Part shown: positions 1 to 64,000 of the stretch, one piece after another
Position numbering within the stretch: the stretch's first letter is position 1
Layout of the letters: every line of letters starts with the position of its first letter
NCBI GenBank assembly: GCA_963924565.1
Contig: OZ004607.1
Coordinates: forward strand, 35,836,001-35,900,000
DNA from: Ascidiella aspersa
Taxonomy: Eukaryota
DNA length: 64,000 nt
Reading direction: 5' to 3'
Made by a program: the position numbers and the translations under genes
Notes under the pieces: model-generated
Databases searched by the model: none
What the model saw: the letters and a program-made list of their open reading frames with translations, nothing else
What the model was told of the DNA's origin: nothing

Positions 1-117
1 ATTCTAATATTTCTCGGAAATGGTCAAACAGTAGCTCAGCATAATTGAACGGCGAATATACTGTGAACGAATCTACGCTAAAGAAAAAATATCTTTAAAT
101 TTTGCATGCAAACTTAC

Positions 118-177
118 CGTTAACAAAATAATCACTTGCATCGTCCTAATCCTTTGCTGTATCAAAGGCGGCGTCAT
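118..177 (-). CDS. Possible first coding exon of a neighbouring gene continuing left of the window (MTPPLIQQRIRTMQVIILLT)
   Basis: Perfect ACG|GTAAGT donor at 117/118; ATG at 175-177 with an upstream in-frame stop; hydrophobic end like a signal-peptide start; acceptor-like TTTTTTGATTGACAG near 277-291. No homology recognised. Confidence 0.35.
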
Positions 178-908
178 ACTTTCGTCGTCTTGTCAATAAT
201 CCGAATAACTTTCATGCAAATCAAGTTGATTCGCTCTCAAAACAGATTCTAGTTTTTTCTAACGCCAAAACAGATCTGTCAATCAAAAAACAACGTCTGC
301 AACTTGCCGACAAGTGTCCGACATCGGGAAGGCAAATTGCATTCTGCGGGCTTTGTGGCACCGGAATCCGGCAAAGCGAATTTCAACAGACAATATGCGC
401 CAACCGCTATAGTCCAACGCTTTGTTTGTCATTGCGGAAAAGACTAACTGAAGGGTTGCTATTGCATGGTTATTTTTACGCTATGATCTTGTTAATTTTA
501 AAATTGACTTAACCCTGTGCAATTTTTTTAATTCCTTAAAACTCAAACAGACGGGCGCAAAGCACAGCTTTCCACGTTCAGCTCCCATCAGTTCGTTTAC
601 CACGCCTGTATGTTTTATTATAGTTATCGCGAGCCCTACAAATAAACGACATCTCGCCTGATTTAACCTGGGGCGTCCGCGCCGGGAAGTTGAAGCTTGG
701 TCCGTGCTTCTTTCCAGCTGTGCCGAAGCCGCAAGTGCACGTAGACCCTAAAAAGCGCAATTAAAAACAAAACGCGCACGTTTAGCGCGAGGACGTTGAG
801 GTCCCGCACCTGGCAAAGGGAACCGCATTGACCTCAAGACTAAAGGGGGAATATGTAAACAAAATCTGACACTGCATGTTTTTGCGACACGAGGCTTGGG
901 TTTCTAGC

Positions 909-1095
909 ACCGTTGTAATCAACTAACCGTTTCAATTATCAAACTGCTGTAATTACCAACCATTGTAATCAACTAACTGTTGTAATCAACTAACTGATGT
1001 AATCAACTAACCATTGTAATCAACTAACCATTGTAATCAACTAACTGTTATAATCCACTAACCGTTGTAATCAAATAAACGATGTCATCAACTAA
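909..1095. repeat. 17-bp minisatellite (CCGTTGTAATCAACTAA), about 11 copies
   Basis: Directly visible head-to-tail array with point variants. Confidence 0.92.
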
Positions 1096-2129
1096 CAAAG
1101 TTTGCGAGATTAATTATCTACAATTAAAGTGGGGTAGTAATTAAACTGAACCCGTGATCGACTGACAGCCAATGCAAAATCACTAAACACCAACTAAATC
1201 TCCTGCAAAATCAGCACACCTTCAATATAAAACAGTTATTGCTCGCGATTAAAAAAGGTGACATGAAACTTCATTTTACTGACACCAATCGACAGGTCGT
1301 TTTCACAAATCATGGGCAAAGTCTTTAAATCAAGGTAAGCTTTATTGGCTACAGTTTGCACGTATTGGTGGTTGACCTGACTCGCTGCAATCGACTAGGA
1401 GCATTCCCAAAGTTGCTTGACCCGAAATAGCATTCCTGCCAATGTCAGCAATAACAACACCCGAAACTTGATTGCCCTAAATTTGCAAAGGGGAAGTAGC
1501 TACACTGAACCTGCAATTCAGTTGACTAGCCGTTTCATCCGTATGCGCGCAAGTCGGCAAAAACTTTAAATATCCAAGGATTTAAAAGTGTTGTAGACTG
1601 CAATTGGCTGACAGAAACTCGTAATGTTGCTTGATATGAAGTAAAATCACTTGGCGAAGTTAGCAAAACAATAGAGAGTTCCATTTGCAAGCCCTATTGG
1701 CTGAAATTAAACTACACACGCTAAAACGCTTCACCTGATTTCAAACACACTGCAAAAACAGCAGTAGCAGCATGGCTTCTCGCGGCCCCAAGCTCCGTCT
1801 ATTCTTGCGCGAGGGCACGCGTGCCTTATCACCTTAAAGCGCTGGCGGCAGCGATAGACTTCGAACCCTACCGAAGGCCCTTCTGCCTTCGCTCAGCACG
1901 CAAGGCATGGGTCTTATATCGCCCTGGCGCAGAACGGCAAGCGGTAGAAAAAAGGGGGCGCCGCTCTACGCCTGTCGCGCGCACAACGTACACAACTACA
2001 GCTCGATTTGCGCTCAGGCGCGTCGGGCAACACTTTGTCACATTGTCGCTTTGTGGATTTTCGACTCGTTGTGATAAGGTTATGGCGCACGCGGTGTGGT
2101 GCGAAGTTGCCGTGTTATCGAGTGTTTGG

Positions 2130-2451
2130 CAATGTTGTAAACAAGTCATTTTTCAATGATTCAAGTCCCAGTCAAGTCATTAACAAGTCAAGTCCCAGTC
2201 ACGTCGTAATTAAAGCAAGTCAAGTCCATGTCATAAAGATAAAACGTTTAAAGAAAAGTTAAAACTAATAACCCGAATTTATGTAAAAATTGCTTTGTGA
2301 AAACACTTCGTTTTAACCTAAAGTCATTTGTTCAAAGACTAAGGTCAAATTAAGTTACGTTGCTCAAAATTCCTAAATCAAGTAAAGTCGGTTCAAAAAG
2401 TGACTTAAATGCACTGAAGCGCACTCAATTACTTGAGTTATTGCAACATTG
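2130..2451 (+). mobile_element. hAT-type MITE, (AAGTC)n family
   Basis: CAATGTTGTAA...TTGCAACATTG termini, subterminal AAGTC arrays, similar to the other copies. Confidence 0.75.
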
Positions 2452-3915
2452 GTGTGTAGTGTCGGTTGGTACATTTTGTTGATATTGTTAAATGGCTGAA
2501 AACCCCCTTTTATCGTAGTGGAATCATAATATTGCGGGTAGGACATCTCCCGGTGTTTAAGAAAACTTGAAAAGTGAAAATAAGCTATTTTTTGGTTTTA
2601 AAGTGAAACCTAGGAAAGTTGCAGCTGTAAAACAAAATCCAAAGAAGCTTTTCGAAAGCATTTTATACAAAACATCCACAGTCTTAAGAATTTAAATAAA
2701 GCACTATTTTTTCGAAGAAACGGGTTTCGAAAAAGATTTAGAAGTACTTTACGTCTTCCCCTAACTCCAGTTCGGCGATCAAGTTCCAAAACCGTTTTCG
2801 TCGTGACTGGATTTCGAAAGTACAGCTGCGGAACCACAGCGGTCTACTGATTGACAGAATAGCTCGGAACCGCGAACTATCCGTCAACGAGCTTCTGACG
2901 TCACTGGCAAATAGTCGCACATCAAAGACAATGCACTTTAAACGTTTGCAAAACTGACCCGGCCCATAACGCCCAGGCGCTGTACAAACCGCAATAATTG
3001 AACTGCTAACTTCTCTATTTGCCTATATGGGACCTATATAACATCCGCATTCGGTTAGTAGCGACAAAACGCTGCTTAGATTAGCTCGAGCACAATTGCA
3101 CTTAAAATTTGAAGGTTGTAATAATCCACCTTGGGGTGAAAATTTGTGAAAACGATGTTAAATTCTACTATCATGTAAAGGTGGAAATAAAACTCCTAAG
3201 CGTGGAATTTCCACCAACACCAATAGTTTGAGATTTATAGCGTGGAAATGTCCACCCTGTGATTGCGAAAGCGTGGTGAAAGGCACGGGTGCTCACAGCC
3301 CGTCGCCGCAAGCCGAGAAACGAAAACTATAATCAAAACACGCCCTCGAACGCAAACGCATTTCAGCCCTTCGCAAACATGGTTGGCTGCCGGCTACCAA
3401 ACACACCCCCCCCCCCCACCTTTACACCGGTCTGAAACGAAAGGCTGGTATCTTTATTGTTTTGTGTAGGCGACCAATGTGTTTGAGATTGTATGCGCAA
3501 CGATATCTCGCCATCTGCGCAACGTCTCATCTGTCACACCCCCGCCACACCCCATGCTGTTATGTAAGGTTAAGGAGTCGTGAAAATAATACAAGGGTGA
3601 AATCAAACCCACGCTTGGGTAGAAAACTGTAAAAAATATGCCAATCGAAAATTGTGGTGTTCGAAGACTAGAATTTGCATATTGTGTTACAACAATCACA
3701 CGGAGTTGTTTGTCAACTTAACTGTGCACTTTTCATGTCAATTTACTTCCTGTATTTGACATGGGAAGTCCTATGTCAACAAAAACATTCTATTTATAAT
3801 TTTCTCATAAAATGAAAACTAAACTGTTGTACTCGAGGAGTGTTTCGTTTTAAAGTATTAAGAACCTATTTTTTCTAGAAGGTAAAAAAGGAGTTGGCCC
3901 AAGAATACGAAGCAC

Positions 3916-4322
3916 CCTGATACAGCACACCGAAAAGCCATCGCAGACTCGCCGAATCTGTTGATCTATGATGCAAGCAGAGCAAGCCAGAAAAACAACT
4001 GGCCTGCAGTGAGTTTCGAACTCACGATCTCCGGTCAAGCCGGGACCGTCGCTCTACCAACTGAACTATGCAGGCTCAGAGAGGAGCGAGTCGAGAAACA
4101 ACCATGCGCCAATGCTTGCACATTTTGTTAGTACAAGCAACTTCACACTGGGGGATCATCAGTCCGTATCAATCAATGAAAGACACACACAAACATATGT
4201 GTTTAATAACATCTGTGATCTAGCCCCTCGGAAGTTGCTTTATGACCAACGATTACGGCTTCCGTATCAATAGTACACCGAAAAGCCATCGCAGACTCGC
4301 CGAATCTGTCCTAATACAGCAC
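3916..4322 (-). mobile_element. tRNA-containing, terminally redundant ~348-bp mobile unit (1.1-mer) with TSD
   Basis: 35-bp perfect direct repeat at 3927-3961 and 4275-4309; flanks CCTRATACAGCAC at 3916-3928 and 4310-4322; homologous permuted copy at ~47515-47880. Confidence 0.8.
4001..4075 (-). pseudogene. tRNA-like cloverleaf (Pol III A/B boxes and T5 terminator) inside the repeat; non-canonical anticodon arm
   Basis: Acceptor stem GCCTGCA/TGCAGGC, D arm GTTC-AGTTGGTA-GAGC, T arm GTGAG-TTCGAAA-CTCAC, TTTTT at 3991-3995; anticodon arm 2 nt too long and lacks U33. Confidence 0.75.
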
Positions 4323-5239
4323 GTGCATCTTAAACTAAATAGTTTACGAAAATAAGTGTGTTCAAATAAACAACTACAGAAACGGCTTTCTCGCATGTCT
4401 AGTTTGGGATTTTCCAAACAAGCCGACATAAGCAATATTTAATTGCTCACAAGCAACTCCTCGAACCTATAAAAATACAAGAACTTGAGCATACAGGTTT
4501 AAACCGGCCAAATCTCATCACTATAGTGTCGCAACACTTTTCAAAACGGATTCCTTACCGAAAAACGTCCGGACAGTAAAAATCAGAATACCACATTGCG
4601 CTGGGAATTAGAATCTCGCAGCATTTCGAGTTGAATGGGACAGTCTTTAAACGTATACCTGTCGATTTCCATTAGGTGATATATATCTTTTATCTATAGT
4701 AAGTCTATTTCTTCTGGTGTGTTACTTATTATCGCGTAAAAATAATACTAAAAAAAACGTCTGGAACAATAAACATGGATCTGTTGGTGATCTTCAGTAG
4801 AAAAAATGTGGCCCAAGGAATGAATCTTTTATCATTTATTTGGGCCACTTTTTCTTTACTGAAAACGTCTGGACATATCGTACAAAAGCGCGCAAACACA
4901 AACGACCTTTTACCGGCCTCACGCGTGTTAGCGGACTTGGCTTTCGCGGGCTGAATCAGAAGGCAAATGTTTGCTCGGCCAAAACAAGCCGCGCTCTCAC
5001 ATCCAAGTCGCGAGGGGCCAAGGGTCGTGTCTTATCCGTCACAACAATTTTCGGAGCTACTCAGCGCATCTCGCCCCAAACCAGGGAATGTTTATGGGGA
5101 GGTTTTAAACAATAAAACACAAAGTTTGAAAAGCGGGGTAAAACCAGGATCAGACAATTTTAAAAGAATATATTTCGCCTATACTGGCATCGTGTAAGTA
5201 AAGTAAAATACATAGTAAAGTAATAATACATTCATAAAT

Positions 5240-5690
5240 AAGAAGGGTTAAGTTTTTTAACTTTTTTTTAAGACTAGCAGGGGTTGGGAGGGTTTGTTAA
5301 GGGTTTGCTGACCAGGTTTAGTCTTTCGAAGGGTATTGGTTTGTTAATTGCACGCTTTAGGTTATGGTGTAGGACATCTTTTTATATATTGCTCACATAG
5401 CTGTAGTAGATTCAAAGCTCGTGAAATGTTGAGTAATTGACCGAATTTCGGTCAGCGCTGAGCAAGTACATTTAGTTTTATCTGCGAAACGACTGGTAAT
5501 AAGGACACCTTGATAAGTCGTTACTCACTTTGAAAATGTTTTAGTACATCGCTTTGCATCTTCGATTTTCTCAATTTGTTTCTTTTTATTGTTTATATGT
5601 TAATAGGGGTCTAAGTGGTTTAAGTTTTCTTTAGTTTGGGGATCATGGATTCGGGGTGATGTTGGGTTGGGGTATAGCGGGCCATGGGTC
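5240..5690 (-). mobile_element. Degenerate non-LTR retrotransposon 3' fragment (RT C-terminal region)
   Basis: Minus-strand translation gives LRPLLTY (RPxLxY-like LINE RT motif) followed by stops and frameshifts; C/A-skewed strand and A-rich tail. Confidence 0.35.
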
Positions 5691-6085
5691 AAATTCCAAC
5701 TAACAAAAACGTATATCTGTTGTATAGTCAGAGGGGTGTTTTCAGACCCAACAATCAGTTTGGGTGCAAAATAACTGATTTTCTTTCGCTTTGATTACTA
5801 TATTTATGGAATTTCCGGGAAAAAAATTGGGGGTAACATATGTGCAGTGCTTTTGGTTAACGATTTCTGGAACGACACGCCACCAGTATACGCTCTCCTC
5901 TGAACAGGTTTCAACTGTTCAATGAACAAGCTTCATCCATGCTGGCCGAGGTCATATTATCAACATGTAATCAAAAGGCAAACATTCAAAAACCTGTTGT
6001 TGACTATGACAAACTGAATGTGTAAAATATGAAGATGTCTTCTCTCCCTTACACGTAAATGTTGACTATGGCTTCATATGGGAGC

Positions 6086-6218
6086 AAATATTCTTTAGAC
6101 TTTCCTTCCGTAGTCAAAGTCAGTCATTAATAAGTTCTAGTCATTTAAAAAAGAAATCATGATATTTTTTTCTTTTACTGACTTTGACTGAGATAGGAAA
6201 GTCTAATGAATATTTGTT
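6086..6218. mobile_element. Small foldback/MITE-like inverted repeat
   Basis: Imperfect ~40-bp arms CAAATATTCTTTAGACTTTCC..AGTCAAAGTCAGT and ACTGACTTTGACT..GGAAAGTCTAATGAATATTTG. Confidence 0.6.
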
Positions 6219-6524
6219 GTTTTTGACTAAGAGTATTATGAGCGGCAACGCAAAACGCTATAAAATATCCATCTTCCCGGCGCTGGCTTTACGAGCCTTG
6301 CGATGCCTCCTTCAAATAAATCGTAATAGGCCTATATAAGCGCCGCTCGACCGGCACGCCAGTTTAACAGTTTTTCGACTGAATACGGACGGTTTACAAT
6401 GGCTGGTTTGCAGTAAAACCCAGCCCTAACCTCCCATCTAGCACTGGTTGGCGTACTGGTGGGCAAAACAGGTGGAGAAATAGGTTTGGGACGTACCTTT
6501 TGGAGTGGAATATCAGCAAGTAAA

Positions 6525-6772
6525 AAATGAACGCCAAAACTGACGTGATGCTTTCTGCATGCTACAAGCACCTGCTGAAGGACTAGAGGCAGTCGCTAAT
6601 TATTTTCTTATCGTTTCGTTACTCGCGTTTATTTCTGCTTTTTTCCTTGTTTTGCTTTCCATTTATTGTACGAGCGTTCAGTGTCATTCACCCTGACGAA
6701 GGCGGCTTGTATAGGTTGCCGAAATGTTGGTTAACAATTACAATTACCAGAGGAGCTGTTTTTGATTTATAT
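6525..6772 (+). mobile_element. 5'-truncated Penelope-like element (family A): ORF C-terminus, 3'UTR and hammerhead
   Basis: 14-bp TSD TATCAGCAAGTAAA (6511-6524, 6773-6786); MNAKTDVMLSACYKHLLKD* (6527-6586) resembles the PLE GIY-YIG end (N..... LS..Y..LL); hammerhead motif downstream. Confidence 0.72.
6689..6732 (+). ncRNA. Minimal type I hammerhead ribozyme motif (PLE-type)
   Basis: ACC-CTGACGA-A-GGCGGC/GTTGCC stem II-GAAA-TG-TT-GGT. Confidence 0.65.
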
Positions 6773-9680
6773 TATCAGCAAGTAAATTTGGAAAACGTGC
6801 GCCGAACTTTGAAATGATGTAAACGTATTTTCAATTCCACCTTGCATTGAAACTCTTTGGACACCTTCAAAATAAAGGGTATAGCGGCGTTTTTGCACAT
6901 TTCGCGAATCGCTATAATGTAGCATTCTTATTAAAAGTAGCCCATTTCGTGGATCGCCCAAAGCATTTGGTCGGCCCTCACTTTGTAACACTGCCTTGAA
7001 TGATTGTCGCAAATTCGCTTTAAGCTTTGGTTAGCGTGCGCAGTCATTGTTTGCCAGAGGGCTTGGTTACTTTAACAGCCTAATGAAAAACGCATCGAGC
7101 GATATCTAAGACACTCGTGGCGAATCCGGCCGACGTGTCAGAAGCACGTTTCGCCACCTGACCCTCAGTCTGATCGGTTACCGTTTTACCGCAAAACAAT
7201 TAGCATCAGCCCTCGCGTGCGCAACCTTAAATGTTCTAAGATAAGCGATTTCCCGTAAAACAACATTGGATTTAACTCACTCTTGTCTTTGCTTGTCGAG
7301 CCTCATTTGAACTAAGTGATATGGAACGTGAATCCGTATGGGTCACGTACACCCAAGAGGAATATCTCTTGCACAAAAACAAGGACGGCTATATGATATT
7401 ATTGTTAAGAGATTCCCCTTTCTATAACAGTGGTCCCCATCTTTTTTGTTGTCGCCTTTTCAGTTTATGAAAGTCTATGACAACCCCAATTTTGGACAAT
7501 TACACATAAACCATGTATGACAGTCAGAAACAATTTGGCAAAATGTTTGCATTTCTTGACCGATTGTTTCAAACTTTGGCAGGAATTTCCAGAATTACGC
7601 CACAAGCATGAGTTAGTAACTAAAAAATGACCGTTTTAAGGTTTCTTTGCTACGATATTTTTACCCCAAAGAAAAATAAATTGTATGCTTTTGACGTGGC
7701 AATGGAAGATTGACTGCCGTAAAACTACTTCGAAGCTTAGTTTCAATTTGGTTGTATTTTATAGTGTCTATTGAAAAATACCATGCGAGCTAAGTCAACG
7801 CAAAAAGTCACATATCCATGGAAGGAGCACCATTTAAAAAGCCACCAACCATTAGCTGAGTTTTGGAGCCGTTTGGCGAAAGTACATCACTCATGTTGCG
7901 GTAGACCGTGGCCTTAATGCAGCCTATACCTCTTCTGAAAGCCCTGGCGGTTAGCTGCCACAATGGCTGTATCGATCGCTCCACTTATATGCTAATTCAG
8001 AGGCGCTTTTGGTTTGGATAGAAACATCTCGAAGGTTTTTTTGGCATTTACGGTGCGTTTCAAGGCACTCTTTCACGCAAATAGCAAACCGAAATAGCGA
8101 AACGAAACCATTTCGCTTTGTAAAAATTGACAATTGGAAAGGCACAGTCTTGATCACTTCACTGAAATCTTGCTTCATGCTGTTCCCGTTTTTCGTTCGG
8201 GCGTTATATAGTAAATATATATCCAATATATTAGAGGAAAGTTTAGTGGATTTCAATAATCTCGGAAATTTCTTCGATGCCAGTAAAAATACCAAAGCCA
8301 TAAGTTGCAATAAAATCGAAATTTCGCAATTTACAGACGTTTCAGCAATAGTTCGACTCCGGTCAAATGTAAGATTTTGTCGAGTCGGTTAAAAATATTC
8401 AAAGTCCGACTCTACAGCCTTTATTTCAACTGTTTACGTAACTTAATTAGGGTGGATATTAAGCAGTCCACTCATATAGGTGTGGTATAATTCATTTTCA
8501 TATAATACATGATTATGTCTTCCAGGACTTGTTTATTTTGTCGAACGTTCCGGTTAAAGACTTTAAGATTAAATGTAAAACGTTAACAAAATGATACCTA
8601 CTTCCATCATCAGTGTAAAAATCAAATAACTAAAAAAAAAAAAAAAAGTGTATAGTGTTCCAAAGACCTTCGGCGCGTTCCTTGAATCCGAATCCAGCTG
8701 GAATCCTTGGTTTGTTCTCAGGCTTTTCTTTTAATTGTTTTTAAATAACAGACGCATCCTGGAGCCATCCCCATTCGCGGCTATGAAAAGCGTGACAAAC
8801 TTAAGCGTCAACTTTCCTTACTTTCCTTATTTTAGCAATTTAAATATTATTCCGTTGGGTTTAGGACTTATTCCAAAAACTTTGATCTATATATCGACTT
8901 AATTTAGATGTTCGTCCGCTGTGGATATAATTGCCTAGTTGGCTTTATGATGTTGTTGCTTCCAACACTATGGCAATATACATAACTTCGCTTTAAATGT
9001 CGCTTTATTTAGACATTTTTGTGTGCTGCAAAATTGGCGATATAATAAATGGTTCGTGTAAACGCCGCTCTGCAATATTTTATCAGCGACCTGAGGGCAA
9101 CATCCTAAACACAACAGGGCGACTTCCTTCTAATGCGCTGCGGCAGTTTGCTTGAACTTTTAATTGTTCTAGTTCGCGAAAGGCATCGATCAAGCGAAGG
9201 TTAAAAGTTGGCCCGGGGCAGATTCGGTGAGGGGTTCGTTATTCAGGGGGGACATCCTGCAAACTTGCACAAAGTCCAAGTGGCCTGTAGCTTTATAGAG
9301 AAACGTTTGCAAACGGGGGTACACGAACGTATGCTTTTTGTTTTGTTTGCTTGCTTGTTTTTAATCGACCGTATTGATTAACAGGCCACAACATAGTGAT
9401 TGATGCCATATAGGAGTTCCATGATAAGAAAGTCAAAGCGTATCAACGTTCAACAAATTAAACCAACATGTTTCGCTTGAAGGAATTACAGGAATAAGCC
9501 CTTTACACACCATGTTAAAAAGTATGTAGTAAAATAGTTTGTCCAAAGATTACCTAAACATTGTTTTAAAACATCTCGGTATTATCAATAGCTCGGCTAC
9601 CAAACCCGTAATACGCGGTTATTCCCCTGATGAAATTAAAACTTAGTAAAAATGATGAAACACAATCGATGGAAGCAGGA

Positions 9681-10030
9681 GTGATGTACAATGATATCGT
9701 TTTAGAGGCGATATCCGATGCCAAATGTTAGTATCGGTACTCATCCGATGCTAGGATGGTGCAAAACCAACCTTGAAAGTTAAATTTATCGAAATGACGG
9801 TAACTTAACAAACTGAGGTAGGTACACTTTTTACTACAGATGATTTTGGCCTGAAAATTTGTAAACATTAAAAACCTTTTTTTTTAAAAAATCGTTTTCC
9901 AATTTTAATTTTTTTGCTTGTTTGAGCTCAGTTATGACGTAATTTGGTATCTAATCGGATCGCAGAACTTTGCGTCAAAAATAACGGATATCGGTATCGC
10001 AATAAAACGAAGTATCAGATCCATTATAGT
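9681..10030 (+). mobile_element. Degenerate hAT-type MITE, (ATCGG/CCGAT)-rich family; related pieces at ~11229-11335, ~37040-37510, ~48085-48150
   Basis: Shared GGTAGTATCGGTACT..CCGAT..TAGGGYGGTATCGGTGCC block. Confidence 0.6.
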
Positions 10031-10115
10031 GCAAAGGTAACGAGTTAAAGCAGCAAAGACGAAATGCAAAGTGGGTAAAAGTCAAACTCTGCAAGTGCCA
10101 AAGTTGAAACGAATA

Positions 10116-10250
10116 TAGCTTGATAATAATGAATTTCAAAGCCAAAAAGGTCGAGTGTAGATCGACGTCATCTTGATTAAGACGTTTCCATAGAGATTGA
10201 ATCATCTTCATTTAATGTGACTGAGAAGCAATTCAAGCATCACTTATAAA
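10116..10250 (-). mobile_element. Penelope-like family B pLTR fragment with decayed hammerhead
   Basis: Homologous to 27342-27606 and 57530-57870; ATTAA-ATGAAGA...GGAAACGTC-TTAAT. Confidence 0.65.
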
Positions 10251-12529
10251 AGGTGGGACGCAATTGTTATCAGTCCGAGTTTCTATAATTGGAGCATTAT
10301 TTAAAATGAATATATTGTGAACAACGGCGAAATACTGTAGTAAACTTTGCTAATTCTGCCAAAGGCTTATTTCAGAAAAGCGAATCCTTCAACACTCGTT
10401 TACAAGCCTGAGATAGTATTTCTTATATAGGGCGATTCTCCACAAAACGCCGCTCAACCAAAAGACAACGAAATCCATCATCGGAGGCAAAATGCGGCGC
10501 TTTGCCGAACGAATGGTTCCCAAGGTTTTGCTCCAAAGCCTTAAAAGGCATGCCAAGTTCCTTTCCACTTAAGCATTACGTAACAGGTTGAATTCTAGCC
10601 AGCTTCTCAGCGCCAGATTTTGTGTAACCCCACGGTTTACCAGCTTTGCCCGCATCCGGAATACTGGGGCAGGCGAAAGATTTGAGATTTCGCTATCGAC
10701 CGCTATTTGCGCCTCGTTTGCAGGTGCTAGCATTGTGACGAAAACTCGCTTTTGGGGCGGCGCTTTTAGCCACCGCGATCAAACAAGTCCTCAAGTTTAT
10801 CGCCCGGTTCATCTGCGCAGGTCAGAATCGCAATCGCGCCCCGATATTTTTGAACCCGAGTCCCGGATCCGCAAATACAAAAGTCAAACCCAGACCGAGG
10901 TTGTAAAATTATTTGAAGCTACATCATCACGAACATTGACGCCTTGTTGTGATTAATAACGTTCTGAACTCGCTCCCTTTTTTTACTTCTTTTTTTTTTA
11001 AGATCGGGCTGCGCAATTTAATTTATTATCGAATCGGCACCAACATCGTCCTATACTATCGATACTAAGACTTGATCTACAGTACATCTATATAGTTGTG
11101 CCTATGCCGATTCGAAAGGAATTCTTTGGAATCTAAAAAAAATAACCTTATTCGAGCTTAAAACTTTCATTTAAACGAGATTATAGGGAGATTGCAGCAG
11201 TTGGGTTGGGCAAGGCTGGCATCACCAGTAGGCATGTCCGATAATATCGGATCGTAGCCGATACCCGATACCAAGTGGTAGTATCGGTACTCGGCAGACA
11301 TTAGGGCGGTATCGGTGCCGATCCGATACCAAATTACTTTGTGCTTAACAGTCATTGTTTGCGATCGTACGTTCCATTTCCACCTATAAAGGCAAATTTT
11401 CTATAAAATATATTAGCAAATCTACTATAAATATATACAATATTATAAGAAAAAAAGGCTTTTCCAGATATATAGCGTTTTAGTCTTCGTATACCAGTTT
11501 TAAACGCTTGTTGCCATTAGTAATAGTTCATTTGTTTTTATAAAAGTTCAAAAACGCTTTCGTTTAAAGTGGACAAAGTTTGTAATCTCTCACCGAATCT
11601 AACCGAAATTTCCCGAACGCAAAGAAGGGTTGTATGGGGATGGAGGGCAGAGGGGTTCAGAGGAGTTAAGTAAAGTAGAACACGCCCTACATTTAACATA
11701 AACCTCATCAACACCATTATGCTTCTTAAAATATTAAATTAGTAAATTAGGCTAAAAAAACTCAAATATTTTCCACCCCATTGATAGAGGGGCGTGTGAT
11801 CAATTAGTTGTGGCGTCTTATCTATATTTAACATCAAGCTCGTACCGCTAAGGAAAATTAACTTTTTCGACGCAATAAGCCTCAAGCTAGCTTAAATTTT
11901 AGTCTAACTTTTAAAATAATGGAGACAAGGATTTAAACATGTCAACTCAAACTTTTCGATGAAGATTTCATCTATGGGTCTGTGAGCTGCATCGCTACAT
12001 TTACAAGCTTACTTCTTATTACTTGTATTGTTCCTAAACCTTTATAAGTTAAACCTTTATAAGTTTGTGTAGTAACATATCCTCACAAGACCAAATACGG
12101 ACGTCAGGTACTTGAAATCAAAACAGATCACATATTTTAAAGTAGGTTTTCTTTCTAATATTTGAGAAGCTGGCATGATCAATTAAGAGGATTATACTGG
12201 ATTCCAGAGTAACTGAACATACTTAAATTACTCTTTGATAATGACCCGGTAAAAATTCGCTAAATCAGTGGGGCGGTTTTCGAGCCCGAATCGTTCCACA
12301 TTAGAACGCCAGGAATGGGGCCTAGGGGGTTTTCGGGGGCGTGCCCCCTTTGACTGGCGCCGGGCGTGCAGAGCGACGATGGTTTTGCGCTCTGGCGAAC
12401 TTGAACCCGTCCAGGGTGCAAAGCGTGTACACGCTAAAAACTAGTGGAAGGCGGCATTGGCGTGTCAGCGATCGTGCTGTCACGGTTTTGCCGCTACAGC
12501 AAGAGTCAGTGGCGTATCTGTGCAACGAG

Positions 12530-12959
12530 CAGTGTTGTAAGTCCAAGTCAAGTCATTTGAATACATAACAAGTCAACTCCAAGTCATAATTAGAGAAACT
12601 CAATCTCAAGTCAAGTCCTTGTCATAAAAATTAAACGTTAAACTATTAATATTGGCAAACTCGTCCGATTATATGAGGAGTAACTCAACTAAAAATAACA
12701 CAAAACCCAACATAAGTAAAAAATTGTTTTATTTATTTTCAAGCAAATTGTTTTAAGTGCAAGATAAATAACCCAATTTTCTAATGAAAAATGCCCAATG
12801 AAAACACTTCATATCAACCCTTAAAAGATTTAAGTCAATTCGAGTCATTTTGTCCAAAGACTTGAATGAATTCGATTCATTTCGTTCAAAAGACTGTAGT
12901 CAAGTTAAGTCATTTTAAAATTTTGCGTCAAGTCATCAACTTAAGTCATTACAACAATG
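12530..12959 (+). mobile_element. hAT-type MITE, (AAGTC)n family
   Basis: CAGTGTTGTAA...TTACAACAATG TIRs; internal similarity to 17693-18120 and 51054-51463. Confidence 0.8.
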
Positions 12960-13476
12960 GTGCTGCGCTGTTGTGCAGTATTGAGCGTTAATGGCCATTA
13001 GCCGAGCACAATATACCTTTCTGTTCGCTGTTGACCTCGAAGTTTAGCTTAACGCGGTACGCATTTTCTCCCAACCTCGACCAACGCTCCAAGCCCCTTA
13101 ATTGAGATTAATCGGTTACTGGATGTTTGCATGGAATAACGTATTCCTTTTTTGGATTCATTTTGCGCGTTTTTTTTCACGCATTCGTTGGTGACGCGTT
13201 CCATTATATAACAATGTTGCGGCTACATTTTCTACTCACGTACGCTTGTCGTGATTTATATGTTCGCGGTGTTCGACTTCCTGAAAGTGCACACAAATCA
13301 TCCAGTTCAACTTTCAAGCAACCAGCCCACACTAAATGCAGTAAAAAGGCCATTAATGCATATATATATGAACTGTCCAGTAAAAGAACCCGTTTTAAAA
13401 CGGCAAAGATTCACGATACGCCGCTATGACACGGGGCACAATGGACCAGCGAAATGCAAATCTGAAACGAATAAAC

Positions 13477-13541
13477 TTTAATCAGAAAACAGCTCCTCTA
13501 TAGTTATTGTATTTCTTCTCCAGCGTTTTCGGCAACCTATA
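13477..13541 (-). mobile_element. Penelope-like family A pLTR fragment
   Basis: Reverse complement ATAGGTTGCCGAAAACG...AGAGGAGCTGTTTTCTGATT matches 6711-6770. Confidence 0.6.
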
Positions 13542-16500
13542 AATATTTTAATGAAAACTCTAAGTTTGACGTGAATAGTGCAACCTTATTCCACTCTCAT
13601 TAGATTTGCCTCTAATTAAAGAAGTTTTACTCTCATTAAAGAAGGTAAAAAATGATATTATTACCGTCGTTGAAGTTTATACTCCCTCGCACGCCAATGT
13701 TACAATCCAAAATACGTTAACAAAGAGAACTGTTATATTTTTTTTTGAGTGGTTTCACCATGTCAATTTTGGCACAATAATACAAGATGTTGTGTAACTG
13801 TCTAACGTGAACGAAGCGCTAAATAAGTGTCAGCAATCCCAATTTTTAAAATGTAAATTTTAACGTCACACTTGGCTGTTTTATGTTATCGTTACAGAGA
13901 TTGCACGAATATATAGTTGTTATATGTTAAGTCATTTTGACATAAAAGCAGTGTCGTAAATCATTTTAAGCGACTCTTCCAAACCCACTATAAAATTAAA
14001 CAATTTATCTCAATGTGTTAAGTGTTAAGTGCACATAATTAAAAGCATTGGCTAAAGTCATTACAGCACTGCATAGGAGGGCTTATTAGAATCAGTAAAG
14101 ATTGTATCACGGTTAACGAAACTGAAAAATTAATACCTATCATTTCGATGCAAAATTCCCCACAACAAATAAAAGGTTGTTCATCGAAAAATGACGTAAA
14201 TTCTGTCAAAGCGCCAAACAGCGAGTCATTGTGCTGTACAATCAACATCCTGGCTTCGGCCCGGCGCACATCAATGCCAGCAGCAATATCAGGAACCTGG
14301 CTAACCAGAAACCACCTTTCAATCGCTATCACGATAAAGCAGGACTAAGATCGATGGATACTTAACGTTGCAGGGGTTGGCGGTTGGAGCGGTGTCTCGA
14401 AAAAAATTTATATAAAGGTTTTCATTATAGAGATATCCCTATAGTGATGTGTCCATTTGTAATATAAAAGAACAAGTCCAGTATTTTTAAATAAGTTTCA
14501 AGTCAAGTCCCAGCCAAGTCAGCAGTTGTTTAAGTCAAGTCACGATTAAAGCAGGCCAAATCCAAGACTAGTATTGTCATAAAAATTTGTCTGCTATTAG
14601 CAATAACTCAACTTAAACATAAAAAAACGCAACATATATTTATGCGTTACGACGTGCAAAATTTCAGATAATATATAAAACTCTTAACCTTTGAAAAGCA
14701 GTATAATTACCTTGTCAAAACGCCCACCACACAGCCACTTTTTATTTCAATTTCGCGCGCATCACTCTTGTGACGTAACAAACGGAAATAGCGGGCCTGC
14801 TGAAACAACAGATCGCCAAAGTCGAACTCGCGTCATATAGCCACCAGCTGACGTGAACTGCTGAAAGCTGGATTCTCGGTACATTTTCGTCTCTACAGAG
14901 GCCCTTGACATTTACCGCGAGGCTGGTTATGACACTTAAGGAGGAATGTTTCGACGCAGAGGCTCTCGATTTTTTTTCACTTTTGCGAGCATCCGCCGTT
15001 GTGCGGTTTTCCGCGCCCCTGTTATGACAAAAATATGGGAAATTCTCAACGCCACTTTCGGTTGTTCCTTAAGCCAGAAGTTCCCAATCTGAGGGGTTGC
15101 GACCCTATGGGTTCGCACAACAAGATTCCGAGTAACAAGTACAGGCCCACATCAACGTACTACAAGTTGGACATCTACTAACTTCAACTTCTTATTACTT
15201 TTTCCATTTAAATGTCAAAACTAATGGAAAAGCAATTTTCATCTGTGTTGTAGATTACAACTATGTAGAAGAGCGGCAATTATATGGACCATGTTTTTAA
15301 TTGCAAAACGTCGCACAACGCTTCACATTGACAGGAGACGTAGACGGGAAAGTTCGCCATAAACTGGCCTGAGCGGTACAGTGAGTCCACAATTAGCAAC
15401 CCAGACGAATAAAAGATACAGGAACTAACTCAATAAAAGTGATAAAACACACACCCCTATTTCTATACCACGCTAAGATTAAGATTTTATGCCGGACACT
15501 GTTATTTTAAGCATTAAACTTCAGCCCTCTTGGCGGTCAAACTTGTAGGCCTACTCGCCTTTATTTGTGCATTGGGTTCTTACATAGTACAGTAATGTAT
15601 ATATATTTGGACTGAAAGCATTTTCGTAGTGTTCGGAAAAGCATCCGAACTATGCTTGAGGCAAAACCGCGCCTCAATCTTTGGGCGTTTTAAGGACCAG
15701 AGATTACGGGGGAGTTGGTATTTGGCCGCAGACGCCAGAATTCGGGGTGACACAAGTGTGATCGAAGCAAAAAATGTGGACTCCTACCATGACGAATTGC
15801 ACCCATTAACTGCTGCTAATAATAACTAAAGAGGGTTTTTTCAGTCGGGTAGTTTTCGAGAAAATTAGGACGAGCTCGGGCTCGAATTCTCCCTCTGCCC
15901 AAATTCCCTTGTCATTTTCACCACCAAAGAGCATTCGCATGGGGTCGTGGAAAACCACCGAAAGCAAATTAATACCGAAAAAAATTTGTGGAAGACCCAG
16001 TCACAGACTTCATTGTACAGACGTGACAGAGCCAAGATCCTTAATATATATATTTAAGTCTAAGATGATTTCAACTTTATTTTTAGGCTCGTACTTTAGG
16101 TCAAACTCCAGAAATCGTGTAAGTTGAAAAGTTCCCTTTTGTTGTCTTAAAGTGGCGCTAATGTATGATTTTTCTCATATTGTAAGAAATAATCATTAGC
16201 TGCTTGCATATTGCAAGCCTTATCCAATATTGAAGTGCTCTCTCCTAATATTTCGGTTATTTTCAACCACGCGATGTTTAAGCGCGTGTTTTAGATTCCA
16301 GAATTTTCTCAGCAGTCAGAAAAAGACAAAAGCTACATCCTAAAGAAAAATATCCATGTTACACGATGTTTAGGGAAGTGTAGCCGACTTATGTTTGATT
16401 GCGATCGACTGAAATATTTTTTTAGAGACTCTCGATCGACTGGTTCGGTACAAAAAGTCGCAAAAACACTTATTAAACATGTTGATCGTTAATTTCAATC

Positions 16501-17274
16501 TCAGCCAGCGATGGGGGATAATTTTTTACGTCAAAGAACGCGTTATTAGACTTGTGCAGACAACAATTGGTCATTTTAATGTTCCGCTTGTGTACTGTAA
16601 TGACGTAACACATATTCGACGCGATCGATCAGGTGGAATGTGGCGATCGAATTTGAAACCCTAATTCTAACCCTAAACAAATGGTCGCCGTTGTGTATAT
16701 CTGGTGCTTTCATATTACAAGCCTCATCCAATAATGAAGTGCCTTACACATGTGTTTGTAATCCCCGAATTTTTCCAGCAGTCAGCAAAAAGCACAAAAA
16801 CGCTATTCTGCTGAAAAAGAGTCACGTGTTTTGGCTAATCAAAATCCATCACGTATGTCACTTTTAACTGGTTTTGATTTAATCGGGAAAAATAAGTTTG
16901 AGTAAAATGGTTCTTTTGAAACAATGTGGTACGCAAAGACAGAAAAATTCTGTGTTTTCTCAACCATAACCACGTGGCGGTGTTCTGTAGGCCACAAATA
17001 TGTGTTATTTCAATTTTAAGTAAGTAGAACTTAAATTTATGGTTTAAAATCCGGTTGTGCTTTCGTCAGTTGAGGTTGAAGAAGCCATGTGACACAATGT
17101 CTTGGCTTTTAACGAAAGCTCTTTCTATGCCGGACGGCATTCGTTTGCAAGCTTCAAGCTCCGAGAGACACTTAACCATTGCCGCTTCAGCTAAACCCGG
17201 CGATCCGTCGAAAAGTCAACGACGTCTCGTGAGCGCGAATATCCATCGCTCTCGCCGTGCTTCTCGACGCCTTC

Positions 17275-17342
17275 TGTGACGTCACACTCGCGGTTATAAA
17301 TAGGCGTCTCGCCGCCCCAGCTGCGAACTCAGGAATGGCGGC
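17275..17342 (+). promoter_or_regulatory. Candidate promoter/enhancer: CRE + MEF2/TATA + E-box + TEAD/YY1-like sites
   Basis: TGTGACGTCACA (17275-86), TTATAAATAG (17294-303), CAGCTG (17318-23), GGAATGGCGGC (17332-42) in a CpG-rich patch. Confidence 0.45.
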
Positions 17343-17692
17343 CGTCGTTTGGTTGTTGCCCCCAGCTCGTGTGTATTTTATCCATTTCTCGGTCGAGTGG
17401 AATGCGAGAGAGAAGTAATAACTTATCGCAGTGGCTGTTTCATCTTGACAGGTCGAAAGCGATAGGCAACTTTCCCCCTTTCCCAGTGATAACTTACTCT
17501 CTCACGCAAGGCTCAAAGGTTAATTATACAAAAAAACGTGTCGTCGATATTTTTTATCCGCAGCCCTGTTCAAATTTGGGTTAAACAGTGGCGATTCACA
17601 GATTTTTGTTACATAATAAGAAACGGTCAGCCTTACACACTTCCAGGCCAGTAATTTCGGTTTAAACGTAGCTCTTACTACGCGCAAGAAAT

Positions 17693-18120
17693 CAGTTTTG
17701 TAATGACTTAAATCAATGACTTAACTTAAGTGCACTCGTTTTGGGCAAAATGACTTGACTTGACTAATATTTTTTTTGGACTGATGACTTGACTAAGTCT
17801 TTTGGACAAATGACTTAGGTTGAAATGAAGTGTTTGCTTGTTGTAGAATTTGGTCATTTATCTTAATTTGTGCATATAAAACAATAGGCTTGCTATATGT
17901 TGCGTTTTGTGTTATTTTTTAGTTGAGTTATTGCTCAAAATCGGACGAATTTACCAACTTTAGCAGTTCAACGTTTAATTTTCATAACATGGAGTTGGCT
18001 TGGAAATTGATCTGCTCTAATTGTTACTTAACTGGAACTTGGACTAGGATCCCCTTTTATTTATTCAAAATGACTTGACTGGGACCTAAGTCATTTTTAA
18101 ATGACTTGTTTATAACACTG
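17693..18120 (-). mobile_element. hAT-type MITE, (AAGTC)n family, intact
   Basis: CAGTTTTGTAA...TTATAACACTG TIRs and perfect 8-bp TSD CAAGAAAT (17685-92, 18121-28). Confidence 0.88.
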
Positions 18121-20725
18121 CAAGAAATTGTTCGGCAAACCTTTGCAAACATCCTATTGTTGCGTACGTTGAGCGAACTGCCAGGACCAATCATGCGGCC
18201 AGAGTCCCCAAACCTTGTCCGTAAAGGTTATTCGTTGTAATGCCTGAGATATACCCATTACCCATGTGGTTCTTAACAGTATTACCAAGACATTTTACCA
18301 CAAGATGCTGTCTACATTATAGGTCCGTTCGCAAAATAACAGACAAATGACAACTGCCACCGGCGTTTTTTTAGATGTTTATAAGCATTGGGTCACTTTT
18401 GTTTTGTTTTACCCTTAATTAATTATAGGTTTTTGTTTTTCTATGGGATAAAATCTATCATTCTTAGAGCAGGGGTAACCTCACTAAACTGAAAGTAAAA
18501 AACAGAGCACCATATAGCCGCAATCGCTCGGATTCGAAACCATCGGCGTCCATTGGGCGTCGTTTTACTTTGGCCCAGCTTTTCGATCAAAAAGCGCCGC
18601 GAATATACCGTGAGAAGATCCTATTAAGCTGGCGCGCGCGCGTGTCCTGGGCTTGGCGGGGGGCAATCGAGCGGGTGATAGTGGGCTGAAGTTGATACAG
18701 TATCGGTGCGCGATAGAATGTCGCATCGCGGTCGTTTGTTCAGGCGACAATGGACTTGCGTGCCAGCGGAGCCGGGGACGGTTTTTCGAGGCCAGAAGGC
18801 CAGCAGTCGGTTCTCGGTTTGAGAGCGTAGGCGGTTACCCCTTGTCATTTCTTTTTCGAGCAGTTGGCCCTGATTTTATCACGTTACATGTGGTGTTTTT
18901 TGTCGCTAGAACGTGTCCCGTCAGCTGCTTGGACCCTAACTTCAAAGCGACGCCTTTTTCGGTAGAGGTTGGACGTTCGCCCGCAAAACCGCGATTAGGT
19001 ATGACTTGCTGATTCGGACTTTTTTCGGTCACTAAACTTTACAAGGCCATACTGCTGCAAATTTAACGTATAAAGTTTAGATCGTTTTGACGACCATATG
19101 CGGACCCGACTTTTCGAAAAAACATACTTGTTACCGGTCAGGCCTAACGGCAAAAAATATTTTTTTTTACCGAAACGTCGTTTTAAATTTTAACAAAAAT
19201 AACACCCAAAATAATACGGCAATGACAACTAAGCTGTTATGTTTAAGTTCTACCCAAATACCCACCCAAGTAATTAGTCGCTTAAGTCAAATAAAAATCC
19301 AGAAATAGCCAGTCAGACCATCGCCATCATAAACAAACATTTAAACATTAAATTCGAAATTGTCCGACTCATTTTAACGTTAAAGAAGTTATTTGCGCAA
19401 AAAAACGGCAAACAAAGAGCGAGCACCGTTTAAAGTGCATTCAAGTAAAGTTACTGTATAGATTACTGAATTCATGACAACATCAGTGCGTTTTGTAGCA
19501 CCGATTATTTTATCCGAGTGATATAGTAATTCACGTCTCTGCTTCTTTTTTAGACGTTGGCCGCTTTTCATTGTTTTACGTATATTATTGTTTTACTTAC
19601 GGTTCGCTTATATAAACACAGTTTTAGCACACTTTTTCGTGTAGCGCTTGGCATCCGACAGCCGTTAAGCAGGGACCCTGCAGTTTGGCGTAGGTAACAC
19701 GTTAACCATAGCTGCACCCACCGAGACTCGTGACTGCGCCGTTTCCGCACTGCGACGCCCATACAAGGGTCAATATTCGACCCAAGATCGTAACGACCAC
19801 TCAACTTCAACTTTTACGATCTTTTAAGCGATGTTTACCTGGGTTACGCCTAATGTGCTTTGTTGGGTTGGATCTCAGTACACGAGTGCAGGGTTATATA
19901 TGTTTATTTTTTAACTAAGAGAACGTAAGGAAAAGTAAAGAAAGCAGTTAAGGTTTGTGGCTCAATTCTTCCCATTGGCCAAGGAGAGGCCGGAAATTTC
20001 TAAGCAAAGTCAGTAGTGGTGTGATCCCAGTCCTCTGACAACCTGTCTCCACTAGGGAGCAGGTGCCGCCACGGAGGTAGGGTCCGAGTGGTAAACTGCG
20101 CAAGGCAGAAGGTTAACATTTTAACCTTTTGTTTGTGGTGGTAGTATAGGTAATTACTAAGTAGTAGGTATGTTTAGTTATTTTAATATTACGTTATACT
20201 CCCCCCCCCAAAAAAAAAAATCAGGTTTTCCTAGGAAAAAGGCAGGATTCTACTGAATCGTGCAAGAATCCACAAGGAGAAAACTTTCCTTATTCAAATA
20301 GAAAATATATGGTTCGGCTACTTTAGGCGTGTACCGCATACGGGTATGGGCTTTAAAGCTCGATTAAAACCCATTCGACCTCTTTTAATGGGATTCGAAC
20401 AATAACTTTGCGTCCGCGTCGATAAAGATGGTAAAGATTTTTACAGACCCTCTGTACACGCTGACAAATTCCAGAGAAGGGTGTCAAAGGGCATTTTTTT
20501 AAAGTGCTAATGAAACAGCAGGTTTATTTTGTTTGTTAACCTTTCTTGCGAGTTGAGTTTCCGTGTTGATATACTTCTAAGCAAACAGTTCTTAACTTTT
20601 TTATTGGATATTTTTGTTCGCGTGGACCACAGTCGACAAAAAAATTTGACAAATTACGTCAAAAATTTAAATGCGTTTTTTTAATTCGACCAGTGGTTCT
20701 AAAACTGGGATCCGCGGTCCGTTTG

Positions 20726-21188
20726 GAGCCGAACCGGAACCGTTTTATGTAAAACTGTAAGAAGCCGAACCGGAACTGAACCGAATATTTTGAAATAACC
20801 TGTACCTAAACCGAATCCAAACCGTTCAACAAAAGCGGTTCACTCCAGGATGACGTCACAACCACTATTTTGCAGAGTCAAGTTATGCTATGTGTGGAAT
20901 TTTATCAAAATAAATTAATACCGATTCAAGAAAACGTTGATTTTCAATTTTCAGATATTTCAATAGCGAGTAGCTTTTTTTGCGTCACGTAACTTTTTAC
21001 ATTTTATGACCCAGATTTTCATCTTATATTGCACCCGAACCGGAACTTTATAAACCGGTTTTAAAAATAAATTAATAAAGGAACATTTAAAATGCTCAAA
21101 ACCGAAACCGGAACTGAACCGGATTGCGAAAAAATCGTTGAACCTGAACCGAACCTGAACCGGAAAAGTCAAACGGTTCGACTCCCTG
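20726..21188. mobile_element. hAT-type MITE with (GAACC)n subterminal arrays
   Basis: GGAGCCGAACCGG...CGGTTCGACTCCCTG ends; follows a CAGTGGTTCT-type terminus at ~20692. Confidence 0.7.
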
Positions 21189-24100
21189 CTTTCAAGTATA
21201 AATAGACCTATAAACAGCACGTGTATTGCTATTGGTAGCCATGATGCAGCAAGTGTCAAATTGTACCAATTATCTTTGCTCTTTGTTAAGGCCAGTGGCT
21301 GTACTAGGATATAACTTGTTGTGTTAATAATCTGTTCTATGAGTTGCGTTGCTATTTTAAAAAAGACTGAATTTATCAGAAACTATATTCGATTTTTATT
21401 ATTTGTTATTTGTTTTGTTACTGTAGCATTCAGTCTTGGTTTGTTTGGAACGCTGGTATATAAATGTGCCTCTCCTGAAGTCAATTAGGTAATGTATTTG
21501 TATTTCTTGTTCAAGCGCCCATCTTTACAGCACTTTCGGAACAAGCACCTCTCACATCGTTTAGCTTTGCTATGATTGTTATGACGCGCTTTTTGTCGGA
21601 TACCCTGAACAACCGATTGCTATTTTGCTTTTGCTTTAGCGCCGGGCGTCGCATTAATGAAGAGCAAACCAAACAAAACGACATTTGTTGACAACGCATT
21701 TCGTATCTAACTGTCAATAAAGATGTCGCATATGTCGTAATGAGGACGAAGATACATAAACAACATAATAAAACGCCCACATTTTTTCCTAACGGCACGT
21801 ACATTAAAGATTGCTTTGGCTCGTAAAGATTTCGCTTGAAGGAGGATATTAATAGACCAGTCGTTTTAAATGTAAACCGACCTGTTGTTACGTCATAAAG
21901 CCCATTAAGAGCCATTGCGCAGACTTTGAGTAAATAGAAAATTTTCAGTTGTTAAAATTAGATTTTAAACTGAAACTAGAGCGTTCGGGATTTTTAAAAT
22001 AGAACTAGAACTATATATTTTTTGCGAAAACTAGAAATTGGGCTAAAATCGAACCTTTTGTCAATTTAAAGTTAATTTAATTAAAACGAATTAAAATTTT
22101 TGACATACGAATATGAATAGTAAAGATTCGTACGCCAATATTGACACATTTTAGCCTGTAGAATTCACCGAGAAACTAAAATAACGTTGGTCAAAGTTTA
22201 GTTTTCTGTAAATTTTGGATTAGATAAGATTCATCAGAACTAAAATAAGAACACATAAACATTTCATTTCACTAATGAGATTAAAATTATTACAAATTAG
22301 ATTAAAATTGTTACAAATTAGTTATTTATTAAACCATGTATGCTGTTGTATGCGTATTAGGTAAAAAAATTGACGTTTACAAATGGGCTTCTTATGAAAG
22401 GTGCGTAACGCCGCTTTGTAAGCTGCGGTGACGAAAAATGAGCGGTCCAAAAAAACAATTCGGCGAATTCTACTTTCCCAGTTGAAAGGGATGGAATCTG
22501 AATGATCGAATGACATTCTGGAAAAGCGTTGATTGACGGACGTGTGCAAAAGACCAAAGCGGGATTTAGCTGGAATTCCAAGTTTCTTGTATCAATATAG
22601 CGCTCTGCCCGTAGCCTTGGCAAATACGTTGGACGGCTGTTCGTCATTTTTTTTCGACTTTTATGGATTGCGTGTTAGAGATAAACAACAAGTGGATACC
22701 GGTTCCCACCATCGCTTCTGATCACGTGGTTTGGCCGATGTGATGATTGTTTTGTTGACAGAGATTGGAAAAGCAGGAATGATTCAGTTGGCCAATAAAA
22801 CATTATATTCCCACGCAACAGCCGAGTGATGTAATTTTTAATGGCTTTGACCGCATGCTTTTTATGTTTCACCTTGGCGTTGAAGCAGAGCAGTGGGTTA
22901 TGACCCAGGGTCGCCTGATTATTTTGGAGGGTCGCTTGTTTTTCAGGCATATTTTATCGTTTCACAAAATATGAAAACTAAACAGCGAAACTGGCTGGAA
23001 GTTAAAGCTGACATGCGTGACTCTATATGCTCAAGCAAATAACGCCTCGATTTCAAAAATTCACTGAGAGCAAGCGAGCACAATTATCTCATTAGTAAAT
23101 TAATAAACATATTATTTTCGGAAAAAGTAACTGCTTTTGTAGTGCAGTTTGTTTGCAATGCAATCTTGTATTTTCTTGGGTCGCAAGATAATACAAAATT
23201 ATTATTTTTTTTAAATGGGTCGCCTTAAAAACGTGTTGGGAACCACTTCCCTAGAGCATCGACCTTTTTCGGCTTGGTGAACCCTTAAAGTTGTTGTGAC
23301 AAATTTATGCATCCTGTTTACTTGAAAGGTAAACTGAAGTAAAAAGCGATATGAAAAATCATTATGCTTATCAATTTTATCAATATCATTATGTCAATTA
23401 AATCGAGCGCAGCTGCCGAAGGTTTACACACTGTCGGTGAGAGTTCGATTATGACTGCAGGCTGCTCGCGAGTACTATTGCATGTCATAAAACAGAATTC
23501 AATGTCAAATATTAATGGTTCTTTAAATTTTTGTTATGCACATTTGTATACCTTTTCCTACTGGTGCACCCCGGTTTAAGCGTATTTTTGCTAGAGTATC
23601 AATTAAAAATACACCAGAATTAATTGCTAAGGCCATAAAATTTCTCTGGTGTTTTATTCCGCAAAGGCTACATTAGAACTGTTTAACCCTTATGTAATTC
23701 TACTGAAGTAGAACAACTTTATTTGTCTACGGTCGCCATTCAAAACTCAAATATTTTAGCAATTAAGGTTTTTTGTAAACTACATTTTTACTTTTAGTTT
23801 GGAGTTTATTGATTGCAGGTATAATGGAATTAAAGTAGAGTCATCGTATAGTTGGTTGCCGAAAGTTTTTGGATATAAACCCAAACTAAACTTTGATTAA
23901 ATTGTACATTAAACGACAAATTCACAACACAGCTTATAACTATTTTATTGTCAAATTATACTTTATTGTTCCCAATTTAATACTTGATGAAGACGATATT
24001 GGTCAAAGGTCTTAGATCCCAATCAACACGTTCTACTGTTAAACCGTATCAACCTTACGACAAATCCTGTAATTACAAACCTTATAGACAGAGTTAAAAT

Positions 24101-24699
24101 CACGACCATTTTTAAATAAAATATTTCACAATAATCTGGTGGTAAATCGGAAAACAGATTTATCCAAAGATATAAGGCCAACGGTCAAGGGAAATCGGCC
24201 AGTAAACACAACAAAGTGGTATAGTGTGTCGACTGAGATTGCTGAGAATGTTTTGATATGGATGCGCAGTGCTTCACATATTCTGATGAGAAACAGTGGA
24301 CTTGAGATTCGAATTTCTCCCGCCAAAGCAAACAACGCGTTTTTGTGAGTTTCATGGACGGTTTGGGCTGTGAAAATGATGCCGAAATACCTTTAGCTAA
24401 TTTCGTTTATATTGTACGGGATTGAACTAAATCAAATATGTATTTGTTACGTTAAACTATTCCAGAACTCCACTTCACGGCCTGCCGACTGCCAAGCGCT
24501 ACAACGCGTGTCTTTTAATTGTATTAAAATAAGCGACAGTAAAATGATAAAACACTAAAACAACGAAAAGCGGCCAACGCCTAAAAAGGTGACAGAAACG
24601 TCAATTCCCAGGGTTTCTATAATGATTCTCAAGCTAGCCCCAAAACACGACTGCCGACATTGGATTTCGGGTACTCCAACTACAACAACGAGAGAAAAA

Positions 24700-24940
24700 A
24701 AGGTGTGTGTGTCAAACGTAACCAATCGTTAGGTGCCAACGGAAAACGTGACAAGATAAGAAATATAGCGTGAAAGGTGAGGTGCAACAGTGGAAAAGCG
24801 ATATAAAGTGAGTGAGAAAGAAAACGTGAAAAGAACAACAGTAGTACAAACGATAAAGCAAATAAACAATACCAACCGCAAACAATAATTGGTGCAACAT
24901 ATTCACCTATGACCAAACTGCAACTTGAGAAATTTGTACG
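24700..24940 (+). repeat. Unclassified dispersed repeat; second copy at ~58640-58830
   Basis: Shared GAAAACGTGA.AAGATAAGA...AAAGGTGAGGTGCA...AGTGAGAAAG. Confidence 0.6.
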
Positions 24941-27341
24941 AGATCCAAATGAAGTGGTATGTGGTTAAAAGAGGGAAATTTATCAATTATTATGAACAGT
25001 GCAAACCGAATATTTGAAAAAGAAGATATCTCCTCGCCCTAATGCACGTTAGTGACGACAATGACTTCGAATTGTAGCAAAACAGTTTATGAACAGAAGT
25101 CAACATTTCTTGAAATCGAAAGCTCGAATAATCGCAAGGAATTTTTTTAAGTGTATTCGGCTACCGTCAATTTAGTTTATCAAACGGCCTTAGAGGTAGC
25201 CCTGTGTTATATGCTTCTCAAACGTTATCGTTTAGTGAAAGTCCAAATATATTTGGATTAAGTTTTTAGATTTTCTCTGTGCTTTTTAAAGTTTTTTAAT
25301 GCGTATAATGCGATTTTTCAATTAAAGAAAAACAAATATTATAGTTGCCAAAGTTAGGTCAAGATGATCCAGTCAATACCTCAACTTAGAACAAAACAAC
25401 ATCAGAAACACCCGGAAAAAATCAAGGGCCGCGTAATTGTGATTTTTGAAGCAACTCAGCGGCACAACTTTCGTAATCTGATCAAAAACCTCGCGTATCG
25501 AATCCAACGACTGACAACGACCTGCAATTTGTTGGGCAGATAAGCAGGCGAACCAGTACCGTCATAATACACAAACAAGGCGCACACGACCGGCGTTGAC
25601 CCGCAATCGGAAAACGCGGCGAAGTCCACTTTTAATCACTCGCTGGAAAAAGCGCACGAATTTCCGAATCAGATGCGAATCAAAGCTTACTTGAAGCTGG
25701 AAAGACAGGCGCCAAACAAGATGCAAATCGGTCGATGCTTGGCCCGAAAAAGGCCCGGGCATCGCAGCAGCCTTTGCACAGGCTCGCAAAAGTTCCAGTT
25801 CGAATGGAAAGATGTCTGTCGGTGATGCTAACGCCATCGCCAAATTAGCAGCTCATTTCCGTCCCAAGTGGGCCTCGGCAATCACCGAACGCGCTTTTCC
25901 TTGGACAATCTGCTCTTATTATGCTTGTTTTTCGTTCTAGAGCTTGATTGAGCGAGGTCATCATCAAAGTCAACGGGTTCAGATAGGGCTTTTCCGAATG
26001 ACACATTGGACAAATGCATGTCAGTTCACGTCGCTCCTAGACCATACTGCTTATGGCGATTTCGGGTGCTTTAGGCCCTTGCTTCCTATAACCTTTTTCA
26101 GTTCCCGGCCCACTTTTAATACAAGTTTTATTGTGCTACCCACAATGAGATATGACCAAACAAATAAAGTAACATAAACCTGCATCTTTACTACTGATGT
26201 ACGTACTGAAATACTTAATATTTGTTACATTGCGCATAAGTGTTATGTAATGATAATGCAATTATTTCCCAATCTAATAGAAAACTGTAGTATTTAGAAA
26301 TAGTTTCGCGACCCACTGGTTGGGAAGCACTGCGTTAGGCCAAGGGGTTACACAGCTTTTTATGGTTGGGACGGATTACTGGTGGAATGCAACTAAGGTG
26401 CGCTATTAGTGTTACATCAATTTTAGGAGCTCTACTGAACGATCAGTCGGATACCAAGACATATTTGGTTAACACATCACATTAGTAACTCGAATTTTAT
26501 AGTTATATTTATTTAGTTTTTATCAAATCAGTATAGAGCCTATTTTCACACAGCAGTAAAGGAATTTCCTAAGCGGTAAAACAGCCAAAAAATTTAATGT
26601 TTGCAAAAACGTTTGAAAGTTCAAATGCCATAGTTACTTATTGTCCGGGTACTAATTTTTGGTTATAGATAATTCTAACCCAACTTATTTCAACCTACGA
26701 ACTTCTAGAAGGCTCTGAATGTTTTGCGTAACATGTAAATAAAAGCGTATATCTATTGTCGTTCTATTAACACACTTTTAATTTTAATGAATGTTTATTG
26801 TTACGCTGAGGGGGGCGATGAACAAATGTACATCAAACTTAAACCGAACTACATTTTGTCGAATTAGATTTTGACAATTTTGATAAAAAAATATAATAAG
26901 TAGGCCTTGGTGAAAAACAATATGACAAGGAGGGCTTTGTGAGTTTGACATTTACGCCGTTTCCTGACTCATGAAAAGTATGTAAGTATACACAACTTTG
27001 CCAACGCCAATTAGAATGTCTGTTTTTTACTTTGTTACCCAAGATACGAATCACCCTTCAACTTCCATTATATCAGGCTACTAAAAGTGTATCGTGTGCT
27101 TAAGCAACTTACTAAAAAGCAACTTAACAATTACCTAACTATGGTCATCAGCGGATTTTCTAGTTTTTGCTAAAGGAAAGTGTAAAATATATAACATTAT
27201 TTTAACAATAATAAGTTACACCATTAAACATAAAACACTTGTACACGTTTTGGTACTAAAAAGCATACTCAGAGACTCAGAGTAGGTTAAAATGCGTACA
27301 ACGCGTGTTAAAAATATAAATGTAAAACACCTAAAGTATTT

Positions 27342-27606
27342 GGGTACACTATGCACGGCTCTGTAATGTAGCTTAATAATAAATTTCAAAGCCAAAAAGG
27401 TCGAGTAGATCGACAGCATCTTGATTAAGACGTTTAGATACGAACTTGTATCATCTTCAGTTAGTGTGACTGAAAAGCAAATCAAAGCTTCACTTATAAG
27501 ACGCTTTTCACTTATATCTGAAGATGATACAAGTTCGTATCGAAACGTCTTAATCAAGATGCTGTCGATCTACTCGACCTTTTTGGCTTTGAAATTTATT
27601 ATTAAG
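27342..27606. mobile_element. Penelope-like family B inverted-pLTR insertion (92-bp arms) carrying two hammerhead cores
   Basis: Arms 27369-27460 and 27518-27609 differ at one base; 11-bp TSD CTAAAGTATTT (27331-41, 27607-17); CTGAAGA-T-GATAC/GTATC-GAAAC-GTC at 27518-27549. Confidence 0.8.
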
Positions 27607-30600
27607 CTAAAGTATTTATTTTCGGCAAAAAACAGAAACGGTTAAGTTTTGTTTAACGAATATTGGTAAACGGTAGAGGATATTTGAAAGAGACATATTT
27701 CGTAAGTGTGAAACATCAGCAACTACAACTTAGCCTGTATATGTCAAGAACCCGCTCAAATTAGCCTATAGTCATCGTGCAAAGTGTAAGCCACAAAACT
27801 TGAGTTTCTCCCGTTCAGTTTGTAATCGGAATCTTACCAAGGCGAAAAAACAGGGGGCGGCAAGGGCAAACAAGCCCCTTTATTTGTGATGCCATCAATT
27901 TAAGGCGACCGGGGGCCATGGGGGGACGGCGCTTCGGGCCGCTTTCTCACGTGGTAGGGAGCCGTCGCTCAGGTAACCGGACCCGGCTGCAGCGCTCCGG
28001 ATTAAGACAAATCCAAAACAAAGAAGGGGCCTCACGATCAACTGACATCGGCAACAAATCATGGCGGCCCCCATTCGTGGGAAACGGGGCGATTGGGGGG
28101 CGCGTTTGCCCCTAGAAGGGGTCTCTGCTGTCACAAAGGTGGGGTAACGCGAGAGTTGCAGATAAGGCGGGTACACAACGCAGTTTTTTTAAGCCTTGCG
28201 TGTATGCGTTGTTGCGAGATCCCAAAGCCAAACGGTCGCGACTCATTTCGGTTTAAAGGCTCGCGCACACAAGCCCCGAGTATTGTCTTCTGCGCAAATG
28301 TGTGCTTTATTTTAAGCGGCGCAAACTTAACCGCCTCCACCTGTCTTCAGCTGTGACACCGCTGGGATAGTAGAACCGCAAAAAGCAAACGTGGCGTGCA
28401 TGATGCTTTAGGACAGTGGTTCCCAACCGGGCCGTTTTTCGCCATATATCTTCAAATTCTTTCGGATAGCATTTTTTTTATCCTTAAGCTTCTAAATATA
28501 CATATTATGTACTATTGGAATGCAACCAATCGCGAATATTTTCCTATACATATAGAACAGTTGATGTGTGCTGCTTTAATTTCGTTTACTTGATATTGTA
28601 CTAAATCACTAATAGCGAAAGAGACAAGGTTGCCGAAAACTATTTACGGTTTACACAGGATGTTGTAAGCCAAAAAGTTTGCGCATCACTTTATTTTAAA
28701 AATCTTTTTGAATTATCCCTTAAAAGCCAAGAAGCTATTAGGGTAAAGCAATGAAATTCGTTTCTCTTTCCATACAATTAACCGGGCAGGTTGGCACACT
28801 CTTGGGAAAAAGGTTTCATTCTTATTAGCTACCAAAACATCGCAAACAGCATCTGTCTTACTTTCCGTCTTTACCAATAATGGATAGGGCACTTAGCGGC
28901 TTAACCACTTTTTTCAAAACTTACCTCGTTTGCGTCAGCGCAACTGCACAGTTCGTTGGCCAACAAATTCGGACACACCAGAAAGCTTCTGCTGCTTTTT
29001 GTTAACTTGCTTTTAAGCGGATTTGCGGGCTAAAGGGTGTGTAAGTGTTAAACACAAGAAATATATATGAACATTGGCAGGTTTCAAACCCAAGTCCCAG
29101 TTGGCCCACTAAAGTATAAGCTTTAATTTCGAAAGATCACAGTTTGATTTAGGTTAACTCAAAACATATCAATGCTTTTTGTTCTTTATTACTTTGTGTA
29201 TTAGGTCGGGGTTAACGTCGGGCCAATGAAGCTGTAAACGGCCAGTTTTCTTTTCGCTTTCAAATAAATGTATTAGTATTATAAAAATTGGATTCATTAG
29301 GTATCCAGGGAGATTGCCAACTCAATATCGCTCAGATCCTTCATTTACATTTTAACCTCCATAAATGTAATAAACGTGGAATCCGGACAAAGTCAGAACT
29401 TACAATGAAAAAAATGAATTAAAATCAAAATCTGTCCTTGGTATCGAACAAACTGCCTTAAGGATTTTTTTTATTTTTTCCCAAAAAAGTGTTGTGTTCC
29501 AAAGTTTGGACGCCAAACTGTTTTAATGGAATTTGCGGCAACAACCATCCAACAGGGTTCTGCGGGAAAAGAGTCCCCCATGTCCCGCCAAGCCGCACTC
29601 GACAGCTGTCGATCTTCCGACATTCCAACGCGGGAACAAAGGGCGTCTCTCGGCGCCGCGAGCCGAGGCATTCCGAGCCGCGGCGGGCGACGATTGTGAT
29701 CGCGGTTTTAGAGCGTTCGGCGAGGTTTTTATTCAAACTGGAAGGAATGCAGACGCGAACTGATTTTCTGCGTTTGTCATCAGCGGGGCTCCAGGCCTTT
29801 TTGCATAAAAGTGTAGCCCAGTGTTTTGCAACCTTTTATGGCTTACGGCATCCCTCAAAAATAATAAATACATTTTAGGTAACTTGTCTGGAATTTTCGT
29901 TGAGTATTTTACTGAAAAGTCACTATAAATAGAACTGGAACAACACAAAAAAGACATGCAAGAAAATGTCATTTGATGTAAAGGCCTTTAATCGTAAATA
30001 AATAGTTGTATCAAGAAGCTTACAAATTTAGAAAGCGGATACTTAAAAATTCTCAAATACCTATCGGCAACCTTAAGCATTAGAAATGGCACACCAGGGC
30101 GCCGCGGCACCCCGGTTAAGAACCACTGGACTGAATCCCCTTGCCTGAACTGTATTAAATTAGGTACCAAATTACAATGTTGTAATTGCCAAGCTAATTT
30201 GATTATCATGTGACTTTAGTACACTATTTTGACTACGTAAAATTACTTAATTAGAAGTTTAACCTAAAATAGATGCCACAATCTATTAGGCTCAGATATA
30301 ATTATTCCGAATACACAATATTCAAATTTACAAAAGTTATGTATTTTGCAAAAGATTAGGGAGTTATGTTGATCAACGATCATCAATCAAAACGTTGCAA
30401 GATCATTTAGCTGAAATATAGTAGCCTACCCATTACGTCAAAAACAATACACAAGGTTGCACAAGCGATTTTGTAATACAGTGCTTCCTTTCTTTGCGAT
30501 AACTGTGTCGGTCATGCGGTTTATTGATAAGTTGGCTTTGAGCATTAACACACCCATATCGTGACGCAAGCGAAAACATGTTTTTTAACAACTATACTTG

Positions 30601-30611
30601 TTCTTTTACAT

Positions 30612-30914
30612 CAGGGTTCCAAAGTTGGGGGTCGCGATAAGTTTCCAGGGGGATGTCGTCGTGTACTATTTGTCGACGAAAAATTGTCAAGAAACAGAAC
30701 AACACAAAGAAATGCGCAGTGTTAGGAGTAAAAGAATACGCCAGTCTGAGAATTAAGTGAACGAAATTTGCATTAGTGAGCTTTTAGTGTTTTTTAGTTA
30801 CCTTCACTTTTAACCAATAGAATAAGAATTGGGTTTGTCTTTTGAAAACTGGCAAGTATAGGTTTCTGAAACTGGCAAAGAGGGTCGCGACAACTAAAAG
30901 GTGGAAACCAACTG
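30612..30914. mobile_element. hAT (Charlie-like) MITE; related CAGTGGTTCYCAA-type termini at ~7427, 23245, 26330, 28413, 29819-30128, 56355-56804, 62448
   Basis: CAGGGTTCCAAA...GGAAACCAACTG ends with GGGTCGCGA motifs; degenerate TSD TTTTACAT/CTTTACAC. Confidence 0.6.
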
Positions 30915-33674
30915 CTTTACACTCAAAATTACGAAAATGGATATATTAACAGCTAAAAATCTGTAAAGTTTTTAAACGGCTTTAAAAGTTTTTAAACGGC
31001 TTTACAGAAAGCACTTTATTTCACGAAAGGTTTAAGCTCTTAAAATTCTAAAACAACTAAAGAGAAATGAAAATTTATCTCGGCTAATGTGTCTCGAGTA
31101 CAAAAGTGTTATAAACCAGCCAAAGAAAAAGCACAGCGGTCTAATACACAAAGCATCCACTGTCTGAAAAATCCCCGAACGTTTCGGCTCAGTCAGTAGG
31201 CACAAGGACTCAACCGCAAATGTCACGTGATCCACCTTCTCCGTCACCACTGTTGGTTAAGTACGTCACGACGTGGTGAACTTTTAAACTTTCGAGATCG
31301 TGATTGACGTGTTTCGTGTTTACCGATGCCAATTTTTTCAAAAACGTTCTTCGAGGTGTGCAACGAAAGGGTAAAAAAAGATTTCTGGGTTAAAACTTGT
31401 TACAGCGACGGTTTTGTTATGGCCGAGCTCGTACGTTCGAACCTTAACCTGGCTATAGGCTTGTTTTGCCTAAAATATGCGGAAAGCTCCAATAGGCTCA
31501 TAAACCGGAAAGGAAGCTTTTATCGTTGGTCAGTAAAACTTCTGAAGACCAGATCATAGTTGTACACAGTTGTGTATGAACATGTCACTAGGCCCATGGG
31601 TTTTAGGGATTAAATCGATGTTACCGCATCGTTAAGCCAAAACGTAACTTGTTTCCAAAAAAATCTTAAAAAATTCCTTAGAACAGATTATTAAAACAAC
31701 ATTTTCTGATCAATGCAACGGGAACTGTGGCTAATCGCAATAAGTCAGCCTATGAAGGATTTACGGAGTTGAACTAGATGAGGCAGACAAACAGAGATTC
31801 GAACTCAGGAACTTAAACATATAGCAAAAGCGATTGGCTATTCCATACGAGCTGTTCCGTTTTTTTGTCCCAGTAGGTCGAGAAACAGCAAGCAATTATA
31901 TTTGCTACTCGACATCAAAAGTTCAACTTCGTTGAAAATCACTGTTATACACATACACACAGAATTTTTTAGCCGCATTGCACTTAATTCCGCATACTTA
32001 AAATGAGGTAAGGCAACATTAAATTAAATAGAATCCATCGATGCCATCGGGGTAATGTTTCCAAAAAAGTATTTTACTAAACGAAAGATTTTATTAACTA
32101 AACAACGTTGAGCAAGTATTTTCTTAAAATAATGGGAAATTTACCCCTATTGGTTATTTTGGATAAAGTGATTTGGGTCTATTTACGCCTCCCTAAATAA
32201 AAGTCCCAGTTATATCCTACCGACACCCCATGCTACTACAACAATATAACGTCAATAAAAGTAAAATTTTATAGGGAAAATTTCGGGGCCATTTGCTCAT
32301 AATCTAACGGTGTTACTACAACAATATAACGCCAATAAATGTGATTGAGTAATAAAATTTTTTAGGGGATAATACGGGGCGTTTTGTTACAGAATCTAAC
32401 GCGGTTTTGACAAAACGCTGTTTCTAACATATCCCGTATATTGCGCAATATCCGGCAACAGAGTGCTGCGCGCGCACCGATTCATCACTATAGGAGGTCG
32501 CTGGGGTTCAGTGGAAATCCCCATTCACAAAATTGTTGTACTGCATGATGTCCACGGACCACGGTTACCCTTTTTGTCGTACTATTCGCCTAGTTTATCA
32601 CCTCTTTTCCTCCATTATTCGCATCTTTATTGATGCACCTTGGCTACAATGTAAGACGCAATGGTCCAGTGGAGATAGCTTTATCGTTCTGGTCACTTCT
32701 GCGGGACTGGATTAACCATTAAGCAAACGGGTTTGCCAGGGAATGAGGGGATCATAAACAATTGTCGAATTTACATTATATGTGCTCTATACCCTTAACA
32801 TTTTAGGATAACGTATTTAAGACAAAATAAGCTCAAATTGAAAATAAATACAAATGTTTTTTAAAAATAGCATCTATAGTTGTTATATAGTTAAGTTTTG
32901 TTTTTATTTTGCGTTTACTCATTTAATATTTTTGAATTACACATATATTGGGTGTACCACAATTTGTGCTTAGGGCAAATAATAGGGTTAATCCGTCTTG
33001 TTCTGCTGTATATATGTGTGAAAAGACACACAATTTTGATGCATGTACGGTTAGTAACAGGAAAGTTTACTAAACTTATCATCCCCAACTGTGTTTCTTT
33101 TACGATTTATGTTTAAAAGTCATGAAAAGATTAACAATTGCATGATCGCAATATACGCCCATGAAGTATACACTAAGTATGAAAAGAGCTTAATCAGTAC
33201 ATAACATTTCTAGAACATGTGGGACAAACTTAAGACCCAACAATAAATAGGAGATTTTCTGTTTTTCACGCTATACCTTGAAAACCACGCTATACCGTTT
33301 TGAACCTACGACGTTGCCGGAATAATTTCTTCAGCGAACATACAGCGTTGCCGATACTTTTAGGTTCGTGCTAAGAGAAGTGACTTTTTAAATGTTTAGC
33401 ATATATTGAGATATAGACTGCAAACAAACATGCGGCATTTAAAGCATTTTTACAGCCCATGGCTCAACATGGGATAGACCGTACGACATATTAGTCCCTT
33501 TTCGGTCCATACCCTAAAAAGGTTTACAAGGGTACGACATTTCGGTCAATTTTCAGTCAATGGTCTAAAAAAGGGTTACGAGCCCACGACATTTTCGGTC
33601 CCTTTCAAGTCTATGCGGCATAAAAAAGGTTAACCGGTCCACAACAGACAACAGTCGCGATTCAAGAGACATCT

Positions 33675-34058
33675 CGTCACCGCAAAAACGGCATCCCCTG
33701 CTACAAGTATCCGTCGGTCGGTTTGTTAAGATCCTCATAGCAAGGTTGGCTGCTTGAGAGTGTCCTGAATGTCCTTTATGACAAGGTTGGCTGCTTTGAG
33801 AGTGTCCTCGTATGCAACACAGGTGAAGCACTCGTGATGCAACTAGATCTTGCTTGGCTTTGGGTCGAGGGCCTTTCTAGCCCACTCGCTTAAATCGAGT
33901 GGCTATTGGGCGGTGTTGTTCTGTTGGGGGTCGGACAAGGGGATATTGTTGTCAAGCCCCCCTTTGGGTATGTAAGAATCGAAAATGGAATCGGCGGGAA
34001 CTTTCAGCGACTCCGCAGCGCCACTAGTGGATACCGAGGTGCTCTTTTTGCCGTGACG
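33675..34058. mobile_element. GC-rich MITE-like element; diverged shorter copy at ~35164-35448
   Basis: TIRs CGTCACCGCAAAAA.GGCATC and GGTGCTCTTTTTGCCGTGACG; both copies share TGCAACTAGA and GCGGTGTTGTTCT. Confidence 0.55.
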
Positions 34059-34367
34059 CAGCGATTTTCGTCCATACATGGGAGTTAGTATTATTAATTC
34101 AATGTTTAATTTTTTATGTATGTTGTTTCAATATATTCAAAGAAAGACAAGGAGATTGTCATACCAGATCAGTATTAATAATTCAATAAATGCAAATCAT
34201 TGATAAAACACAGTAAGATTGTTTACTGTTTTCATTCCGTGCTAAGGGAGTCGATAAACAATATTTATTGTAGCAATGCAAACAATTAAGTTTAAATTGT
34301 TGTTCTAGCAATCTAGTCATTCTAATGCCTTTCAGCACTAAAACAACAATAAAAAACAACTCCCAAT

Positions 34368-34557
34368 TGTAATAAGAATATCAAAGCCCACACAGAAGTA
34401 GGTTTCATTTTGAACGTTTCTTAGAACTCTTTATTCATTGAAAAATTCGAAACGTTTATCATTTTGAACGTTTAAATTTTTAACTGAAAAGAGTTATTCA
34501 AAACGTACTTCTGTATAGGCTTTGATATTCTTATTACGTCTTACTACAACCTCCAAC
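34368..34557. mobile_element. Inverted-repeat remnant of family D (same as 52710-53160), probably PLE-derived
   Basis: GTAATAAGAATATCAAAGCC..CAGAAGTA and TACTTCTG..GGCTTTGATATTCTTATTAC arms. Confidence 0.6.
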
Positions 34558-37500
34558 GGTTATGCCTCAAACTCTCAATTGCGTTTGCTGTCAAAGCTTC
34601 CTGTGTTTTGATGTAGGACGCCAAATCGTTCTTCCGCAGATACCTGGAAATGTTTTGCTTTATATTTCCCAGTGTTTGTTTCACAGCTGTTTTTCTTCAC
34701 GAAACAGAACTCCCTATAAAGCTTGACTTGGAAATTGAGTTGTTTTTCAGAAATTCATGCAAAACCGTTTGAAGGCTTTCTCTGAAGAATCCAGATTTTG
34801 AATTGGAACATAAAAATAAAAAAGCCAGAATACGATAAAATTGACCTATTTAATCGACCGTTTCAATGAGTTAAAATGTAAGTTACATCATCCGTGTAAA
34901 ACGAAACGATGACAGCATTTATTTCGAAATGTTTAAAAACAGAAGAATATGTCGATTATAACGCATGTTCTGGCTTTCACATTTTTGTGGAAGTTGATTG
35001 GAATATCTGTGTATTTTGTTCCGCAGTATAGCAAAAGTTGTGTAAAAAATAAAAGTCATGATGTTAAAGTAAAAAAGTCATTGTCTTTTAAAAACTTGCA
35101 CTTATGAAAAAGGGTCACAGTCTCTGTTTTAGGACCCACATTCATGACCGACAAAATAGCATTACGTCACCTCATAACCGTCACTCTCCGCAACAAGATT
35201 CCTTGAGAGCCAGGTTGTCAAGAATGTCCTGAATACTTGGCATGCAAAACAAGAGACGCACTTGAGGTGCAACTAGACCTCGTACGACGTATGGCCAAGA
35301 GCCGTCATAATCCACTCAATTATATCCAATGGCCCTTAAGCGGTGTTGTTCTAGGAGGGGGAGGGAGGGTCGAGGAGGGCGGCATTGTTGCCAAAGCGCG
35401 ACTTTCGATTGTACCCTTGACACCGCGCGCGACTCTTGACGGTGACGCGTGATCCAAATTGCAACCTTTTGTCTTTTCTCTGTTGAGCGATTTGTGTCAT
35501 TTAGTAGAAACGCGATCTTACTTTTATAATACATGTTAGGAATATATTCCATTTCGGACCGCCGCACCAATTCGGGGCACTCAGGGCCAATCTGGTACAC
35601 ATAAAACCAATTAGGCCGATTTGGTGCCAATTTGGTGCCGATTTTTATAATATAGGATATGTTCTTGGTTTCTCTCGCGCATTCATTTATGTGCTGACAA
35701 CAGTTCCTTTTGACTTAAAACAGCAATGCAATGAGCATAGGTCCTGCTTTTACGTGGTGTGTTACCAGAAAGTGTTACTTTAAACAACAACAGAATGAAG
35801 AAATAAAATACTCGGAATCTGCGATCGTTTTAGCCCGGCTATAGAATTCTCAACATAACCACATATAACAACACCAGTTAAAAAACACACAGCTATTTAG
35901 TTGCAAACTTGAAAGCTGTAGCCAATCTGGTACACATGGGAACAGTTAGGCTGACAGTATCTATTTGGACGACTTTGGGCAATTCGGAAACAACATGTGC
36001 CTGTAAGGAGAAAAATATGGTAACGGTGAAGAGAACTTCCTAAACTGGAGTCCATGGACCCCTTGGGGGTAAGGGTATTAGTTTTAGGGGGTCCATAAAC
36101 GCCTAATTGAACTATTAGTTTATATTTGAAGAGAAATCAGTTTTTCGAAGAAAAGTGTTAAATTAAAAATAAAAAGTTTTTGTACTAAATGTATTAAGAC
36201 TCCATTGCGCTTTCACATTTTTTTGGCCGGAAACAACTGATTTTTAAAGTCGATTTGTATTGTGACACCAATTTATGACGTCATCTCTGAAATACCTTGC
36301 CTACATTGGTCCACGCAAAACCAATTTGAACCCAGTTCTCTTCAGCGCTACCATATTCTTTTGCAACTAAGCCCATTGTAACTGTAACTAAATTGGCAAA
36401 ACGTTGTTTTGATCTGATTATTTAAATAAGTATTATTAGCAGTATCAACAATACCTTTGCTATTATTTATCAAAATGCAACGTTGTCTTCACCTTCTGCT
36501 CTATTCTAATATGTTTTTTATTGATCGTAGTAGCTGCAATGTGGACGTTCAAAGTTTAAAAAAACACTAACGTTTATTTGCACGTTAAAATCTATTCGTT
36601 CCTAAACTGCAAAATCAACCAAAAAATATTATTTCATCTTAAGATTGACAGCTCAAATATACTTTGATAAACATTTTTTTTATTTGCACAATAAAAACAC
36701 GAAGCGTTTCAAAAAGTGTGTAGCAGAACTTCAAACCGAATTTATTCCACGCAAGTAAAAATGTAAATGATTGCTTTGTTCAACCGACGGCAGTGACCCA
36801 CAATATCACATCAAAACAACGATTAGAACAACGAGTAGTGCAAACAATTAGATTTTGAGAAAGTTTATCCAAAATAAAAACCATGTAAAAAAAACTCATT
36901 CGCATAACACAGTGCTTCCTAAACCTCGGGTCGTGGTTTGATTTGGTTTGGTCGGCGTTTGCAATGGTTTAAGTAGTCAGATTTATTATGGAAAGCAGCA
37001 AGATTGCTTCACAACTGGACATGTAAACAATTTAGTGAATAGTCACGATGTCCGATACTATCGGATCGGAGCCGATACACGATTCTAGGTGGTAGTATCG
37101 GTACTTGTCCGATACTAGGGTGGTATCGGTGCCAATCCGATAAGAATTTTTAATCACAAAACATAATTTAAAAAAAAATAGCCTTGGACTCAAGGGTTGA
37201 TTACTGGGATGTATTCAGTTCTTCAGATTCAACTTATGACGTTTACCAGTTATTACATTGCATTTGCTCCCAATAACAGCTTTACATATGTTGGCATCTT
37301 ATTTATTGGTGATATTTTCTTTCGTATTGCAAATTTTGCCCAACAATTATTGAAACAACGTCAACAAGAAGAAACTAAACTTCTGAATGCTAAAGCAAAT
37401 TTTGGCCGAATAAAAAAAATAATATTACTTTAAATCTTTAAATTGGTCTATTTTTCTCGTTTGAGCATGGTGATGACGTTATGTGGCATCAGATCGGGTA

Positions 37501-37879
37501 ACCCTGTTAAAAATAGTTACAATGATTAAATTTTTTTGTTTTAATGAATTTTTAGTTACAATGAATAAATGAATAAATTTGTCTGAAAAATGAATAAATT
37601 TGTCTGACAAAACACAAAAATAACGTTTAAAAAACGTTTGGATATACTGTACATATTCGGTAATTTGACGTTTAGAAGCATGTATATCAAGATTTATAAT
37701 CTTTCGCTTACGATACTTCAGGTTTGGGGTGCTGAAGAATATATAACACGTATTATGTTAACGACGTATAGGCGTCGAAACTTATGCACTGCGTATAGAT
37801 AGAAGAAGGTATTTACAATATGTACAACGTTCCGCATTATGGCGCTGCATTACGACAGGAGTAAAAACTATAATACAAC

Positions 37880-38005
37880 CACTCGACAAAAAAGAAAAAA
37901 AAAACACTCGACAAAAAAGAAAAAAAACACTCGTCACAAAAAAAAAAAAACACTCGTCACAAAAAAAAAAAAAAAAAAAAAACTGAACAAAAAAAAACAC
38001 TCGAG
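37880..38005. repeat. A-rich tandem repeat (CACTCG[AC/TCAC]An), U-rich on the semaphorin strand
   Basis: Five CACTCG units separated by poly-A runs. Confidence 0.85.
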
Positions 38006-38200
38006 ACAGGAAAAGCGCGTGAAACAGTGTGACGGATACCGAGCCTGTACGACGATCACGAACACTTCGACAATATTATCGGTATAACACACTTGAAGCT
38101 GAACAATACACAAAGCAAAACGACCCAGACAATATACGGGGACACAAAGGAACAGGAAATTTAATTAAACGGCTGATCACTTCGAGGTCGCAAATATAAG

Positions 38201-38576
38201 CAGGGCTGCTCGACGGAGTCGGTTTGTTTTGCTGGAATCGAACTCGGGACTCGGGACTCGAGTAAGAGCACACAAAACTACCAGAGTCCCGAGTCTGACG
38301 TGCGCATGCGCAGTATCAAAATGTTAAAACTGATATGGCCGCCAACTGTAAATTTTAAAAGCGAAGCAGCAAAGGTAAATATTTTCCAACCACGTATTGT
38401 GGATAGCGTTTAAATTATGACATCCATATGAAGGGATTTGCTAATCTATTTTAAATTAGTTACGAAAGTTTGTGAAATAGAGGATGTAGAGCCGCAACCG
38501 GACTCGGGTTACGAAATCGCACATTTGGCCGAAGTGGGACTCGGGTTATTATTTTTAACGGACTCCACAGCCCTTG
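38201..38576. mobile_element. hAT-type MITE with (GACTC)n arrays; fragments at ~8350-8420 and ~49205-49280
   Basis: CAGGGCTG...CAGCCCT termini, shared CGAAATCGCACATTT block. Confidence 0.7.
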
Positions 38577-39200
38577 TTCTAAGAAGCATTTTGTATAGGA
38601 ATGTGGAAAACTTGCTGTGACAATTTGCTACAGGGAACATTTGGGAATGATTGAAGCAACGTCAAACACATAAATACGAAAATAACTGCATATACACTTT
38701 TCGGTTGTGGGTTGGTTCGGTCTAAAGGCCTGCCTCAGTGTAAATCGTGACGAAAATTTGATTTGATTTGGAGTAACAATTTGAAATAATAACCATGAAA
38801 GTTTAAATTAGCTACAAATATTTGAAGGTCCCACGACTGTTAAATTTAAATTATTTCTAACTTGACTTAAAAATTTAAGTTAAAAATTTCCAATTAAAAA
38901 GGTTGATTCGTAAATTTAAATAATAGAGTACCATGTCTTCATTGGTTTCGCAAACCTAAAAACAGAAACGACTGTAATTGAAATTCGTTCTTAAAAACGG
39001 CAAGGAATTCAGTTTGGAATCGAGTAAAGGTGAATGGGGTTTGTATTTAGTAGTCACACAGCAAAGTAACATCCGTTTAAACAGGATTTGTTGATCTCCA
39101 ATTGGTTAAACTGTAGCCCAATGGTTTTTCAACGATAGCTCAATTTTTTTTACCGCCTCAAATGTCGAACACCATATATCACGCCCAAATACAAGGATAT

Positions 39201-39362
39201 AATAATCAAAAATATCTCCTCTGGTAATTGTAATTCTTGACTAGTCATTCACCCTGACGAAGGCGACTTGAATTGGTTGCAGAAACGTTGGTTAAGAACT
39301 ACAATTGCCAGAGGAGCTGTTTTAGATTAATATTACTATTCTTGGGAGCAACAGTTTATATG
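39201..39362 (+). mobile_element. Penelope-like family A inverted-pLTR insertion with hammerhead
   Basis: TSD CAAGGATAT (39192-200, 39363-71); left part is the reverse complement of the 3' tail; CCCTGACGAAGGCGAC..GTTGCAGAAACGTTGG. Confidence 0.75.
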
Positions 39363-40358
39363 CAAGGATATTATATACTAAGCCTACATGTGACATTGCA
39401 CGGATGATCATGCCAGTAAAAAACGATATAAAGCACGGCAAGATGACAGCAGAGGAAGGTACAAAAATAAAATAAATTTGCAATAAAACCAGAGTCTAAT
39501 GTTTACACTTTGCCAACATCAGTGGAATATTCATCCATCGCATGCTAAGCAAGCCGAACAGTGCAAGAATCGCAAACACGCTTTTATACAGCAGAGACGT
39601 AGTACAACGAAAAAACACTGCTTTTCTTCGTTACTTAAAGGAGTTATTTTTAGATGTGCTTTATAACATTGTTAGAAACTCGAGAATTTCGACAAAACGG
39701 TAAAAAAAATGTTAAAATGACCTAGTAAGGCTTTTTACGAGATAAAATGATAATAACACTGCTCTTTGCGGTAAAAATGCCAACGTTACATGCAAAGCGA
39801 GCGTGAAAATGAGCCTGATCGATGATGTGTGAAATGTACAGTACAATTGTACGACAGTTATTTGATCGAGTGCTGCTACTTGGCTTGTGCTACATTAAAA
39901 TGAACTGTACGAACATCAAAGCGACCCGCTATGCTGAATATACAATAAAGACTATGTAAGAGCTGATTGTATCGCAAGCCCTAAAGCAGTGGTTTTTGAA
40001 TGAGGGGTATCCAATAAGTTGATCGAGGTCTTTAAAATGCACTACACATTATCATTGTTTTTAATGTACGCATCAGTTCTTGAAAGTTTTTTTATTTAAA
40101 TTATACAGCAATATTTTACTCAAAGTTTGCTTAGATTGATAACTGTTTGTGTAGATTACAAAATTATTGGATGGTGCTAGGGTAAAAGTACATGCTTGAA
40201 AATGCTTTAACAGTAGATCCATGACCCCAAAATATTGGGCACCACTGCACCAAAGAAAACCAGAATAAGACGCGTAACGACAATGTGCGCGCTTGCCTTT
40301 CATGCCTTCGAAAAATCCTTTATAAAGAAAATGACAAAAACAGCATCAGAAGAAGTAG

Positions 40359-42152
40359 CTACGTTAAATGCGGAACGGCCGGGGTCGGAACCGGCAGCGG
40401 ATTATTGGCGAGGGCCCACTCTTTGTCCGTGTTCCTCATTTTCGGCATCTTCTGTCGCATCCGTCCCTTGGGTCTCATTGTGTAGAAGGCAAAGTCGTGA
40501 CCCGGGCCCCCGGAGCCCGCCCCGCCCCTTGCCCCGCCCCCGCGCATCTCCACGTACGAGTCGTCGAACGAGCGCGGCGCGTCGAATGACGTCATCATGT
40601 TGTTGACGTCATCGCGCCGATCGTGGATCTCGGCCGGGGAGCGGTATTCGATTTCTTCCCATCCCTCCACTCTGGGAACAAAGGGCTCCTCGTCGTAGGC
40701 TGGGCTCATGAAGGTGTCCTCATCAGTGATGCGAGTCCCCTGCATCCGATCCTTCTTCCCCTTTTTGCTCCTCCTGTTCTTAAAGAGTCCGAGCGACTTC
40801 TTGCTCTTTTGCGTCTTCGGCTCGCATGGAGTCGTGGTGGACGGCGTCCCGGCTTCGGAACACAATCCTTCCTCCTCAGAGCTGACTTCGAACTCCGGGC
40901 TCCGTTTCGGGATGCCGTCATCATCCTCCTCAAAAACATCCGGGAGAAGATCATCCTCTTCCAGGACTCTAGGAATGAAGTTCTCATAGACAGGTTCGTT
41001 TTCCGCCACGGCATAGCGCTCCATCGCCTTGCTCTTTGCATCTTTCTTCTTCTTCGTCTTTTTTCCGCTCTTTAGAGGCGCAAGAGACTGCGCTGAGAGG
41101 AGGCCCTTGGCAACGATGAGACCCTTCTGGTTTGATGACGAGGACTTATCTTTGAAGCTCTGCTGAGGCGAGTAAACCGAGGAGCTGATGAATCCGCTGC
41201 TGGAAGAGTCTCCGGACGTGGAGGAGGACATTGCTGAAGACGAATTCCTCCCGTTGTGCGTTTCCTCGGATACGCGTCGATTTAGTGGCGTCCGGAGGTT
41301 CGGGATCACTCTAGGAGCTCGCTCTTGTGGAGGAGATGGATAGCGGTTGCTTGTGGTGGAGGAGGTGCGACGTCCGGACAGCTCCTGCGCTTCAGATGTG
41401 GGAGACAGGACGCAGGCGGGAGGAGGCGGAAAGTTGGACTCCAAGGAGGAGTGACGTTCCTCCTCATCCGGAGTTGCAAAGGTCTTGAAGGTGGCGGTGG
41501 CCGGCGAGAGGATGTTCTCTTCCGGAGGAGGTTGCTCTTCCGAGGCGCTGCGGATCGCGAATGGCGAAACCGGGAGGAAGTTTGGGTTGGTCACGATACG
41601 GCTCGACTGCGCGGGTGGCGAGATCGCGGACGATTGTGACGTCACTTGCGTCACGGCGCCGTAATCGCGACGCGATCCAAGCCGGATCCGCTCCGACTGC
41701 TGCTGTGGGGTTGAAACGAAAGTGGGCCGGACGACTTGCGACAACTTTCCGCCAGGTCTCTGGTTCATTGGATGCGCCACTCCAACCGCTCTATTGTTGT
41801 TCGCGTTGTGGTGCACCGCGGCGCCACCCGGTGGTAAATAGGGAGCCGCTGGGAATTCCGCTAGAGGTGAGCATCGCTCGCTGTCGGCGTAATCATCACT
41901 CCAGGTGGTCTCGCTGCCGTCTTGCGGAACGTTCTGAACGACCAGAACGCCACCGATGTCGTCGCCAGGAGTCGAACCATCGACCCTCAGATCGTTGGCG
42001 CTGTCGGGCAGCAGCGCCTCGCCCAGATTGAGCGAGCTGCGGTTTTGTATGGAGTGGTGGGACGAGGGCTCGATTTGAACTCGTGGCTCCGTGTTCTTAC
42101 GTCGACGGCTGCCTCCGCGCAGGAAACCGCCCTTCTTTAATGCGTCGCTTTC
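40359..42152 (-). CDS. SEMA6: Semaphorin last coding exon: 597-aa low-complexity cytoplasmic tail ending PVPTPAVPHLT*
   Basis: CATTTAG|GAA acceptor, 1794 nt open frame (extends the 485-aa track ORF upstream), GC-rich coding composition. Confidence 0.9.
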   Translation of the reverse strand, partial: ESDALKKGGFLRGGSRRRKNTEPRVQIEPSSHHSIQNRSSLNLGEALLPDSANDLRVDGSTPGDDIGGVLVVQNVPQDGSETTWSDDYADSERCSPLAEFPAAPYLPPGGAAVHHNANNNRAVGVAHPMNQRPGGKLSQVVRPTFVSTPQQQSERIRLGSRRDYGAVTQVTSQSSAISPPAQSSRIVTNPNFLPVSPFAIRSASEEQPPPEENILSPATATFKTFATPDEEERHSSLESNFPPPPACVLSPTSEAQELSGRRTSSTTSNRYPSPPQERAPRVIPNLRTPLNRRVSEETHNGRNSSSAMSSSTSGDSSSSGFISSSVYSPQQSFKDKSSSSNQKGLIVAKGLLSAQSLAPLKSGKKTKKKKDAKSKAMERYAVAENEPVYENFIPRVLEEDDLLPDVFEEDDDGIPKRSPEFEVSSEEEGLCSEAGTPSTTTPCEPKTQKSKKSLGLFKNRRSKKGKKDRMQGTRITDEDTFMSPAYDEEPFVPRVEGWEEIEYRSPAEIHDRRDDVNNMMTSFDAPRSFDDSYVEMRGGGARGGAGSGGPGHDFAFYTMRPKGRMRQKMPKMRNTDKEWALANNPLPVPTPAVPHLT

Positions 42153-45100
42153 CTAAATGTCGGTTGGTGTTTAAAAGGACTTCAGCAATATAGGAACGAA
42201 TTAAGAATAACATCAACATCGGAATAAAGCGCAGTTCGGAATAAAGACTAATACATAATAGTCGAAACAAGGCCTAAATCGCAATAGAACCCAAACCAGC
42301 ATTATTGCGTATTTGAATTTATTAAGTGTTTTGTATTAATACTGTGGTATTACAGACAATTTCGCTTTAGATATCATTGCTTTATAGGCCTGGTTGTTCA
42401 AGTTTTTAAAGCAACTAACATTGGAGCATAGACGATCTGCCTGTTTGACAATATAGGAGACATGACTAACTCTGTTATTGATATGCTCGTAAACTCTATC
42501 GACAAACAGGCTGAAATTCAAGTCTAATGCGCCAGTTTTAGTCCGAAATGTTTGCTGCATTTCGTTAAGTATAATGTTTATTTTAACAGCTAATATACAG
42601 CTTTCTCCCGCAAACTTTGTTTCATGGACCTAAGGACATAAAAGCGGTTGGTTTAGGTTTGATATACTTGTTATTTGTTCAAACATTTTTTTACCTTTTT
42701 GTCAAGAGAGCAGGGTATGATACTTTTACTACCCACTTTATAATCACGTATAAAATCAACATACTGTCATCTAATTGCAATGTGGTCATCATGGGCTCCT
42801 TATAGTAAGCTGTTTTCCTAATGTTTTTCTGGCTTCGTTCGTTCTGAACGTTTGTTAAGGCATTAAATATTTAAATATATGTACAGCTGTACTTGTAGCA
42901 ACAGACGTTGACCTTAAACGAAACAAGCTTTCTTACCGTGGGTGGGTCGTCTTTTGTACAAACAGATGTGGGACATCCATCCATCCGACGAGATCTGCCA
43001 AAAAAAAATAGATTAAAATTTAAAAAGTTATGCTACAAAAAACTTAGCTCCTGTGTTGATAATTTTACTGTGACTAAAAATATCAAAACATTTTAAAAGG
43101 GATAAAAGTTTGGGCATAATGCCAGGACGGACAATGTTTTTAGTTTTTTAATAATCATGGGGACAAATAACTGAGCGTAAGACTTCCACCAAAAGTGTTT
43201 AACTTTACAAATTCTCGTTCTGTCTCCGTTCAGGACTTAAACATATGCATGACCCAAAAGTCGACAGGACTAGATTTTAGACAGGATAACGATACATTGC
43301 GTATTTGTAGCACTTAGGTTTACCAAAGCAATTTTTATTCTGTGGTGGTTTAATGTGATAATTCTTTCAACGGACCGTCTAAGTGTTGCAGATGAACAGA
43401 AAAATCCAACGGGAACGCAAGATGCTATACTTTTACCATCTAAAAAAGTTGTTCGTGCCCTTAAGTATAAATTGTCCTACCAACTCCACGCTTTAACACA
43501 ACATAGGCAAGCCTTAAGCTATAGGTTCCTTCCCAATATTTTTGCTTGTAGTATCTTCCAAATATATATCATCCCGAAATACCCAATAATATAAAAAAAA
43601 CAAAAACGGAATAATAAATTAGAATTTGGGAATTTGAGAAACAATAGTCCCTTAAACTTGTCTGTTGTGCCACACATATGACGTTGAACTACCAATACCT
43701 TAACCTTGACAATACCACGCCCTTAACTAGACCTAAATACAGAAATCCCAATACTTTTATCGTCTTTAATTATCGTGATAAGAAGGATAAGTGGTCCTCC
43801 AAACTCCAGCACGCTTTAACACAAAATAGGGGATCCCCAAGCTATAGTTTCCTTCTTAAAACTTTTTGTTGCCTTGTACCTTCGAAATATTTCAACTAGA
43901 ACAACCCAATAAGATTAAATTAAATGGTATTATATTGACTAACAGTTTGTCAGAAATAAATTAGAATTAACCGTCGGGGGGTCGAGAAACTACTTCTTTA
44001 AACTTATCAGCCCGGAAAACAATGCTGCTTTGTCGCACAAACGACCTTGAACATTTAATAGTTTGACCTTGGCAATACCACGCACTTACTTTGACCTTTC
44101 CCGGCACTTGACGAATATGAGAAAAACGAGAAGAACAAAGGAGAAGGTGCTCACTAGCCCCACCACGAGGCTGAGGGCGAACTTGCTGTTGTCAAGGCAA
44201 CCGTCCTCCTGGGCGGGAGGGAGCAAAGACGAAGTAGATGTGCTTTGATGTTGTTGTTGAAAGTCTGCGAGGAAAAAGTTTGCTCTTAAATCGAGTTTTG
44301 AAGTATTAGGAATATACTTGTTTATCGTATCGATCAAGATCAAGGTCCTGGCCGAAAAAAATAGGTTAAAAGTTTCTTTCTTTCTACTTTAACTACAAAC
44401 TTCTTTTAAACCTTAGGTTGTTTGATAAAAACATAGAGTTCATAATTAGTATTTTTAATTTGTCTCTGTTTGAAGTATAGTTGTTTCAGTGACCAGACTA
44501 AAGACCTGAATAGACGGGGTGGCTTAAGGCAAAAATAAATGAAGAACAATACTATGGATAAAAGAATATACTGTTATTAAACGGCACAATTGATCACGAC
44601 TCTCTATAGACTACTATTGCATTTTGGCGCTGATTTGTGCACGTTAAGCATATATAAGGTACATGTTTTGATAAACTAATAAGAAGCTCTTTCGGTACAT
44701 ACTTCTTTTGGTCAAAGTTTTACCGATGCAGAATGCCTTTATCAGAGAATGCAACAAGTCCAGTCTCAAACATTTCGTTGGTTATCGCTTTTTACCTACT
44801 TTTTTGTCATTTTACTTTGCGTGGTGTTGTTAAATTCCCTGATAAAAGCATCCTGCATAGTTAGCCGAAACGTGGAATAAAATAATTGAGTACCGGGTGA
44901 ACTTCTTTTCAGTATATATTTCCATTAACTGTTGCTGCAAGGCATAGTATATATCATTTTACTTTGTGGGGTGTTAAGTGTGGTGTTGTTAAATTCCCTG
45001 ATGAAGGCATCCTGCATATAGTTAGCCGAAAGGTGGAATAAAATAATTGAGTACCGCAAGAGCTTCTTTTTAGTATAGTATGTCTGGTAGTAACAGCATA

Positions 45101-48100
45101 GTGATTAAACGAGCAAGATGTTTGCCAACTTAAACTAAACGAAAGCGCAAGTATTATGTTTACTCCAACCTAATGTACATTTCCCGCCACTAGATGCGAA
45201 CACATTCTGCTCCGATCCGACAACCTCGTCACGCGTCACTGGACGACACGCTTCGTTGACCCAAGCGCACCGGGGATTCCCCGAATTAGTGCAGGAACTG
45301 GAAAAGAACACGAAAGGCAATTTGAGAAGTCAAAAACAAGCAATTTTACTGAAGCGTGTAATTCCTTTAAAAAAGCAAACTTTTAAAATCGTTGCGAAAT
45401 ATTTGATTTAGGCATTTCCAAAATGTTTAGTTAAAACCAAGGGTGCCAAAACATCCGGAAAGAATTAAAAAAAATATCCGGAAGAATTAAACAAAGGGGC
45501 CGGATTTGGCCCGCGGGCTGTAGTTTTGAAATGTATAAATTGTGTAAAAAGAGTTCTCCCGAACTAAACGCGTACTAGGAATAAGACTACAATAGTGATC
45601 CTACTAATTTATTAAAAAACATTTAATAGCGCCTCCATTTTACAGGAGAGTGTGGTGGTAAGGGCGGGTTGAACAAATACTAAAAATCTCATAGTCTCAA
45701 GGTTACCGATAGCCCTCCATGATAGATTTTATTTGAACAAGCCTTCTAACTTGTACAGATAAATAATATGAAACCAGCAAGCAAAACACAAGCACACAGC
45801 AACCGAACCTTTGACACTGATGTAGAAAGCACGCCTGCTTTGGCAGTCTGACAATGCAATGACGAAACACGACCAGCACTACGTCACTGTTCGGCACCAG
45901 GACGATCCTCTTCACCCTGGTGATGTCATCGCTTTCCCGATCACGTGGGTCGTCGGCGTTGGCACTCTGGCTCCCACCAGTGTCGGGCCGGGAGCAGGAA
46001 TTATTGTCGAAGGCGAGCCACTCCTCGGTAAAGGTGGTGTTTGGTTGAGGTAAGCCTGAAGTAAGGTTGGCGGCGACCACTTTTAGGAGCTTTCCGTCGT
46101 CCGTGCCTTGAAGGAAAAGCGACAGATTCGTCATTAGGCATCAGAGCGGGTGTCGCACTCTTTTTGATTATTTCAATTTGGAGTCCGCAAGTCATTTTAA
46201 TTGCATCCGAGTGACTCGTGCACGAGTTGAAAGCGTTTTAAGTTGAATCAAACCATTCTAACGACTTTTGTACACAAATCAGCTATTGAAAAATAAAAAA
46301 AGACATAACGCTGTAGTTGTCTCGAGGAAAGTAGCCCTTGTTAGGCCATTGATCAGAATATGACACTTAAACTATAACCCTTAAGAAGACGACTGCATGG
46401 AATAGGGCGTCCAGAAACGTTCGCTGAGAATTAAAATTACCAGAGGAGCTGTTTTTGATTAATAACTATGTAATTATTTGAAAACATTATCAACCTATAT
46501 TAACAGAAGAATAGCAAAATTTGACCTTGTGGCGAACCTAGGTGTGTGTATCCAATGCCTTTTGCTGTAACCCTTAACGTATCGCAGCTAGAATAATATA
46601 AAGCAACAACCCCCTTAATAACCTAGTAGCCTACTGTATTAGCTTATCCAGTGATGCCCGCAATTGCTGGACATCCCCTAGTACAAAGCACAGCCAACGA
46701 TACAAAAATAATTTCAAAGAAGAGAGTAAAAACATTCAAACTCTGATGACTAGTTTATATTCTGATTTGCAAGAATTCAGTGATTCTATTTTTAATTAAA
46801 AAAAAAATTGAAATGCTTCTATTTTAATCCCAATCTAATTTTAAAAAACATAAATAAATCAAGTTTTATGTTAAACGTATTTCAGCTCCTCGGCTATATG
46901 AATTAAATCTAAAGTCGAACAAGAATGTGAAAAGTATTTACTTGAATAACCTTATTTGCAACATATCTCAATGGTGAATTTTTAGTCACCAATTATTCAT
47001 TTCTTGGGATAGGGAGAAATATACATTTGGCCTTTTAATTTGGACACGGTCAGTCTCCCTTGACTTACCGATGTACATCACCGTCACATTTCCACCGCTC
47101 GAGATTCGGACGCCCGTCTCCACTTGGATCGCGGCCAAGCGCGAGCGCGATTGCGTCATCGTGAAGAGCGGCGCGTTGCCTAGCGACCGGACCGACTGCG
47201 ACATGATCGGGTGATTCTCGTTGAAGCGGAGTTGGCTGGTCGTTGGTTCTGACGTCATATAAAGAAGTACTTAATTTTGGCTGGGAACTACTATTGGGGC
47301 AGTGATAGGGTGGAAACTTTATAGGAACGGTCGATACTTCGAAAGTGGAATTTGTGGTGTATTTGAGTTTGCTGGAATTATGGGTTAGCGGTTTGTAGCA
47401 GTAAAGTGGAAATATAATGTATATCGGTTCTGCTTGATTTGGGTTTTGTACAGAATAGAACGAAAATTGCTTACACCCACACCTGATATTTTGGCGAAAA
47501 TTTATAAAAATACCTTACACACACGTCTACGGCAACTGTGATCTAACCGATCTGAAGTATGTTTTTGATCAATGATAACGGCTTATGTATCCATTACGTG
47601 CCATCGCAGACTCAACGAATCAGCCGATCAATGATGCAAGCAGGGCATGCTAGAAAAAACTACTAGTCTGCAGTGAGGTTTGAACTCCTGTCATACCGGT
47701 ACCGTCGCTCTACCAACAGCTACACACTCACACGGGCTTAGAGGGGAGCGAGTCGAGAGACAACCATGACGCCACATATGCTTGTTACAGCAACTTCACA
47801 ATAAAGGGTATCTACAGTACCATAGTTTTCAATGAAATACCAACACACACCTAAGTGTATGACAAATGTAATCCAACAGTTTTGTCCGACAAAGTTTTTT
47901 GAACTTATAACCACAAGTTGTTTGTACAAATCTGGATTTTTTTTTCCATATTCTTTTTTTCAAACATTTGCTTGAACGTTAACAGAACAACTTACTATTG
48001 TTATTTTCAACAAAAAAATACTTGAAGGACAACAAATTGCGTTGGAATATAATACCACGACTGAAATGCACAAAACAATTGATATAGGATCGGCACCGAT

Positions 48101-51100
48101 ACCCCTTTAGTGCCGGAGGAGTAGCGATATACCACTTGGTATAGGGCTTTAACGGCGTCATCAATGGAAACCATCATGCAAAATATGACTGATTTAACTG
48201 TTGATTGACCGATTTAACGTTTTGGCCTAAATAAATGCGGACAATAGGTTTAAAATAGCCAGTATAGTTAAATTGCTACGCAATAAACAAAGCATGCGAA
48301 ATAGGCAAACCGGAAATTGCGATAGTTTCAGTGCTTTCTTTTTTAAACAAAGAGACAGTCTAATACAAATCAGTTCATGAACAGGTCAAGATATATTTTT
48401 TTATAACAAACAGGTCTTCCAATACTAATATGCATGATATACTATCCTTAGGTCAGTCTATGTTTAAGTGTGATTTTTCCAAATAGCCATATTAATACAT
48501 TTCAATTATAGCGTTTGTATATAGTCAGGCGCATGAATTTAAATGATTGGCCAATAATAATATGTTTTTTTAAACCCTCCACTCTTTCTTAGCCTCCACT
48601 CTTCTTTAAAACTCTCATCGATTAAAATTGTATGGTTGTTGTGTTCACGACTCTTATAGATTTATTTTAATGTCGAAAAAAATTATTTATTTGAAAAAAA
48701 TAGTTTGAAAAACAAGCATGTCGCTTTTAACGTCTATTTGGGCCGTTATTTTCACCATTAAACTTATGAACAGATACGTATATAGTGTTGCAAATTTATT
48801 TATATTTTTATACTACTATGTTTCAGCTTCACTTAAGACAACGACTTTGGTTACAATTTAGGACTCAAAGAGAAAATAAAATAGCACAGCACAGCAAGTA
48901 AAGTTCAGTATTTAGTACTTGGTACCAATACTGACAAATGGTATTTGAGCAAAAAATACCACCGATTGCAAGGTTTATTAAATTGAAAACATAAAAAGAT
49001 TGCTTACGCGCAAAAATGGCTGGTACCCATTTGTTGTTTGTTTTCTGTTTTCTGAAAAATTACTTTATCAAGATGGATAACGCTGCGTTGGAATGCAAAC
49101 CATAAAAAACCATTGGTGAACTGCCTTTGTCAGTTAGGATTGGATTTGTACATATACCACAATACGATGAAATGTGAGGAAATGCAAGCTGAAGAGTAGG
49201 AACCACACTGGGGACTCGACGAAATCGCACATTTAGTCGGAGCACAACTCGAGTCATTGTTAACCGACTACGCAGCCCGGTCTACCACCCTAGTATCGGA
49301 AAACTATAATCGGCTCAAAACATCGGACATTTCTTGTTAAGATTAACAGTAAGTTTGCTAAAGTGTATTTTGATGTGCTTTATGTAAGCACTCTATTACG
49401 TGCGGTCAATCGGTCAAGTGTTACTGGGCACATGGTGCCTTGGCGTTGTAGTTGTAGTTGTCCCTACGGCAGTTAGTGTTATACTACCTTGTCGCGGTAG
49501 GATCCTATATTGTAAGTTACTTTGTGTTGGCAAAGATGCTTAACTTACACTGATGCTGTTTCTCTTTCAATAACATTTTTTTGTATTCTATTTGAATAAG
49601 ATATAAATCCACTTGTTTAAGCCTTTGTGGTATTGGTAAATTCCTGTACACTGATAAAGAAGTATGGGATCGGATGTCATTAGTTAACCATAGAACACTC
49701 ACTGGAAGTCCGGCAAGATGCTGGATGTGGGAATCCTGCTCTGGTCGTCCTCTTCCAGCACCACGAGTTCTTGTTCTGCTCCAGGAATCCTTCGGCGAAT
49801 GCGAGCTGGACGCTTTGGAGCGTGAAGGCGCACACAGCAGAACCGCTGATGCTGTTTCTGCTCGCAAAAAAACGCGGTTTTAATGCTTAGTTGTAAACCT
49901 AGCATGATGTACGAAGCAAATCAAATCGAGGAAAAAATCTTTAAGCGTATATGAAATTATTTTATTATTTGCTACTTTAACTTTAGTCGCAAGATTTATC
50001 AACGATTGGCATTTTTGTGTGAAAATAAATATTTGTTTTTTAATTTAATGGTTAGTGGTGAACAGATGCACGTCGCAACTTAACCTGGAGAAAAAGTTAC
50101 GTTATGTAGGCTTATACAAAATTATTTTATTGTTTGCAATTTTTACTTTGTAATCGCAGTATTTATCAACCAGTGGCTTTTTTGTGTGAACATAATTATT
50201 TTAAACCAGGTTTTAATGGTAAGTGTAAAACAAGCAGATGTAGGACCCAACTCAATCCAGAGCAAAAGTTACTTTATAAAGGCTTTAAATAATTTTGTTG
50301 TTTTCTATTTAACTTTAGTCGCAAGGTTCATTAACCAGTGGCTTTTTTGTTGTAAAAATAAATATTTTAAACGCGTTTTTTTGGTTAGTGGTAAACCATG
50401 CAGATGTAGGACCCAACTCAATCCAGAAAAAAGTTTTTTTTATAGAGGGTTTATACACGACGGCCTGAAGATTGAATTTAACACCTCTACAACATCTAAT
50501 GCAGCTATGTCATTCAATAAGATTGCAATAGTTCAAATATAGTAACATGTAGACATAGTTCTTTGGTTGAAACTTTTTACGATTGCTAGAAATGTAAATT
50601 AACTGTTTTAGTAAATAATACAAGGCGAACTCCCCAAAGGATCCCACTGTAGGTTTAAAATACCTAATCCAAATTGTCAAAAACTTTACGATTAAACCAA
50701 TAGTATAATAAGCCAGCGAGAAAGTATTAAACGTTGATATTAATGTCCTTAAAACTACGCATATTACACCGCATCACGGTTCCATGAAGAGCACTGATCA
50801 ACATAACTTGATTTAATGTAACAACTTACTCTGGCGTGGTAAAAGTGGCGAACACCATTTCCACACCGTCCACCACCACCGCGTCCGTAATGCTCTGGAT
50901 CTCGTTGAAATAAAATGGTCGTCTGCCGGGAATCGAACAGTTCAACCTGACACAAGAAGCATTTTTTTGGTGCTGATTTTTAAGCCTGGAGCCATATTTA
51001 ACACCGATCGGTCAACTGCGTATAAGGGTTGATTTAAAACAGCGATTATTTTCCAGTGTGGTAAACAGGTCATTTTTCCCCAGTCAAGTCATTTGTAAAA

Positions 51101-54100
51101 AACAATTTAAAATATTATTATTAAATCACTAGTGAAGTCCAAGTCCAAGTGACCAGTTGCCCAAATCAACTCCCAGTCAATTCATAATTAAAGAAAGTCA
51201 ACTATAAGTTCTCATACAAATAAAACGATAAACTATTAAAATTGCTAAACCCGTCCGATTATAACAAACTCAATTAATAAATAACAAAAACGAAACATAA
51301 TTAGAGGAAGTACATTTTTCAAGGGCAAAAATAAAAAATAAAAAACAATTTTTGTGAAAAAAAAATGAATGTCCAAAAGACTTAAGTGAAATGAATTCAT
51401 TTGCAAACAGCGACTTAAGTGCACATAAGTCAAGTCATTGACTTAAATCATTATACAACACCGTTGTTTTCAATGTTACACATGACATTTTAAATCTGAC
51501 TTTTGGTTATGTGCGTGAAACTTAAAGCACACACCAGATCAAACATTTTAAGTTGAAGGCAGAAGTTACCATTCAATGTCGCCTTATTGACGTGTAATAT
51601 TTTTTTCAGTTTTTTTACTATATAAGTGTTCGTTTAAATAAGCCCTTTTTCAACCAGCAATCAGGATTTGTACTTGAAACCGAAAAGTAGCACAAGACTT
51701 CCAGCAAAGACGCAAAATAATTATCCGCCGCCATTAATAATGCAACATCACGAGTGGCGCGACTGTCTCCGGCCTGAGACGAAGTAGCCTGAATTATTCA
51801 TTATGATGCCGTAATTTCTGCCTGGCCTATTCCTATGACGATGGCATTGGCGGCAACCTTCTAAAGTGCATTTCGTCGTACAAGACGTACAATTGAGATA
51901 TATAACCGTCACACATTAATTCCCTCTGCAAAAACAAAGACTTATTTTGACCCGTAAACAGAAATATATAACAACTTATGATGCATTTGGCACTCAAGAA
52001 TGCTGAAACTTCTACAAGGAACCAAGTTAAGAAAAACGTAATTGGGCAACAAGTTTGTTTTAAATGTAAATTATTTTTGTGTGTCCTCCAAACAGGTATA
52101 ATTTAAGTTACGGCAAAGAAGTAAGACAGTCCACCCAGAAGAAGTTTTTTTTTTACTTTTTAAGGCGAAATATGTTTTTGGTTAGAGCGGACCAGGGTCT
52201 ACATGAATTGTTTTATAACTGACGTCTTAAATTAATGCTATAAAGCAAGTAGACCTGCTTTTTCGGTCCAAAAAAATAAAACTGAAATTGAGTCTAATTA
52301 TATTCGCTGCTACTTTATTTATTAAAACACCCCTCTTAAAAAATCATCACTTTTCAAATGAAACACTAATTTTCAATTAGGGCTTCTTGTATCCCAGAAA
52401 CTAGTTCACTTGACCCAGAGGAGTCCATGTGCCCTAGTTTAATAACCTATGACCTAAAAACTAGTTATAATTTTGATAATGAATAAAAGTCACTGCGTAC
52501 CTGGCCTTGAAAAACGACGTCCAGCGTTGATGAAGAAAGTTGGCTTCACCTCCAGAGTCGTCCTTGCAAACTTGCGCCACTCGCGAGTATATCGGCTGCG
52601 AAGACAAGTACAACAACGATAAGTAATCAAGGTTAGATTTGGGCATAAGTGGACTGTAGATGCAGCTCGGACGTGTACTAAAATCATTGGATTCCTATAG
52701 TAAGAATACCAAAGACCATACAGAAGTAGGTGGCATTTTGAACGTTTCGAATAACTCGTTATTCATTTTAAACATTCAGATGTTGGGTTTGTAGAAAGAC
52801 GTAATAAGAACATCCAAGCCCATACAGAAGTAGGTGGCATTTTGAACGTTTCGAATAACTCTTTATTCATTTTAAACATTCAGATGTTGGGTTTGTAGAA
52901 AGACGTAATAAGAATACCAAAGCCCGTACAGAAGTAGGTGGCATTTTGAACGTTTCGAATAACTCGTTATTCATTTTAAACATTCAGATGTTGGGTTTGT
53001 AGAAAGATGTAATAAGAATATCCAAGCCCGTACAGAAGTAGGTGGCATTTTGAACGTTTCGAAAAACTCGTTATTCATTTTAAAACAGTTATTCGAACCG
53101 TTCAAAATAATATCATCTTCTGTGTGGGCTTTGATATTCTTACTAAGTCTTACTACAATATGTTCCAAACTTGGTTCCCTGTTCTTTAATTTTTTCCTCG
53201 TTTGAATTAATGCAGGGGATTTAGACTGCGCATGGCCATTTTGCTCTATAGGGTTGCGTAATGGAGTTAAAGATTGCAATTGAGTCAGCACGTTAAAACG
53301 GGTATTTGAAAATGATGTCTATAGGCCGGGGGTTTTCAACTCGAGTTGTAGTAACGAATAAATCAAGGTGAGAATGGTGTGACTCACCAGTCTAAGGCTA
53401 GCTATTGGATAACTGGGCCACGTCACCTAACAATTCCGCCAGCTGCATATTTACTTGGTTAAGTCCCTCGCAGCTTATGCTTTAATCACCCCTGAGTAAA
53501 CCTATGGAAAATCACACAGAAGGAAAATGATTCACAGGGCCAGTTTTTGTTGCTGACAAAGACAATGGTGTGCATCTGGTTTTAAAATAGATCTTCAATT
53601 AACGGTTAATTGTTTGACCTTTCTATTTCGTATTGAGAAACATTACGAAAGAGAAACCCCCGGATATTGCGTTTAACATAACTGTTTAGTCATTTAGTTA
53701 AACAATCGAAATTCGGGAACATAAATACCCATAAGTTATAAAGTAGAAGTTTATTTTTGATAAATGGTAAAACCTACCGTTGGAATTTATTAGTTTGTGC
53801 TTCATTCGTTAATTGTAGTTATTTATGAGCACCGCGTATTAACTTTGTAATATTGTTATTTCTCGCTCGTAACAATGTTAAAAGTCTTTCTTGTTGTTCT
53901 GAAACGTCAGGATTCCGAATATACAGTCTGCGTATAGTCTTGGGGTCACATTTTTAATAATCCTTATTAACAAAATCCGCTTTAATTTGGTCGAAAATTG
54001 AAACCCCAACGTGAGGATTTAAATCGCCCGGCTTCCAAGCGCCGCTCTCTAAAGCCCGAGAAAGTGGCCCGACTGTCATTATCTGCTGAGAGGATTTTTT

Positions 54101-57100
54101 GTTCATATCCTGAGGTTTTCAACAGGGTGTATTGTACACCCCAGAGTGTACCAGAATTTTCAAATGGTGTACCACATTGATTGGGTGTGCTGGGATGTAC
54201 AACATACCGCATAACATTACAGTGCTTTTCAGTCAGGTATTGTACACCCCCGGGTGTACCAGAATTATAAAAGGATGTACCACGTTGATGGGGTGTACTG
54301 GGGCGTACAAAATACCACATTCCAATAGGCCTATTATCAGATTTCATAATATATACACAGGTTTATTACCAGACTGACCGGAGTGTACAATAGATGGCAC
54401 AACATTTAAAGCGTATACGTAGCTTGTAAGATAGTATATTCTATTTGTTACATCATAACCGAATATTTCTCTTGATAATCGTTATTGTGGGGTATTAACT
54501 AGTTGGTCATAACGGTTAATAGTTCTTTTTGCGGTACAAAAGGGTGTATGCTTCTATAAGTTCAGTGCATTGCGTTCACTGAGGTGTACAAGTTCTTCCG
54601 TAAAGGTAAAAGTTTGTACTGTTCCAAAAACTGTTCTAGACCAGCGCCAAAAATTTAAATTAACCGTGAATCTATCTGTTGCAATACACGCCTTGGCACT
54701 TGTAAGGTGTTCAATGCTTGCAAAAAAAGCCATTTAAAGTGCACCCACCTTGTCGTTGAGGTCTGCAGCCTCCACCGCCTCCTCCCGGAAGAAGACCAGC
54801 ATCTTCTTCCCAGTTTCCACCATCCCTACAAACCGCGGATCGACCAGCCACCTGCTGAAGGCTCGCTTCGTACGCAGTGACGTACTTGGGGCGTTGGCGC
54901 CCACCAGAGAGGTCGATGACCTCTGGTAGAGGTTAATATCGGTCACTTGGCTGCGGACGATGGCCGCGTCGAGCCGGTTAAAATCAACCCGCGTCGCCAC
55001 GAAGAGTTCTCCGTCTTTAAAAAGATACAGTGTTATAATGACGGACTTTGAGTTAAGTGTAATACCTTGACTTAAGCGCAAAGCCTTGACTTAAGTGCAA
55101 TACTTTGACTTAAGCGCAAAGCCTAACTTAGTGTAACTTAAGGCAATGTTTTCAAATGATTTTATTGAACTTAATCTTTTGGACTAATCATTTGACTTGA
55201 CTTAAGTCTTTTGGACAAATTACTTGGGTTGAAATAAAGCGTTGTCATTAAGCAATTTGTTTTAAAAATTGGCTTATTTATGTAAATTTGGGCACTTAAA
55301 AATTTAAGCTTACAATATTTCGCGTTTTAGTTAATTTTTAGTTGTGTTATTGATCATAATTAGACGAGTTTAACAATTAAATACTTGGGGGGTGGGGACT
55401 TTACTTAAAATTGAATTGCGCTTATTAAGATTTGACAGGGACGTGAGTCGTTTCAACGTGAACTGCAACGACATAAACAGGATAAGGTTAATTGCAACAA
55501 TGTTCACCATGTCTTACTTTATTTAAGACCTGACTAACCTGAAAACACAATTAAAATAATTAACTTACTGAATATTACTTGGGTAAATGCGCAGATAAAA
55601 AGTTTAAAACTGCTGTTGTGACATTTTTAGCGAACCAGTCGATCGCAATCAAACATAAGTTGGCTACACCTCATAACATAAACTAGTCGTAAAATACATA
55701 CACTGAAATGCGTTAGGCTAACAATAAATATGCCCACCTGTGAGCTTGTATACGAGAGTGGATATATCATCGTAAGGAATCCTGGAGTTGAGAGCCACAT
55801 TCCGGGTGCTTTTACATAACTTCTCGTCAATGTGTGATCCATCCCACTAAGAGAATAAAAAGACCATCATTTTTAGACAGAAGAATTTCAAAACATTACT
55901 TTGGGCTGACGCAATTCGACGTTTTTGTAGGGTCGTTCATTTTGAATTACATAATTCAGACTAAATCTATTTGGAGACTTTTTAGGGTTTTATACTGTTT
56001 TTTTTTTCAATACATTTAAGCCTTAGAATGACAGTAAAATATATTATAACAAGAATTACATTTAACAGTATGTCTACTTTATTGCTTTAAACCTCGTTTT
56101 TAAGTTTTTATGGTCTGAAAAAGCATTTTAAACCTGTAATGCTAAAACCGCTGTTTCAATATAGTTTTTGTTCTCAGAAACACACTTCATGAACGTATTG
56201 CTCTTAACATGTCAAGATTGTTCCTCCTTAAAAGCACTGATTTCATAATCTATTCAAGATTGACTTAATTTAAAACACTTCCTGGAAACTTTAATTGTTA
56301 AAAGAATTATTTAAAAAACACTTTTTACAAGGTTGATAACACTAAACACTAACCCAGTGGTTCTCAACCGGGGAGTTTTTAACGCTTGAGATATCTTAAA
56401 TTCTTTAGGATTCCAATTTTTTCTCTATTGGTAAGCTTCTTGATACAATATTGTTGGTGTACGACAAAAGTGCGAAAACCTAAAATAGTTTTTTCAACCT
56501 TGTTGCACAGTTAATGTTCTGTTTTAATCTCATTTATCGTAACGTTAATGCTCAAGGGTGCCGAGAGATATTTGGGAATTTTTAAGAATCTGATTTTTGC
56601 TCAACTCTTATAACTTTTCGTGTAAGATTATAGTGGAATAAATCCAATTATAATTTAGGTTGAGTAGAGTTGATGTGTGTTGTTCAAGTTCCGTTTGTGG
56701 TTTGCTATTATAGTGAGTTAACTACGGAAAAATCTTATAGGGGTGCCGCAATCTATTTATTATTCTGAGGGGTTACGCAATCCGTAAAAGGTTGAGACCA
56801 ACTGCCTTACCATATACTCAAGGTATTAGCTTTACATGGCAAGTTAACATTTATAATTTGTACAACACTAACCGGGCACTCCCGGCACACCGGCAGCCCG
56901 GCGTTCGTCCCACAAAGCAGGATCAGGCTGTTGGAGAGGGGCGCCACTATTCGGATGTAGTTTTGGCAGGTTGTGGTCGAACCGGTCTTTCGCTCACAGT
57001 CTGTGTTGTTCTGGCGAAACCACCACACAACCTGAATAAGACAGAAAATCGGACGTCGTTAGAAACAGAAATTCGAAGTTTGTGTTGAGACGTTTCGACA

Positions 57101-60100
57101 ATTATTTAATACATTGAACAGAAAACAGTAAAAATTCTCGCAAAGCGCAACAAGAATGCAGTCATGTTAAATAACCCCCTAACAAGGGAAAACAAGATCA
57201 TTGCCTCGTACCCCGCTTGGAAACTTCACTAGCTGCTATTATTGGATTTATAATGTTTAGATTTTTCCCGGTACCATTGATTGATTTTGAAGCATAGGTA
57301 AAGTAAACAGTCCAGAACACTGTTCCAGTAAAATAATTCCTACCAAAACGGTGTTCTGGTAAAATAGTTTTTACTAGTACGTCTATTCGGTAAAAAAATC
57401 TGTTTTTTTTTATTTCCTTTTTTACCAATACATGTCCCATTTTAACCAGACCATCCCGCCACCTATTGAATTTATTAAAAAAGATTATTTTTTTCGGATA
57501 TTGAAAAAAAAATCGAAATTTTTATGATTTGTAGCTTGATAATGCATTGCAAAGCCAAAAATGGCGAGTAGATCAATCAACAGTGTCACACATTAACTGA
57601 AGAGGATACAAGCTCGTTTTGAATCGTCTTAATCGAGATGATGTCGATCTACTCGACATTTTGCTTTACAATTCATTATTAAGTTACATTACAGATACGT
57701 GCATATAAAGTGTACCCAAAATACATTATAGCTTGATAATGAATTGCAATGCAAATTGGACGTTTCGACACGAGCTTTTATCATCCTGATGTCGGTCTAC
57801 TCGACCTTTTGGGCTTTGCAATTCATTATCAAGCCACATAACAGATCCGTACATAGCGTACCCAAGTGTATTTTTGTTTTGTTTTATGTAAATAATAATC
57901 GATCCACTGCTTCGATTTATTGGCCCAAAGGCGCATTGTAGGTTTCCATTAAGACTCAGTGGCTTAATAAACGCACCGCGCAGTGCATTTGCTATCGATC
58001 GAACAAAATTGAATGGCATTTTAATCGTGACGTGTGAGACATAACGCTGAACATTCGTCTTACGTAATAGAGGGGCTACAAAACAGAACTTGAAACGAAA
58101 AAATTACGGCCACAAAACATCGATTACTCCGGGGCGTGTGAGGCCATTTTATGTCACTCTGATGACGTATTGTGATAACATTACACGAAATGAACAGTTG
58201 TTCTGTTAAAGCAATACCACTGTATATTTTAGTACTAGTAACAGAGGGTAATCACCCCAAGGGGTAACTTGTCGCCTTGTAGGAGGAAATGCTGACAATG
58301 ATTTAAGATGGCATATCGGGCAATAATAAGTTATGTTTTAGAAAACACGGCGGCCGAAATATATTTTAGGTTCTACTAATACGTAATTATGTTGCGCCCA
58401 AAAAATTCTGCCTCCCTACTTTATTGGATGCCTAGGCGCTACACGAAGCTTCTTAAAACTTGCAATAAATAAAGGGCCAATACAGAAATAAAACAAATAA
58501 AGGCGTAACTATAACAAAGGGCTAACGGCTAAAATTGGACTCGGACCCACAGTTTAAGGTTCTGATGGTTTTACCAGCTTTCACAAACCCGACTGCCCTA
58601 ATCGTGCAACTTTACCCAGAAACACGAGAAAACTATGGTGTGCCAAATGGAACTGGATGATAAAAAAGTGTCAACAGAAAACGTGAAAAGATAAGAGATA
58701 AACGTAAAAGGTGAGGTGCAGAAGTGCAGTCAAACTCACGTTAGTGAGAAAGCAATAGTGAAAATGTGGTAACAAACAACACATATGCAAACACTAAAGT
58801 GCTCTGGGCAAGTTTTACAACTGAGAGAAAAAATAATCAAGTTTCAGGCGTTTTTTCTTTTAAGTTAGTAAGAGAAACTTCACACTATTTAAATACCATT
58901 AATTGTGGTAAAAAAGCCTTTACCTGGTTGCGGTAGATGTTTTCATTGTTGGTCAACAGTGAACGGCGCGAGATCACGTAAAGCGCGTTCCTGGAAAAAC
59001 AGAATATCGATTACTTCGCCTCGTGATTGCCAATCAGTGGGGAAAGTATTGTTTTCCTGTCAAGGATAATATCGACTTCGTATAGTTCAACAAACCGTAG
59101 TCTTTCCGCCTTGATTATAAATAGCAAAGTCGACTATATCTGAAATTAGTTGCCTGTATACGTGGAGTTTATTTATTAAAATTGCAATTGTCGTAATGAC
59201 TTGAGCAAATGACTTGACTTAAGTGCACTGTAGTCACTGTTTTCAAATGACTTGACTTGACTTAAATTGAGTCTATTCACAAAAATGACTTGACTTGACT
59301 TAAGTCTATGCGTCAAAATTACTTGACTTGACTTAAGTCTATCCGCCAAAATGACTTGACTTGACTTAAGTTTATCCGCCAAAATGACTTGAGTTGACTT
59401 GACTTAAGTATATCCGTTAAAATGACTTGACTTGGATTTAGGTCTATTGAGAAGAAACTTGACGTGTCAAATAACTTGTGCTGACATAAAGTGTTTTCTT
59501 TAAATATATTTTAATAAATTTGTGTTATTTATCTTTATACGGGTAAAACAATTGGCTAGCTATGGGTTTGTGGTAATTATTTAATTGAGTTATTGCTCAT
59601 AATCGACGATGTTTACCAATTTTACTAGGTTAAAGTTTTCCATTTTTTTATAATGACTCGACTTAAAATTGCAGTGATAATGAGTTGACAAAAACTTACA
59701 AACACAGCGAACTGGTAAAAATATAAGTATCTGGATTTGTAATTATGCGTTTGAATGTGGAATTTTTTAAGTAGCCATAGTTTTGAATATTTTATAAATT
59801 CATGCTGCCATTATTTAGTCGTTTCAAGCTTTAATTAATTATATTAGCAATTTTGTTTTTATTTGCAGAATTTGTTTTGCTGCGAATTTCCAATAGGAAT
59901 AACAGAAACACACTTTTATAGGGGTTTATGTTTACCAATTTAAATGTTAGCTTCTCCAAAAAAAGTAAATGAAAAAAAACACAAACAGCAATTTTGGGCT
60001 ACTGAGGACTTGGACTTGGGCTACTGAGGACTTGGACTTGGGCTACTGAGGACTTGGACTGGGACTTGACTTCAGATGTTTAAAAAAACTTGGCTCGGAC

Positions 60101-63100
60101 TTGTCATTTCAACATGACTGGTTTATAACACCGGAAAAATTATATTTAACACAAACGATTTACTTTGCTGTGACGCTATTAACTCACAGGACTAGTTGTT
60201 CAATTATATCCATACGGGTAATTTGAAAACGTTATTTAAAATGTTATGCAAATAATTATACCCGGATTACATTTGGATCGCTGACAATCCATGAACAATT
60301 TTGCGAGTCCTCTAAACATGTCACTTTAACCTCCCTTGAAGTTAAGTATATCCCAATTAAGAATTGATGCAAAGATTCAAAACTTAAATAAGGGATTTCC
60401 ATCAAAATACGCAGGGGAGAAGATTACCAAAAGGAAAGGCCGAGCAAATTGCCGTTTCGACATATGGCGGTTGTAATGCGGCGACACGCTCCAACGATTA
60501 AGTGGCGCCAATCGATATTTTCTGGACAAGGTTTTTTCTTCATCGATTTCTCGACGCAAACTCTTTGATCCTGCAAGTCTAGACGTCTCTGTGCTTAGTG
60601 CTTAACTAAAACGCTAATGCATTACTCGAAACTGATTTCTTATATGGTATAAAATAATATAAATGCTGTCGGTGTCTTTCTTAAATCCTTCACGGATTTA
60701 ACAAAATCCAAAAATCGTGTTACTACCATTCGCCCATTAGGCCTAAAATGCATGTCCTAGTTCACGCTATGCATTGTGAACGAAAAATGATAAAAAACGA
60801 CAAATGGCGTGTGTTTCAGACATGGATTAGTTTAGCGCTTCACAAATGGCACAAAACCACTAAAAAACATTTGTCCACTGCAAATTGTTCTACGGCGAAT
60901 AAAAAATCGAAATCGTTTTGCTTTAAATAAACGAAGCAAAACTGGTGACGCCCTGTTTTTGAATCGCTCCATTTCAGGTGCATTTTAATTATTAAACTAA
61001 ACGTTGCCGTGACAGGTTCGCACCAGCTGCTGGCCGAATGACGCATAAGCCCCAGTGTTGTTAATAAGTCATTTTAAAATTAATTAGACTAAGTCCAAGT
61101 CTATAGTCATTCGTAAAATAACTTAAATTCAAGTCAAGAATTTTCAAATAAAAACCAAGTCAAGACCCAGTCAAGTCAGAGGAAGTCAACTTCAAGTCAC
61201 GTCCGCGTTGTAAAAACAAAAATGTCAAAATATTTATTTTAATCTGAGATTCATTATCAAGCTACATTACAGACCCGTGCATAATCTACCTAAATACGTT
61301 GATATATTATTTTATATGTATAAATCTACGTCATCATTGAAAATCTAGGTTTAACAAGGCTTAAGAGGTTCTTAAAGTGCACCCTTTGAGTTACTTGAAC
61401 TAATTTTGAGTTTGGTCAATTAAGGCCATATTGAAATCTTAAATGTGGAATTTATAACTAATTGAATCTTCAAAGGATGACAGAAAATTTAGAAAAGCCC
61501 ACTTTGTCCTCTTCTTGAATTTATTTGTCGATTTCAGTTTATGTTTAACTTGAAACACTACAAACTTGCCGAGCCTTTTTTTTTCAAATCAAAAACAATA
61601 TTTATTGGTCCGCGTTAAAAAATACACCTGATTTAGGGGTCGTGGGTTCCAACACATTGGCAGTATATGTTTTATTACATATGTCTTTTACACGAGTGAA
61701 AAGATCCGAGGCCTAACAAGGCAGCTCAATGTTGTTTATGAATTGGTTTAAATTAGTTTAAAAACTCGAACGTAAGGGATCTGCCGCAGACAATAAAATG
61801 CAAAATAAAGATTTCGTACTGACTGTTTATAAAAATAGGTATAAGGCATAAAATAATTTCTTATAATATCATCAGTTTATGCTAACAAAGTGTGCTATTC
61901 AGTCCTCGCATATAAGCAAGAGAGATTTACATGGAACTACACAAAAGACGTTTTGGTTGTAATCTCGATCACAGAAACTTAGTGATTCCACGTTTTAAGA
62001 TGTAGTTTCCATTCATGCAAGATTTCGAATAACCCGACATTTTTAGGCCCGCAAACCTTTAGCCAGCCTTTCAATTCGCCAATCTATTGTTTTTGCTCAC
62101 TATTAAAGGTAATTGTATTTCGTTAAACCAGTATTTCGCAACTTCTTTCGGCTTGCGGCACACTACAGTAATTATATATAGTTCGCGACACCCCTGCTCG
62201 TATTTTTGCTAAGTGGTTAACTGTAACGTTACAGTAAATGAGATTGAAGCAGCACATTCAGTGTGCAATAAGGTTGAAAAAAACTCTTTGTATTATTGTA
62301 ACTTTTATCGTACAAAAAAAAAACAAAAAAATGTATCAAGAAGATTACCATAGAGCAAAAATGAAAATCCTAAAAAAATTGAAATACCTCTCGGCACCCT
62401 TGAGCGTTAAAAATGGCACCCTGGAGTACCCCGGTTGAGAAACCCCTGGATTAAACCAAAACGACACTATTCATAAACGATCAGAATTATTTACCCGACT
62501 GAGTATGACGTGTTTCGCATTGTTTAATTATGGTTGCTGCCGAAACTCGCCAATTGATTGAGTCTCAAATCTATTGTTTTTTCGCAGTTCGGCAACAGTT
62601 TGCGATCGAAGGCGACCCAGCCACAATCACACAGCGACCGGTTAAAGCGGAAACAGCTAAGTGCGTGGGGTGACTTCCCATTGTTTATCTTTGTGACGTC
62701 ACCATACATACAACTGTTCGTAAACGCTTTAACTATACCAGCTACGGTTACTACGGAATAGCGATATAGAGGTTTTTATGTATCATGTGGACTGATAATT
62801 TACCAGGGTGTGATTATCAAACACTGCTGGGGGATTTACCAAACGTGCGCTGAAATATGAGGGGAAAAGCTTTAAACTTGCCTGAACAATAGATTCAAAA
62901 CCTGTCAAAGGTGACCACATTACCTATAATCTAAATCAAAGAAAAAATCTTGATTTTAAAATGCCCTTAAAGGGCTTTTCGAAAATTAAAGTAATTTTAT
63001 ACTGCGGCTGATGTTGCTTGCCTCGGCCTATTAACAAGTGTCGTTTTTTTATTTTAGATTGGTAAATAATAGATCGAAAGGTTCACATTCCGATTTTTTT

Positions 63101-63490
63101 CACCATAGAAAAGTGAAAAATGTGCCCTATATCAATAAATGTTTTACTCTATACATGCCCACACAATCAAAAAAGGTATCTCCCACAGCTTTTTAAAAAT
63201 TATATTTCCCACAGTTTTTTAATCTATTAAAAATTTAATGTTCTAACAAACTTAAACTCCAACGCCTTGCAACAGTAGAGTCATTTAGGCACAGCTAATC
63301 AACTGATCCAAGTAGCAGAGGTGATATCGGCTTCGACTCCAAGTTCTCGTGCCGGTTTATCTTAAGAACTGTGCTTACCTGGCTCCCAGCAGCAAATCAT
63401 CTCCGACGAACTTTGCCTCTTGGATGTCGAGGACTTTTCGTTGTGTTTCTCCCGCCCCTAAGCCACTGAACGTAGCCACGTCCTTGAGAG
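40359..63490 (-). CDS. SEMA6: Semaphorin, class 6-like transmembrane (Sema + PSI + TM + ~625-aa cytoplasmic tail); spliced, 5'-incomplete; 14 exons in window
   Basis: 14 exons join in frame at GT-AG sites (3713 nt, about 1236 aa plus stop). Sema motifs: LLLGARN, CQNYIR..CGTNA..PVC, DGELF, FFRE, YSRVAQVCK.D.GG, WTSFFKARLNCSIPG, FYFNEIQ, NSISGSAVCAF, HPIM, GTDDGKLLK. A PSI domain, one TM helix, no Ig/TSP and a Cys pair just before PSI (NNSC...RHC) fit class 6; class 1 is the nearest alternative. Confidence 0.93.
42937..42994 (-). CDS. SEMA6: Semaphorin juxtamembrane small exon: SRRMDGCPTSVCTKDDPPT
   Basis: T9GGCAG acceptor, ACG|GTAAGA donor, 58 nt, phase 2 to 0; this is the phase needed to join the TM exon to the last exon. 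Confidence 0.85.
44090..44264 (-). CDS. SEMA6: Semaphorin exon: stalk and transmembrane helix (FALSLVVGLVSTFSFVLLVFLIFV-KCRERSK)
   Basis: TTTTCCTCGCAG acceptor, AA|GTAAGT donor, 175 nt, phase 1 to 2; 24-aa hydrophobic run followed by basic residues. Confidence 0.92.
44675..45075. mobile_element. Penelope-like family C: one inverted and two tandem pLTR copies with decayed hammerheads
   Basis: ATTCC-CTGATRA-A-(G/A)GC..GCC-GAAA(C/G)GT-GGAAT at ~44835 and ~44993; inverted copy at ~44675-44755. Confidence 0.68.
45170..45297 (-). CDS. SEMA6: Semaphorin exon: PSI domain (SCTNSGNPRCAWVNEACR...EQNV...CTL)
   Basis: TTTTCCAG acceptor, 128 nt, phase 2 to 1. AG|GTTGGA donor preferred because it keeps the last PSI Cys; an in-phase alternative donor (T|GTACAT) lies 9 nt earlier. 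Confidence 0.86.
45809..46106 (-). CDS. SEMA6: Semaphorin exon: end of Sema domain and start of PSI (TDDGKLLKV...CIVRLPKQACFLHQCQ)
   Basis: TTTTCCTTCAAG acceptor, AG|GTTCGG donor, 298 nt, phase 1 to 2. Confidence 0.92.
46375..46470 (+). mobile_element. Penelope-like family A decayed pLTR
   Basis: GAAACGTT...AATTACCAGAGGAGCTGTTTTTGATT. Confidence 0.6.
47069..47248 (-). CDS. SEMA6: Semaphorin exon: PTTSQLRFNENHPIMSQSV...VTVMYIG
   Basis: GTCAG acceptor, G|GTAAGT donor, 180 nt, phase 1 to 1; HPLM-like motif. Confidence 0.93.
47515..47880 (-). mobile_element. Second, older, circularly permuted copy of the tRNA-containing unit
   Basis: Homology blocks CTGTGATCTA, GCCATCGCAGACTC, tRNA remnant (~47666-47725), GAGCGAGTCGAGA and GCAACTTCACA; degenerate terminal redundancy. 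Confidence 0.75.
49703..49857 (-). CDS. SEMA6: Semaphorin exon: NSISGSAVCAFTLQSVQLAFAEGFLEQNKNSWCWKRTTRAGFPHPASCRTS
   Basis: TTTTGCGAGCAG acceptor, CCA|GTGAGT donor, 155 nt, phase 2 to 1. Confidence 0.94.
49960..50455. repeat. Intronic tandem repeat, ~170 bp x3
   Basis: Recurring CTTTAGTCGCAAG..ATCAACCAGTGGC..AAAAGTTAC blocks. Confidence 0.8.
50830..50946 (-). CDS. SEMA6: Semaphorin exon: LNCSIPGRRPFYFNEIQSITDAVVVDGVEMVFATFTTP
   Basis: TTGTGTCAG acceptor, GA|GTAAGT donor, 117 nt, phase 2 to 2. Confidence 0.96.
51054..51463 (+). mobile_element. hAT-type MITE, (AAGTC)n family
   Basis: CAGTGTGGTAA...TACAACACCG TIRs; 8-bp TSD TTATTTTC/TTGTTTTC (7 of 8 match). Confidence 0.82.
52501..52595 (-). 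CDS. SEMA6: Semaphorin exon: PIYSRVAQVCKDDSGGEANFLHQRWTSFFKAR
   Basis: TCTTCGCAG acceptor, AG|GTACGC donor, 95 nt, phase 0 to 2; strongest Sema signature. Confidence 0.96.
52700..53160. repeat. Family D: ~110-bp unit x~3.5 in tandem plus one inverted copy (PLE pLTR-like, hammerhead-like remnant)
   Basis: Near-identical tandem units; minus strand GAATAAC-GA-GTTATTC-GAAAC-GTT-CAAAA. Confidence 0.72.
54127..54320. repeat. ~108-bp tandem duplication within a GGTGTAC-rich transposon remnant
   Basis: TATTGTACACCCC..GTGTACCAGAATT occurs twice. Confidence 0.7.
54749..55014 (-). CDS. SEMA6: Semaphorin exon: DGELFVATRVDF...RWLVDPRFV...FFREEAVEAADLNDK
   Basis: TTTTTAAAG acceptor, AAG|GTGGGT donor, 266 nt, phase 1 to 0. 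Confidence 0.94.
55028..55450 (-). mobile_element. (AAGTC)n MITE adjacent to a semaphorin 3' splice site
   Basis: CAGTGTTATAATGAC terminus at 55028, GACTT arrays; right end decayed. Confidence 0.7.
55738..55846 (-). CDS. SEMA6: Semaphorin exon: WDGSHIDEKLCKSTRNVALNSRIPYDDISTLVYKLT
   Basis: TTCTCTTAG acceptor, CAG|GTGGGC donor, 109 nt, phase 0 to 1 as the neighbours require; RIPYDD corresponds to the usual RCPYDP. Confidence 0.85.
56873..57031 (-). CDS. SEMA6: Semaphorin exon: VVWW...CQNYIRIV...CGTNAGLPVCRECP
   Basis: CTTATTCAG acceptor, CCG|GTTAGT donor, 159 nt, phase 0 to 0; hallmark CxNYIR and CGTNA motifs. Confidence 0.95.
57530..57870. mobile_element. Two adjacent family B inverted-pLTR remnants; small fragment also at ~61250-61297
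   Basis: ATTAA-CTGAAGA-GGATAC..GAATCGTC-TTAAT at ~57592-57633; inverted TAGCTTGATAATG arms. Confidence 0.7.
58924..58990 (-). CDS. SEMA6: Semaphorin exon: NALYVISRRSLLTNNENIYRNQ
   Basis: TTTTTCCAG acceptor, CAG|GTAAAG donor, 67 nt, phase 2 to 0; completes GARNALY. Confidence 0.87.
59185..60133 (-). mobile_element. Expanded (AAGTC)n MITE with internal 33-bp x5 and 22-bp x3 tandem arrays
   Basis: AAAATGACTTGACTTGACTTAAGTCTATCCGCC repeats at ~59260-59430; GGGCTACTGAGGACTTGGACTT repeats at ~59996-60060; TTATAACACCG end. Confidence 0.72.
63379..63490 (-). CDS. SEMA6: Semaphorin exon (first in window): LKDVATFSGLGAGETQRKVLDIQEAKFVGDDLLLGAR
   Basis: TTTTCAG acceptor, AG|GTAAGC donor, 112 nt, phase 1 to 2; ends in the LxxGAR motif. 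Confidence 0.88.
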
Positions 63491-63507
63491 CTGAAAATAA
63501 AATAAAA

Positions 63508-63820
63508 AGTCAACCTTTGCTGTACCGAGACGCACAGGCTCAGATTTCGCAAGCACTAGCCCAAGAGTTCAGGAGGTATGGGGCAATCGCTTTGAGGGTA
63601 CAAACCTTACAATTTTGGCGAGGTCAGTTTACAACCGAAAACCTGATGTAATAGAAGCAAAAACAGATCTCTAATAAGTAGACCTTTTAGTGTCGCGTTT
63701 CTCTAGCGAGAGTCAACCTTCGCTGTAACCAAGACGCACATGACCAGGAGTCGCAAATATTCGGGGTTATGGGGCAATTGCTTTGCGAGTGCAAACCTTT
63801 AATTTTTGCAGAGGTCTGTT
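63508..63820. repeat. Intronic ~200-bp tandem duplication
   Basis: AGTCAACCTT.GCTGTA.C.AGACGCACA...TATGGGGCAAT.GCTTTG occurs twice. Confidence 0.75.
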
Positions 63821-64000
63821 GATCCAAACATTTTGTGTAACACCGAGTTTCTTCGGTGGAACTTTTTAAACAACGATATTATTGTTTCAATTCGGTGCAA
63901 AATCAAATCTCGTTTAACTATTTTTTAGCAATCGTGTTTTTCTAGCGTGGCCAACAGCTTTTGCATTAACGTAACGAAGTTATATATACAGGGCTGAAGA

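Follow-up and report, generated by a model that had tools for sequence, protein, structure and literature searches.

A repeat at 47504..~47880 on the minus strand of the window, here called copy 2, is very probably a decayed copy from a family of non-autonomous, tRNA-bearing retroelements copied by the enzyme of a Penelope-like element (PLE). The window is the 64,000-nucleotide stretch of Ascidiella aspersa DNA that was analyzed (contig C1, 35836001-35900000), and the family was surveyed throughout the 308.6-Mb genome. The ends of the insertions, their 13-bp target duplications, and their two-armed layout are as in the PLEs of this genome, and copying by a PLE enzyme is therefore likely.

Copy 2 is an old single-arm insertion that contains one 327-bp unit plus ~50 bp and starts at a fixed position of the unit, site A. 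A first-pass annotation had described it as a second permutation of a tRNA-containing unit that is also present as copy 1 near the beginning of the window. All of the blocks named in that description are present in the order given. The redundancy of the two ends is significant, and at ~47 nt it is longer than the ~35 nt claimed, with a period of 327 rather than ~330 (47508-47554 versus 47835-47884). The end-repeat score of 39 (shuffle mean 16.3) is reached by 0 of 2000 shuffles. The left half of the redundancy (47504..47554, minus strand) has its outer end at site A, where we infer that reverse transcription started, and the right half (47831..47884, minus strand) forms the variable truncated end. 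The left end of the copy lies near 47504 and not at 47515, since 8 of 11 positions match just inside this boundary and 3 of 10 match outside.

Copy 2 is 72% identical to the young monomer, and its best other matches in the genome reach 74-76%. When compared with copy 1, the alignment falls into two pieces (47600-47858 and 47533-47621, 72-73% identity). A natural head-to-tail array gives a single collinear alignment (47533-47873) that runs through both the copy 1 start point and the unit junction, as was predicted for a permuted copy. With the older relative L003, the alignment spans 47517-47886.

Reading frames containing Sema-domain exons are found on both sides of copy 2, which confirms its proposed location in a semaphorin intron. 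Both are on the minus strand, one downstream at 46989..47270 (profile positions 89-145, with an acceptor AG near 47250) and one upstream at 49683..49886 (profile positions 25-82). The minus strand is also the tRNA-sense strand of copy 2, so that the repeat has the orientation of the semaphorin transcript. Its decayed tRNA-like module (47666..47737, minus strand) is called by neither ARAGORN nor Rfam. A T-run resembling a Pol III terminator lies in the loop of a 9-bp hairpin (47648..47674, minus strand) that uses the 3' acceptor strand of the tRNA, and 7 of the 9 stem pairs are left. The annotation was right that the T-run and its CTAG..CTAG hairpin are kept. The compensatory change that it suspected is a true two-sided replacement of T-A by C-G, but it is a single event that is matched in 351 of 500 shuffles. 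Copy 2 is old, neutral-looking intronic debris of a dispersed family.

Copy 1 (3927..4309, minus strand) is a young single-arm insertion that is 98-100% identical to the monomer, starts at a second fixed position, site B, and consists of one unit plus ~38 bp. Its tRNA-like module (4001..4075, minus strand) scores 48.1 bits against the Rfam tRNA model and has a non-canonical anticodon loop. Target-site duplications of 13 bp flank the insertion at 3916..3928 and 4310..4322 (both given on the plus strand), and the left one differs from the right by one mismatch. Copies 1 and 2 differ in whether they have a 96-nt Penelope-type tail and in the point at which copying stopped. Because copy 1 starts at site B and copy 2 at site A, the two are not free rotations of one unit.

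The young unit of the family is 348 bp long, non-coding, and strongly self-paired (z -5.1), and it forms head-to-tail arrays of up to 12 units. Two arrays, of 7 and 12 units, are nearly uniform, with 1 and 4 discordant positions, respectively. Such 348-bp arrays elsewhere in the genome bear out the view that the permutation is a trait of the family and no local duplication, although they displace copy 2 as the main evidence for it. A DNA search returned 2,242 first-look candidates, and a 25-mer of the young unit has 654 exact matches in the genome. A tRNA-arm pattern matches 1,099 times on the forward strand, and thus ~2,200 times on both strands with the sister form described below included; this copy number is the doubled forward count, the reverse count being inflated by overlaps. 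Older subfamilies are 72-90% alike and have unchanged ends. The 12-unit array (L150:1195-5450, C1:37349694 onward) has inserted into an older family member.

A sister form has a tandem unit of 139-141 bp that consists of a leader, the same tRNA module, and a T4 run (L271-L279 and L286; for example, C1:97775-98085). At the junction of its units, the T-run is joined to monomer position ~272, and some loci (L275, L277, L286) then continue into the normal 3' part. The same joint is found in contigs from a public sequencing run. Metagenome contigs yielded 0 matches to relatives of the family. One retroelement protein of the genome has its closest named relatives in Phallusia mammillata, to which it is 46-58% identical.

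The ends of young copies were examined at 60 loci of contig C1, taken one after another from the list of 25-mer matches, of which 57 were kept after three segmental duplicates were dropped. Arms were counted (n = 89) if they matched the young array with 91% identity or more. This sample requires that monomer positions 65-89 be present, so short copies with an A end only are missed. Site A (monomer 306-315) is the start of 46 of the 89 arms and site B (57-68) of 30, and among the 13 arms that start elsewhere several are internal jumps. The permutation phases are not arbitrary, since 76 of 89 arms have one end at two fixed sites. These sites are ~96 nt apart, and the opposite end of an arm is a variable truncation. 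Arms have a median length of 221 nt; more than one unit is spanned by 24 of 76. An 11-nt motif is repeated after both sites and is exact in the young subfamily. We rejected it as a recognition signal because older subfamilies keep it just loosely.

A perfect flanking repeat of at least 10 bp is present in 40 of 50 young insertions, and 39 are left when one of 21 bp, a microsatellite, is set aside. Target duplications are 10-16 bp long with a mode of 13, and swapped controls gave 0 of 250. In many cases, 1-3 nt at the element ends also belong to the target repeat. Insertions with two arms combine one A end and one B end in 22 of 25 cases, and none of the 25 has A+A or B+B. One exception comes from outside the C1 sample (L012:1469-2143), with two A-type ends and no target duplication; it lies in an array of tRNA-Gly(TCC) and tRNA-Arg genes with a period of 131-139 bp. 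On the tRNA-sense strand, the 3' ends of both arms point outward, a layout that would be expected if each target strand primes a cDNA. Moreover, of 20 A arms, 8 terminate no more than 15 nt from site B (p ~0.0006), which fits two enzymes on one RNA. The two arms of L132 derive from different templates. About half of the insertions have a single arm with a ragged end and still keep the target duplication, and whole arrays can be found inside one target duplication (C6:17408k).

These characteristics recur in the PLEs of the same genome. A GIY-YIG search, in which part of the candidates was sampled (72 of 661 and 150 of 211 were scored), uncovered the young autonomous families X and Y, whose copies are 97-99% alike. 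The two ends, whose spacing gives the tail length, are ~35 nt apart in X and ~85 nt apart in Y. Two-armed insertions of both families have one end of each kind and duplications of 11-13 bp. Thus, the family shares with young autonomous PLEs its 5'-truncated insertions in partial-tandem or inverted form and its two fixed 3' ends with a one-sided tail. Family Y encodes a C-terminal endonuclease behind a cysteine linker, and on the domain layout given in the clade description of PMC8557442 it is Neptune-like. A head-to-tail array of full-length 3.4-kb Y copies that ends in an inverted arm is located at C2:30628000-30640500 (L076-L078, L081, L085).

The tail of the element aligns in register with the tail of Y, and the distal end is predicted to lie in the loop of a long hairpin in both. 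For three element variants, the score of the anchored tail alignment to Y is reached by 3, 35, and 78 of 1000 shuffles. An unanchored local alignment between the element and Y is not significant (141 of 1000 shuffles reach its score), and neither is the similarity of the tail to X or Y2. The Y segment folds no better than its shuffles (z 0.75). The alignments suggest a weak sequence link between the element and family Y. Screening of additional PLE loci produced no closer partner, and of the PLE families sampled, Y is the best candidate for the driver.

Copies of the element were observed 55-57 bp from PLE ends (L066:2129-2483 and L205:549-1075) and ~700 bp from another (L069:2990+), seemingly above its density in an informal comparison. 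Chimeric cDNAs with PLEs were considered and rejected, because the L066 and L205 copies each have their own target duplication and so are separate insertions. The window also holds a 104-bp tandem repeat with an inverted arm (52696-53158 and 34368-34549), a relative of which is found directly 3' of a PLE in L203; it is possibly a second non-coding, PLE-dependent family. Repeat D7 is present at 6683-6774, 39244-39335, and 46376-46467, where the first two copies carry a minimal hammerhead-like core (CTGACGA..GAAA) and the third is degenerate. These are probably remnants of PLE pseudo-LTRs. A near-perfect 100-bp inverted repeat (96%) at 27364-27614 has dispersed relatives at 10116, 57525-57865, and 61245. 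The strongest GIY-YIG matches of the genome are on two small contigs (C11:2088-5303 and C35:36721-39927). The C11 proteins, which we take to be Rho-like and UvrC-like, appear bacterial, and this contig is probably a symbiont or an assembly contaminant.

Each unit contains one tRNA module with A and B boxes (Rfam tRNA, 54 bits), which likely supplies a Pol III promoter. The anticodon loop reads CCGGCUU or CCGGUAU, and different copies are called Ala, Thr, or Pro. With no canonical anticodon loop and no constant anticodon, the module does not qualify as a functional tRNA gene. The cloverleaf is kept across 15 copies, with 91% of cells paired, and its measures are reached by 6-47 of 500 shuffles, although relatedness of the copies can inflate such values. 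The 9-bp hairpin around the T-run, which shares the 3' strand of the acceptor stem, is 92% paired. In an RNA that ends at the T-run, the predicted probability of the acceptor stem is 0.97, and it falls to 0.00 with a 30-nt read-through, where the T-run hairpin is predicted at 0.94. Two older copies were folded; one agrees (0.96), and the other (L013) forms no hairpin. These predictions raise the possibility that the T-run hairpin breaks the acceptor stem in read-through RNA, which would be shielded from tRNA processing.

The positions at which copying stopped provide information on the template. Stops at the 5' end of the tRNA account for 2 of 53 passages, with 2.8 expected, and a linear Pol III transcript that begins at the tRNA was rejected as the sole template. 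Stops are enriched at monomer positions 258-280 (10 versus 3.3 expected; p 0.002 before correction for the choice of window). Since this interval is both the base of the long hairpin and the joint of T-run and leader in the 140-bp unit of the sister form, it may be a place where copying pauses or a genuine RNA 5' end. Approximately three-quarters of cDNAs run past it. Because copying passes the tRNA 5' end and rounds the unit, the template is likely to be among a circle, a multimer, and an RNA on which the enzyme jumps. Variants common to all units of an insertion are present in 11 insertions (5 private), and they favor repeated copying of one monomer. Mixed arrays, within an arm (L139) and between arms (L132), are not expected from a single circle. 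In our uncomputed judgement, a monomeric circle ranks first with somewhat less than an even chance, a linear read-through multimer comes second, and a linear RNA with template jumps is the least probable. A circular intermediate is compatible with the fixed-site architecture and is not proved by it.

Ribozyme-bearing elements are among the closest known systems. Animal non-LTR retrozymes are dispersed, highly self-paired, non-coding tandem units of 150-450 bp (Cervera and de la Peña 2020, PMC7229834; Li, Clavereau, and Pollet 2026, 10.64898/2026.07.22.740005). As described in these two reports, retrozymes also have target duplications of more than 4 bp, co-occur with PLEs, and are proposed to use PLE enzymes. 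The A. aspersa family shares the tandem non-coding units, dispersal, self-pairing, target duplications, and PLE co-occurrence. In contrast to retrozymes as those texts define them, it lacks a type I hammerhead, and has a tRNA-like module and a T-run instead. Without this motif, the family is outside the retrozyme definition. It nevertheless could be a true retrozyme whose self-cleaving ribozyme has escaped recognition, for example in the long hairpin around site A. The matching size, layout, self-pairing, and PLE association, along with one CUGAUGA in the young unit, speak for such a ribozyme. However, no Rfam ribozyme is detected at E values up to 10, a hammerhead pattern scan finds no GAAA within 60 nt of CUGAUGA on either strand, and CUGAUGA is lost from older subfamilies and from copy 2. 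We consider this reading improbable, even though it is the best of the alternatives.

The tRNA-like module invites a comparison with elements transcribed by Pol III. SINEs derived from tRNAs have a tRNA-like internal Pol III promoter, a tRNA start, and a LINE-type tail, and the Sm-alpha repeats of Schistosoma are tandem, ~330 bp long, of Pol III type, and hammerhead-bearing. The family resembles both in its promoter module, but it has neither the tRNA start and LINE-type tail of the former nor the hammerhead of the latter. If it were a conventional SINE of tRNA origin that depended on a LINE, inversions would be attributed to twin priming and arrays to later tandem duplication. The tRNA head with its A and B boxes, the ~2,200 dispersed copies, and the 10-16-bp target duplications are as expected for such a SINE. 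Neither a start at the tRNA 5' end nor an A-rich, poly(A), or repeat tail is found, however; insertions that start at the tRNA are rare (the 2 of 53 stops noted above), and two fixed ends lie inside a repeating unit. The strict pairing of A and B arms and the complete arrays within one target duplication at C6:17408k also argue against it, and we regard LINE-driven movement as quite unlikely.

Slightly less probable still is a DNA element with internal tandem repeats, be it a foldback or MITE-like transposon or a rolling-circle element. Many insertions do combine inverted arms with tandem units. However, their ends are different points of the unit and share no common terminal inverted repeats, the duplications vary from 10 to 16 bp rather than having a fixed length, roughly half of the insertions are ragged single arms that still have a target duplication, and no two of the independent insertions listed share an inner junction. 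Finally, copy 2 could be a single SINE copy that was locally duplicated in tandem or rearranged by chance, which would be consistent with its mutually different ends and the lack of a recognizable target duplication there. This reading hardly deserves consideration because the copy 2 junction is that of natural arrays elsewhere and the left end of the copy coincides with site A.

Copying by a PLE enzyme agrees better with the architecture of these insertions. Like the autonomous EN+ PLEs in published descriptions (Poseidon of Anolis, PMC11167929; Craig et al. 2021, PMC8557442), the family has 5'-truncated insertions that are partly tandem and inverted, with a tail on just one side and two internal start sites. 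Unlike these PLEs, it has no open reading frame and no hammerhead. Its tail of ~96 nt is longer than the 30-40 nt given there for PLEs, and the family Y tail of ~85 nt provides a local comparison. Non-autonomous elements related to Chlamys PLEs are also known. MRC1 of Chlamydomonas has multicopy head-to-tail insertions, as the present family does, and its 3' end is similar to autonomous PLEs (PMC8557442). It differs from the family in that it comes from green algae and a clade with an N-terminal endonuclease, and the passages on MRC1 mention no tRNA module (PMC8557442).

Biochemical results on an anole PLE protein suggest how the two ends could be produced. In vitro, as reported in the main findings of Frangieh et al. 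(PMC11167929), this protein cuts and extends both strands and initiates internally, on both strands, at two sites that bound the tail. It is predicted to form a dimer, and hammerhead cleavage is unnecessary for the reaction in vitro (PMC11167929). For the A. aspersa family, the RNA would correspond to the tRNA-sense strand. The two target strands might be nicked 13 bp apart by a dimer of the PLE reverse transcriptase-endonuclease, and each nick would then prime cDNA synthesis at an internal position, site B in one case and site A in the other. Capture of one cDNA would yield a single-armed insertion, such as copy 1 (from B) or copy 2 (from A), and capture of both would yield an inverted one.

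A more speculative proposal, which we hold only tentatively and think somewhat unlikely as a whole, is that there is a class of PLE-dependent, SINE-like elements in which the hammerhead has been replaced by a tRNA mimic. A 348-nt Pol III RNA might alternate between two folds, a cloverleaf when terminated and another when read through, host enzymes for tRNA processing or ligation could close it into a ribozyme-free circle, and one PLE dimer would copy it round from two sites. No ribozyme-free, tRNA-bearing, PLE-dependent element was found in the titles and opening abstract lines of the literature searched, outside Repbase, Dfam, and subscription journals; file S1 of PMC8557442 and the preprint tables may include such elements.

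In the literature sampled on PLEs and retrozymes (PMC8557442, PMC11167929, PMC7229834, 10.64898/2026.07.22.740005), the mechanism of tandem and inverted PLE insertions is described as undefined, and the role of PLEs in moving retrozymes is a proposal. The family provides a substrate of 348 nt and hundreds of insertions that are nearly identical. Given that A arms pair with B arms and that A arms stop at site B, a model of one dimer, one RNA, and two primers becomes testable. The findings suggest that concatemers do not need a hammerhead, and that PLEs have tRNA-promoter parasites just as LINEs have SINEs.
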